From: Pavona decussata
Lineage: Eukaryota
Assembly (NCBI GenBank): GCA_977016875.1
Contig: CDRNST010000369.1
Coordinates: forward strand, 124,001-188,000
Length of the DNA: 64,000 bases
Direction of reading: 5' to 3'
The position numbers and the translations under genes are program-made. Positions 1 to 64,000 of the stretch are shown piece after piece; position 1 is the stretch's first letter, and each line of letters opens with the position of its first letter. The notes beneath the pieces were generated by a model, which saw only the letters and a program-made list of their open reading frames with translations, was not told the DNA's origin and searched no databases.

Positions 1-19
1 AGAGTTATTGATACTGACA

Positions 20-250
20 GCTTTGGCCTAGAAGAAAGAATTTGGCCCAGTTTTTTTAGTTAATCCCCAGGAATAACCTGAGGAGGAATGATCGATACGT
101 GACTTTAATGAGCACAAACAGATCCCGTGAACCTGGAAGTAAAATATTTGGCTTAGTCTGGCAGTCTATCCTAAGAAAAACAGCAGATAGATGTTAGCGA
201 TACGCACATATTCCTTGGGCCTGGAAGAAAAAATATATTTGGCCCAGTTA
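20..250. repeat. Degenerate tandem repeat, 3 copies, period about 95-105 bp
   Basis: ggcctagaagaaagaatttggcccagt / acctggaagtaaaatatttggcttagt / ggcctggaagaaaaaatatatttggcccagt at about 26, 131 and 218. Confidence 0.55.
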
Positions 251-3200
251 CCTAGTTTATAGCAAGCCTGAAAAAACTATTCGAGAGTCATTAGACTCAA
301 ACCAGATTGTCAGGACACTGTTGGGTCTTCTTGTTCAAACTAGTTGCCCAACGACAGTCGGAGAAGGTTCAGTTAGTTTGGTAGGCTATTTTATGTTTAA
401 CTGGAGCGTTTTAAGGGTTTGATGCCTGGTGCCAAGAATGTGAAAGAAACCACTCCTCAAGGGATTGCGAAGAGGCTTGAAATAGTTCACTGATGATATA
501 AATGGAAAGTAATAGTCATATGAACGTGATTTGTCAAGATATCAATTAAAATCCCCCGCTGTTAACGTTTGAGGCCTTAATGAACAATTAAGACCCTTCC
601 TTCTATCTGATCAAAATCTACCTTACGTTTGGTTGAGTTTAATTTAAGGAAATCCTGAAGTGTGGATAATGTCGCACAAGGTGGCTCTAAGTTTAACGTA
701 TGTGTCAATCCCAATGTGTCGAATACTAAACCGTGATGAACTACTTTTTTATATTTTGCAAAGCGGTTTTTTCGATTTTATCAAAGTGCAAGTGAAAAGG
801 ATGAAGGATCTAATCAGTTTACGTTACAGGTGTAATTGCACAGAGTCTTACATCCGCTTTCTCGCTTTTAACAGTTCGGTTCGGTTTTTGCATAAATTAC
901 TTAAGAATTCTTAGCCTTTGGTTACTGACCACAACATGTAGGAGGGTTCTTTACCTGAATTATCAACTCAGAGATAAGAGACAATTAAGAAATGCTTTGT
1001 TTAAGTAGTTATGACGGTTAGAACTGCAATTATGCGACAGTGCTTTCATATTTGAACGCAGACGATCGACACACCAATGGGCCAGTTTACAAGGAGAAAT
1101 ATCTGGTGTTAAATCATTAAAAGGCATCCTGCTGTCTTGGATTTAGACCAGAATGAGGCGAATGACAAACCTTATACACTTCAACATAGGTCAAAAGCTT
1201 TCGGAAGACAGTAGGCCCTTGGGGCAATCTATCTATAAATTAAGTGATGACACCCAAAGCTTATAAATAACAGAAACTGAAGGAAAATCGTTGGTTGATT
1301 TCGTTCTTGTCTGGTTTTAGTTATTTGAAACTCAGAACTTATTGAATTGTTGGTGCTTTTCTCAAAAATAGAAGTAGTTTTCAGTAGAAACGTGGCCGGA
1401 ATTAGCGGTGAGCACTTAAGAGCACTGAATATAATTAATGAGGAGAGAAGTGGTGATTGTAAGGCATTGTATTTCGCCCGAGACAAAAGATATCAGTTTC
1501 TTGTATTCTTCAAACCATTCTGGGTGTGTCAAATATATTTAACTGAAAATTTGAGTGTTTGAGGAGTAGGTACCGGCGGAAGTTATTTGTGTGACTAATC
1601 ATTGAAATTGAGTCCTTTCGAAGCTAGGAGTGTTTAGTAGTCCTTATCAGTGGATTCTATTGAAACATTCAATGATAAAAATGGTTTATTGGGAGCTTTG
1701 TTTCTGCCCTCCGGGCAAATTCTTCTCATTTCTGAAGTAACCACAATATATACAAAGCACAAACAAATTTCAATTAACGTCCAGGTGTAAGAATAGAAGC
1801 ACGGCCACAAATAGCGGGAGGGTAAACATTGCCACGCTGTGTATGTACACGCCGGAGAGAAGAATGTGGTTTGTGGGCAGTTGTGAAAAGACAACGAAGC
1901 GGTTTTTTTTTTTTTTTTTTTTTTACGTTTTCCTTTCCAAAAGTGCTAGCTTTGAGACTGAAAGAAATGTATTTACCTTGAAATTATTGAGAGGCAAAAG
2001 GAATTGAAATTTAGTTCTCAGAAGCTTTCAGTTAGGTACAGTCGCCCGCTCTCCTAAAAAATCAGATTTTTGACCGACCGTATAAGCTACTTCTATATGG
2101 CCAAACACTGGAATTTAGCGACATGTACAAAGGTTGGAACGGTGAAAAGGACGCCTGCCTGTATTTGCTTGCAGAAACCGGTACTGGATATAAAGAATGT
2201 TTAGGATGGCCCTTTCATTTCAATGATGGCATTATGTTATGACCGGTAATAAAATAGAAGTCGCCAGTTGAACTTGACCTTGGCCGATAAGTGAAAAAGA
2301 AAAAAACCATGATACTTTTCACACGTTCGATACGAAATGCAGAACCACGTTATTTAGGAGTTACTTTAAGCTCATTTAGGGATCAGTCTCAACAACATTT
2401 CTTCCAGTAAAACCGTTATCAGCCATCTCGGACATTACCATGTAGCTTATCAGTTATGATTTCAAACAAGCACATTCTCTCGCCGGTTTCCCGCAAACTG
2501 ACCGCGTACAATAAACAATACGAATGGGATTTTGGTGTGATCTCAAGCAATTCTATGTTGTAGAACTAATTAAGTTTCAAAGACAAAGATAGGTATCATT
2601 CCTGATACACCCATTGTAAAGCCGAGCCACGATGTAACGAACATGATAACAAAAAATTATCCTTGAAATCGGCCGTGTTCATACAATTTTTGTGGCCGTT
2701 TTATAGTATGAGAGCAACGTATTCTAACGAATTTAAGTAGCAATTACATTGAGCGACATTTTTATTGTCTCAAATTGAAACCAGTACACAAATTTTGTAG
2801 TCCGCTTACCTGAAAAGACCCTCCATTGTTTATGACAATGCAATTAAACCGCCATGCTGTTTGTGTTAAGTACTTCGAGAGGAGAAACAATCAAATGCAA
2901 GACTTTTAAAATGCTTGAGATGTACATTGCGACGCGTATGATGGTCTTTTTTTGGCATCGAACGAGTTCGTAAGAACTCAGTTGCACTATTGTTTTTATG
3001 TCGGACTGAAAGCCGCAACGAAAGCAATGGACAGAAAAAGGATGAAGCAAAATCCACCTAAAGAGTTTGCATAGCTTGCTTTGTGACAATAGATTATATA
3101 GTTCGGTCCTTTATCAGTAGTAAGTGATACTTATAATACACTTTTTTAAAATTGAACAACTTCACTGAGCACTAGGTTAGCTTTTAAAATCGCTTAATCC

Positions 3201-4629
3201 TGAAAATGAAAGGGGTAGAGGTAAATGAATGGCAACTGAACGTAAGACGTCTCAGTCTCCTCAAAGAGTTCGTTTGCTTATTTCATCGCCATCAGTTTAA
3301 ATTTTCTTTTTCTACATGAATAATGTTGGAAAGAAGCAATATCAGTTAACTGCTGTGCTGACTTTGTCATGCCGGATTGAAAAGCACATTGCAACTCATG
3401 ATTACCAGACTTTGTCTAGAATACTGGAACTCTTAACCACGTTTTAAATGTTGGCAACAGGAACAAAGAGAAGATAATTCTGTAACGTAAACGCGTAGTC
3501 AGCAGCAAGCTTTCCTCGTTTCAAACGTGCGTGAGATTCAAAATAAGAATTGCAAAAAACTATTTGAATGTAATCTTCAAAGAAATGAATAGACCAGAGG
3601 GCCGTCAAGTGCGAGGACGAAAATTCCGAAGTATAAACAGTGAATTGAAAGTTACCAAGGGGTACTCTCCTCCGGCGTTGTGGCTCTGTTTTTCGATATT
3701 TTGGAAGTTAACTGAATTAAGTTGTGGAAAATGTTTCGGTTTAAAGTTTGGCCGGCCATCCACCGCTGCTGTAACTAAAATCCTTAAAGGAGCGGTATAT
3801 GTCGCAAAACAAATCAGCGGATGGTGAGAGAGTGAGGGCCGGCCGTGTGGAAACGGCAAAAGCAATCTTTAAACCACGTACTACTGATTTCTGGAAAACA
3901 GGTAAAAGACTAAACACTGTATAAACTGAGAAAATCTCCCAGTTTTAACCCCTTTAAATTGCAACTGGCAATTGACGTAAAATATAAGAAAAGGGGCACC
4001 ACCGGGCAAATATACTTCACAAAAACTTGCCTGCTAACAGCGATATTTTCTCATCAGTCGTCTTTCAGGTATCCCACATAAATGCGTCATCTAAGATACC
4101 TTTGAACGGGAGCTACTCAATTTAGAGGTGACGCTGCAAATTGAGGCAATGAGCAAAGACTCCTTGGTACAAAGAGATGCGAAAACATTGGCCGTTTAGC
4201 TTTTTGCGTCAGTGCGGAATTGCGCTCGAAACCCAAACAGAAAAACTCGCGAGTATCTTTCGGGACTTTTGATGTCTACCAATTTCATGCTCTGTCACTT
4301 CCATTTTGTCCTGTTTTGTAATCCGTCCATAAGGAGTGTTTTGAGAACTCAGCGATAGTAGCATTGAAAACTCCTTTTATGAAGGCCCTTTGCGTGAAAA
4401 TCCCAACACGGACTTAATTTGCTTTCGTTGGTCATTAGATCCATCCATGGATGTTTACCAGAGAGGTCGGTTTATAACAGCTGATTGACGAAAGAAACAT
4501 TCCTCTGTCTCTTTGAACAAAAGATATACCTTTCGAAAGCTTTAGTTTTGTAAAATGGGTGGAACACCAACATTTGATTGTTTTTCAGGCTAGAGAGATC
4601 AAAGAGTTTATTTTAGCGAGATTAACGCC

Positions 4630-7110
4630 ATATTTCGTGTAGAAAATTTGCTTCATTTATTTATTTATTTTACTTTATCCATCTACATGTGCCAGTAGTT
4701 TTTCTTATTTGTGGTAGAAAGCGAATGCCCTGCCCAACACAAACAAGCTTTAATTCCAAAGGTTTATGGTGTAGAACTTTCATATTCTTGTTTGTATAAT
4801 AAAGGCAATAAGAAGTAAAATTTTGAACTGAACAAACGTTTTTTCGTGTGGTAAGGATTTGAGACCTTGGTCGCGCTTGTCATTTAGAGCATTCTTCCGT
4901 TTGATAAACTCGTTTGCTATCAAAACACTTCAAAGACCATGGAACAATAAAACACTGAATCGAAATTTCAATAACGTGTGGCAGGAAAAAGGATTTTGCA
5001 AGTTTTGTATTGTTACACATGTCTGTAGACACATCTCAAGGGAACAAAAGGGTGGAGAATTAAATAAAGAAAGTTGTTACATTTAACTGTGAGAAAAGAG
5101 GGAAGAAATCAGCCGTGTTGATACATTTTTACTGGTACCCATGCATGTGCCCACATGCCATCACGAACTGAATTGAAATCACGTCAAATTGAATTGAAAT
5201 CTAGTCATTTCCGCCGTGGCTTTCAATGAAAAAGAAAACATTTTTAGTTGCAATATTATGGCCTTTACGGTATTTCAGTGGCTCGTTTGGAGAGAAATAT
5301 TCATAAGAGGGGAAGCGGCTTTGTCGTGCTGTGATTTGTTTACCGATACTTTGTTTGTTCCCACCTGTCCATCGGCTGCCGGTCTCACTAATAAAACAAC
5401 TGAGCATAAAAAGGTGAAAATTATAGTTTTCAAAAGCTTCTTTGTTTCGAGTAAAGGAATTTCTTTTTTGGTCATATGCCCACATGCCCATTATATAGTG
5501 GAAGAAATTTAACGGAGGACAAGGAAGATTTCAAAATCTCACGGCTTATTTATGTTCTGAAGAACGCCTCTCGTGTTATTCATATGCGCGGTCTTCAAGT
5601 AACAATAAAAGGAAACGATTTAATGGAGATTTTATTCTTGGGTGCAAAAGTATTACTGAGGAAATTGTCCGCCTTACAAAGACTTTGTTTGTCGGTACCA
5701 GCAATTACCCTTACTTAAACGTATCGTGAAGAAACAGCGAGGGTGAAACTTCAATAAAGGCGGTTGTTTGCGTTTCGTGAGAAAAAAGACTGGCAAGATT
5801 TTTGGCGTAAAGGGAATTTGTTTTACTTTATATTTACCTACATGTCATCACATGCATGCAAGTCAAGAGGAAATATTAAATTCTCTTACTGGAAAACGAT
5901 TGGCACATGTTACATAACAGTTGGATAATGTGTCGCTGTTTGCAGACCAGTTCTCAAACAATAAAACGGAAATTGAGAACGTTATCTATGTTTGTGTCAG
6001 GACAAATATTATTGCATGTAGACTATTTATCTTCCTGTTTCTGCTCCCATTTTCCATCAGTTACTATTGGACACATCTTTAGGTACCATTAAAAAGACTA
6101 ATTTCATCGAGAAAGTAAGTTAATTACTTCTGGAAAGATAAACGACCTACAATTAATACGAGTTTAGAGTAAGGCACATAGTTCAGGAAGTGAAAGAGAA
6201 AAGCAACCGTAACTGTGAAGAACACTTAGGGTAAAGAATTCAGTGAAGAAAGAAACTTGCGTCTGTTTCTGGCGTGTATTGCAATGGCTTTCCTGTACCT
6301 ATGCTTACTCCCACATGACATTAATTCCATCTTTAGCAAATAGAAAAAAAAAAAGAATTCAGTAAAATCTGGTGTTTGGTGAGATTGAAAAGGATTGGAA
6401 AAGCTCTTGGGAGTAGCGAATTTTGCTCTCTAAGAGTGTACACGTGCCATCACACTGAACTGGCACCCATTCGTTGAAAATCAACACTGAAGAATTGATG
6501 ACTATAGAAAGTTCATTGTTCTTGTGGGAGGGAAAGAAACTAAAAATGTTTTGTTGTCTAGAACAATTTACTACCTGTTCATGTCAGTTTTGAGAATCAG
6601 ATACGTTATTCTTATTTTGTTGAGGGAGGAAGTCTTAGTGTTAAGGTCGATTTTTCTCCATATAGTATTTCCGCCCAATTCCCTCATTTTAGTGACGTAA
6701 AGTAACAAAAAACAAAGAATATACCTTTTTCTGGAGGGAAAAGCTGTTTGCAATATTTTTGCAGGTGCCAAGAGCATTTGTTACCGTTCTCCGTTCTTAC
6801 CCGACAAGGAATATAGTAGCATCATTGTCATGCATTCATGTTATGCTCTTATAGCTGAATATTCCAACAAAGGAGGTTGGTTTTCTCTCGGTAAGGGTAA
6901 CCTATTAACAAATTCCACATGTCGTCTAGCATGTTTCAAGTCTTCAAATGCCATCAGGCACATCGGTCACAGAACAATGCACAGATAGGAGACCTTTTAA
7001 ATTGGGCGACTTATTTTTCTTACCGAAAGAAAAAATATTTGCAACTGGGACATCTCGTATGTGCAACAATCGGTTTCCATTTTATATATGCCCACATGCC
7101 AGCAAACTCA
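4630..7110 (+). repeat. Ancient degenerate array of a T-rich...ATGCCCACATGCCATCAC motif
   Basis: About 7 related copies near 4680, 5145, 5478, 5836, 6308, 6440 and 7088, all in the same orientation. Confidence 0.5.
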
Positions 7111-10100
7111 GTAACGGAACTTCACGGCAGAGCAGGTGTAGTATTTCTGGTGCCTTATTGTCCACTCAGCGAAAACACTAGCGTGCTTCTCTCTCAGAGG
7201 ACACATTGCTGCAGGCGTTTCGAAACTTACACAACAAAACTGAAAAAGTATCAGATTCAGATGCTTAAAATAGCTTACAACAAAATGAATGGACTTGAAA
7301 GTTTGAAACCAATTATTGTAAATGAAATGGAAAATACTGACCATGAAAGTTCACAAATTATGTAAGGGTTTAAATGGGTTGTTTGTGACAGTTCACCACC
7401 AGTTGCTTACCAGCATAAAAAAATCCATTAAACAAATTTTCAAAAACGTTCCGTTGGAAAGTTCGGCGCCGATCGCGTGCTTGATAAACCGACGTTCCTT
7501 TTAAACTTTACCGATATAGGCTTCGTTTTCCCCATCTTTTTTCTCCAAAGAGTGATAATGCAACCGAAGGAACTTCTGCTCAGTAGCTCTTATTGAATGG
7601 TCATTCTTAACTCAAAAAACAGAATGACACAGCATCACGCAAGGGTTTGATTCCAAGCGGTTAAAAGGTAAAATCTATCCACTTTGCCTTGCCGTAAAAT
7701 GTCACCTGAAACTGTAATAAACCATAAGCGAAACCGGTGGTCAAAACTACTATACCTGAACAAGGCCTACTAAACCACCAAATATGGTGGTCTTTGCCTA
7801 CAACCTTCTTTCTCAATCTCAAAACTGAGATGGTGTCTTTGTTGCAGAGCCACCCCTCTATCCAACGGTAAAAATGACAATGAGATTTAATATCTAGTAA
7901 TGCTGACTGTTGCTAGCTAAATATATGTGTCAACTCAAATTTTAAAGTCCACTACTCCAGACAAGGTGGGTCCTCTTCGAACAAACTTATTATAACTACA
8001 AGTTCCCTAATGGTAGGCTTTCAGTTGTCTCAGTGTTTGAAAGAAAAAAGGTCAAGACAATTGCGATATGTTGTGATGATTTATAAGCCTAAACATTATA
8101 ACCTACACGAAAGAGAATTCTTAATAAAACAAGGGTCGGGCGAAAACATTTGACTTCCTTAACTGATATGTCATTGTAACTAGGTGAAAAGCTACGTGCT
8201 TTTGCCGGCGCTTTTGCGCCTTCAAGAACTGATGAAAACAGGTGCGGTATTTATCAAATCCAGTCACTAGAGAAAGACTAGCTTTTTGTAAATTAAATAG
8301 TATAACGCTTGTTGGAAAAAGAGTCGCTTGATTGTTGCCAAGTTGACTCAAGCGACACGCTGTCGAAGACTAGAAATTATATACCTTCTCATAATCAAAC
8401 ATGACATCTTCAAAGTACCCTACACCGTCCTTGAACTGTTGAAATTCTCGTTTTCTTTTCGTCTGAAATTTCAGTCGTAAAAAAGTTTGTGAATAGTCTT
8501 GTCCTCGATGCTTTTAAAATGTCAACAAGGACTTTGACATCGCTAGAGCAAAAATATTTCAATTTATAATGTCAAACCGTCTACAACAACCTCACTCGTA
8601 GTTATGTTGTCATATAATCTTGCTGGTGTAGTGCGCTAAAACCGTTGCGAATGCTTGTATTTTACTTTCTTTCAAGAACCAGCAGATATTTCCTTTGTTC
8701 TTTTAAATTCTTCAGTTAAGAACAAAAATAATATCGATGATTTTGGTGGTGCAGTTAACCCATCAAATATGCTTAGAGAATCCTCTTTTAACGATGACCG
8801 AAGGGACGAAAACAAAACAGTTGCGTCTCTTTTCAGTTTATATGCCTTGTATTATTAAGGACGTGATGTTTGTTTCCTAGTTTAGAAACGTTGGAACTAA
8901 ACGATTCCCTGTGTATAAAAGTATTGGACCTCAGTGAACATTGGAAGACACGCCATTGATGCCCAGTTGTGTCGTTTCGTGGTAAAACCTTACAGCATAT
9001 TCACAGAAATAGATGTTGAAAGTTCTAATTAACTTCCTTCAAAATCCCTCAAAAGTCTGACAATTATCACAGCTTTCAATTTCCCTCCGTTGGGATTAAA
9101 GACCTTACGTACTTATAAGTCAGTAGGGTACAACGCAAAAGTGCATTTCTAGGGTTAGAACCTATGATCAGAAATTGAAATCCTCAGAAGGAAAATCTAA
9201 AACCCCATTTGTTAATTCGCACGTCAGTTTCTACTAAGTAACCAGAGAGAATTGTTTTCTTTTGACATACCTTCAAATATCAAGGACATGTCGTTTATAT
9301 CGGTTTAAGCTCACTAAGCAATAATGAAATTCACGCTTTGACTTACTTAACATTTTTGCAGTTTCAGTTTCACCCAAAACTAAGATCCTTAGCAAACGAA
9401 ATTGACATCATGTATTTCAGTTTTGAAGGGAACGCTTGCCATGATTAAGATCTCTATTTTGAGAGACCGTAAATCAATTTGCATGAAAGTTGTTATGGAC
9501 GTACTGTCAATTAAACACGTGCAAGCTATTGACCCTGAATAGTGCAGTTGTTTTATTCGATAGCAGAATATCTTCGGAAAAGGGCTGGAAAGGTCTCTTT
9601 TCGTTCAATTTGAAAACTTGTGTAATTGCTTGCTAATTATCTTCGTTTTCAGTTATCGCTTTTGAACGTCAACAATTGTCAACGGTCGGCTTATTCTTTT
9701 TAAATGAACTGATGGATTATCACGTAATATTTCTGTTCAAACGTAACATAAAGTACTCACCAAACATCCTGTAAAGAATCCATTTTAATTCAACAGATTT
9801 GGAATAATAAAGCTGTAGCATATTGTGGCTGAACATGTGAAAAAGACTTTTGATTTGCTTTCTTCACTCGAATTGGAATATGGGACTTTCTTCATAGTGC
9901 TATTTTAGCAAGTTAAATTCTATGTGCATGTGCTGTCACGTTATTAATAACCGTAAAAGTGTTTTGTTTTGACAGAATTGTCAGTAGCTCGAAACTTGTC
10001 AGCAAAGCAATTTCTTTCTTTTGTCTTGGGGTTTGCTTTTGATTCGCTATTCACGAAAGGTGTCCATTTCTAAGGGAAGCAACAAGGAAGACAGGTCAAA

Positions 10101-10244
10101 ACACCAGCGTTCCATCTGGACCACTTTCCTCTTCAAAAAGTGGCGTACCAGTGGCTGAATTATTTGTGCGTAGAAACAGTTAAGCCTTTTGTTCCAAGAG
10201 GGTGGTTAAGAGAATAAAAGACTTGTTATTTATACATCGTAATT

Positions 10245-10390
10245 AACAGTACCACAGGGAAGTACTGTTCACTGAAAACCTTTCATTGACATTTGAATGG
10301 CACTATTGGATTTCATTTACAGAGCTAACAAGGTAGAACTACAGTACAACACAAAGGAGAACACCCTTTCCTTGCATGGGAAGTGTAGTC
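10245..10390 (+). repeat. Degenerate copy of the 106-bp repeat
   Basis: aacagtaccacagggaagtactg...atttgaatggcactattggatttcatttacaga matches the unit at 54158-54263. Confidence 0.7.
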
Positions 10391-11544
10391 GTTATAGTTT
10401 CACTCGTTCTCCCCTCTAATGACTGTTATGAGGAACAAATACAAGACTACTCAGTGAATTGCTACAACCTGGTTCCGCGAATCGGATGCTTGGGTTGTTT
10501 AATAACCAGAAGGAACTTTCAAGAATTGTTTTGAATAAAAATAAACCTTTATACTGGAAAACTAAAGAGCGTTTTCTTGTTTATGACTTTGTAGTAATAA
10601 GAATCGCACTTGCACTGCATTTCATTTTGTCTACCCAATTCCTCGCTACAGGTCTCACGTGCTCACATTCTCAGAACTCAAGCAGTAAAGCTTTGTTTAC
10701 TGCAGCTGTAGCAGTGATACAAATATCCAGACTTTCCCGCTGAGTCCTTTATTGTCTATTCCTCAGGATTGTACATCAAACTCAGTTCGAGCCTGTGGAT
10801 AAAATCTTAAGTACAGCCATTGAAATAAAAGCCACTGATAGGTACATTTTGGCCAGTTTTCGAGAAACAGCGAAGTTTCGTGGTCTATGGCGTAACAAAG
10901 GGACGGAGCAGTGTTGTTTTTATGACCACCAAAGCGTGTTCGCGGGTTTTTATGATTGCTCACTACCCGGCGCGTTATTTTGGCTGCGACGAATTATCAA
11001 CATTGAACGCTCTCGTTAAAACGATCCTTAATGAACAAAATACCCTCCGAAGCCTAACAAATGGATCACGTCAATGCGTGCTGACTTCCACCGAAAGTAG
11101 AAGTTTGAGTAGCTTTGTATTCTAGTCTAGAAATTCTGCGCGCTTTTGTTGAAACATTCTCTCTAGACTACTCGAGAAATGCATTGTTCATTCTTTTGCC
11201 AACTGTTTATCCTATACGGGTTGTTTTAGGGAAGCATTGTAGAAAAGGAGGCGTTGTTACATGCAAGCACAACCACGAAAAAAGAAATTACCGTTGCGCT
11301 ACTCAATGTTCAAATCTTTTAGATCTAGAGATTTTAATTTCTAAGCCCTTTAATTTCAGTAGGTGTCAAGATAAGTATATTCTCCAGTTTTCACTCAAAA
11401 TGAATTGTCAGAAAAACAGCCCAAAAAGAATACTTCTCAGCAGCTTTCATTTGATTGGTCACGCTTAAGGATTTTCTTCACAGAATGAAAAGTTGTTTAG
11501 TTACAAATTAGACAGACACCCAAAGTCATTAAAAAGTCCAAGTT

Positions 11545-12093
11545 CTGTGCAGCATTGAGCGAGCATTTATATTTCTCTTTCTTTCAATTCTCATTTAACA
11601 AATACATAATTTGAATCATCATATATATAATATATCTGGATTAATTTTAAAAGTCTATCTATTTGCATTTACAAAATAGCATCACATGTATAAACAAAAA
11701 TACTAAGAAACTGTCGTTATTACTCAAATATCGTACATCATATCAACATTAACACCTTTCTTGGAAGAGACTATTCTAAAATCATACAAAAACTGAGTTC
11801 ATTCATTTCCAAAATCTCCTTTTTGAAAGGAAGAAGGCGCGGCAATCAACACACGAAGGGAAGACAACTTTAATAGAACTCTATAATAACACGTTATTTC
11901 TATTCATTGTATTTTTCCTATAAAATCTTCATAAACCGAAAGTTTTACAAACTCTCTGGGAATATAATCAATAATTATCTATTTCTGGGTTTTTGAGTGT
12001 CTAAAAATACTTCGCTAAGCGCTATCGACCGTCAACGCGAAACAAAACAAGCTAGTGGTTATCAGTTAACATTGTTCGGGTTTTTTCCAACTT
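11545..12093 (-). other. Probable AU-rich Meis 3' UTR
   Basis: Very AT-rich tract after the stop. Only variant poly(A) hexamers (AATATA/TATAAA, 11566-11573) are seen nearby; a canonical AATAAA lies at 10748-10753. The end is uncertain. Confidence 0.4.
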
Positions 12094-12709
12094 TTAACTC
12101 GAGTGCATATCCATTACGGGCTGTGACATTGACAACACATTTTCAGAGGAAATTAAAGTGGGTGAAGTTTGCGTGGAAGGTATAAGCTGTGATCCTGGAT
12201 GTCCTGGATGACCCGGGTGACCGGGATGATGGGGATGTGCGTGGGGGTGCCCCGGTGGGGGCATCATCATGGCATGTGGATGTCCAGGGATGTACATTGG
12301 TTGGGCTTGGTGGACTGACGTTGGAGGCATTGGCGATCTGTAGGCGTGAGCGGGCATTTGGGCATGCATCGAATGTGGTCCTGCTGTCATAGCAGACATT
12401 GGAGGGATTGTGCCTACTCCACTTACTGAGGGATCGCCTGTTTGGATGTACCCTCTTGGTCCAAAATGTGCAGGCTGTGGAACTCCACCATCCATGTGGT
12501 AATTCGGATGTGGAGGCGGGTGATGCTGGTCTGGGTAATAGCCTGGGGGTGCTCCTGGAGGGCCAAATCTCGGCCCCGGTGAAGGAAGACCTTGACCTAG
12601 CGAGTTTTTCCGGCGTCTTGACTTGAATACCGTAACTACCGGTGACTTTCCTGCTCTGTTTGAGGCATCTATCATTGGCTGAACAATACGTCTTCTTGCG
12701 TTGATGAAC
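12094..12709 (-). CDS. Meis: Meis terminal exon 10: homeodomain helix 3 plus whole P/H/M-rich C-terminus ([34 protein letters not shown]...QPVMDMHSS*)
   Basis: tttggcag|G TTC; open frame to TAA at 12094; matches the ORF track entry 12094-12735. Confidence 0.92.
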
Positions 12710-15700
12710 CTGCCAAATAAATGCAACAGTTTCAACGTCCTGCTACTGAATATCTGTAGAAATTTGTTGACAAACGTTAAGGAAGGAAAGCGTGAGAAAG
12801 GAAGCTAAAAGCCAAAACATGACGAATCGAATGTCATAGAACCCTTCAATGGGTAACTTCTTTTCCTGATTAACAAAAAATGTTAATCCATCTCGCTTTG
12901 TTCATTTCTATGCGAGGTGATAAAGATTCTATACGCCTATGCTGTTGATTATATCTCATTGCGTGGCCTAAAAATCCACTCACCAGTTATTAACTTGTAG
13001 AATAGTGAGGCCGGTTTCTTGAGCCAAAGATCGCTTCTGTTCCTCGGATGGATACGGGTGCTAAAAGCAAGTTATTAAAAAATCGTTCACTCAGTGCAAT
13101 ACAAAGGCCATTGTCGTGAAGAACAATACATTTTATTTTAAAAAACCGTAACCACCAAGAAAAACTTTGGAATTACAGTAACAAACACTCCACACGTAGA
13201 TAAGAATTTATTTCACTCCAAGACAGGGGCGACAAACTTGAGTAAAATTAGGAAAACGCAATGTTAAATACTCTGATGATCAAATCATAAAGTGCATTTC
13301 TTGAGATCTGAAGGTACATTGCGTGAGGCGGGTGCAAGATGTTGCGAACTGGTGTTTTAACGATGAATGTTTCCACCAGAATAGGGCATTTTGAGTTTTC
13401 ATGCTTTGACGAATTTAAGCACCCCCGCAGTTTAAGAAGAGTTTGAGAATTCGCTCAATTGTTCGATTTATTGTTCCGTTCAGTTAAGAAAAGAAAACAA
13501 ATTGGAGCCATTTGTCTTTCCTCTAGACCTTTCTTCAAAGATTATTACGTCCGTTCTCGTGATGTGGATGAACTGCTTTAATTTCCCTGTTGTGGTCTGC
13601 TACTTACTTTGTAGCACTAAACAACCCTGCCACTTATTGTAAAATATTGTCATAAATTGCGTCAACAATGTCAATGCTGTTATCGACTAAACTTTTGTTC
13701 AGTTAAGCAAAACTAAAGAATCTCAAAAGAGGTTCATTGGTGTTTTGGAGTAGCGCTTACCGTTAAATGCTGAAAAAGCCATGCCTTCATGATATTGGTG
13801 GCGGCTTTAGGAAAGATCCCTCTCTTCTTTTGGCTTTTCTTTGACTGTTCATCATCCGTGTTGTCACCCGTACCATCTTCGGAGCCAACAGACGTATTTA
13901 ACGAAGGGTCTGAAATAAAGAGGCACGCCATGTTTTTTAAGAAAATACTGTCGTTACCGAGAGGCACTTCAAGACCTTATTCTGTTACACGTCGCATGTT
14001 CTGATAGAATATTGAAGTAGACAGTAATGGATACGACACGTTGTTAAGGCGATCACATTTGCAAGTTTTATCCCCTCATGCACTTGAAAAGATCTAATAG
14101 CGTGGACTGGCAGTTTTGCATACGCGGAGGATTAAGAGCGCTGTGAGAGCCTAATTTTCTTGTGAAGGCTTGAAGGTTAACACTCTCTGGGTGATGCCAA
14201 AGAGGAGAGGCTTATAGCAACACCTGCTGCTCTAGTTTCCTGTCAAAAACTCACAAAGACGTACTTGACACTTTTCCAAAGCTTTTCGCAATAGCGTTAT
14301 TGGTGTCAGTCAACACAAGACAACCCATTTCCTCCAAACACAAATTAGTGAAACCACTCCAAGTTCCCATCGAAAGGATGATATCGATAAGAGCGATGTC
14401 CTATAGCCTGTTGACTTAGACTTCTCGCCAAACAATGGAAAAGGCGGAACGGTTTTTATTTTGCCGGTTATTATATCGCAGTCGAAAAATATTTTGTTTT
14501 TCTGATACAAGGCCCCACCCTTTAAACGAATTTATGGACCGCTCGCCACCCCGTTCGCTTTTCTCACACGATTGCATGCCACATTATGCCCCTTACAACC
14601 GACAATGCAAATAGTGGGTGGAAAAAGGAGGAAATGTTAGCTCAGTGTCTTGGATTAAGTAAACATCACGAAAGAATGCTAAATACTCCAAGTCAAACTC
14701 CTTTTCTCTCGAAATGACATCTTTATGAAAATGAGGCGAATCACAAGCAAACATCTGGTCGCGAATTGAAAAGAGCTGAAGGCAGGCGAAACATAACATG
14801 GCGATGCCTCGAGCGCGCAAACCGAGAACCACACCGAAAGGCAATAAGGTTCGCGCTTAAGCCAACAGGATTAATAATGGCAGAAAAAATAAATCCTTCT
14901 TAGCGTACACGTATGTATTTGTCACACGAGTAGGAACATTCTTCACGCATCAATTAGGATTAAAAAGATCACTTTCACTCCTCTATTAAAAGCGGGGGCT
15001 TTGCCTTATTGATGAAATTTCATAGCGGATTCAAATTGGAATTTTTTAGCTTTTCTAACCGATAGAGGGTCTTGTGGAGGGTTTTTCTGGTTCAATACTT
15101 TGACAAGAAGCAATTAAGTTAATCGGACGCTATCAGCGCGTTTTATGGCTTTGTCTGCTATCTCTGAAAGCGCCAAAAACCAAGATGGGAAACTTGAGCA
15201 CGATTTAAACTACATTCAACAAGCCGATAAGACACCGAATAGCCGACCAACCTTAAAATCCGAGTCATTTGAACTTAATTAATTTGGTCAAGGAGCATTT
15301 CCCAGATAAAAGACTAGAGCTTTACCGCCCTGAGAAGAATTTACAACAGCTAGGTGCTTGAAACTTGACACTCCCAACACTTTGACGCTGACAAAATCCA
15401 TCAGGTTCACTTAAATGCTTACTGCAGCCCTTAGTCATACTAATTCATGTTACTCTTCTTTCACCTGTTATGCGCTCGTGACAGCAATAAAGCTCTTGAA
15501 ACTGTTTTCCATGAGGCATCTTCGAGAGGGCATAGAAAATACAAATTCCAAAACCACTTGACAGCCGAAGTCTTTGAAAAGTTAACGATTGAAGACGCAA
15601 AAGTGGACCTCCCAGAGAAGTGGCGTGCACTAATTTGGCAGAGCTCGTTCTTCTTTGTTTTTCACCTCTAGAATCCCGAAACTAAACCCCGGAGATTGTA

Positions 15701-18700
15701 GATATAAGTGACGACAAAAGCATAATGAATTATTGGTTGACACTACTTCAGGAAATTACTGGAGGAAATTGCAAGAGGCTATCTTGTCAGATTTATCAAA
15801 GAATCAAGAAATACTGTCAAGAATTAAGACAACGACAGAAAGGGATGGTACACATGCACTTAAATGAAAGGCAAGCTATTATCGGCTTCAATATTTTTAA
15901 AATACACACATTTTCCAACTTAAGTGAGCTATATGAAATCTTGACATCGAAAACTTAGAACGCATAACGAACGAAGCTCTTGTCAAAATTGTCCGAATAA
16001 CCTTATGTGGCCCAGCGGTTAATTAACATTTGGCTCGATTCCTGGGCGAAAAAAGTTGCTGATTGGTGGCGAAGCCAAAGCTCTCAAGAAAACCCTTGTT
16101 TCTGACAGGCAAAGACACTTTTATATATACTCTTTTATCCATTAGAAACGATTTCTTCAGTTTTCGCTTTTCAAAGGTTGGATGTTTGACACTTTGTAAA
16201 CGAAGATGGCACATCTGTTACTAGCTGTTAATTTTATCGTCTCTCTATTGTCAAAATAATTTCTTCAAACGATTTTTTCCTTTTGTTTGATCGCACAAGG
16301 CGAGTTGGGCTTTGAGAAAAAAATTTCATTCCGTTCGCTTGGCCTTAATTGTAACTTTTCTTTGACAATTAGTCATGTTTGTACTAGAAAATACTCTTGT
16401 CACTTCGCAATCAAAAGAAGGCGTTCACTAAGTGAGAAACACGCGATAAGTTATCCACGAACTTTTTACGGCTCATTTCGAAGCCTCATTATCGCGCCCT
16501 GTCTGTTTATAATTCGCAGGGATAAAAAAATCACGAAGCCACAGCGGAAAAAACATCCTGTGTTCATAATGTTGTGCCTGTGCTAGCAAACGACACATAA
16601 TGACTGCAACTTTATGCATATGAGAAAAGCGAACCGAAATTTACATATGGCTTATTCTCGTCGTAAAACGCGTAAAGTGATATTCTTTTTAATTACCAAC
16701 AGAAAGAAAGCCTTTGTGCAGCTGTGTCAACAGAGCCATAAAGCTTTCAACTCAATAAAAGGCCACAAGAATAGACGTAAGGCTGAACCAATAATTTCAC
16801 TGTTCAGTCCCACTCTTTATATAATTGCCAACGTGGATCACAACAATGGCCAACAGCTACTCATTTAGCATAATAAAGGAGAGATAAAACAGTACCCCCC
16901 GATAAATTCTCCTTTAGTGATATATTATTGAAGACATTATTAAAAAGACATCGAATACGGAAACAATTTAATAAAGAAGTGATAGAAATGTCGCTTTTAA
17001 TAAAAGCTTTTGCCATTTCCTCACCTTCCGGAGTCGTGGGCCCATCTACCCCAGAATTCGATGGCGGTCGAGATGATGATTGAGAGTTGGATCCCGAACC
17101 GGTCGCTTCATCTCCCTGCCCAGGCTGCCAGGTCTGAGGATTCGGTGGCTGGAGGGAACAAAGCGAAAGAAAACAAAATAAGTGATCGCGTGCTCTGCTC
17201 TCGTGCTATCTCACAAACCAAAAGAAAACAATTGGAATCCTTCGACAAAGTTGACATAAAAAGAATAAGAAAAGTAAAGCGCGGGTGTAAGAAATTTCGA
17301 CATTTAACGTAATTTTTGTCAGAAGTGATTGTGAAGGGATAATTGACGAAAATCCCACCTACGAGAAAATTGCCCGACGCGCTAATAACTCTATAAGTTC
17401 ATCCGCCAAATCTTTTGAGGCTTTGTATCCCGCACGCTGGATGTCTGAGAGCGCGCTTGTTTTACCTGTCTTAGGTGAAAACAGGTAACCATTGAGTTGT
17501 TAGCGTTTTCTGTCAGGTTCAAAACGTAGAGGTGTGAAATTGATCTTAGATAAATGTCCCAGTGTATGTGGCACCAAAGAACTTTTTTCAACACGTCAAT
17601 CCGCCAAAAAGGCTGTCTAGGTGCAATAAAAACTTCTAATAATGACAAAGCATAACGCCATCACAAGTGTCCAATTGGTGCTCGACTACATGACTTTTTG
17701 TGACTTCTGCTGACGGCTGGTTGTTATACGGGCCGTCGTTAATACAGTAACCACACAACACTTTATTTTTACTTCCCCATTGAGATCAATTCAACTCGTG
17801 GGACAATGATAGTTTTGAAAACATCGCCGCGGGGCGCAAGGTAAACACTGGCTAGTCAGCGTTCATCAATCAGGTTATGCGACCTCATCGGTAACCGTTT
17901 GCCGTTGAGACGCGCTGCAGGCTCTTCCTAATTCTATCGCGGGATTGCGAAGACTTAACGGTCATAGTGCGGCGGTATCATTCTCGAGACTTAATAACCA
18001 TTCATCCACTTAGATGATAATGTGATGTTGTGAGAGAAATTTACACCTCCAAAAGGCTAAGACCGTACGTGTATCGCCCACCAGATGAACAGCCACCAAA
18101 CGATAACCCAGCGCTAGCGTGGCGTTCGTTCGCAACTCATGATGACACACCAGGTTACAGTACCTGTGGTAGGGCGCTTTCTGGCGGTGAATCGATGTCC
18201 AGAGTATCGCTGTCGCTTCTGCTTTTGCCTATGTTTTCCTTCTCGTCCATAACAAGATCAATGGGCATTTTACCCTTCAGGCAGGAAATGTAGCGCTTAC
18301 AAAAGTTGTCGCACAGCTCGTGCACCTTGAGGGAGAAACAAGAAGTGTTGGATTTTCGTTGTTTTACAACGTGAACAGCATCCTGAATTTTAACTCAACT
18401 GTTAGCGTAAGCACCAAGAAATACCTTAAAAATCCATCGAATAAAAGCAAATGACAGCGCGAGATTAAATTTCTAACTAAAGATAAGGGTAATGTATGCA
18501 TTATGCAAATTCTCGTCTGAAAAATGTCTGGAGGTTCTTGCTTATATACACAGAACTGAGAGCATCTCGGATCTGATGGAAGTCGTGTTTTCTTGCAGCG
18601 TTATTTTTAATCGATAGGTCAACTTCATGGCTGACTTAAAACCACCACCCGAAACATCACAGGCTAAATAAACATTTTCGTACCTTTTCTAGTTCCAGTA

Positions 18701-20063
18701 GGTGAAATCTCAGGACTTGGATCGACTGAATCATCTAGAAACGAGAGAACCAAAACATCGGCCAAAAGTCAGATTCCTTCATGTTATGAGTCGTACAATC
18801 AACGGTATACAAGGCACTGAGTGACTGCTGTGCGTGTATAAATCAGCGTATAAAGGCGGCGAAGCATGTGGCAACATTTTGTGTTATTTAAATTCAATCA
18901 ACCGGGTTTGTATTAATATTTTAACACGTCCACCTTTGAAATGATAGCTTACGGTTTGGCCAAAGGAAAACAATACTTACCAGACTATCGACTTCATGGT
19001 TGGACGAGAAAATCGTCTTGTCGCTTCTGAACTAAAAACACAACAATAAACGGAAACCATTATGAGATTTCGTTCACTTGATCACCCTGTGTGTGACTTG
19101 GAAAAATATAAACTGTAGCAGTTCAAGAAACGATTTTGAACGATCACGTCAGACTAACATATCATTGATTGCCCGTCCCCTGCAGGCCTGGGGGAAGTCT
19201 AACTACTGAGCAATAAAGTGTAAATGTACCTGTTTCGAAAAAACCTGGATATCCTCGTTGAATGAAGCAGAGGAGCACACGTCTCCACCGACAGCTCCAG
19301 GTTCACGAGGAGTGCACGTCGCCAGCTCGCATTTCTCGAAGATAAGCGCGAGGAGAGGGAACAGCGAATGCCTGACAGTGGAATTAGAGCATACATGTTA
19401 ATGAATAGAGTTCAGTTAATAAGCGTTCATTTAATGCAGTGCAATGAAAAAGCCGGTGATCACGATCCTGTAGGGCTAACTAGCTAGATAGCTTGCTGGC
19501 GCTAGCTGTCTTGCTTGAAAGAAATTTTAATACGTGCGTCCTTGTAACTATCAACTGTAACTCAAGCTAATGCGAAGTTTGACAGCACCGGAGTGATCAC
19601 CGAGATTCACAGATAGATCAGTCGATCGTGAGTGAGTGATACATTTAGCATGACATGCAAATCAAATATCTGAGCAGGGAGCTGATCGTATGTAACGTAC
19701 GTACCCATATATTAACTCCTTATCTCTCTTGTGAATATCAGAAACGGCGCTCATTGCACTCGACACTCCTCCTCCTGCGGCAGGCGGGTGATGGTACGGT
19801 GATGTAGCACTGTTATGGTTCATATGCTGCATTGGAGCTCCAGAACGACTGTGATCGTACATAGAAGTTGCAACGTCCATTGAGTAAGGGCCCACTTCAT
19901 CATAGGGCTGCAAAATTAAACGATTTTGTCAGCTGTTTGCGAAGCGCTTCTGCAAATCAGTGCACAACAGCGGCGCTAAACAGGCAAAACTTCATGCGCA
20001 CACACCAGCACAGGCCGGCATCACGGGCAAACGGAACGCTCGGCTACTGACCCGTTGTGCCAT
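12094..20063 (-). CDS. Meis: Meis/homothorax-class TALE homeobox transcription factor, complete 10-exon CDS (528 aa): join(20063-20052,19907-19705,19371-19230,19031-18981,18734-18684,18325-18164,17148-17025,13909-13761,13060-12984,12709-12094)
   Basis: Manual splicing gives an open 1587-nt CDS with GT-AG introns and matching phases. It contains the MEINOX domain ([23 protein letters not shown]...[42 protein letters not shown]) and a TALE homeodomain ([61 protein letters not shown]). MAQR start and KMPIDLV indicate Meis rather than Prep/PKNOX. Confidence 0.97.
12984..13060 (-). CDS. Meis: Meis exon 9, TALE PYP loop ([26 protein letters not shown])
   Basis: gcttttag|CAC ... AACTG|gtgagt, 77 nt. 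Confidence 0.97.
13761..13909 (-). CDS. Meis: Meis exon 8, start of homeodomain ([10 protein letters not shown]...[23 protein letters not shown])
   Basis: tttatttcag|AC ... ACG|gtaagc, 149 nt. Confidence 0.97.
17025..17148 (-). CDS. Meis: Meis exon 7, S/P/G-rich linker ([41 protein letters not shown])
   Basis: ttccctccag|CCA ... GAAG|gtgagg, 124 nt; supplies the phase 0 to 1 bridge needed between exons 6 and 8 and contains the linker Trp. Confidence 0.88.
18164..18325 (-). CDS. Meis: Meis exon 6 ([30 protein letters not shown]...PESALPQ)
   Basis: ttctccctcaag|GTG ... CAG|gtactg, 162 nt. Confidence 0.96.
18684..18734 (-). CDS. Meis: Meis exon 5, MEINOX-B ([17 protein letters not shown])
   Basis: ttctag|ATG ... 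AAG|gtacga, 51 nt. Confidence 0.97.
18981..19031 (-). CDS. Meis: Meis exon 4 ([17 protein letters not shown])
   Basis: tttttag|TTC ... CTG|gtaagt, 51 nt; aligns with vertebrate IRAEKPLFSSNPELDNL. Confidence 0.93.
19230..19371 (-). CDS. Meis: Meis exon 3, MEINOX-A ([47 protein letters not shown])
   Basis: ctgtcag|G CAT ... AAACAG|gtacat, 142 nt. Confidence 0.97.
19705..19907 (-). CDS. Meis: Meis exon 2 (PYDEVGPY...KRDKELIYG)
   Basis: ttttgcag|CCCTAT ... TATGG|gtacgt, phase 0 to 2, 203 nt. Confidence 0.93.
20052..20063 (-). CDS. Meis: Meis exon 1 coding part (MAQR)
   Basis: ATGGCACAACGG|gtcagt; same 4-codon first exon as vertebrate Meis. No minus-strand ATG seen in 20064-20382. Confidence 0.9.
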
Positions 20064-20296
20064 ACGATGCGTATTCAGTCCGCTCCAGGGTTACGAGCCG
20101 CTCTGTGGAGGATTGTTATCGTAAAATTGCTGCAAATGTTTAATCCTGAATTGTGACAATCAGTTTAGGGCTAACACAGTTGGATAGCTTTCTAAACTTA
20201 CAACCCGTCAACTCAATGTAAGGAAAAGATGTGTACGGCCGTCAACACAACTAGTAACGAATTGTCAAGCCTGTCTCGTGGCTTTTGGCCACAGGT

Positions 20297-20306
20297 CTGT
20301 CAATCA
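20297..20306 (-). promoter_or_regulatory. PBX-MEIS/PREP composite site TGATTGACAG (proximal)
   Basis: Plus strand ctgtcaatca is a 10/10 match to the decamer, 234 bp upstream of the Meis ATG. Confidence 0.65.
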
Positions 20307-20607
20307 CTTTTCAAAATCTCTATGGACTCTTGTCACGTAATGACCGAGAGAGAGTTCGAAACTTGATCAGGATGGCAGAGAACATTTCGCCGCGAATTCT
20401 CTTTCGTGTGGTCGATTTCAGGCGCGCAAATTTATTCAGGAAGGACTTAGGGTAGTATTAAACTTGACAAGGCATCTCAAACATTAATAAGCTTTTTCTC
20501 TTAAAATAGAACAACGTAAAGTACTTTGAAGCGGAGGCAGAGCCATTAGTCAATTCTCCTGGGTATGTTCATAAAAACCAGCCACTTTTCAATAATACCT
20601 GGTGGAA

Positions 20608-20629
20608 CCAATTAGGTTGACGGACCAAT
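20608..20629. promoter_or_regulatory. Paired CCAAT boxes, likely Meis promoter
   Basis: CCAAT at 20608 and CCAATCAG at 20625, between the two decamers. Confidence 0.45.
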
Positions 20630-20953
20630 CAGAAGACAGCTCATCCGCCAAGCCAAATAATGTGTCTAAACATTTCAATTTCCATTGTCTAAGCCATCGT
20701 GGTTCTTTACGCAGGACGTGGGGCGTGTCGTTCCTTTCAATGGCATATAACAAAGTAATCGAGTGCAATTTTGAACGTGTTACTAAGCCTCAGATGAATG
20801 GCAGTTTATTAACAACACGCTCGAGGCTCGCTCAAGGCTTGGTTTCCGTGCTTGCATGTTTCGCATTTCACACCCCCATTTAATTAGAACACAAAACAAT
20901 TTACAAATGTCTCGATGCGTTGGGAAGTATGTAAAACAACTGATTGTCGTGTA

Positions 20954-20963
20954 TGATTGACAG
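20954..20963 (+). promoter_or_regulatory. PBX-MEIS/PREP composite site TGATTGACAG (second)
   Basis: 10/10 match, about 890 bp upstream of the Meis ATG. Confidence 0.65.
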
Positions 20964-23900
20964 CATTTCTAACACCTGCTGTTAATTGGCTTGACTGGGG
21001 AAGAGGGCTGCCCAAGACAACACAAAATGAACTTTAATAAATGTGTTAAAAGCTCAAATACAGCTGAAACAAAAAGAAATCTTACACGAAGCTAGCTGGC
21101 TTGCATTTGAAAATCGTTCTTTACAAATCAACTGAACTCTCAACCGGCACCATTCTTCTAACTCTTGGTTGCCGTTATTGAATTTGGTGTAAATTGAAAG
21201 TAATTTTGACGGATTGTATTTCACTATCAATTTCCTTGTCTGTTCGATAACGAAGAAACGTGACGCCTTTTGTCAAAAGCTGTCATGAGGGCGGAGTACA
21301 GCGACATTCGGGTGAAAACAACACATTCACTCGAATCTCCTTTAAACCGCATTAGATACTGTGTACTTGTCAGAGCTTGCTGTGAAGTCCATTGTCATTA
21401 AAGTGAGCTAAGGTTGCGCGCTTTTCAAAAACCATCCTCGCGCATAATCCTAAACAATTCAAGGTGATCGCGCTCGTGTGTTTACTGACAGGAACCGCCG
21501 CATGCCAGGCAATGTTTACGCGCTTGTCCTCCAAACGTCTGCCTGTCGTTTTGCAAGCTATTATCATCAGCACTCTTCAAAAGCTCGTTTACAACTACGG
21601 CAAGTGTCCTAGACTAAACGTTCTGTTGCCGCTTAATCTTCGAAGTATCTGATTTAGCCAGGTAAATTATATACCGAATACGTGATGTCGCGGGTATAAA
21701 GAGCCAGAGATGAACGCAGGGCTTGTGTGTATATTTAGCAACTGAAATTGGACACTGCTGTATTCTCCCGGAGGGTGAGGAAAAATATTCCTGAATAGCC
21801 TCGAATCAAGAATTTAATTAAATAGCGCTTTTTGTAATATGATTTTTCGAATCATAAACGCGCGATTTTCGCGTTCCTTCGATTGCTTATGGGCTGAAAT
21901 GAACAACAAAACAAAACACTCAACGGCACGGCAGGCATCGCGACCAGATGGCGCGAGCATTAGCATTGAAAGATGAAGTTATGACAAATTTGTGAGCATA
22001 ATTTTTACCATTATCAAATTAATCCCAGGCGATGTGAATTTTTCGAGTTTAAAAACTCTCTCAATACGAGGAACTGTTATGCAATTTATAAACACACTGC
22101 TTAGCTTTTTTGGCATGCACATCGGGTTTCATTTTTTACAATAAACAGAGCGAACGTGTAATTTAAGAAGCTTTTGCTATGGCTTTGGCCGATGTGTTTT
22201 CGTATGCGGTACGAAAACATCACATCTGATCACTAAAATTTTGTTTGTCACTAAAGATGTCGAACATTTCAGCATTCAGTCAAGAAAGTGACATTCTGGC
22301 GAAAACCTTCATCCAAAAAGCTGACATCTGCTAATTAGATCCTCGTAGTTATCTCACAACGCAGGACATAATCATTAGCCACATGAAAATAATTTTAAAA
22401 CCATTACGCACCTCAATGTTTTACAAAGGAAGAGATGAAAAATTTTCAGCTCAAGAAACCAACTTTGCGGACAAGCAAGGAACGTAAATAATTTAAATAA
22501 ATAACTTGGGTGGCTTGAAATTAAACAGACAGCATTTTTGAAACGACAGAATGAAAACCGCAAATCGCATTCCTTTCTAGAAAAAGTTTCCGTCAAAATA
22601 ACTTATCTGCGCTACAGTGCGGGCCATTGTTATCAGGCCCGATATTTTTCCATTCATCAGAATGTAAGAGGGTTGTTTTCTGTTGTTTATGGTTAGACAT
22701 GTTGTTTTGCTTAAACGCATAAATGAAAGACAGCAAATGAGAATGTTCGACAGGGTGATAACTGCTCAACTATTAGCCACGAAAGGTTGATGTATGTGAC
22801 AAGCGAGACTTGAAAACGGCGCAAGTTTTGACACGTTATAATAACACATGGACTGATGACCCGTTTGATTCGTCTGGTCACGCATGGCTAAAGTGCAGAA
22901 AGTACTTCCATCTTGCCCACCACAAACTTGCCACGGGTTTCGATTTCTTTCGATTCGTTCTTCTCTCTTAAAATATTTGGCAGTTCTACTTTGAACACAG
23001 TTTCTGCTCTTTGAGGAAATTAAACGATTATTCGAATTAGCAATTTCTGCTAAGGTTGTAGTGTTAACAAAATGTTAAACAGAATAAACAGCGTGTTTCC
23101 AAAATTTCAACAAACCTGCGCTCTCGACCCTTTCAGTTGGGCGCGAGGCCAAGGTTTACCATGCAAGCAGACATTTCAACCGTGTAATAAAAATTAACAT
23201 AGATTGGTAAATGTTTCCTTTGTGGCTGATAGTAAAGTCGCTCAACACTAAGCGTCTGAAAACGATTGGTGACAACACGATATCCACACTTGACTGCCCC
23301 TGAAAAGACTGTTTGAAGTTTGTATATCATGCATGAAATTACGATGACTCTCCAATATGCACAATAAAATCTGTCATTACAAGCATTGGCCAAGTGTCAG
23401 TTTTGTCATGCTGTTTATTTCTTTCGCTTACGCTTTTCTTTGACGCCGTGTGGGGGAAAACAGTGCTGTTTGTGTTATCGGATTAAAGAACCTTTGCCCC
23501 TTTAATAGCCATTAAAAACTGCCTGCGCATTTAGAAGTCGGCATTCAACAAGACGGAAAACGACACAACAGCCTTGATTTGTCTCAAAATAAAGCCCATA
23601 CTTCAATTTCACAACAAAGGCATGACAACTATGTCGTATCCATTTAAAAGCTTTACAACACTTGGTGGTTAGCAAACGGGTAACGTATCTCGGGATTAGC
23701 TATGGCATCAATCAAACGCGTTTCAGAGGTCTGTGCGTGCGAACGAAGCCTTCTTTGAAGTCCAGATACTAGGAATTATAGCCTGCACGCCGACATGGAT
23801 GATTAGAAGGCTCTGGAACTTGTGACAAGACAGTAGGTCAGTCGTATTTTTCCTTTCAATCTGGGAAGCAAGCTTTGGAAAACATCTGGCTAAAGTAAGC

Positions 23901-26900
23901 GGGAGTATAAAGCGGGATATGTTGTGATGGCCAAGTATCAACATGTCAGCACGAGAAATGCATTTCTCTGTTAAAAAATACCTTCAGATGGCTGAAAACT
24001 AAGAGAGCGACTCAAACATCGCTTTAGCAAGGAGAGGCAGCACCAGAAGCTATATTTAATGGCTTGTGTGGTTGATAATCGAATTATTGTGGCGGCCCTG
24101 ATTTGTTTTGGTATCAAACTCCCTGTCGCGAATAAAATCATTTCGAGAACAACACGATGTCGCAAGTTTATTAACCGAAACTTTGACCTGACAACATACA
24201 GTTTAACCTTCACTAGCTACCATACGTCGTTAATTGTATTGCCTTTGTTCACTTGGCGAGGAAGTGTGCTTTTGCATTACGTTTGCTTTTTCCGCTTGCT
24301 TGCCTTGTTTGAACAGCATCATAAAACAAGTTGTGAGGTTGCAAATCACTTTACACTGTTAATTCGGAAATTCACACTTCACGCGAATTCCCTTCTGTTT
24401 GAAAACGTGGGTTTTGTTGCAAATCGTCTTCATTTGAATTCTTATCAGGCTTCAGTGGCAGCCGCAGTAATTTACCACACATATTTTCAAATCTGTGATG
24501 ACGACCCTGATACAACCTTGCATATTAAGTGGCAAAAAAACGAAGGCTGTAAAAGTCTCGTTACGACAAAATGTACCAATAAAACTTTCCTCACCTTCAC
24601 ACAATCATTTGTTCGCTTTCCAAATAATCAGCTGGGGCTTTCGTTACGTTTGTGTGCCTGTGTTTTGATCTTGAACGTCTGCAGTTTGTTTCGAATCGAC
24701 CTCTAGATACTTCAAACGGCGGCATGTGATTTCAATATTCTATAGACAGTGGTTCGGTTTAGAATTACACAATCGCGTCTTTCCGTGCGAATTTCAATCG
24801 CGAAAGAGATTTTTTCAAGCGCCTAAGAATAAACCACTTGTGTCTTCGATGGAAAAATTCAAGCCGTCGAAAATTGCAAAGTACTCTAGGTCGTATAGAC
24901 GGAAAGAGGTTTTTGAAATGCACTGAAAGTGATGATCAGTCGAGGTGAATGTGCATGGATAATGTGGTTGTTCAATGATGGTTGTGCTATCGTTTACGTG
25001 AAGGGAAGAAACGTGCTTCGAAATCAAGTTACTTTTTAGTTGCAAAGCTGGTGCACTTGTATCGTGTTCCAGTTCGTTGGACCCTAAAAGCAACAGTGGA
25101 TTCTTATGCAATACCCAGACTGTACAATACTGTGCCAAGGACGGGAGCAGGCTCCCATGCCGTGTTCAAGAATTTGTAGAGTATCGCCCATAAGTAGGCC
25201 CATCCGTTTGTGGACATGCTTCAATCAACACGGATTTAGCTTAAAATGGAAAATCCCGGCGGAAAATTGAAATTTCCGCACCTATTTCAGAAGAGTGTTT
25301 CAGAACGGCTTAGATGAATGTACATCATGGTGATGAAAAGACTACTTATGCTTTGCAGTCTTGACATATGCCCTCCATATTGGATTTTGGAAACGAAGGC
25401 ATGTTCAATTTGATCTTTGCACTTCTTCTTTACACACAAATCCTATTTGTCAGAAAGACCTGAAGAAAGACAACTAACTGAACAAAGATTAGGTTTTGAA
25501 AATGGAATTATCCGGCACATGCAATGCTTCATAGATTTGACTGCAGCTGACATGATCCTGTACACTCAAGTCCTTAGCTAGAGTGGCTGTTTTCGGTATA
25601 TTTCTCTAGCTTTAAATACAAGGCTTCATTCATGTGTTACTAGAATTAAACAAACTATGCAAATAAATTGGTGTGCCAAATCAACCTTTCATGTTTGTGA
25701 TATATTTTCTTGGAATCAATTCATCATTCATTGTATTAGTCCTTCAGTCTTGGGTCGTCATTCTGCCATTTCAATCAGCTGGTCTTGAAATTTTGACAAC
25801 TAGATTCGGTGGCTAAACTGCTCAGTACTGCTAACAGCATTGCACTGGCCCATTTAATTTAATATCCCAGTGAGGACAGGCGGAAAACATAAGGTTAACT
25901 TGGGTTTATTTTGAAAAGCTTTGGACTTGTCAATCTACTGTCCGGGAGCGTTTAGCACCAGACGATTATCATCAACGACGGGTCGGGGTGCATCCAAAAA
26001 CGGTCAAACACATAAGCCGTCCACGAACCGGATGACACACTTTACAAAAGCATGTTTTAATCGAACAAACTTTTAATACCATTAACGGGTTTGCTTTTCG
26101 ATCAATAATAAATCTGCTAAACAGCTTAGAGAGGCAACCGCAAGTGGAGGATACTGAGAACACATAGCGTTCGTGACAAGTATCGGTCCGTCTTCAGTTC
26201 GTTTTCCGCATCATAGCTCTCGAAAAAACTGAGCTACAATACATGTTGTATTTTGTCACCGAACCTTGGCTGAGTGTTTTATCGTTTACGGATGTTTTAT
26301 TATGGTCGGTTCAGGTCATTTTGGCTCATTTGTACACGAACAAGTAGCAAGGCGCAAATCTTTGTGTAAATTTGGGATAACCAACTGGGTAAAGCTGCCT
26401 AGAAATTTCAGTAGGAACAAGTGAAGAGTATGCCTATCCCTTTGAATTAAGAAGTTTCACTGACACCTCTAAAAATTGTAGTTTTTTATAAACTGATTTT
26501 TTTCGAAATCTGTAAAAGTTTTTAGAGGCTCTTTGGTGGGCCTCCTTTGAATAATTAGTTTTGGCCGCTGTTTAATCTATGTGGGTAGATGTCTGTCAAC
26601 AAAACATGCTTCTGAAAATGCTATGAAAAACGCACTAAAATGAACTTTGTTTTAAATGCTGCAGGTCTTTTGGGTATGAATTTAATCTCTAAATCGGAAA
26701 TCTTTTTAGGTTGCGGCCCTGAATGAGTTTTACCTCTGGAACGAAAGCCGGCTCGCTAGAAGTTATCTCTTATCTTCACGGCTTCTGCATACGGATGAGC
26801 AGGTGGCTTCCAATTTGTACTCTTTCTTTTTCTTACAGCAAGGCACAATCCCTTCCTTCCTGTTGCAATTGTTTCTCAAAGTGTTTTTAGTCCACTTTCC

Positions 26901-29900
26901 TGAGCCAATATCGCCATAAATTTTACATTAAGTGATGCGTCTTCATTATAATCCCTAAAAGGGGAATGAAAAAGAGTGCACATCGATTTTGAATAGCACT
27001 TCAGCGAACAGCGCTCCGGCGTTCCTCCTTGTAACTCTTGCATCTGTGTCTTCGCCCTAGCTCGTTTTCTGATTTTTCTTATCATGCCTTGCGCTGTAGA
27101 AACTACCTTGAAGTAAGTAAATAAAAAACACGCGGTCCTTTTCAAGCGTCTGAGTTCGCTTTTCAAGTATAGTTTTATTCCATTATTCGACTGTCGATGC
27201 CGCCATGACTATTAATATGCCGTGTGTCGGTTGTGTTGACTTAAATTTGAAAAGGCCTTGAGTTATAAGCTGTGACATTTCTTCAGAGCACCGATCAATC
27301 GGCACATTTACCGCACAATCACAAAGTGCCCGAGACTCGGAGAGTGTGTGTATTTTAAATCAACGAACCTCGCGAGGCATTCTGTCGGTTTTTTCGTGTA
27401 GAAGAGAAGCAGAGGAAAACTTTGAAGACATCGAAAAATATATGACGCCGGTGTTGTTTACAGAAGGAAAAAAAAAAAAAGGAAAAACACTAATGGAAAG
27501 ATCACGCTCATAAAAAATGGCAGTCTTAAAGAAAATGTTAGCGGCACTACGTAAATTACACGAATTCGCGACGGAGGGGTTTCGCTGTCTTTATTCCAAT
27601 GCAGCTTGGTCGGAGGCAAGACTTTTTCGGATCAAATTGGAGAGCTTAAAGCATCAAATATGGACTAATTATTCTGAAGTACAATCTAGTTTATTCCCTT
27701 CACAGTGGGCGCGAAATGGCTTGGCGGCGTATATTTCCTTTTCTTGAAGTGTTTAACTGGATAGGCAGTCCAAACGTTGTATGTTTCGAGAGGTTGGTCA
27801 TTTGATAGCGATGGAAAGCGAACTAGCTGTCCAAAGTGTCCACATCTGTCCATCAGAACACGGGCTTGAAGAAAGCGGATGAAAGGCGACCGAAAACAAA
27901 CTTAACATACCAAAAGCACCAAGCAAATGTGGAAAATATGAATTCGCTTTTACACTGATTGCTCTTTGTACAACCCTTTCACCTACAATAATCTTGCAAT
28001 CAACTGGAACCTGTGCACACTGCTTTTTAACTTTTGAAGCATAGTTGAGATATTTTTTCTCAACCAACATGTATTGGTAGTAAGACTGAGTCAACTTTTG
28101 TGAATCGATCGATGCTACCAAAGGACTTAGCTGTTCTCAGCTATTCATCTTGAAATCGCAACAGCGACACTGATGTGATGAAGAAATAACCATAAAGTCA
28201 GGTAAATAAGAATTCCTTTTGGCCCATAATGGGTTGTTTGGTCTAGGCAATGCCAGTAACTCAAGCTAGCACTCGTTCTCGAGTACAACTGATTTTAGCT
28301 GGAGCTCCATCAAAGTACCTCGAACTGAGTTCGCTTACATGATGAACAGTGCTCTAGAGCAAGTCAATCTAACATTAATCATTTTTGAATGCTTTGTCAG
28401 CTTAGTGTTTATTAGTCTGTGCTTTGTGTACTATAAACCTGTAAAAGATTTAAGTAATTTTGTTTTACTTTGTTGAGGTAATCCGGTGGATGTTTCGGCT
28501 CAAACTTGCTAATTTTTCCACCATCTTGTCTTCTTTACACAAGAGGGATCTACGCCATGCGTCACGGAACCATTTCCCGAAAAATTCTTGATCATAGACA
28601 ACAAGTGATACTTCGACAATTGTACTTTAGAGTTGTACGCTCAAGTGTGTAATGGACCCAACGAGGGAAAAACCGTAAATCAGTATTATCCGACACCAGA
28701 ATATTATGAAAATGTTATCCATCTTTTCATTTCACGAGTCAGTTACGCGCTTTTTAATGCCCGATATAATACCACCACAACAAGGATAAGCATTAATAAA
28801 GAACATTTTGCGAGGGTAATTGCCTCCTCGCGTTGCGGGAAGTTTTCGTGTTATCCAAATATCATGTAAACAATTTTTGCTTTGCCGATTTAGATGCCAT
28901 CTTAAGACTCACCCCCTTGTCGTCGAACTGTACTGAAGATTCTGTTAAACTTTGCAATGCTTGAAGATCTTGAAAAGGAAGTATCGACATTTTGTTACCC
29001 TGCTTAATAGGTATCACTATTACAGAAGGTTTTTCTCTTGAGCCGTAATATTTGAAGTCTGGTGGACGACTGCCGCGCTCCCAACGCACGGAGGGTACTA
29101 CTGGAATTGTCGTGACTAAGAGGCGATTGGGTAGCTTGAATCAAGGCCCCGCTGGGTCCTGTCGAATCCCCGTTCAGAGCCCGATTGAACTCTTCTAAAG
29201 AAGGTGAATCTCGAGAGACATTTATAGCTCTTTGGGCTTTCCATTTATATTCTACGTATTCGCTGATGAAGCATGTTGCTTTTGATATGTTTTGGTTTCG
29301 AAGCTGTTGAAGAGAGACTTCGCCCATCTGTTAATTCAAAATATATTGGAGTGATTTGCTTTCGTATTCATTTTTTTTAAAGTCTTCTGTTTCTTTCAAT
29401 AATTTTTATCGAAATCTTGTTTCGCTAAAAATGGGTCAACAACCGAGATCAAATGCCTCAGCTGTTGCCAAGTTTTCTTGTCGTAAACACTTTCAGGTGA
29501 TGACTCTTCACGCGAACTCAAAAACCGCAATTGGGAGTAAGAGTCCATTGACAAATCATGAGCAAAGAATTCGAGTGTCTTCTACTAATCACCTTATAGT
29601 TTTATTTTTGTCTGGGATTTGAGCAATGTTTTGTGAATTCCTAAAATTATTTTTGAAGAACTGTTGGATTTATCACGCATGATACAACTAGTCATGCAAT
29701 TTTTGGTTAATAAACTGATCCTTCCCTCCGACATGACATGAAATTCTAAGGTGCCTGTGTTTTGAAAGTTCGATAAGAGAACCTACTGGTGGTTTGGACT
29801 GGAATATTTTAGACTTACACGTAAACAGGTCGGTAATTTTCTTCTTTACCAAATGACCCTGATAAACGCTCAAGAAAGGGAGGAAGGAATCTTGAGTGAC

Positions 29901-32900
29901 TGCTACCGGTAAACTTGCCTCTCGATGTCTCCTCTCCAACGCCCAGTTTTGAATCTTTAATAAGGAGCATTCTCTAGATAGCTCGTGTTGTTTTCTCGTT
30001 TAAAATATCATAGCAAACGGATTTTCAATATTATTACGAGCGAAGGAAACTTAAACACAAAGATGTTGGGTATTTGGGAAATTACTCGTGCTGCCAGTTA
30101 AACGTTTGATACTTGAACTGCTTGGAGTGTGAATCTCAGTACTTTTGTATTCCCTTAAGTGAAACGCTGACTCATGCAACATATTTTTAGGAAACTGGAA
30201 TTTTTGGATGAAATCCAAAAGTTTAAAAAATTCAAGTGAAACTGGTGAGAATGACCCTTTTCAGGAGTGTTTTCTGTTTTAATTTTCTCAAGACGAAACT
30301 GTAAAACATTTGTCGGATGTGTACTTTGGCCTACTTAGGAAGTGAACCTTTAATCCACGTCAGCGAAAAGAGAACATTTCAAAATGTCTTTGTCTCATCT
30401 CTGTAGACAGCTATGCTAGTACCAGTTGGTTCAAATAATGTGGAGGCTTACATTTAACCAGTAGCACTGTTATAATGTAATCTTTTGCCTGTTGTGTGTG
30501 CTTTTTAATTTTGGAGTATTTTACTTGGTGTGCTTTGGGTTTAACTGTAAATCCGTTTTCAAAGTGACTGTCGGATAGTTTGGCAGTGTTTTCGATATCA
30601 GATAGTCATCTCACTCGAAGCATTTAAGCTATCAAAATACTTCCAAAAACACCGTCTTGTTAGCGAATCTACTCGCCTTCTTCTCAGAACTTATCCAAGG
30701 CATCGGATGTGCGAAACCTCCTGATTACAGTTACTGTGACATCGGTATCCTTAAATTCAAGTGCACGTGTGAAAACAGGAATCATATTTGTAGCCAATAA
30801 GTCGATGAAAACACTTTAAAAGCTTAAGCAGGAGTGTATTGTGTTGGGATGCAACGTTCGGATCGTGTTTCAAGATAAAACTTCGGCAGCAAAAGAAAGC
30901 TGTGTATTTAGCTGGTCACCACGTGTATATGAAAAACACCCTTGATTGATATCTCTTTTCACAGGCAGGATTTCATCCATGCGCCTCCACTTCATATCAA
31001 ACGTTTTGGCGCCAGAATTGTTCCTGACTTCAGTTAGTGTCTATTTCTTTTCCTCGGCGCCTGGTTAGAGGTTTACTGGTTTAGTCTGTTCGCTTCTCAA
31101 GCATCGATAAATAAAAATTTTGTTTATTTAATGAAGAATACCTTTGTTTCTTTGTAGTTTAGATTAAAAATACAGAATCACGACAGCTTTGAGATGTTTT
31201 AGGATGCAATCTCGGTCTATGAAACAGCTTTCTTTCCTTTTTTCTTTTGCCGTAAACCCTTCTTCTTCTTGATTCAAAATCTCTAGTCTAGTAATTAATT
31301 TGATTTTATCTTTTGAGTCCGAACGAAATCCTCTATAAAGGTAGAACATACAAACGCCTAAAGCTATCGAGCGTTACTGTTACTCGTTATGTCACTCGTT
31401 TGTCAATAATTTTTCTTAATTTGAAATTTCCCCCCAAAACATTTATATCTGAAGAGTACCATGAACTCAATATGAGAACAAAACAATACGGAGAAATCGT
31501 CTTCTTCGTCTGAGCTCTAGTGACCGAGTAAGTTAGACATGACTTAGAGAAAAATTCGTCCATCCGAATTAGAGTTTGCTTTATTTTCATCTTGAAAGAT
31601 CTCGACGATACTTCCAGTCATTCAAATTCGTAGACTCAGTCTAGGGAATTGGCTAAACAGAAATGTTCATGTAGTCGGGATAGTTTACAAATGTTCATGT
31701 CTCACTGAGTAAAACTGAGAAATACTGCTTGTGGTCGAAGTCTCTCTTGTCAACAGAAAGAACGTAAATACACTTGTCAGAGTAATGGTGTTTGGTCATA
31801 ATGTGAAGGCGTGTCTTTGGGTTAAGTTTATTTTTTCTTCATAACCTTACTCTTTATGGAAACTAGAAATCGTTTTCAAAGAAAACTATGTCAAGGAATT
31901 GTGATTTTTGGGTGACGTTTGGGTCCAGATGAAGTGTTTTTACTTCGGAATTCTCTTGTGTTGAAATTGCGTGAGTCGCCTAGAGGGCCAAATAAGAGAA
32001 CCATGGTGAATGAAAGGATGAATGTACAGATCTATTGGTGAGGAATACGTATGCGAATATCGAGGTAGTACACGAAAACAAGAAAGCCAAACTGGTCGTA
32101 GTTATGTTTGCGAATTCAATTCGTAGAAGCTAGCGCTGGTTAACTTACCACTCGACTGAGTGAAAGTTCTGCTTTGAAGTTTTATTGTTTGAAGGAAGAC
32201 CAAAATGGAATCACACTGGTCGCTGCAATCTTTATTCGCCTCCCTACATTTTAAAATGAGTTTACTATTCGAGTCCTGAGGGGAAAAATTACTTGACTGT
32301 CCTTCAGTTGAACTGATCAAGTGTTTTCGATCTCCTTCAGTCGCCTGACACTGAATTTTACTTTGTTAGTATGAATGGAAGCCTTGAAGGATGAGAAAAA
32401 AATAGACATCAACAAATTTACGGGAAAAAAATGCAAACTCCGCGCTGCCGTCTAGTCTGGGTCGCTCTTCCTTTTTTCCAAGATACGAGCTACTTTTGGT
32501 TTTGCGGTTGACTTAGCTTTTCTCGTTGGGAGGAGCAGTTTACCATCTCCTTGTCGTTGCTGTCGGATGATTGCGATATGATCTAAAAATTCGTTTTCAT
32601 AAGTCAAAACAACTTTAGCTCGTTTGAATATCTCTGATAAACAGTCTAACCTCGAACTATCTGCGATAAATTTGTCTTAAACCATTAAGCTCTTGAGAGT
32701 GACAAAAAATATATTGAGAAAAATTTTTAACATTTCGCTTCGAAAAAATCGAAAACTAAGCATCCTGCGGAAGTACTGTTCGACACTCCTTACTTCAATG
32801 TTCACATTTGAGCATTTCACTAAAAGTACGAGTCGCAGTATAAATGACTCAATGAGAGCACGTTTCTACAGTGGCAACTCTTTTGCAATGCTTTCAGCTT

Positions 32901-35900
32901 TACATTTGAACACAATGTAATAATACTTCGTTTATATCCATCTTACTCCTCGCGTTAACTGAATTATAAACGCGCACAGACTGAAGAAAAAAAAAACCTT
33001 GAAGCCTGACTGAGTTAGCAACCGCGTCTGGAAGTTTAAGAAGTATGAAATATAGGAAGACCGCGAGAATGGTTTGGTGTTTTTGGAAGCGTAGTTTCTT
33101 CTTGCCTATTTGGTTGGAGTTGAGATAGAACCAAAATGAGACGGTTTGATCAAAACGAACATTCTGAGCTGAAGGGAAGAACTGTTTGAATTTCTTGAAC
33201 ACATAAGCCATGTTCTCTCATGCAAGCGTAAAATATGGGAATACTGTGAGAATGGATTTGTTGTTTAAAAGGGCGGTCCCCTCTAGCTTATATTTGAATT
33301 GAAATTATAGTAAAAACTGAGAGAGGCTTGCATGGCCGGAGCGTTTGACCAAAACCGCCGAACATTCAATCCAGAAGGAAAGAACTGTTCGAGTATCTTG
33401 AAGGGATGGATATACCAAGCATGCATTGTCAACAAGGCGATGGACATTTAAGTTTTCTTTGCTTAGCCTGAAGAATACTATTCTCACTAGAAAATCACTT
33501 CTGGGCGGATGTGGTCATTCATTGCCAAGAAATTAGTTATCTTAGTTTAATTTTCTTAAACTTAAAGTAACTCATTTGTAGAACGCTGAAATTTTTTTTA
33601 CTGTACTGAGGAACTAATTTACACCAAGCGAAAGGCAAGGTTTTTTAGTTGAGACGCTAGACAATTCACGACTGTAAAACCAAGGATAACATTTTGCTTT
33701 ACTTTTCAGTGTACGCCAAGGAATCTACGATTGCCGCTTCAACGGGCACTTCATGAAAAGCACAGCGAGGCTTCAGACGCAGTGAAGCGATGGTGAAATA
33801 AACTGGCAATAAAATAGTCTGAACACAGTCGAATTTACCCGAAAAACGTGAGAACTAACTCAACGTAGCTTGGTCTGTGGACCAGGTAAAGCCAGCTGAG
33901 CAAAATTGAGTAATAAACCTTAAAATTATTGAGCAATTGTGTTCTTTTCTTTGCTTTTTTATTTTTTAGAGTGTACTACAACGCGGCAGTAAACATTATT
34001 CTCGTAATCAAAAGTTTTGTATTAAATGCACTTATCAAAAGAAACGCCCAGTCAACAATCCAAGTAACTTCTTCCTCACTGCATTAAAGTAATGATTGCA
34101 AGTCGGGCTGAACATAGCCATCAAAACAAACACCTAAAAGATGGGTGGCAAAAGATTCTCTGCTAAATTTTACAATGGTTTTAAGTTGAGAAAGCTCCTC
34201 ATTTCCAGCGGCATTACTTTTTTTCTCTCACGGCATGACTAGCAGTGAGCATTCTGGACTGAGACCCGCGATCTACGTTTCACTGATTGAAGTGACTACA
34301 TCGTTATACCAACCATTATCCACTTTATTGTTATCGTACCCACCAGATAAACAACAGCTTTTTCACAAGTTTCCTGCCGTTTGCATTTCAGTTTGGTATT
34401 GGGAAACAAAGGGGATTGTCCAAGCTAGTGTGTGTGATTCTATAGCATACAAATTGGTTTTAAAGTCGACCGAAGACATGCAACATAGCACGTGCTGAAA
34501 TTGCAGACTAAACACAGTCGAAAAGCTAGTAACGGATTCTGTCAATCTTAGCTTGAATTTCGGTTAGGCCGACGGAAGACATGTACAAGCTAAGGTAGTT
34601 AAGGCGTGCCCTTTGTGAGCTAAAAAGTATAGTGTTTATTTTTGTTATTTCCATGTTAAGTTTTTTCTGATGTTGTCGTCCAAGCTTTCGATGGACTTTT
34701 AAGATTTGAATTCGATTTAGTGGCAAGGATTGATGAGCGTCATAAAAGATGGCGTGATCAGTTAGTGACATGAAAATCTGCTCCTTGTCCACCATGGCCT
34801 TCGCGAAAAGGCAATTCTTCAAACCAGTGTTGAACCTCTATCTGGAACGCTCAAGGGAAGGAGTGGTGAAAAAATGGGGATAAGGGACAATCGGTTAAAA
34901 TTTGCGTACTACAGTATCCAGGGGGGAATGTGTTTCCGTTCAAGAAGAGCGAGAGACTCGAAAGAACCCGTCATGTAAGAGAAAGAGAAAGAATGTAAAT
35001 TCAAAAACCACTAGTTTAACCGTTACATCACGGATTTGTCGTGCAAATTCCAGTACTGAAATACACACCAACGAAATTGTCGCCTTCGTGTCTCACCATG
35101 TTTCAGCAATTTTGAAAGCAGCTGAGGCAGGTGGATTTCTTAGAGCAAAGAGAGCGATGGAAATTAAACAGACAGCTCCTAGAGTGAAAGACTGATTTAC
35201 AATTTTCTTTTCGAACCGTCAATACATTATATTGTCAAGCATACAGTGACATTGAAAAATCGTTTCAAATCGCCATTTACATGGTATTGTTTGATCAGCA
35301 TAACATCAAATTGTCAGACCTTTAAAAATAAATGAATGGTAATCGATACAAAATAAATATTTTGAGTTTGTGGATGAAGTTTCAGAGGTGTTTTGCACTA
35401 TAATTCAGTGAGCTTAACATCGCTTATTTTTCATTTACCAAAGGGTTTCAGTGTTCACCACTGGGAAGCAGTTTATACTGAACTGTGAAAACGGCTACTA
35501 TATTTTCATGACGAGGTCGTCAACTGTTTTCCCACATTAATAATGCATCTTTTAAGTTAACAAAAACCTAACTTTGGAGATACGCGTTCTACAGAATTCC
35601 AGTTTTGAAAGCTGCAAAGCAAACTCCTATTTCGAAACAGTTAGAGCTGCAAAACTCGAAACGTGGCAACACAACCGTGCAAATTTGAGGGACAAAACAA
35701 ACACGTTCAAATGCAAAAAAAAATTCAATTTTGGTGATAAAAATTCGTACTTTGAACTAATAACTGCAGCTAATAAAACAAAACATGACAACCCAACCAT
35801 TAGTAACAAAATACGTTTCCAATTGTCCAAAACAATTAACAGTCCAGAGAACTCCGTTTTCTCCAAATAAGTAGCAAAATGCAACTTCATACTGGCTAAA

Positions 35901-36354
35901 ACAAAACGATTCAGGAATTCTCATTTGAGAATAATAAAACAAAACTCGTAGTTTGGATCAATGACAAAAGCGTTTTCAGATTGGTCAAAACAGCAATAAA
36001 AAATTATGATTCAACTTTTCGACTGAAACACTTCAAGGATCCACCTGATGCCTCAATGTTATGTCTACGGAACCATCTGCCAAGAACCTCGACCGACCTC
36101 CAAAGACACACGTGCATCAATTTAAACTTTAAAATATTAGCCCACTTTTGTTACAAGTTACAAAACTATAACTAGTGCATTGGAACTACTTGTAAGTGTC
36201 TCTGGCTACAGATTTCCAGGATGGAAGTGGATTATCACTTTTAAATGTAAGATAAACTAAGTAAAACTCGATTGAAGGTCGTTCTTCTGGTGAAACCTCA
36301 TTAAAACCGCTTTATACAGCATAACAGCTCGATAGTTTTTGCTGATTAGAATGG

Positions 36355-36723
36355 CAGTGGCGGATCCAGGGGGAGGATCTGGGGTTCAGGACTCCCCCTA
36401 CCCCCCACTCTAAAATCTGAACTTTGTTATCAAATGATCAAATGTGTCCATACTAAAGAGAAACAACATGCAGCCCATTTATAATTTACCAGAAAAGTTA
36501 ATCGAGTTCCTTGAACTCCTTGCTTCTGGCATTGGACAAAAGTTTCCCTCAGTTGATAAATATATACCTTATTGCTAACATTGACAGTGACAAAATTTCG
36601 CACAGTGTACAAAAATGATTAAAACCTGCTAATACATCTTTGTAAGAGGAACTCTCCGAAGTGTCTACTGCGTAAAAGGTATGCTTTGGACCCCCCAAAT
36701 CGAAATTCCTGGATCCGCCCCTG
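36355..36723. mobile_element. 369-bp MITE with CAGTGGCGGATCCAGG TIRs and AATGG target-site duplication
   Basis: TIRs match 15/16; AATGG directly flanks both ends (36350-36354, 36724-36728). Confidence 0.85.
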
Positions 36724-37100
36724 AATGGTCACACTTAATGTTCGCACCCATAGAATACACCTTGTACGACATGATTAGCTGTGCCACAGCAAAGCCCTTC
36801 TCCCTAATTCCCACCGATAGTCAGTCTTAAGGAATTCATCCTCAGAATTAAAAGAAAGAACCAACTTGCGTAGCATAACAAACAGCAACACAACAAAGTA
36901 TTGCTCGATAGCTTTCATTGGAATGGTCTACACCCGTAGAATCAAGAGTAAGAGATACCTTACACTGCAAACTGAACAGTACGAATGGTGGAATAGTCTA
37001 CAGCCGCAGAATCAAAAGTAGGAAATGTCTTGCTCAGCAAACTAACCAGTGTCATGGAAATGTATTGCCCAAGTCCTGATCGCTTTCATTTAACCGGTCG
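36724..37100 (+). repeat. Degenerate 106-bp repeat copies
   Basis: gaatggtcacac, caaagtattgctcgatagctttcattggaatggtc, gctttcatttaaccggtc. Confidence 0.65.
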
Positions 37101-37332
37101 CTTTTTGGATGTTTCCAAGGACTGTTAAGCACTTGTAACTTAAAATTCGACCCTAGGGGCCAAATTCACGAAACCCTTCCACGTATGACTATTCTTTCTT
37201 ATCAATACCCTATTGTTTGCCAACAAGCAACTATTGTCAACCAACAAAACTTTGGATACATCTTACATAAAGAGGGTTTCATGAAGATGATCCCTGGAGA
37301 GAAAGAGAGTTGAGCATCTGCAAAACTGTCAA

Positions 37333-37609
37333 AGGGGAAGTGTCACGAAGATTTGGTCCAGGTTTGCTATAAATTACCACTCCAGCGTTCTGAACTGTCC
37401 TGACTGTCTCTGGTCATAGATGGAGTGGTTCAGAATGGATTGTTTCCTAACTTTTTTCAAGTTCTCACATTTCGTCTCAAAATGCACTTCAACAGATCAT
37501 GAGTTCTTCTAGAATTCAGTCGATTTCTTTCTCTCGGTGTCCTAGAATTATTTTGCAATTAAGTGAATGTATTGCTGCACTGTTATCACCAAAAAGTGAC
37601 AGTTCCCCT
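37333..37609. mobile_element. MITE with GGGGAA(G/C)TGTCAC TIRs, TTAA-type (Kolobok-like)
   Basis: aggggaagtgtcac ... gtgacagttcccct; flanks are tcaa and ttaa. Confidence 0.6.
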
Positions 37610-37744
37610 TAAACACTTCTTTCCAGACACTGACTATTTTTCACGACGTACTTGAGCACGTGCTTCGGAAGAGTATCAGCTGGTGTGAGTTGTTTTCACC
37701 TTTTGCCCCAACGTGAGATCAAGAGATGGAGTCTCGAATCAACT

Positions 37745-37920
37745 TTCAACAGCAACAAAGGCAGGTACTGCTCAATAGCTTTCCTTTGAATGGTCACAAT
37801 TTAGGATTTCATCCACAGACTCAAAAGTTAGGACCATGTTGTACAGCAAAGTACATTTTGTAACATTCCGCACAATAGCTTTTATCGGAGGAAACACTTT
37901 GTAGTTTTATCCATAGATTT
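37745..37920 (+). repeat. 106-bp repeat copy
   Basis: gtactgctcaatagctttcctttgaatggtcacaatttaggatttcatccacagactcaaaagttaggaccatgttgtacagca. Confidence 0.85.
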
Positions 37921-38739
37921 TTATAGAAAAGAACAATCCCGCGAAAGAAATTTCATGTCTAAAGTGTTACTCTAAAATAGAAAACATTGCTGCCCAATGT
38001 GAGTTTACATTTTCCTTTCTCTTTCTAAAAGTTACGACCCACGAATGTAATTATTATGTTCCGTTTTCGCTGGCATCGTCGTCGTCTCTACTCAAGGTCC
38101 CTAACATCCCTGGTAAAGACCCGCAAACGATCGTGGAAAAAGACTACATTTAAAATATTTTTTTAATACTAATTCTTTGCGTTTCCCTGTAAAAACTGAG
38201 CAACAGAGTGAGCTGTAGCGTACTAGGTCAGAGTAATTACGTTCATTAGGTTATTTTAAATTATTTGACATTAACATCTACGTAACATACCGTTGTTCCA
38301 TTTTTCTTGGGAGAAAATTCTTTTGCTGTTAACCTCCTGTGAACTAGTTCTTCGCATCGCTGAACAAGGTCTTTGCAGAACCAATCACTGCTGCCTTTTC
38401 CCAGCGGGTAGGAAAGGTCTTTAAAATGACTGAACACTTCTTTGGGACCAACGGGAGGAATGTTAAGATACATGGCGTATGAACCAGGAACCGCTTATTT
38501 ACCTGGGGGTAAAATAAACGATATCAACAGACATTATGGCAGGGGTATCCAGATGTACATCTGGCAGCCACTTATTTACCTGCGACAAGCGGGGAACATA
38601 AGGTACATTTATCAAGACAAGAGCAGAAAGCTATTCAAGAAGACACTTAACCTAGTAGAGTTAGTCCAACAGCTTGGACCTCAGACATTCGGTCTTGCTC
38701 AACCCACAGTAATGAAAAGGTTTGAATTCCTATTGTTGC

Positions 38740-38915
38740 GGGCAGAGCACAGCCACTGCACCGGTATTATGTCGCACAGGTTACGATTTGTAACCCCATT
38801 CAAGTCTGAAGGTTTCCCAGGCTTTTTTTTAACTTCAGTTCAAGTTGTGTACATAACTGCGATGGTGTTCAGTGTCTATACATCTTTCATCATTTCATAT
38901 TTCGTTTATTCACTC
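38740..38915 (+). mobile_element. Decayed tRNA-related SINE-like repeat
   Basis: cactgcaccggtat...ttcaagtctgaa...caggct...aagttgtgtacataactgcgatg resembles a common coral tRNA-derived repeat (recalled, not searched). Confidence 0.5.
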
Positions 38916-39669
38916 TCATTTAAAACCTTTCAGTTTTTAGTAAGGGGTTTAACGATACTCAATCTTTGAGATCCTCGCTCCGTGACTAAATAAAGCAAAC
39001 AGTAATAGTATTATGAATTTTAGGCTTTCCTCCCCCCCCCCCCCCCCCCCGTCTCCAAAAAAAATCTTGGAAAACTTGAACTTGAATTGAAACAGACCAC
39101 AAAGGAGACAAACTGAACAAAGATACGTTTACCACGCTAAAACTTAAAAGTGTGAAACAACTAGGTGTGACGTTCACTTATACTATACAATAAGGTATAA
39201 AGCAAACTCCGTTCTCTCCTGGAGATGGACCAGTACTCGTGCAATTGGGGTTACTTTGGAGTCTGAAGCTGAAACTCTAAAGTGTGGTTGATCAAATGCA
39301 AGCTACCTTTACTGAAAACTGAATTCAGAGAACCTTTTACTATGTAGCTATTCCATGTAAATCGCAAATTCTTTTGTAGAAATTTTGCAAATTTTCCAGT
39401 TCGGTCAATTTGGCTTTTTTTATCAACGTTGCTAGAACCAGAAATGGGCAAACGGGTTAGAGCGTAGGCCAGGATTCCTGACGCCTTACCCTCAGCTTTT
39501 TCTTATTCCAGTTTTTGGTGACATCCTTTTTTTATGTCCGAAACTGTTTTCCTTTGACGTTCTTCAGAGATGAAGATCAGTGACAACTCAATTGCCGTGC
39601 GCTTCAAAGCCTGTTCAACTCTATTGACCACTTGTATACTGCTCCTAATGAATTGTTGCCATACTGGTA

Positions 39670-40035
39670 GGTAAAAAGGTTAAGTCGCGCACAACCCACA
39701 AGCAACCAACACGGCCGGAGCTAAACCTGGCTGATGGGATTCTAGTTTATCACAGGATACCAGGCATGAAGCAACTAGGAGCATTGCTACTCCCTCCTGG
39801 ATAGGATGCAAGTCCGTCGCAGGGAAGTCCTGAAGGGACTACCCCGTTTAAATAAAGGTGTTCAACTGTCAGGTTACCCCAAGCATTACGTCGCATTTAT
39901 ACATCTGGGTAGAGACAGACAATGTGGAGCTAAAACTCTTCTTAATTATTTAACGAAACAACTCAACAGAAGAGGTCAGGCTTTAAACTACCTCCACATC
40001 CGACATCCAGCGTGCTATCCACTACACCACCGCAC
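39670..40035 (-). mobile_element. Decayed SINE2-type element
   Basis: gcatgaagcaactaggagcattgctactccctcctggataggatgcaagtccgtcgcaggg ... catttatacatctgggtagagacagacaatgtg ... ccactacaccaccgc resembles the antisense of anthozoan tRNA-SINEs. Confidence 0.6.
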
Positions 40036-42529
40036 TTTCTACCCCCCTTCACTTAACAAAAACTAGATTAAGTGTAAAACGTAATAATTATTGCGAATAC
40101 TGTAGATTCGCCTCACTAAATTAAGGAAGACTGTGAAGTTTCGTTGAGTCTTGATTAATAATCGAGAACGATTTTGAGGTTTGAATTTCAGGACTTTTAC
40201 GTTACTCGACATGTTCAGTTGGTGGGCCACATCACCACACCCAAGCATGCACACGACATACATATTTTGTCAACATTTGAGCGCTAGGCAGTTATCAACA
40301 GATTTCGATTGAGTAGTTACACTTGAGCATTTTGCCAACAGATTCATAGATAGAGCACTTCCAAAGTCAGTTTCGACGGGAAATGCAACTTGGCGCGCGA
40401 AGGAATGGAGTTCCGCTGTAGTATTGACATAGTAGGATCTTTGAAATGCTTAAACCAATTTTCGACCAATATCGAATTGTGAGAATAAAAGAAGAAAGCG
40501 CTGGTCTTGCTTTCAGCACGTTTGACTCAACTTCCACAGAATGGTCGGCGATTTTTTTGCCTTTGCTGAAGAAACTGAGTCAGCGTTGTATCCTAGGAAA
40601 AGAGACTATAAAGTAAAGATAGATGTAAAGATATGTAAAATTAAATGATAGCGGAGAACAGCGATGCTGCTATCGGCAGTTGTTTCCCGTTTAAAAATAA
40701 AAGAAAAAAGAAACAAGTGAAGCTGAACTGGATAGTTTGCCTCCTTAATTGAACAAGTTCGACTGCACACACACACACTCTCCACAACCTACCTCAGTTA
40801 GCAACTCAACTTGACAAGTAATAACTAAATTCTCCTCTCTGGTTACCTTATGTCTCTTTAGATTTTGGTTCTGAGAGCTTGAAGGTAGATCAAGGCAATT
40901 ATTCCCTAGTTAAGGCTTTTCACACTTGAACACTTCAGAATTTTACACTAACGAAAACATTGAAACGCTCCAACGTTAGCCGGTATGTTGCACTCTAAGA
41001 ATGAAAGGTCAGAAGTGTGCTGCTGCTTTAGTGTCTTCAGTGTCTTTTGTTCTCCTTCACCTTACAAGCTGAAAATGACCACCAGCGAGGGGTCCCTACT
41101 GAGTATTAAACGCCCAGCAGGTAAGTTGCTGTGTGTGGGAGGACGTATACACTGGATAACAGCAGTCATTTTCTGACGCGCGAGAGGCACGCGAATCAGC
41201 GAAAACAAAGACCTAAGTAAACGCTTGATAGCAGTTAAGAGGTGAGAATGTAGAATAATGCTCTTCGACTGACAGTTTCCAGAATTGTAAAATGACGATG
41301 ACTGGAATGTAGCCTCTTACTAAATTATTTAAACTTACTGGCAACATGACTTGGGCCAACTCAGTTGTGAACCAAACTTAGAGACGAAAAACGTAATTGG
41401 GCGAAAGTGGGGGTCACTGTTTGCAAGGAAACTCTTGGATTTCTTGTACAAAGTTAACAGAAACTCATGAGAGATGTCACGTGTAACACGCGCCCACGGC
41501 GTGCGAATCACTTCATTTTTGCTAACCAGATTTAAAAAACCCGCCACTTTGAACAAAGCGCGCCTGAACTTTCGCGCGGAAACTGCGTTAAAATAATAAG
41601 GCAAAGTGATTGGCTTTAGAGTTTGTCATTCGTTCTCCAAATATGCTACATATGAGATTGAATACTCATACGCTTTTGAAAAGTAGCAAAAGTAAAGATA
41701 TGGATTTTTGAAAACGATGATAATGAATAAGCATACTTAGAAAGAGTAGTACAGAGGTTGGCCCTCTGCAATAAGAAGGCAGGGGGGTGAGATTGTTTAT
41801 AAACTAAAAACTTAATGAGATTTTTAAAAAATCGTCGCAAGTTAAAACTTCCAATTTGAAAAAACTAAGACGAAGTAGCAGCAAGGAAATTGTTGAACCT
41901 AACATATTACAGGTCTTTAACTCTTCGTGACAAAACGACTTTGTAAAGGTGACTGGTGATTGTATTGTAGCCTTAAACTCAATAATTCCGTGTGACAACG
42001 CGAACACACCAGGCTAAATCAGTTCCAAGCCAAACTTAGAAACGTTAAAATCAAGTGGGAGGGTGTGTGTGTCTGTGTCAAGAAAATTGCTATTCAATTA
42101 ACTGCGTTCAGAATTGTTAAAATGCGGGTGACTCAAAATAAATAATTAAGCAATTCCTTGTTACAATACGATTTTGGGCTAACGGCACGTAAAATTGAGA
42201 ACAAACCTATATAGAGTGGGAGTGGAAGTTGAACCCTCATGTATTCACAGTAAAAGTAAATTGCAGGTAAGTAAGTGTTCCCAGCTAAATTTGGAAAAAG
42301 GAAAATTCGACGCTTTTAGTCTTATGTGCCATGCAGCTGGTCAAAGGGGTCCGGTAATTATCCTTTACAGTTAACCCACATCATCTTTAACAATCTTTTT
42401 TTTTTTTTGTAGAACAGCTTTCTGTCAATTGTGAAGCACTGATGAGTGCTTTTGCCGCTAGAACGAACGACACAAATGATGGACTAGAGAATGTGACTCT
42501 GTAGTGTGAACTTAAATTGCTAAGTAAAA

Positions 42530-42708
42530 TAGCTCAGTCGGTAGAACAATGGTTGATCAAAATCCGGAGATAATGGTCCGATTCCCGCCGAGCTGGAAGA
42601 CTTTTTTCTTTGCCTCGTGTGGTCTCACATTTCCTTACTAGAGCTAACGCTCAGTAGGAAATTCTTGGGATTAAGCACTCTAACTTACACTACTGAGCTA
42701 ATGCTCTG
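42530..42708 (+). mobile_element. tRNA-derived SINE remnant (not a functional tRNA)
   Basis: A-box TAGCTCAGTCGGTAGA, degenerate B-box GGTCCGATTCCC, no intact cloverleaf, followed by a non-tRNA body. Confidence 0.65.
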
Positions 42709-42774
42709 GTCCATCACTTGTGAAACACTGTTTGACAATTTGTGGCGAGTTTTTCCGTGTGCCAAGCGGGAAAA

Positions 42775-42945
42775 ACTAGGGCATTTCGAAGTCACCCTCA
42801 CGTTCTTTAATGTACACTTTAATTAACAACGAAAATGTTTTGGGTTTACTACTTTCATTAACTACTAGAGCATTTCGAAGTCGCCCTAACGTTCTTTAAT
42901 GTACACTTTAATTAACAACGAAAATGTTTGGGTTTACTACTTTCA
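42775..42945. repeat. Recent tandem duplication, period 89 bp
   Basis: gcatttcgaagtc(a/g)ccct(c/a)acgttctttaatgtacactttaattaacaacgaaaatgttt...gggtttactactttca at 42781 and 42870. Confidence 0.92.
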
Positions 42946-43285
42946 AACGATAAACTACGGAAGGCGATTTCTTGTCATCAAACTTCGGACTCAGTTTTCT
43001 TGAAATTCGGATGAAACACTGAGACGATATCATAAAGCGTATAAATTTATTAAATATACTTCCATCTACAGTCTGTTCAATTAGAATGCAACAAACTAAA
43101 CAATATACTTTGAGCAAAAACAAAACACAAAGTGAACAGTGTGTGAATTCTAACGCCTGTACATTTAACCCTGGATGATACTCCAACAACTGAAGCCGAC
43201 TTTTAAGGTTTGGTATTTAGATTGAAGAAGACGATAATTAAACTTGTTATCCAAAAGGCTGATTTATAGGTACCGATTTACCGGC

Positions 43286-43419
43286 CTGGCCCCAGTTGGT
43301 CAAAGAGCGGATAACACTTTCCAGCGGATACAATGCATTAGTTGGAGGATATTTTATCCGCTGGAGAACGATTTATCCACTGGATAAGAGTCATCCGCTT
43401 TTTGAACAACCAAGGCCTG
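43286..43419. mobile_element. Short palindromic MITE with GGATAA/TTATCC internal repeats
   Basis: ctggccccagttggtcaaagagcggat ... atccgctttttgaacaaccaaggcctg, imperfect TIRs. Confidence 0.7.
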
Positions 43420-46019
43420 ATATAGTAGTTCAGTCGCATTGGCCATGAACACGTTACAATTTGTCGGCCCATTTCAATTCCTATTCTTTTGGTGTAGCGA
43501 GGGTTTACATCGGCCACATTCAAAAACAGAGACATCTATAGTACTAGCAGAGATTATTATAAATCGGGCTGATTTTCCTCAGCTCCGGCACTCATTTTCT
43601 TTGTCAAATTGGGCCAAAAAGGCCCGGTTGATCAGTACTTGTGAATTAGCCTTAACGAATGGAGTCACACTGTGGAACATTTTAATAAGCCTTAGCCACT
43701 TTTTGTAAAATGTTTAAAAATTGCGGCAATTAGCACATTTACTCAAATATACACACCGGTTATCGAGAATGTTCGGATGACCGCTTTTTCAATTTATTCA
43801 GTGAAGGAAAAATTTTCTGACCTTTGGTTTTGTCCGAAAGTTTATTCGCCCAAACATTTTGGTTTATTAAAGCAACAAAAACCTCGCTGTCTAAGAAAGC
43901 TGATGGAAAAATACTGAATAAAAATAAATAGCGACATCACGGAAAGAACTTCTGGAAAGATTTTGACTATTCAAATTTTTAAACAGTTTGAACAGTCAAA
44001 TTTCTGGGATTTCATCTACAGACTTCAAAAGTTAAAAGTACCTTGTAAAACATGCCGGTAGTGTCACCATTCGAATAAAAACCAAGAGAAGGATTTTGGT
44101 CCAAAAACTTAAAGGCCATTTTCAATCAAGGTTTCTCTCTAAGCGGGATATACAATCAAGACACCTCCGCACTGCAAATGTCAATTGTTCCTGGAGACGA
44201 AAGCACTTCCTCTTCCCTCCCAAACATGTTCCACTTAAATAACACTAATTATTCAAGCCCCTGCTCTTGGTTATGAAAATATTTTAAACCCCTGATCACG
44301 CCCGACTGAACGAACAAAAGGCAACATATCACTTCTAGGTTTTTTTAAAGTTTATGTCGGTTTCCGCACGGACAGAAAGGACAGCTAACCACAGGAAAGT
44401 ACACTAGAAGATTTCTGCTAATAAACCCGCGAATTTCAGTGTTTAATCGTGCTAAGAAGCAAAGATACATGCCGGTTTACAACAGCATGCAAAAGGTTAC
44501 CTTCATGACTAAGGTAACACAGTATGACAATCTCTAACTAAAGTTGCTTTTCTCTAAACCTATATCTTCGTTTATGTATAGGCAAGATAAGATTCAACAC
44601 TCAGATGTATAGAGTCTCTTCCAAGACTATACATGTTATTCCTGACAGGGCTGAAAGTTATACATAGACAAGTGAAAATAAACGATAAAACCGAACAACG
44701 TTTCGGGGTCGTCATGACGCCATTATCAAGTTCGAAGTGATAGAAATAAATGAAGTCAATGTCAGAAATAAAAGTCAAACTTTAAAAGAAAATGCAAGTT
44801 TTCATTTTTTTTCAGTTTTCTTTTGGCAGTTATTCATTCCTTTTTTTCCCAACAGTTAAATTTCTTAAGTAGCATGTTACAAATTCAAATAAAAAATATT
44901 CAGTCTCATTCAATAAATCGTATCTTCCTGTACATGACTTAACGATGCCATTTATTCTTTACCCCGCAACACTAATCATTATTACTATCTGCGATCTGAA
45001 AATATTCACCCCCTCTACTTTTCTCGGAGACAAGCAGACTTTAAATGCACTTTCATCCTCCAAGGCTTTCAAATATAAAATATTAGTTTTCAATCTTTCT
45101 TTGTGAGAAGTATTATTTAATTTACAAACATTTACTGCATCTGCATCCATAAGAAATATCAGTTCAACTCCTGTCGGAAGAACTCTGATTTTCTCCTCTA
45201 AATACATCTAAAAAGGTTTGAAAATACATTGTACCTTTGATTTTCTGGTTACGATAGATATGTTAACACAATTTTTGTTTCCATCTGCCCACGTAACATA
45301 GTATTAATATATGGAGAGAAAAATACAGGGATGTTAACCACTTTGAGGCCATCTGCTTGTCACTTCCGCAATGCAAAACGTGCCTGCACATAACATAGCA
45401 GACTGTCATCTATTAAGAAAAAGGTCTCCAAATTGATAGATAGATTGAAACCAAACAAAATTTAGACGAACCTTTACCAATGTGGATTTCATCGAATATC
45501 AGTATTCATTGATATATTTGTGATTATTTATTTGTTTTTTTGGTTGATTTGTGCGAAGCTAAATACACGAGGATCAAGAATCTAAAGATTGACAATAAAA
45601 ACCTGTCACATGTCGGCGAAATTGTTGGAGAGTGTAGTTGAGTGAAGGCTCAAGTGGCAATGCTTCACACCAGCTTTTCAATTATTCCACGATTCGGATG
45701 TCTTCGACAGCAATAATTGCGACATTCCTATCCTTGAACAGAATATCTGAAATGATACCTATTTTCCACCTGTCGCGCTAAAAATCACCCCGAGAAGCCG
45801 GAACGCCTTTGAAATCTCGCAACTAGCTGGTTGTGCATTTATTCAACAGCACAAACAGAACGAAATAACAAGCTGTGAGTCTCAAAAATAGAAGAGAGCA
45901 TAAAAATGACTGTCCGGCCACCATAGTCACGAATGCTACCAAAATTAATGGCCTTTTAATGCTTTCTCTTCAATCCCAGAGGAATGTTGTGCGGATGGAG
46001 TCTGTGTACTAATTCTTAG

Positions 46020-46250
46020 CCTTTCAAATGAAAGCTTCTGAGCAATACTTTCACGAGTAGCCGTTCGTTACCCTTCACAATGCAGTTCTAAATTTTTAGT
46101 CTGCGGATGAAATCCCGTGAGGGGTGACCATTCAAATAAAAGCTACTAAACAGTACTGTCCTGTGGTACTGTTTGCTATGCTGTGAAAGGTGCTAGGTTT
46201 TTAGTCTATGGTTGAAATCCTGACGTTTCACCCCAGTTGAACTGAAGGTA
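46020..46250 (-). repeat. Two reverse-oriented 106-bp repeat units
   Basis: ttcaaatgaaagcttctgagcaatactttc ... gtgaccattcaaataaaagctactaaacagtactgtcctgtggtactgttt. Confidence 0.8.
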
Positions 46251-48807
46251 CCAAGTAAAAATCTTCTGTGGTCAAGTTCGTTTTGAAATAAAATGATGCA
46301 ACAAGATGATCTTTCATAATCTTCTAGTACTCTGAGAAACGGACAAACTAAATCACTCAAACTACTAACGGCGTATTTTGAAACTTGACCTATTCCTTAC
46401 TGATATGTTCGACCGAAGGCTTCCGCCTATTCAAAGATCTATAAAATACGCTGAATTAAAATCTAACTGTAGATATACTGGAATGAAAGACAGAAAGAAA
46501 CAAACCTCGACTGTTTCAAGTGACAGCGTCGCGTCTAGATTGCTTTCTTCAGTTGTTGGTCAACTACCGATCAGTCTGCTTAGAACATTCTGTGACAACG
46601 TATTACTCGGCAGAAGACTTAAGTTATGTTGCACGCGAAGCGATGAGTTGATACGAAAAACAATTATTTGAATAAATAACCCTTCGACTTCCGCTGTCAA
46701 ATTGTTTCATTAGCAGACAAAGAAGAGGATATATATAACTTGATTCAAGTTGACACAATGGACATCGTTTCGATTGGAAGATGCTTAAAACTGATTCAAC
46801 CGGCTTTCGAGTAGAAAAAAGAAGAACTATTTAGTAGACGTACGGGACTACCATGATTTATTTATTTTTATCACGTTTACCTGTAACTGTAAATTATTTT
46901 GGACATCAAAATGTTTAATGGATATTAATATTAGCGCAACAATACCATTATTAAATGTTAATTGAATGGAATATAGCCAAGAAAATATAGCCAAGAAAGT
47001 TAATTCACGGAGAAAAGAAATTAACCACACTAAGCCGCGAATTTTTCATATTTTTGTGATAATTTGTGCATTTCCTGATGCTTTGTAGGGACAAACACGA
47101 TGAAGACAACAACTTATGGAAATTTTAAAACTTCCGCTTATAGAAACAATTCCTGTTTACTTTGCAGAAATATTTTTTCAGATCGTTTAGGCTAACTTAA
47201 ATGAAGAATTTGTTTGACGATAGTAGCGTGGTTTTGTTACGAAATCAGCGGAAAGGATGTTTCAAACATATCAGCTAGGAGTAATATGCAAGGAGACTTG
47301 GCAAGCCGTGCAAATGCATAACTGAATAAAATTTTAGTTCATCGTAGAGTGGACAAGATCCATAGTTGCAAACATTTTCTATTTGCCTCTAAACACTGCA
47401 ATTATACAGTGAAGACTAAACCACAAGACCCACAAATTAAGGACACAAAAGGTAGAAATGAGTACGGCTTAAAGAATAGCGATTTAATTATTCTGCATTT
47501 TATTTGACCTGTTTACTCTCAACTAGTTAAAAAGCGGAACATTTATCTATAATTTGAAAATAGGACTAGAAGGCTTCAAGAGTTATAAAAGACTATACAA
47601 GAGTGGACTGCTCGACATCTTACATTGTGGACCTTCGTCAGCAACGCAATCGAAAGCATCAGTTTTCGTTCTATAAACTACAACAAAAACTTTATTTACA
47701 CACGTTGAAAACAAAATATCAGTTTTTGCACTGAAAATAATTATATTACCTGCATGGTTTGCATATGCAGGGGCCGTGTTGGAATCCGATCCGTAGAACT
47801 GAAAGCCTATTTTAAAACGCACTGTTCTAAGTTCCTTGGGAAGATTATTTCAGAGAACGGTTTAGCGATTTAGCAATTTGTGTTAGGTGGACGAACTATC
47901 CAGAGGATGAATTCTGAATGCATGGGACGACATTCAAGTTTAGAAGAAGCAAGGAAACTTTACCATCGATTGTTCACCTTTTCCGTTAAGCCTCAAAATT
48001 GCTTATTGAACGCGTGGTCACTTTGCAGAGAATGGCAAAGAGATTTCCTAAAATGTAAACGCACGTGCATATTGTTTAGCTCACTTATACGTTTGTTTAC
48101 GCCGTTCAGTCTCGTTCTGTGGCTTTCGTATAGTCGCCAAGGTCCCTTTTAATGAATGCACTTATAGGACTTCGTATACGATTTCATTCCGTTAAAGCAA
48201 ATGGGGTATTTGTCTCCGGACTCTAAATTTAGATCTTTTGTAAACGAGCACTTTTCGGGATTCAATTGTGCAACAAAAAAAATTTAAGGTTTGATGACAG
48301 CGGAATCACCGCTATAAAAAAAGTACCAGTTCTTCCTACTAGCGACATGGAGGATAGACCCGAGTAAAGTTTTTGACTGCGAGGAATAAGGCCAAGTTTT
48401 TAGACCACTCCCTTCTCAAAAAAAAGCCATTAGACTGACATCCAACGACCTAGAGCGAAACCCCAAAGTCTATTCTTCACTGAATAAAACCGAAATGTTG
48501 TTCCTGCCGAAATCTTCCCACGCTAAAATGTCCAACCAGAAAATTTCTAGCCCCGAAAAAGTCTCCAATCGCCAATTTCTAACCCAAGGAAGGTTGGAGC
48601 ACCCCTCCCCCCAAGTCACTAATATACCTGATTACCCCCCTCCGGACGTAAACTTTGTAGCGACAACCTATACAAGTATGTGCCGCGTCCCACAGGTATG
48701 GTTTGTTGAGCCATTTTTGCCTAACAGTTGTCATTTTGGTTTAAATTAGGTGTGGTTTTGACTTCTGGCTGAGTATGGGCTTGATTTTTAAGAGCAAAGC
48801 TCAAAAC

Positions 48808-48984
48808 AATAGGCCTTTTCCTAGTTGCTGTAAACCTCATTATGAAAGCGAGGCTAAGTGCAAAGCTGTTGATGTGAAAATTAGTTTTGTTTGCATATGA
48901 ATGAAAACTAATTTTCATAATAAAAACTTTGCACTTAGCCTCGCTTTCACAATGAGGTTCAAAGCAACTCGGAAATGGCCTATT
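48808..48984. mobile_element. 177-bp fold-back MITE
   Basis: aataggcc...ggcctatt ends; arms gaaagcgaggctaagtgcaaag / ctttgcacttagcctcgctttc are perfectly complementary. Confidence 0.9.
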
Positions 48985-49029
48985 GGCCCTCACTTAATCA
49001 AAAACGTGGCACTTTTATTTCATCTAATT

Positions 49030-49530
49030 TTAACCTTCACAGTTTCCAATCGTGACCAGAATCTAATTTCTCCATACAAAATCACTACTTGATCAAGCAC
49101 ACTGGTCATGAGAAAGAAGTATTTGATCATTAAAAGAAAAAAATGCCTTATGATGATTAAACAAATTCTTCCAACTTGTGTTAGAGCGGTTTTCAATTGA
49201 GTGTCGAAAGTAGTTTTGCGTTTGCTTTGGTTTTGCATTACTACGCTCTGTGATTGGTTAACAAAAATCGCGCCACTTTCTCAACCAATGGGAATCCAAA
49301 CCAAAACCAATCGTGTTTTGGCCGCACGCGTTTTCCCGCGCTTGGCGCCAGTTACATGTATTTGCTTCGAATTCTGATTGGCTCGTTGTGTTCTTTACAT
49401 CTGTTGCGATTGGCCAGAGTAATTACTTTGGTTTTGGTGTTACGACACTCAATTGGAAACCGCTCTATAAGGAATACATGGATATCAGTAAGGAGAGTAC
49501 GCGAGTTGAAATTTGGACTTAAAGATATAA
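49030..49530. mobile_element. Older TTAA-flanked MITE-like repeat interrupted by a younger MITE
   Basis: ttaacc...gtgaccagaatctaatttctcc...aaacaaattct [insert] aggaatacatggatatcagtaaggaga...ttggacttaaag resembles a common coral repeat (recalled). Confidence 0.5.
49182..49467. mobile_element. 286-bp MITE with 25-bp TIRs including TA ends
   Basis: TAGAGCGGTTTTCAATTGAGTGTCG ... CGACACTCAATTGGAAACCGCTCTA (24/25). Confidence 0.92.
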
Positions 49531-49774
49531 ATGCAAATTTTCACTGGAGCGCAGAGAGACGAGAAGTACAGTCAAAAAGACATAATTCCACACAATTTTA
49601 GCGCGATTTACTGCTTCTGATAGGCAAACGTCGGATCTGAAAACAGATATGGATTTTACACCTAAGAAAATAACTTAGTGTTAACTACGAAATAGCATCT
49701 TGGTTGTTGCAACTGCAATTGCGGTTTTTTGTGATCCATACAATGTACAGTTAGGGAATAGTTAGGCAATCAAG

Positions 49775-49905
49775 GTATTGTGAGTATTGTAAGTATTGTA
49801 AATATTGTTAGCATTGTAAGAAGTGTATTTATTGTAGGTATTGTAAGTAGTGTAGGTACTGTATTGTAAGTAGTGTAATTGTTAGTACTGCAAGTATAGT
49901 AAGCA
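49775..49905. repeat. Degenerate 9-bp minisatellite (AGTATTGTA)n
   Basis: gtattgtgagtattgtaagtattgtaaatattgttagcattgtaag... Confidence 0.85.
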
Positions 49906-50377
49906 TATATCATCCACTTTGTCACGTTTTTTTTGTTTGTTTTTTCAACCTTTGGACAATGTTGACGGGTTGGTGTCGTGGCAAGTCCTCGGCCTTGTAA
50001 TTTGTATCATTTCATTCATATGTTTAATTCACGAGTTCGCTCAGAGAGTGCTTTGATTATACTATAGACGTATAACACATCTTGATGCATTTAACGTCTC
50101 GGGCTGAAAGTCGTCTAGTGCTAAAACTGGACATTAAAAGTAGACGGCAAAATAGGAAAAAAAAAGCAAGTTTTTCTTAAAAAAAAAAAAAAAAAAGACA
50201 GACTCCTATTCTCGGAAGAGACTTGCGATAAAATCGGCGCCAAATAGAAGAATTTTCAAATCGACATACATGAAAACATGGCCAGACTTTGCTCACTTCG
50301 CAGCTCCTAAGTGTCTTTCTAGAAGGCGAGAAAGACAAGAAATCAAAAGGAAAATCAGCCGAGGAAATTGGTATGCG

Positions 50378-50505
50378 CCCTGACGAAGGGCTAACGCTCG
50401 AATCTCCAAATTATCTTGCCGTCAAATCTGTTGATAACACCAAACATTTGTTTTCATTCCTCCATCGACGCAGCCCCACAGTTTCTTCAAAAACTAACCC
50501 CCATT
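50378..50505 (+). mobile_element. Penelope-like terminal repeat fragment with a broken hammerhead motif
   Basis: CTGACGA-A-GGGC-TAAC-GCTC-GAAT followed by gttgataacaccaaa...cgacgcagccccacagtttctt. Confidence 0.5.
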
Positions 50506-50731
50506 ATCGATGTAACGAAAATTACCAACACGATATGAGCTAAGCACTCAGCTTGGCTTGTGCGTGGTGGCGAACAAGAGAGCAAAGGAGGGCTAAACTC
50601 GTCCCAGATAAGGGCGTCTCGTTTTTTATGACAGACGCATTATACATTTGGGACGAACTTGACAGAGGACGTTGAAGTCGTCAGAAGATAAATGCGTCTG
50701 ACATATTTTCCGTTTATATGCTAGACGTTAA

Positions 50732-51093
50732 TAGGGAGCTTAAACAACGACGATAACGACAGCGCCACAAAGCAACAGGTTTAATGAGCAAAAATCGCTC
50801 TGCACGTGCGTTTTACATTTTGTTACATTTCTTTGATGTCCTCTGCAAAACAGCAACATGAAATGACCAAATTGTAAGTTTTTTAGAGAACTTGAGGACA
50901 TGACGGTGAATTTTTTACTTTCTTTCTTAACTTCAACGCCACTCCTATCAATATGGTTCCTGGATAGTTCGCCGTTTCTGTAGAAGTTGAGCGATTTGAA
51001 ATAATCGCGAAGTAGCACGAATGAAATAAAGTTATATTTTCAGGTGACGTTTTCGCTGCCGTTGCCGTTGCCGTCGTTGCTTCTTAAGCTCCT
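50732..51093. mobile_element. MITE (GGAGCTTAA TIR family), copy 1
   Basis: tagggagcttaaacaacgacg ... ccgtcgttgcttcttaagctcct. Confidence 0.8.
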
Positions 51094-51111
51094 GTTGTCG
51101 TAAGACGACAT

Positions 51112-51478
51112 TAGGGAAGACAAACAGCGACGACGAGACGGCAATGAGAACGTCGGAAAACAATAGTTTCAATTAGCAAAACACTAGCTCTGCAGGTGCA
51201 TTATACACTTTAGTACGTTTCTTTGACGTCCTCTGCAAAACAACAACTTGAAATGATCACAATCAAGGTTTTAAAGAGAACGTGAACGCATGTTGATTAA
51301 TTTTCCTTCTCTCTCTGAACTTTAAAGCCGCCCCTACGACTTAGTTTTTGGATAGTACGGCCACATTGCAAAAACTAAATGAGTAGAAAAATATCGCGTC
51401 TTTATTCAGAAAACGTGAATGTCATTTTTAAGTTCCGTTTTTAGTTGGCGCCGTAGTCGCCTCTGCTTAAGGCCGCTA
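51112..51478. mobile_element. MITE of the same family, adjacent diverged copy 2
   Basis: Shares gctctgca.gtgc...tttctttga.gtcctctgcaaaaca.caac.tgaaatga with copy 1; ends gcttaaggccgcta. Confidence 0.78.
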
Positions 51479-53694
51479 TCAGATGCTTTAACATCTCTAG
51501 CATAAAAACGGCCATTGTTCTGGTAATGAACATTGGAACTGTGTAAGTAAAACAAAGTTTTTCGGTCCCGAAATGTCTTCGGGAGTTTGAGAAATTAAAC
51601 GCGCGTTATTTTCTCAAAGTCCCAAGAATATTTCGGGCCCCCAAAACTTGTTTACGAGCCCAATGTTCACTATCACAAATTTGATTTTAAATTACTTTGA
51701 AAGCCAAGATATTGAAAACTTTACCGAATTAAGGAGCACATTAGGTTAGCTTGCACGATTATGGAACTACCACCAATCGATTGAAAACTGGTACGAGAAA
51801 CACTTGTGGGGCGAGGCCATGAAAATTGTTCGGGAGTTTTGACAAACGCGCCGGACCAAAGGATTTGTAGAATGGGGCGGCAAACCACAACCAAACGCTT
51901 CTTTGGGTCCCGCTTCTAGTCCCCACACCCTCCCCTCCCACGGGAGTGGTCGCCCGGAGAGATTCAAACGTCGCTCAAAATTTCCAGGTTTTGAGGACGT
52001 TCAGTCTGGATTCCACACGTCAAAGCAATTTGCAAATCGGATGGTGTTGAGATAAACCATATCTTGTGACCATTTGAATGAACGTGCTGTCAGAAGCACT
52101 GACAGTTTTTATATCTCATGAAGGTTGTTTTCAAATTTGATTCCAACTGATAGTCCTCCATGTTTAAGCTCCTCGCGCTACGAGTGTCCGGAAACCAAGC
52201 AATTTTGCGAGTCCTTCTACCTGCCTTCGATAGCTAACAATAGAGAACCCGCTCAAACAGGTTGAGGTTAAATTTCGATCCTCGATTTCGAAATCCACGA
52301 GTGGAAACTGCAAACGTTGAAACTGAAGCCCTTTTGAGATGAAAACCTCAATCAAAATAAAAACCGAAAATGAAATGTTATTGGTCATGCCTGTAAATTG
52401 CTTCAGCCCGCTTGAGTTTTGAGCTTGTCCTTTAAATTCTCGTGTATTTTACGCTTTCGCATCTTCCCTTATTCAGTTGAAAGATCGAAATAGCAAATCT
52501 CCCTTAAGATTGCCCAGCATTCCTTTTGAGGATAGTTGTAGGAATTTGGTCGCTGCGCACCGACATCGTTGTTTTTCTCGAGGTTTTACTTAAAGTTCTG
52601 GTGTTGGTGTAAGACGCAGGTGATCATACCTCCATGGAGCCTGCGCCAACGACTGAAATCTGTAAATTTATGATTATAATTATACTATATACTCGTTCTT
52701 AAACCTGGTTGAACATGTGCTGAGTTTGTTGTGAGAAATTAGACAATGATCACTTCAAGGAGTTAAATTATAGTAGCCCAGTGTTGACAGTTGTGGTTGT
52801 GATTAGCATTCGTTCTTTCAGTCACGCGATAAAGTTAAGCTCACAAGCTCTAAACAAATACAATAAGCCACTATTCTCTTTCAAAATAGCAAATAAGAAG
52901 ACATTAACTTGATCGCTTTATGACCATCCTCAAATTCTTTGTTCTACAACTATCCTCTATAAATAGCGTTACTGCAAATTGAAGAAAGGAGCTAAAGCGT
53001 ACTCAGCTCCGTGAAGCGGCTCAGATTAAGGCGAAGGACGGAAGGAATAAGCTGTTTACTTAAAAAGTAGTATCCTTCTATGTTGATTGTCTCTCTCCGT
53101 AAAAGTAGATTTCACTTTCCCTTGGGGGATTCAACCCGCTGAGACTTTCAAAATATATACACGTCCAAATATAGGTTCCTTGAATGACCAAAAATATCAA
53201 TCGTAGAAGGAAGCTTACCTTTACCTCGCAAACTTTTGCCTTTAGAATTTCGTCGCACCAGACAAACTCGGTTGAAGACGTTCCAGTGTTTGTTCGTTGT
53301 GATATCCAAATATCAGTTTTGACCATAATGTCTCCGCCCTCCAGATTGCATTGATTTAATGCTATTTACATAACAAACTTTGTCTATTGTCTCGCGTGAA
53401 AATAAATTGATCGCGTGCACGAGGGGAAACTTGTAAGCTGTAATTAGCACGCTATGCCATTTATAAATAAATAATTCAAACTCTTTTAGCCTCAAAGAGA
53501 ACCCTATAACGGTCACTGACGCATAAGTAAAAATCCGGTTCTTGACCCAAACGAATAGAGCTGTTCCTTTTATATCGCAAGTTTTACAAAACAGCTGCCA
53601 AGAGTACCCAGAAACAAAACTTATTTTTAAACATTTATCATTTTCAAAATAAATATATACAAAAACAAATAACATTACTGAAACGTACAATTAA

Positions 53695-54430
53695 ATGGCT
53701 TTCATTTTAATGGGTCATGCATCTTTTTGGTATTTTTCCACATTCTTGATGATAGTTTTAACTACGGAACCACAGGAACTATACTTTATGATTGAAAGCT
53801 AGATCCATCTTGCACATCATAACAAACAGCGCAAGAAGATTGTACCGCTCGACCGCCTTCATTTGAATGGTCACACATTGGGATTCCATCCAGACTGAAA
53901 TCTTTTAAACCACCTTGTGCAGCATAATAAATAACACGACAATGAATCTATGGTCGCAAGTTTTCATTTCATTTGAATGGCCACACCTTAAGATTTCGTG
54001 CAGTATTTTTGTACGGTAGAATACACAACGCGACAAGAAAATACTTCATTTGAATGGTCAGAATTTAGGATTGTATCCACGGACTCAAAAGGTGAAACAA
54101 CCCGGTCCATAACCATTGACAATGAGCACCACAGGAAAGCACTGCTCAGTAGCTTTAATCTGAATGGTCTCACTTAACGATTTCATCCACAGACTCAAAA
54201 GTTAGAACCACCTTGTGCAGTATAATAAACAGTACCACAGGAAAGTACGGCTTGGTAGCTTTCATTTAAGTGGTCACACTTTAGGACTTCATCAACAGAC
54301 TCAAAAGTTATGACCACCTTGTACAGCATAATAAACAGCACTACAGGAAAGTATTGATGACTAGCTTTCGTCTGAATGGTCACACTTTAGGATTTCCTTT
54401 ACAGATACATAAGTTCCGTGACTCAAAGTT
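53695..54430 (+). repeat. Tandem array of a 106-bp repeat (about 6 units)
   Basis: Core atttgaatggtcacac recurs at 53861, 53971, 54048, 54158, 54264 and 54370; the best units are 106 bp apart. Confidence 0.92.
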
Positions 54431-57205
54431 TGAATGAGTGGCTTTCAAATGAAGAAAATGTTTGCAGTGTAACATTTTCTGATACGCAACCGTTTAGACA
54501 AAAAGAAATAGGCGCGAAGGAGGAAAGGGCATTTTACAAGTACTGACTAAAAAGACTGTTTTATTCCCACAGCGAACAACATGAATAATTAAAACGCTTT
54601 CAGCGTAGCATTTAGGGAAACTGGTATTTAAGTGCTAAGCTGAATTCTTAGCTTTTCCCTTTTAAAAGCGGAAAGGGGTATTTCAGGTGGGAAGCGTCTA
54701 TTTTTGGTAGAGCAAAAAAAAACCTTCGATCTATTTTAGTCGAAATAAAAAAGAAATCTTGGTAACAAATATGCTATTAACGTACAAATACAAGGCCTAG
54801 TTTTAATGATGTTCAAAATACTCGTCGTTCACAAGTGTCGTGATACGAAGTCGAACATGTGGTGTCAGTTGCAGACAGGAATATTGGGCCTTCACGCAAA
54901 AAGCTCGTAAACAATAAAATATCATCACTTTACACGAGGCACGCTTGCACGCGAACCCAGAGTAATTGACATTTTCAATGATTTTAATGGTTTTTATCTG
55001 AGCTGAATGGAAAACATGGATCAGGGAAAGGAAGAGATGTCTCACTGAAATTAGACACGAATAAAATTGCTTCAATTTGTTACTAACTCTTCACGCAGCT
55101 ATGCACAAATTTGGATATGGAGAAATTAGAGTAAAACGAGCGAAAAATAAATAAATATATAATAATAAACCAAGGTGGCTGATGGGTTTATTTCGAGTGT
55201 CGAATAAAATAACATTGAAGCATCACTGCCTTTCTGACGGCGTCTTCGAGCTGTTTATCTCAAACGTTCAGCGCAAGCCTTGTAAACCTCACCACGTAAG
55301 AGGCGTTTTTACGTATTTTTAAGCAGGTATAACAGGGACATTACCGCGAATAAAAATCGATCTTTGTTTTTCAATACTGCGGACGAATTCATTTGGTCTA
55401 GAGCCAAAACTTTATCGCATAACAATTAAAGTTCAGTCCAAATAAATAACAAAATTCTCAAACTGCAGAAATCCCCAAACCGAATTCAGTCCTCGTTTTT
55501 AATTTCAAGGGGCAATTTTTTCTACTTATTAAAAAATGGTCCAAGACCGAGACACTGCTGACTGAGTCGTTGATTATTTAACTTCATTATATCTCTAGGC
55601 TATGGCTTGATATAAAAGAAACGCTCTGGGAAAGGTGCATATAAAATTCGCTTTTTCGGAACAATCCCTCAGCGGACATCTCAGAGACAACGACAAATTG
55701 TTATTCCACCGGTATATCACCTCTTCATCGCAGTAACAGAAACTTTGGTACATACACTTTACGTGCGTGTCAAAATTTTCAGCCTCAAAATGCGGCCGTG
55801 CACGTTTCGAGGCTTCATGCTCTTTGCTGTCGTTGCAAAGATTTTTTCAGATTAAACGGTAAACCATTTATCGCTGACAGTTATAATGCGGTAACGAGGT
55901 CTTAAAACTGAACGCTATCACAAAGCTGGCACAGATCTCCCACATACTGACGAAGTCGTAACTATTTCGATACCGTTTCAATTCCGTTGTGTTTACGCAG
56001 TCCTAATTAGAATTTGACAAGTTCTGTTTTTGTGTCAGGTGGCATTCGCGACAGTGGATTAATTTATAATCTGCTCTAGGTTTATAAGCTATACGAACCT
56101 CGAAACGGCAGTCCAGGTATCGTGGAAATTCATAAACTGCGTGAGATCCGGCGTGACGCTGCTGTTTCTCGAGACTTAAACCACCATCAACAGCTATCAA
56201 AATGCAAAACACCAAGACTTTTAATAAGACTTACACGACCATATAAGCATCACAGTGGGGGGAGGAGAGGGGGATAGGTTGATTAGAGTTACTAAGGAGG
56301 AATGATTCAGTTAGTTTCTTCGCTGAAACAATAGTTTGTCCCATTCCAAATGGTTGATTACCGAAAAGGCACTGAAAAAGGACCTAGTATTGCGGAAATT
56401 GAGGGCATATTTCTAAAAATATCCTTCTGATTCGACATGGCTGTTTCAAAGCGATAAATCTAACATGATTGGAGAATCGTTCATTACAACCTGCAGTATT
56501 CAGTTGACAGTGACGGTAGATTACAATACAATAGAATGACTTTTTTAAGAACTTCTGTTTGGTTATTTCATCCACAATTTACAAGAATTCAAACAGAAAT
56601 GACAAACTTTAGAATAGCTAACGTAATCTTTTTAAAAGCACGTTTCTAAGTTGCTAAGGGAAGATCGGCTTTCCGTGAGCTCCATGGCCTTTTCAGACTC
56701 ATCCTTCCTGGAAACCGTCATCTAAGCAAGAACGCCTCTGGCAAAAGCACTTTCCAAGCGCGACCTCTGCGTAAACTTTTTCATTTTAACCACATTATGA
56801 TTATTTGCTGAAACTGGGCGACAAAAGTGTGACAGAGTGGAGGTGAAGGAATGTTAGGTGTATTTTGGTAAAGGCGCAATTTTTTCAACACGGCACATAA
56901 TCGCAGTGTCGATTTTGATTGTTTAGAAAACGCTCATTTGCTTGTTTAATATCTTCTAGAAAACACGAACAATAACATTCTTCCGAATCTCGCTTCGTTA
57001 CTTGGGTATAGAATAGCTGAATATTCATTCACTGCGTTCGCTTTTGGCAAAATTTCGAGATGTAAACTAAAAGTCAATATAACTGACAATTGTCATTTTC
57101 TAAGAACACAGTCAGCCATTAGAACCAGTGCGAAAATGTGGCTTCAAACAGTGAATTTTTGAAGGACCAATTGTTTTTTTTTTTATCCCGATTTAAAATC
57201 AGTAC

Positions 57206-57353
57206 CACGTGGTCGGAGTTGGAAGCTGATATAACGCGCGCACTGATTGGCTTATTTGAGGAGAGTATTCACGCGTGACGTACCCTGGAGCATAAAGCCC
57301 GGTAAAATTTTAACTCTTTACGAAGGAGTTGCCAGTAACTCTTCTTGTAAACA
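57206..57353 (+). promoter_or_regulatory. Candidate promoter: E-box, CCAAT, CRE half-site, RFX X-box, forkhead site
   Basis: CACGTG 57206, ATTGG 57246, TGACGT about 57276, GTTGCCAGTAAC 57328-57339, TGTAAACA 57346-57353; locally CpG-rich; about 1.9 kb upstream of the CXorf65-like ATG. Confidence 0.4.
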
Positions 57354-59225
57354 AGGGTGAGAAATTCACAGTTTTTAAAGTTTTGATTGATTTTTCACTA
57401 AAATGGAGCTTTCACGAGCTGTACTATTTGGTAAAAGCCTGGTTTACGAGCTACAATTTGTCGCCGTGCCCGACAGTTTCGGAAAGCAATCGCACCTGTA
57501 TTTTGACATTTGATTTTTGATTGACATGACAGTTTCTTTGAGATTAGTGGCCAGACTTGACTGAAACATCTGTCTTGCAACTGTGAACTCGCTTGTTGGC
57601 GACTGCATGGTAGCTGACACATCCGAAGTCAACCTTGACATGAAATTTGAAATTGTTGCGGGAGTGACACAGATATGGCTGTTTTTGTGTGTGTGCATGT
57701 TTTGCGGGAGGAAATTTTTGCAATTTGAAGATACTACTGTTTTCTGCAGTGAACCAATATCTGCGATACAGCGAGTCGAGAATACAATTTTGAACACTAC
57801 CATAGCTATTTGGAACGAAATTCAGAGGACGCATGAAAAATTTCTTTAGTCGAAAGAAATACCTCTGTCATTTTTGTGGTCACTTGTAAAAGCAAGGGGG
57901 AGTGAACAGCTTCGTGTTGTCAACAGCCTTGTTTTAGAGGGAAAGAAACGTTCCAGTAGACGTACCCCTGATACACAATTGACCAACGCGCTTTTATTAT
58001 GAAATGGTGTGTATGAAATATCTTTTGCGAATAAAATTTGCGGGAACAATTTCTCGCGGGAACTATAATTTCAGTAAGTTGTTAAAAGATTTCCAAAACT
58101 CCCACCGAAAACGGTTCTTTCTGATAAATTTGAAAACGCCGGCTTAGTGTTTTAGCGAAAATGGACCTTTTTAGACAACGTAGAGGTCACAACGGTATTA
58201 AATGTGCGCAAGATTCACTGTCTATCTAGCGTTTCCGAGCACAATATGAAGAAGAGTTTTAGTGCAGACGGCAAAAATGATACGAAAAGGATATTTTAGT
58301 GTTGGAGGCCTTCAATTCGCAAAAATCTCACGCCCCACTTCCGATCTCCCGGCCCGGAGGGGATGTTAGGAGCGAAAGTGCTATCAGGATATACAACCTT
58401 TTAATTTAGGTTTTGTATCTCTTACAGGCCGGGATTAGGCTTATGCGCTTAGCTTGTTTGGAGGGGATAAACATATATATGCCCTAGGGTTGTCATTCAG
58501 AATCAAAGAGATTATTTCTAACTTAGAAATTACTTTTTAAAGTCTCTAAACGTAATTAAAATATTCTAAGCTAAAACAAAGAACGCGTACGAAAGTTCAA
58601 AATTCCTGTTCCACATCACAGCAGGAAACCAGTTTTTAGCTACATGTATACAGTACAGAAGAGCGCACTTGATAATTGTACACAGTCTACGCATTATTCC
58701 TGCGGTTTAAATTGATTGCTAAAACATGGAATGATGATAATCAGCTGTCACATTAGTCGGATGAATTTTAGCCACACCATACAAAAAAAAAACTCACCGC
58801 GACAACGAGGCGATTTTAAAACCAATTGTCTGCGCATCAGGAACTCGAGCGAAGCGCTCTTCAAGACGCCACAAGAGAATGCTCTTTTGGCATCGCTTCG
58901 ATTTCTTAGATCTAAGCATCTAGAATATTTTATCGTGACTGAGGTTTTGAAGAAATTTACTGGTGTTTAATTCGACAGCTGTTGTTGAGAGCCTTGCAAA
59001 AATCGCCTCGAGCGGCACGAGTCGACATCGAACGGAAGGAGCCGCCGTGCATATTGCAACGTCTGAAAGATACCTTAACTTGAAAGCCTTCGAGGCCGCA
59101 ACTGCGATAAAAGATCAGCAATCTGGAAAGTTGACATCAAGATCGAGTTTTGGAAGAGAAGGGGTATCCCTGCGTTCATTGCCTCTTGAGACAATTGCCT
59201 ATGACAGACTTCAGTGAATATTAGC

Positions 59226-59367
59226 ATGTTCATAACGATTTATTACGGGGATCAGAAGTCACTGTTATTCAATCCAAGTTGCTCGGTGGTGAATCTGCTG
59301 AGTTCCATCAAGGAGAGGTGCGGTTATGGCGACACGGACCGAGTGTTGGATTTGACAGACGAGACAG
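59226..59367 (+). CDS. CXorf65/C22orf15-like coding exon 1
   Basis: ATG at 59226, 47 codons + 1 nt, donor CAG|GTATGT; too short for the ORF track. Confidence 0.87.
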
Positions 59368-62300
59368 GTATGTGATGGCTTATAAACAGCGGTAAATGGA
59401 GCGACAAACGCCTGAAAGCTTTCGCTCTTGAAAGCGCTAGACGTAAGCAAATCGGACCGGTCAAAGATTCCACTCCAATCAGGAAGTACTGGAGTTGCGT
59501 TTCATGAAAGCTAGAGTCTTAGGCTAAAGTACAGCGAAATTTGACAAATTTTCAAGATTACCGTTTTGAAAACATAGACAAAATTTGCAAAAACGAACAG
59601 TACCACAGGAAAGTATAGTTGAACACCTTTCATCACGGTGTGATTTATAGTCTAGGATCAGTTTGAACCAAAGAAACACTATACCCGACTTGACTTTACA
59701 AGGGAAAAGTTAACGACAGCCTGAAATCAACTCAAAACATAACTAAAATTATCTTGAGCTATTCTTAGTCTGTTTTATTCTTTATGCTAAATTTATTAAA
59801 CATCACGAATTAATTTACATAGGCCACCTGATTGACTTTTTTCGTCAATTCAGGTCTTGCTCACTGTATAAGTATTAAAGTATAACGTGGACAGGTAACC
59901 CCAATATCATATACAAACACATTGGAACCGACCTTTCTGAAAAACTGAATTTGGCCTGTTTCAAAGTGTGATCTACTGCCTTGCCAAGTTCGCTCAACTA
60001 TAACACCACTTCTCATAAACGTCAAACTAATCACCACACTAACCTACGGATGGGCGGCGAAGCACTTCCCAAAAATGAATTAAAATGTAGTTATAATTTA
60101 TGAATTAAGTTCTGTAGGGAAGCAGCGCGCTATTATCATCGCGTGCGGACAATACCGCTAGCTACATGCACTGGCTGTTTGAAACCAACTGGTGCTACTG
60201 TCCGCTGAAACATTTCAACGCTTGCTACAGTACTTGCAATGTGCATGCCAAGTCGAGATAAATGCGATACCTCGAGTTCGACAACGCGCGAAGTAACAGG
60301 CCAAAGTAATGACAAATTCGTGTTTACAACGGAGCACCATATCAGTTAAATTTTCGCGAATATGCTACCAATATGCGATAAAAGAACCAACATTATCGCC
60401 TGAATTTTGGAGAGAGATAGAGGAAAAGTTGAATTAATAAGTAGTCTAGACGTCTGTATAAATTTTTAATCAAACATGTTATTCAATTTCAGCTTTTGGC
60501 ATGCATGGCCTCAAGGCTCAATTATAATTGTCGGAGTACACGAACAGTGCGCAAAATTTAAATAACAAGGTCTTCAGCTTGAAAACATGTCACAGACACA
60601 AAACCGCTAACCACATAATGTTTATCAGTTGGGCAAAATCAAATGAAAGATGACAATGTAAACCAACCACGATTCCAAAAACACAACAGCTCCAGGGATG
60701 TACTGTTTGAAAGAACAGTTAAAGATAAACTTCTGCTCCATGACTCATAATTTTCATGTGAATGGTCAGAATTGGGATTTTATTCAGACAGGTATCGCAG
60801 CACAATAAATCACCACAGGTAAACTGTGCAACCAAACATCTTGAAATAAAGACATTTTTTCGGCTGAGATCACCATTAAACAAAACTCGTGTTGCTATGG
60901 AAATTGAGAAAACCTCAATCAGAACGTATTCACCACCATTGGCAAACGTTGAACCGTGTGTAAATTTTCTTGTGACCATTCAAATGAAAGCTACTGAGCA
61001 GTACTTTCCTGTGGTGCTGTTTATTATGCTGTACAAGGCGTTTTTCAACTTTTGAGTTTGTGGATGAAATCCTAAAGTGCGACTATTCAAATGCTCAAAT
61101 GCTCTTCTATGACCCTGTCTGTTTTACAGTGAACCACAAGGAAACTGTGGATTTATTTTCTCGAATGATGATTTTAGACACTATTGTTTAAGAAATTTAA
61201 ATGCCTCTTAATTTGGAAGACGGACGCAGTTTGAAGGCTGACAAAACAACGTCAGTACACACCGCCCTCTTAATTAATGAGTTAGCGGTACTAATCCTCT
61301 AAGCCGATTGTAATAAAGGTAGTATTGGAGCTGCCTAACCACAGCAAAACTATGGCAGCTTACAGCCGTATAAAATCGTATTACGCACAGCTTATGAGCA
61401 ATTAGGAACGAGAAGAAAATTATTTCGGCCAATTCAGAACCACCAACTCCACTTAAGTGTCCCTTTTTTCCCGCAGATAGACAAGATGTTCATTTTTGTT
61501 AGCCTAATTAAGTTTTCAAACATGTTTGACACTAGAAGCAACTAGAACTGAATGCAATTTACACAAGTAAGCTTTCGCTAGTAAGCAATATATTATCTGC
61601 TACAGCGAAGACTAATACGCGGTAAACAAAGACATAAAAGGCAGGATTAAGCATCAAAAGACAAAAATATCCTGGATTAAGTGAACTAATGGCCAATTCA
61701 GTTCTTGACTAAGCTCCGTAACGACAAACAAACAAAACCCTTCTCGCTACGCAATGATCAATTTGGCATCATAACCACGTGATTAATCATGCTTTTTCCC
61801 GCCACTTTTCCCGTTTAAACCCGATGCATTTGTACTGGAGACATATGGCACCGCGTTGTTCGCTTTTACGGCTGACGTGAAGCCGCGTTTTGGCGTGCGT
61901 TTATCGTCCGAGGTATCGCCTTATTCTGCATTATTTTAAATTTATTTCTTTCATCTAAACAGTACTATTTGCAAAATTGTCATTAGATTCAGAGAGCACA
62001 TAAAACTTCTTCTTCTTCTTCTTCTGCACTTTAGCAGAGCTTGTAACGCTGGCGTTACATAACAGCTGCCGCCATATTGAATTTATAAACATAAGCAATG
62101 CTGCTTATTAACAACAACAAGAAGCTCCATATTTGCCCTTTCGCTTTAAATTTTTTCTATAATTTGTAGAATGACTTGCTTCACCAAATTGTCATATTTA
62201 AACATGACACAAACAGAAATCTCAGTGTCAAAAAAACCTTCAGGTAAATCACGGCTTACATGCCTCAGTCTAAGCAGGCTGCTTCTTATTTTATAGTCTA

Positions 62301-63653
62301 TGTAAAATAACTGTTAAGGACGGTGCATACTATTGTTACTGCGCATACGTTTTGCGCATCTGGAGATACTCGGGTTTCCTATGGGTGGTGCCTACTTATG
62401 CAGGGATATTTTTGCGCGGTTTAAAACTAAGCGGAGAAAGTAGAACACAGCAAGTGCTCTTGGTACCCAAAATGAAACTTGGGGGTAACCGTGCAATTTT
62501 CAGAGATAATAAAGCTTCAATTTGGGAAAAAAAACGCCATATATTGCTTTGTATCTTACGGCTTTTTAGAACTCTAAAAAATGCGTGGTTACCCCCATTT
62601 TTCTTTTTGGATTTCAATAGCCCTTGCTAAGATCTGCTTTTCCCGCATAGACAAAAACCGCGCAAAAATACTTCTGAATTAGTAGGCACCGTCCTTAATT
62701 AAGCTGCAAACTTTTAGATAAATATGAAGCATATCTTGGGCTTTCACGTGATTCTAGGATTCTAGCCTGCGTAACTGGCGGAATGATGGGCGAAGGCGAA
62801 ATCAGTTTGAACAGCGGAGTCGCAAGGACCGCGAGGGGTATGGAGAAGAGTCAAAACTTTATATTCGCGCATGAACATTACCGCCAGCTAAACAGGTTAG
62901 AAAGATTCAGGATCACCATTTCAGGGTTCCACATTGATAAATCACTTAACAGTTTGAACAAAATTACAAGTCCCAAGATTAGGTTCTAACAGAGAAAGTT
63001 CAGACCGAGGCTACACTTTCTTTCTTTCTTTTGCCTTCAAAGGCCACGCGTTCCGTCATCAACAAGGGGCAAAAAATGCAAGTGTAACCACCCTCCGTCA
63101 AGGGCCAAAGTTTGTGGCGAAAAGTTCAGTTTGTTTGAAGTTTTCGCATCTTTTTTTCTCCGATGTTTTTTCTTTTTCGCTGCACATCGCCTGAACGAGG
63201 GTGGTTCCACTTGCAATTTTTCACTGCGCCCTGGCAACGCGAGAATTTAAAAAAAAAAAAAAACAGTGTTCTGCACGGGCAAGAAATTGTTCGCGTAGCC
63301 GCGACTTAAGAAAGCTCTTTCTACCACCAGGTCTGGTCTTGGAGCTCCCAAACCACAAAAACGAGTACGCGACCAAGTATCTTTCCTCCAAAGGTTTCTA
63401 CGTTCTGGTGGAAAAACGTACCGTCATCTCACCATCGAATGACCCTAATGGAAAGGCACCTTCTCAGGAAGTCCAATATGTTCCCCTGCTACAAAGTCCC
63501 AGCGACAAATTTAAAGGGTACAGAGCCAGGGTGGCAGAAAGAGGACCTAGTCAGGAGCAGTCAGCGAACAGAAGCACGGCCAGTAGAGGAGGAAAGAAGG
63601 GTGCAAGATTAAAACAAAGAAAAAGCTTTGCGGAACCAACTTCACCTGTTTAA
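59226..63653 (+). CDS. CXorf65/C22orf15-like protein, 154 aa, join(59226-59367,63331-63653)
   Basis: Exon 1 MFITIYYGDQKSLLFNPSCSVVNLLSSIKERCGYGDTDRVLDLTDET-G|gtatgt joins in phase 1 to ctaccaccag|GT LVLELPNHKNEYATKYLSSKGFYVLVEK...YVPLLQSP plus a basic tail. This matches the recalled CXorf65 pattern MFI...GD...N.NC.VV.LL..I...DL...TG...PNH.EYASKYL...VPLL..P. In-frame stop upstream at 59202. Confidence 0.85.
60971..61090 (-). repeat. Well-preserved reverse 106-bp unit inside the CXorf65-like intron
   Basis: gtgaccattcaaatgaaagctactgagcagtactttcctgtggtgctgtttattatgctgtacaagg...ttttgagtttgtggatgaaatcctaaagtg. Confidence 0.9.
62318..62694. mobile_element. 377-bp non-autonomous DNA transposon, TTAA TSD, GG termini (Kolobok-like)
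   Basis: ttaa|GGACGGTGCATACTA ... TAGTAGGCACCGTCC|ttaa, TIRs 14/15. Confidence 0.88.
62763..62899. mobile_element. 137-bp MITE
   Basis: TAGCCTGCGTAACTGGCGG ... CCGCCAGCTAAACAGGTTA, TIRs 15/19. Confidence 0.7.
63331..63653 (+). CDS. CXorf65/C22orf15-like coding exon 2 (terminal)
   Basis: Pyrimidine-rich acceptor ctctttctaccaccag; 3' part of ORF 63201-63653. Confidence 0.85.
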
Positions 63654-64000
63654 TGCAACTTTTCAACTCTTAGATTACAAAGTACAGTTTTGAAAAAAAC
63701 GTCTTGGATTCCTAATAGAAGGAACTTAAAAACACTTCACCGGAAACTTAGTATAGCTTTATGAGTGATTACACTTTCGGACTCCATCTACAGACCCAAG
63801 AACCAAATGGATCGCAAAGGTTTCCTTGCATTATGTCACACATTTTCACAACACTATCACGACCATTGTTCTCTTTATCTTTTATACTCGTTCCAACGGT
63901 AGTTTGCAATTTTCCCAGCTTGCCAACAACACATACATAACGAACCAATGGGAAGACTAGAATATTTCTTATGTCAAAAGAACCCCATCCACTTGTGTTA

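Follow-up and report, generated by a model that had tools for sequence, protein, structure and literature searches.

Two perfect copies of the decamer TGATTGACAG lie at the 5' end of a coral Meis gene, and comparison with other species places both under strong purifying selection across Anthozoa. They are predicted to be PBX-MEIS/PREP dimer sites and, on balance, probably form an ancient TALE feedback or cross-regulatory node. That the sites are under functional constraint is close to certain, and it is quite likely that this constraint acts on the DNA via TALE dimers; the binding itself, which protein partners Pbx and which way the effect runs are predicted. The decamer is known as the dimer site of Pbx with Prep or Meis (PMC6023610, PMC4395233), and the definition of the DECA motif was taken from the same two papers. 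Both copies have the sequence so defined, with a Pbx half-site (TGAT) adjacent to a Meis/Prep half-site (TGACAG). A scan of the window (the whole 64-kb stretch of DNA that was analyzed, which contains no N) found exactly two perfect copies, at the positions that an earlier note had given for the only two:

20297-20306, minus strand: proximal DECA site, TGATTGACAG on the sense strand of the gene (motif scan, conservation, transcripts)
20954-20963, plus strand: distal DECA site, in antisense orientation, 657 bp farther upstream than the proximal DECA

The gene, on the minus strand, is the Meis orthologue; orthology analysis bore out this identification by the earlier note, and the stretch that carries the decamers is the proximal 5' regulatory region of the gene. 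Its exons were placed as follows:

20052-20340, minus strand: exon 1, minimum extent, with the 5'UTR and the ATG (20063-20061), encoding MAQR (RNA contig splice joint, transcript 5' ends)
19908-20051, minus strand: intron 1, 144 nt, GT..AG (splice joint 19907/20052 in an RNA contig)
12097-19907, minus strand: the other Meis exons, with the Meis_PKNOX_N domain, the homeodomain and a long last exon

These assignments correct the local gene model with respect to the start codon, the short first exon and the alternative 5' exons. Exon 1 has 12 coding nucleotides, and the MAQR start that it encodes is common to Pocillopora, Xenia and bilaterian Meis proteins; the Lottia counterpart of intron 1 is about 135 nt long. 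A start at 19913, taken from the ORF list, was rejected, as it is a TTG within exon 2 and the RNA joint and the MAQR reading place the start at 20063. Hidden coding sequence was likewise rejected: four local ORFs were without a Pfam match, and the alignment contained indels that were not multiples of three.

Nine transcript contigs have their 5' ends within 20139-20340, and there is no upstream ATG between -322 and the start codon. The main Meis transcription start, inferred from assembled contigs and upstream-ATG depletion and not from CAGE, is probably near 20340-20390. The proximal DECA starts 243 nt 5' of the Meis start codon and probably lies at about +40 to +90 relative to the main transcription start, just inside the 5'UTR; the distal DECA would lie about 600 bp upstream of that start, in a region of normal upstream-ATG density. 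Of the two decamers, both of which the earlier note had placed at the promoter, the proximal one is therefore not upstream of the start but within the transcribed 5'UTR. One spliced RNA contig spans both DECA sites, reaching 21080. Meis has at least three alternative 5' exons, of which the exon 1 stretch is the most proximal. RNA contigs were used for splice and transcript evidence, and conservation was taken from the loci of other species.

Both sites were retained in other corals and in Nematostella, the comparison that the earlier note had called for. The 9-mer TGATTGACA is invariant at both places in seven anthozoans, inverted and 632-657 bp apart, and it is intact at both sites in Nematostella (contig L020, 30747 and 31399), Actinia and the octocoral Xenia. 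Both decamers are exact, and keep their orientation and spacing, in an ENA coral, Pocillopora verrucosa, Stylophora pistillata, ten coral metagenome contigs and L097. The distal decamer is exact in scleractinians, Nematostella and L097, and Actinia and Xenia keep the 9-mer; in Xenia the distal 9-mer is kept though its flanks have diverged.

The sites are part of a larger non-coding block of 1.2 kb that is conserved between corals and sea anemones. Invariant columns make up 57.6% of 1377 aligned nt among 4 scleractinians, 33.8% among 6 hexacorals and 20.7% among 7 anthozoans, and only four runs of at least 8 nt are invariant across the 7 anthozoans, two of which are the DECA sites. The 1.2-kb module has 12 invariant blocks of at least 8 nt, two of them being the decamers. 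The block and the other elements in it are as follows:

20110-21340, minus strand: deeply conserved non-coding block, comprising the proximal promoter and the exon 1 5'UTR (multispecies alignments)
20625-20629, plus strand: CCAAT box (sense strand TGATTGG), invariant in 7/7 anthozoans
20608-20612, plus strand: second CCAAT box, present in 5/7 anthozoans, lost in Nematostella and Xenia
20985-20989, minus strand: third CCAAT box, 20-23 nt from the distal DECA
20721-20729, minus strand: GC box GACACGCCC, Sp/KLF-like, 8/9 nt invariant in 7/7 anthozoans
20239-20249, minus strand: invariant 11-mer TGTGTTGACGG in the 5'UTR (anthozoan alignment)
20263-20267, minus strand: single TGACA core, invariant in 7/7 anthozoans

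The decamers do bracket the first two CCAAT boxes, as had been noticed before, and the third shares with an E-box (CAGGTG) a block that hardly varies among hexacorals. The interval 20150-21500 holds 11 TGACA cores, namely, the two in the decamers and nine others, so the earlier count of about nine extra cores was exact. Their density there is 8.1 per kb versus 3.4 per kb for the whole window, in the top 3% of windows of the same size. Because each site is embedded among many conserved motifs, part of its conservation could be shared constraint.

The proximal site extends beyond Cnidaria. It lies 228-251 nt before the Meis ATG in anthozoans, Lottia, the mollusc-like L139 and the crustacean-like L112/113/120, and the decamer is exact at that distance in corals, L097, Xenia, Lottia, L139 and L112/113/120. 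In the bilaterian sequences, the exact sense decamer is at -247 (Lottia), -244 (L139) and -228/-230 (L112/113/120), and L139 shares with Lottia the layout of three additional TGACAG sites. The chance of a decamer at that place is ~5e-5 per lineage for a 50-nt target. The word "ancient" in the earlier note therefore holds, because the proximal decamer occurs in molluscs and a crustacean-like lineage, deeper than had been proposed. A blastn comparison of 21400-20050 with the Lottia upstream region gave no match better than E = 0.06; what coral and Lottia have in common is limited to the site, the way it points and how far it is from the ATG. Since the flanks do not align between the two, this is not an alignment-based conserved non-coding element (CNE) of cnidarians and bilaterians. 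The proximal decamer, with up to 2 mismatches, was not found in the 5'UTRs of mite-like, one mollusc-like and other arthropod-like transcripts, indicating that it is dispensable in some lineages. We tentatively consider the proximal DECA to be a cis-element that dates from the eumetazoan ancestor, has been retained for more than 600 million years and wired Meis into a TALE self- or cross-regulatory circuit predating the cnidarian-bilaterian split, with the inverted site an anthozoan addition; this is a possibility that falls somewhat short of probable.

The coral genome encodes all three of the proteins in question, Pbx, Meis and Pknox, so that genes for DECA-binding proteins are present. PBC-domain exons of the Pbx gene are at C151:972234-978522, and the Pknox (Prep) orthologue, all of whose named relatives are PKNOX, is at C117:1462484-1466158. 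Upstream of Pknox there are two exact decamers within 5.5 kb, one of them ~340 nt before the ATG, and upstream of Pbx there are three 9-mers within 4.1 kb (P ~0.002 at the genome rate for each gene):

C117:1462054 and C117:1457039: decamers upstream of Pknox
C151:968148, C151:968467 and C151:971597: 9-mers upstream of Pbx

We propose that both decamers at Meis are TALE heterodimer sites for Pbx and a MEIS-class partner (Meis or Pknox/Prep), set in a proximal promoter and 5'UTR module with an NF-Y-type CCAAT and an Sp/KLF-type GC box between them. Dimers at both sites, together with NF-Y, would keep the Meis promoter open or poised, and Meis transcription would thereby be tied to the level of nuclear Pbx-Meis or Pbx-Prep complex. 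Meis as the partner would give positive feedback, and Pknox as the partner would give cross-regulation; the two are not exclusive. Pknox-Pbx may or may not be a relevant binder, with the case evenly balanced, and true autoregulation, with Meis itself a relevant binder, is somewhat doubtful. The sequence is compatible with either partner. In mouse and zebrafish it is mainly Prep-Pbx that uses the decamer, at promoters (PMC4395233, PMC6023610), and Meis prefers other motifs, which weakens the case for "auto" regulation. Because the coral has Pknox and the vertebrate decamer is bound mainly by Prep-Pbx, cross-regulation is at least as likely as autoregulation. TALE factors bind TALE genes in mouse (PMC5580710), and Nematostella Pbx and Meis dimerize and bind bilaterian consensus probes (PMC3957477).

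The proximal site does fall within the transcript, at a constant distance from the AUG, and this could equally point to a role at the RNA level. UGAUUGACAG, ~240 nt before the AUG, would then act in the mRNA as a 5'UTR signal for translation, stability or localization, read by an RNA-binding protein, and the match to a TALE site would be coincidental or secondary. The proximal site is indeed within transcript contigs of Pocillopora (L026) and the crustacean-like L112/113/120 and within the spliced coral contig, and the spacing of 228-251 nt to the AUG is held across phyla. The 5'UTR block that follows the proximal DECA is the best-conserved part of the module (80% identity, coral versus Actinia), and the TGACA(G) cores in the 5'UTR are mostly in the same, sense orientation in corals and molluscs. 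We nevertheless regard an mRNA role as unlikely. The second copy is equally strictly conserved, is inverted and lies upstream of the main start, which fits DNA rather than RNA recognition, and Pknox and Pbx have this word upstream as well. RNAalifold supported no fold, its covariation term being +1.29 and compensatory support being absent, and the Meis 5' region had no Rfam match at E up to 1, so it does not have the marks of a structured RNA. A long-range RNA helix between the inverted decamers was also discarded; the pairing ends at 10 bp, and the change in Nematostella is uncompensated. We know of no RNA-binding protein with this motif.

Recognition of the DNA by Pbx with a MEIS-class partner stays the preferred reading, but the sites could in principle be read by other homeodomain factors, either TGIF, which binds CTGTCAA, or a monomeric MEIS-class protein at TGACA, acting as a repressor or competitor. 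The decamer includes the TGIF core, there are several conserved single TGACA cores nearby that lack a TGAT half, the mouse Meis3 enhancer needs TGIF motifs and TGIF occupies TALE genes (PMC5580710). A monomer site would not need TGAT, however, and at both sites the TGAT half has been kept just as strictly as the TGACA half, in 7/7 anthozoans and in the bilaterian copies; this explanation is therefore quite improbable.

The background frequency of the decamer bears on whether its occurrence at Meis is accidental. Shuffled sequence gave a mean of 0.17 copies of TGATTGACAG, with two or more copies in 1 of 100 shuffles, in agreement with the earlier estimate of 0.15 copies per 64 kb; that estimate is nonetheless below the real genome rate of 0.49 per 64 kb (4577 copies genome-wide, compared with 678 for the reversed control word). 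At the genome rate, two copies anywhere in 64 kb are not unusual (Poisson P ~0.09), and two copies within one named 1.35-kb stretch have a P of ~5e-5. About half of the sampled genomic copies (19/40) lie in interspersed repeats of five families, and tight decamer clusters in the genome hit list are copies of interspersed repeats. The genome-wide excess of decamers was therefore dropped as a signal of selection. The decamers at Meis are not repeat-borne, their flanks being unlike any of the five repeat families in the sample. It is conservation at orthologous places, and not the count in the window, that puts the sites beyond chance. Chance matches, or passive passengers of a conserved promoter that have no function themselves (in one variant, the terminal inverted repeats of a relic transposon), could account for two copies per 64 kb at the real genome rate, for the repeat-borne half of genomic copies and for the perfect 10-bp inverted repeat that the two sites make, but are very hard to credit when both sites are among the four longest invariant runs across Anthozoa, the distal 9-mer persists in Xenia where its flanks do not, the proximal site holds its place in three phyla whose flanking sequences do not align, and the complementarity ends at 10 bp with flanks that match none of the sampled repeat families.

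Very few non-coding features are common to cnidarians and bilaterians, and for hardly any of them can the factor that reads it be named. The decamer at Meis has a well-defined reader and is found at the same place before the Meis start not only in corals, sea anemones and an octocoral but also in molluscs and a crustacean-like animal. If the ancestral reading is true, the proximal DECA is among the oldest positionally conserved transcription factor sites known in animals, and it supports the suggestion that DECA binding was the original function of TALE dimers, predating the partnership with Hox (PMC6023610). Confirmed binding would mean that mutual control of TALE homeobox genes was already in place in the cnidarian-bilaterian common ancestor and would offer a compact 1.3-kb promoter, testable in Nematostella, for DECA function. 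In the 2018 study of early DECA occupancy in zebrafish, the authors state that no biological function had yet been assigned (PMC6023610). No mention of the sites at Meis or of their conservation was found in the literature searched, PMC3957477 included.

The closest known counterparts are the Prep-Pbx DECA sites of mouse embryo and ES cells (PMC4395233) and of the zebrafish blastula (PMC6023610). These have the same 10-bp word, and like them, the Meis sites are at the promoter and transcription start of a developmental control gene, with CCAAT and an Sp/Klf-like GC motif in the same element. Unlike them, the predicted target here is Meis itself, in a cnidarian; the pair is inverted and ~650 bp apart, and the nearest CCAAT is at 20-23 bp, not 11. 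DECA, CCAAT and a GC box in one conserved promoter module also recall the DECA-CCAAT composite read by TALE, NF-Y and Sp2 (bioRxiv 10.64898/2026.02.16.706105). The CCAAT spacing of 11 ± 1 bp, in a fixed orientation, that the composite requires is present at neither Meis site: the gap between the distal DECA and the nearest CCAAT, 20-23 nt, varies between species, and no CCAAT is within 30 nt of the proximal DECA. The co-occurrence with CCAAT that had been pointed out thus stands for the invariant box between the sites but not at the vertebrate spacing, and the Meis module is at best a looser TALE and NF-Y promoter rather than a DECA-CCAAT composite.

In the mouse Hoxa1/TALE auto- and cross-regulatory network (PMC5580710), TALE-type sites are likewise found at TALE genes, as DECA-type words are found upstream of coral Meis, Pknox and Pbx. 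In mouse, ChIP and reporters have validated the elements, most of which are distal enhancers with HOX-PBX bipartite sites; the coral sites are promoter-proximal and are predicted from sequence and conservation to be dimer sites. The promoter sites of Nematostella NvHoxB and NvHoxC (PMC3957477) are similar in that they belong to a cnidarian TALE system with bilaterian-like DNA specificity and proposed auto- or cross-regulatory loops; those are predicted Hox/Pbx/Meis sites at Hox genes, and Hox-Pbx sites, unlike those at Meis.

A further point of comparison is the class of CNEs common to cnidarians and bilaterians. Unlike these elements, the Meis promoter has no more in common with bilaterians than a single 10-bp site and the place of that site relative to the start codon. 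Such CNEs were reportedly described by Royo et al. in PNAS in 2011 and by Clarke et al. in PLoS Genet in 2012. Like them, the proximal DECA would be a regulatory feature, here of Meis, retained since before the cnidarian-bilaterian split.

Exactly two perfect copies of the PBX-MEIS/PREP heterodimer decamer, TGATTGACAG, were recovered by a pattern search of the 64-kb window, which is without any N. Both lie upstream of the start codon of Meis, a minus-strand gene, and flank a pair of CCAAT boxes:

20297-20306, minus strand, proximal decamer, perfect copy
20954-20963, plus strand, distal decamer, perfect copy
20608 and 20625, CCAAT boxes

The region 20150-21500 contains 11 TGACA cores, two within the decamers and nine others, a density of 8.1 per kb versus 3.4 per kb window-wide (top 3% of same-size windows). 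Since these counts and positions match, the earlier description of two decamers, a CCAAT pair, and nine more TGACA cores was accurate. The accompanying chance estimate of 0.15 copies per 64 kb needs correction: the whole 602-Mb genome holds 4577 decamers, versus 678 copies of the reversed control, or 0.49 per 64 kb. Shuffled windows contained a mean of 0.17 decamers, with two reached in 1 of 100. Per Mb, the genome carries 7.6 decamers and 21.7 copies of the 9-mer TGATTGACA. At the decamer rate, two copies anywhere in 64 kb are unremarkable (P of about 0.09), while two in one named 1.35-kb stretch are rare (P of about 5e-5). The case for the Meis sites is thus based on conservation and not on copy number. 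About half of the sampled genomic copies (19/40) were repeat-borne, in five interspersed-repeat families. At least five such families carry a perfect decamer, each at a fixed internal position (examples of members are L048/L049/L055/L057/L058/L075, L050/L052/L059/L062/L068, and L060/L061/L063/L064), and these transposons may spread TALE-type sites.

In profile searches of the coral's own genome, exons for the Meis_PKNOX_N and Homeobox_KN domains were located between 12980 and 19385, minus strand. The full exon series, ending with an exon at 12097-12735, came from stop-to-stop reading together with tblastn searches using named Meis proteins of cnidarians; searches with the gene itself used individual exons. 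In an oligo-dT RNA run of a related coral, contigs compared over 5901 nt of the window revealed canonical minus-strand introns, including 19908-20051; one spliced contig of 1075 nt joins 19907 to 20052 and extends to 21080. The frame directly above 20052 reads M-A-Q-R, then GT, and MAQR is also the N terminus of Pocillopora isoform X3, Xenia X2, and Meis of Haliotis, Patiria, and Glandiceps. Because of this splice joint, frame, and shared N terminus, the Meis start codon is placed at 20063-20061. A start codon at 19913, entered as "M" in the ORF list, was rejected, as the codon is TTG. Intron 1, which follows the MAQR exon, is strikingly alike in length in the coral (144 nt) and in the mollusc Lottia gigantea (about 135 nt; L032, 9866-10000). 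In Nematostella exon 1 (L020, about 31630-31645), the MAQR counterpart ahead of the splice donor is ATGGCCG, which is not in frame with exon 2; there the short coding start appears to have been lost, leaving exon 1 wholly 5'UTR. Two further first exons were matched in the window:

38396-38473, minus strand, alternative Meis first exon, N terminus of Pocillopora isoform X1 (58% identity over 26 aa)
28913-28990, minus strand, alternative Meis first exon, N terminus of Pocillopora isoform X2 (62% identity over 26 aa)

This brings the 5' exons of Meis to at least three, across about 18 kb, and the decamer region lies at the most proximal of them, within the first intron of the longer isoforms.

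Orthologous loci were fetched from an ENA coral (L013), Nematostella vectensis (L020), Pocillopora verrucosa (L021), Stylophora pistillata (L022), Actinia tenebrosa (L023), and the octocoral Xenia (L024). Both decamers were exact, with orientations and places unchanged, in the three other scleractinians, as well as in ten coral metagenome contigs and the more distant contig L097. In Nematostella, the distal decamer is exact and the proximal site reads TGATTGACAA; in Actinia and Xenia, the 9-mer is retained at each site. The distance between the two sites is 632 to 657 bp in all anthozoans compared. An unanchored five-species alignment placed the decamers within a ∼1.2-kb block (roughly 21340-20110) in which coral and anemone share many long identities. 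When seven species were aligned over 1377 nt with the decamer sites as anchors, only four invariant runs of at least 8 nt were found: both 9-mers, GACACGCC, and TGTGTTGACGG. At the Xenia distal site, the 9-mer is conserved and the surrounding sequence is not. The CCAAT box at 20625 does not vary among the seven anthozoans; the aligned part holds ten TGACA cores, of which three are unchanged in seven species and another four in five or six. Two 5'UTR runs invariant in six hexacorals, of 19 nt (20185-20203, minus strand) and 10 nt (20136-20145, minus strand), matched no nameable motif.

Conservation extends beyond Cnidaria. In Lottia, an exact sense decamer precedes the ATG by 247 nt, TGACAG also occurs at −288, −144, and −124, and the decamer flanks did not align to the coral. 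Two other lineages were found by scanning metagenome contigs with an alignment of the conserved third exon. L139, a genomic contig with an exon 2 that aligns to mollusc proteins only, has an exact decamer at −244 and TGACAG at −295, −149, and −130. Three marine transcript contigs closest to rhizocephalan barnacle and insect homothorax proteins (L112, L113, and L120) have it at −228/−230, inside the 5'UTR. The corresponding anthozoan distance is 234 to 251, and the chance of a decamer in a 50-nt target is about 5e-5 per lineage. With two mismatches allowed, the decamer was absent from transcript contigs that were mite-like (L089, L095/96, and L099), mollusc-like (L110), and otherwise arthropod-like (L100, L101, and L119), which points to repeated loss of the proximal site.

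Nine MAQR-isoform transcript contigs, four Acropora-type and five Pocillopora, assembled from various public runs, have 5'UTRs of 77 to 279 nt, with their 5' ends mapping to window positions 20139-20340, and only the longest includes the proximal decamer. No ATG occurs from −322 to the start codon; farther upstream, the usual density of 20 per kb is found. The ATG-free stretch and the contig ends suggest a main transcription start near 20340-20390. Relative to such a start, the proximal decamer would fall between about +40 and +90, the two CCAAT boxes between about −230 and −290, and the distal decamer between about −570 and −620. A minor longer transcript is the probable source of the spliced contig that extends to 21080 (depth of 30 versus 231 for coding exons). 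RNA-run contigs of a related coral also cover 22426-23329 (depth of 7) and 23469-23785 (depth of 27), upstream of the conserved block, and may be Meis isoforms, another transcript, or DNA carry-over.

A proximal site that is transcribed, keeps its distance to the AUG, and has nearby TGACA(G) cores mostly oriented like itself may act at the RNA level. However, the distal copy, equally conserved, is inverted and precedes the main start, and the decamer or 9-mer word recurs at Pknox and Pbx; Rfam gave no family match, and covariation was not found in the 5'UTR alignment. Reading of the sites by TGIF or by monomers would leave unexplained that the TGAT half, too, is invariant. Hidden coding sequence was rejected, given frame-breaking indels in the alignment and no Pfam match for the local ORFs.

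Binding by a TALE dimer is the reading we prefer, and the coral genome encodes Pbx and a second gene of the MEIS class, all of whose named relatives are PKNOX. Their upstream sites are as follows:

Contig C117, 1457039 and 1462054, exact decamers in the 5.5 kb upstream of Pknox, each antisense to it, with one at about 340 nt from the Pknox ATG
Contig C151, 968148, 968467, and 971597, 9-mers in the 4.1 kb upstream of the first PBC-domain exon detected for Pbx

Each set has a P of about 0.002 at genome rates; these are post hoc observations in this coral alone.

Both Meis decamers are almost certainly functional and ancient, as judged from their conservation, and are most likely TALE-dimer sites. 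That much of the proposed TALE autoregulatory loop stands, with Meis as its own binder a candidate only; Meis may be controlled by its own product or by Pknox-Pbx. The decamer is the in vitro Pbx-Meis/Prep dimer site (PMC4395233, PMC6023610). In mouse, it is the main Prep1-Pbx1 motif, mostly at promoters, whereas Meis1 favors an octamer (PMC4395233). In zebrafish, Prep/Pbx occupy it from the blastula stage onward, where it adjoins CCAAT and Sp/Klf-like motifs, and its binding was suggested to be perhaps the original TALE function (PMC6023610). Unlike the DECA-CCAAT composite, with 11 ± 1 bp between the two elements (2026 preprint, bioRxiv 10.64898/2026.02.16.706105), the coral Meis sites do not have this spacing. 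Nematostella Pbx and Meis dimerize and bind bilaterian consensus sites, with regulatory loops proposed for Hox genes only (PMC3957477). A comparative study of Meis gene structure excluded 5'UTRs (PMC3140891), and in the literature searched, no description of decamer sites at Meis was found for any non-vertebrate. Mouse TALE genes are bound by TALE factors, with auto- and cross-regulation (PMC5580710). DECA sites and TALE feedback are already known, and it is the conservation that is unusually deep here.
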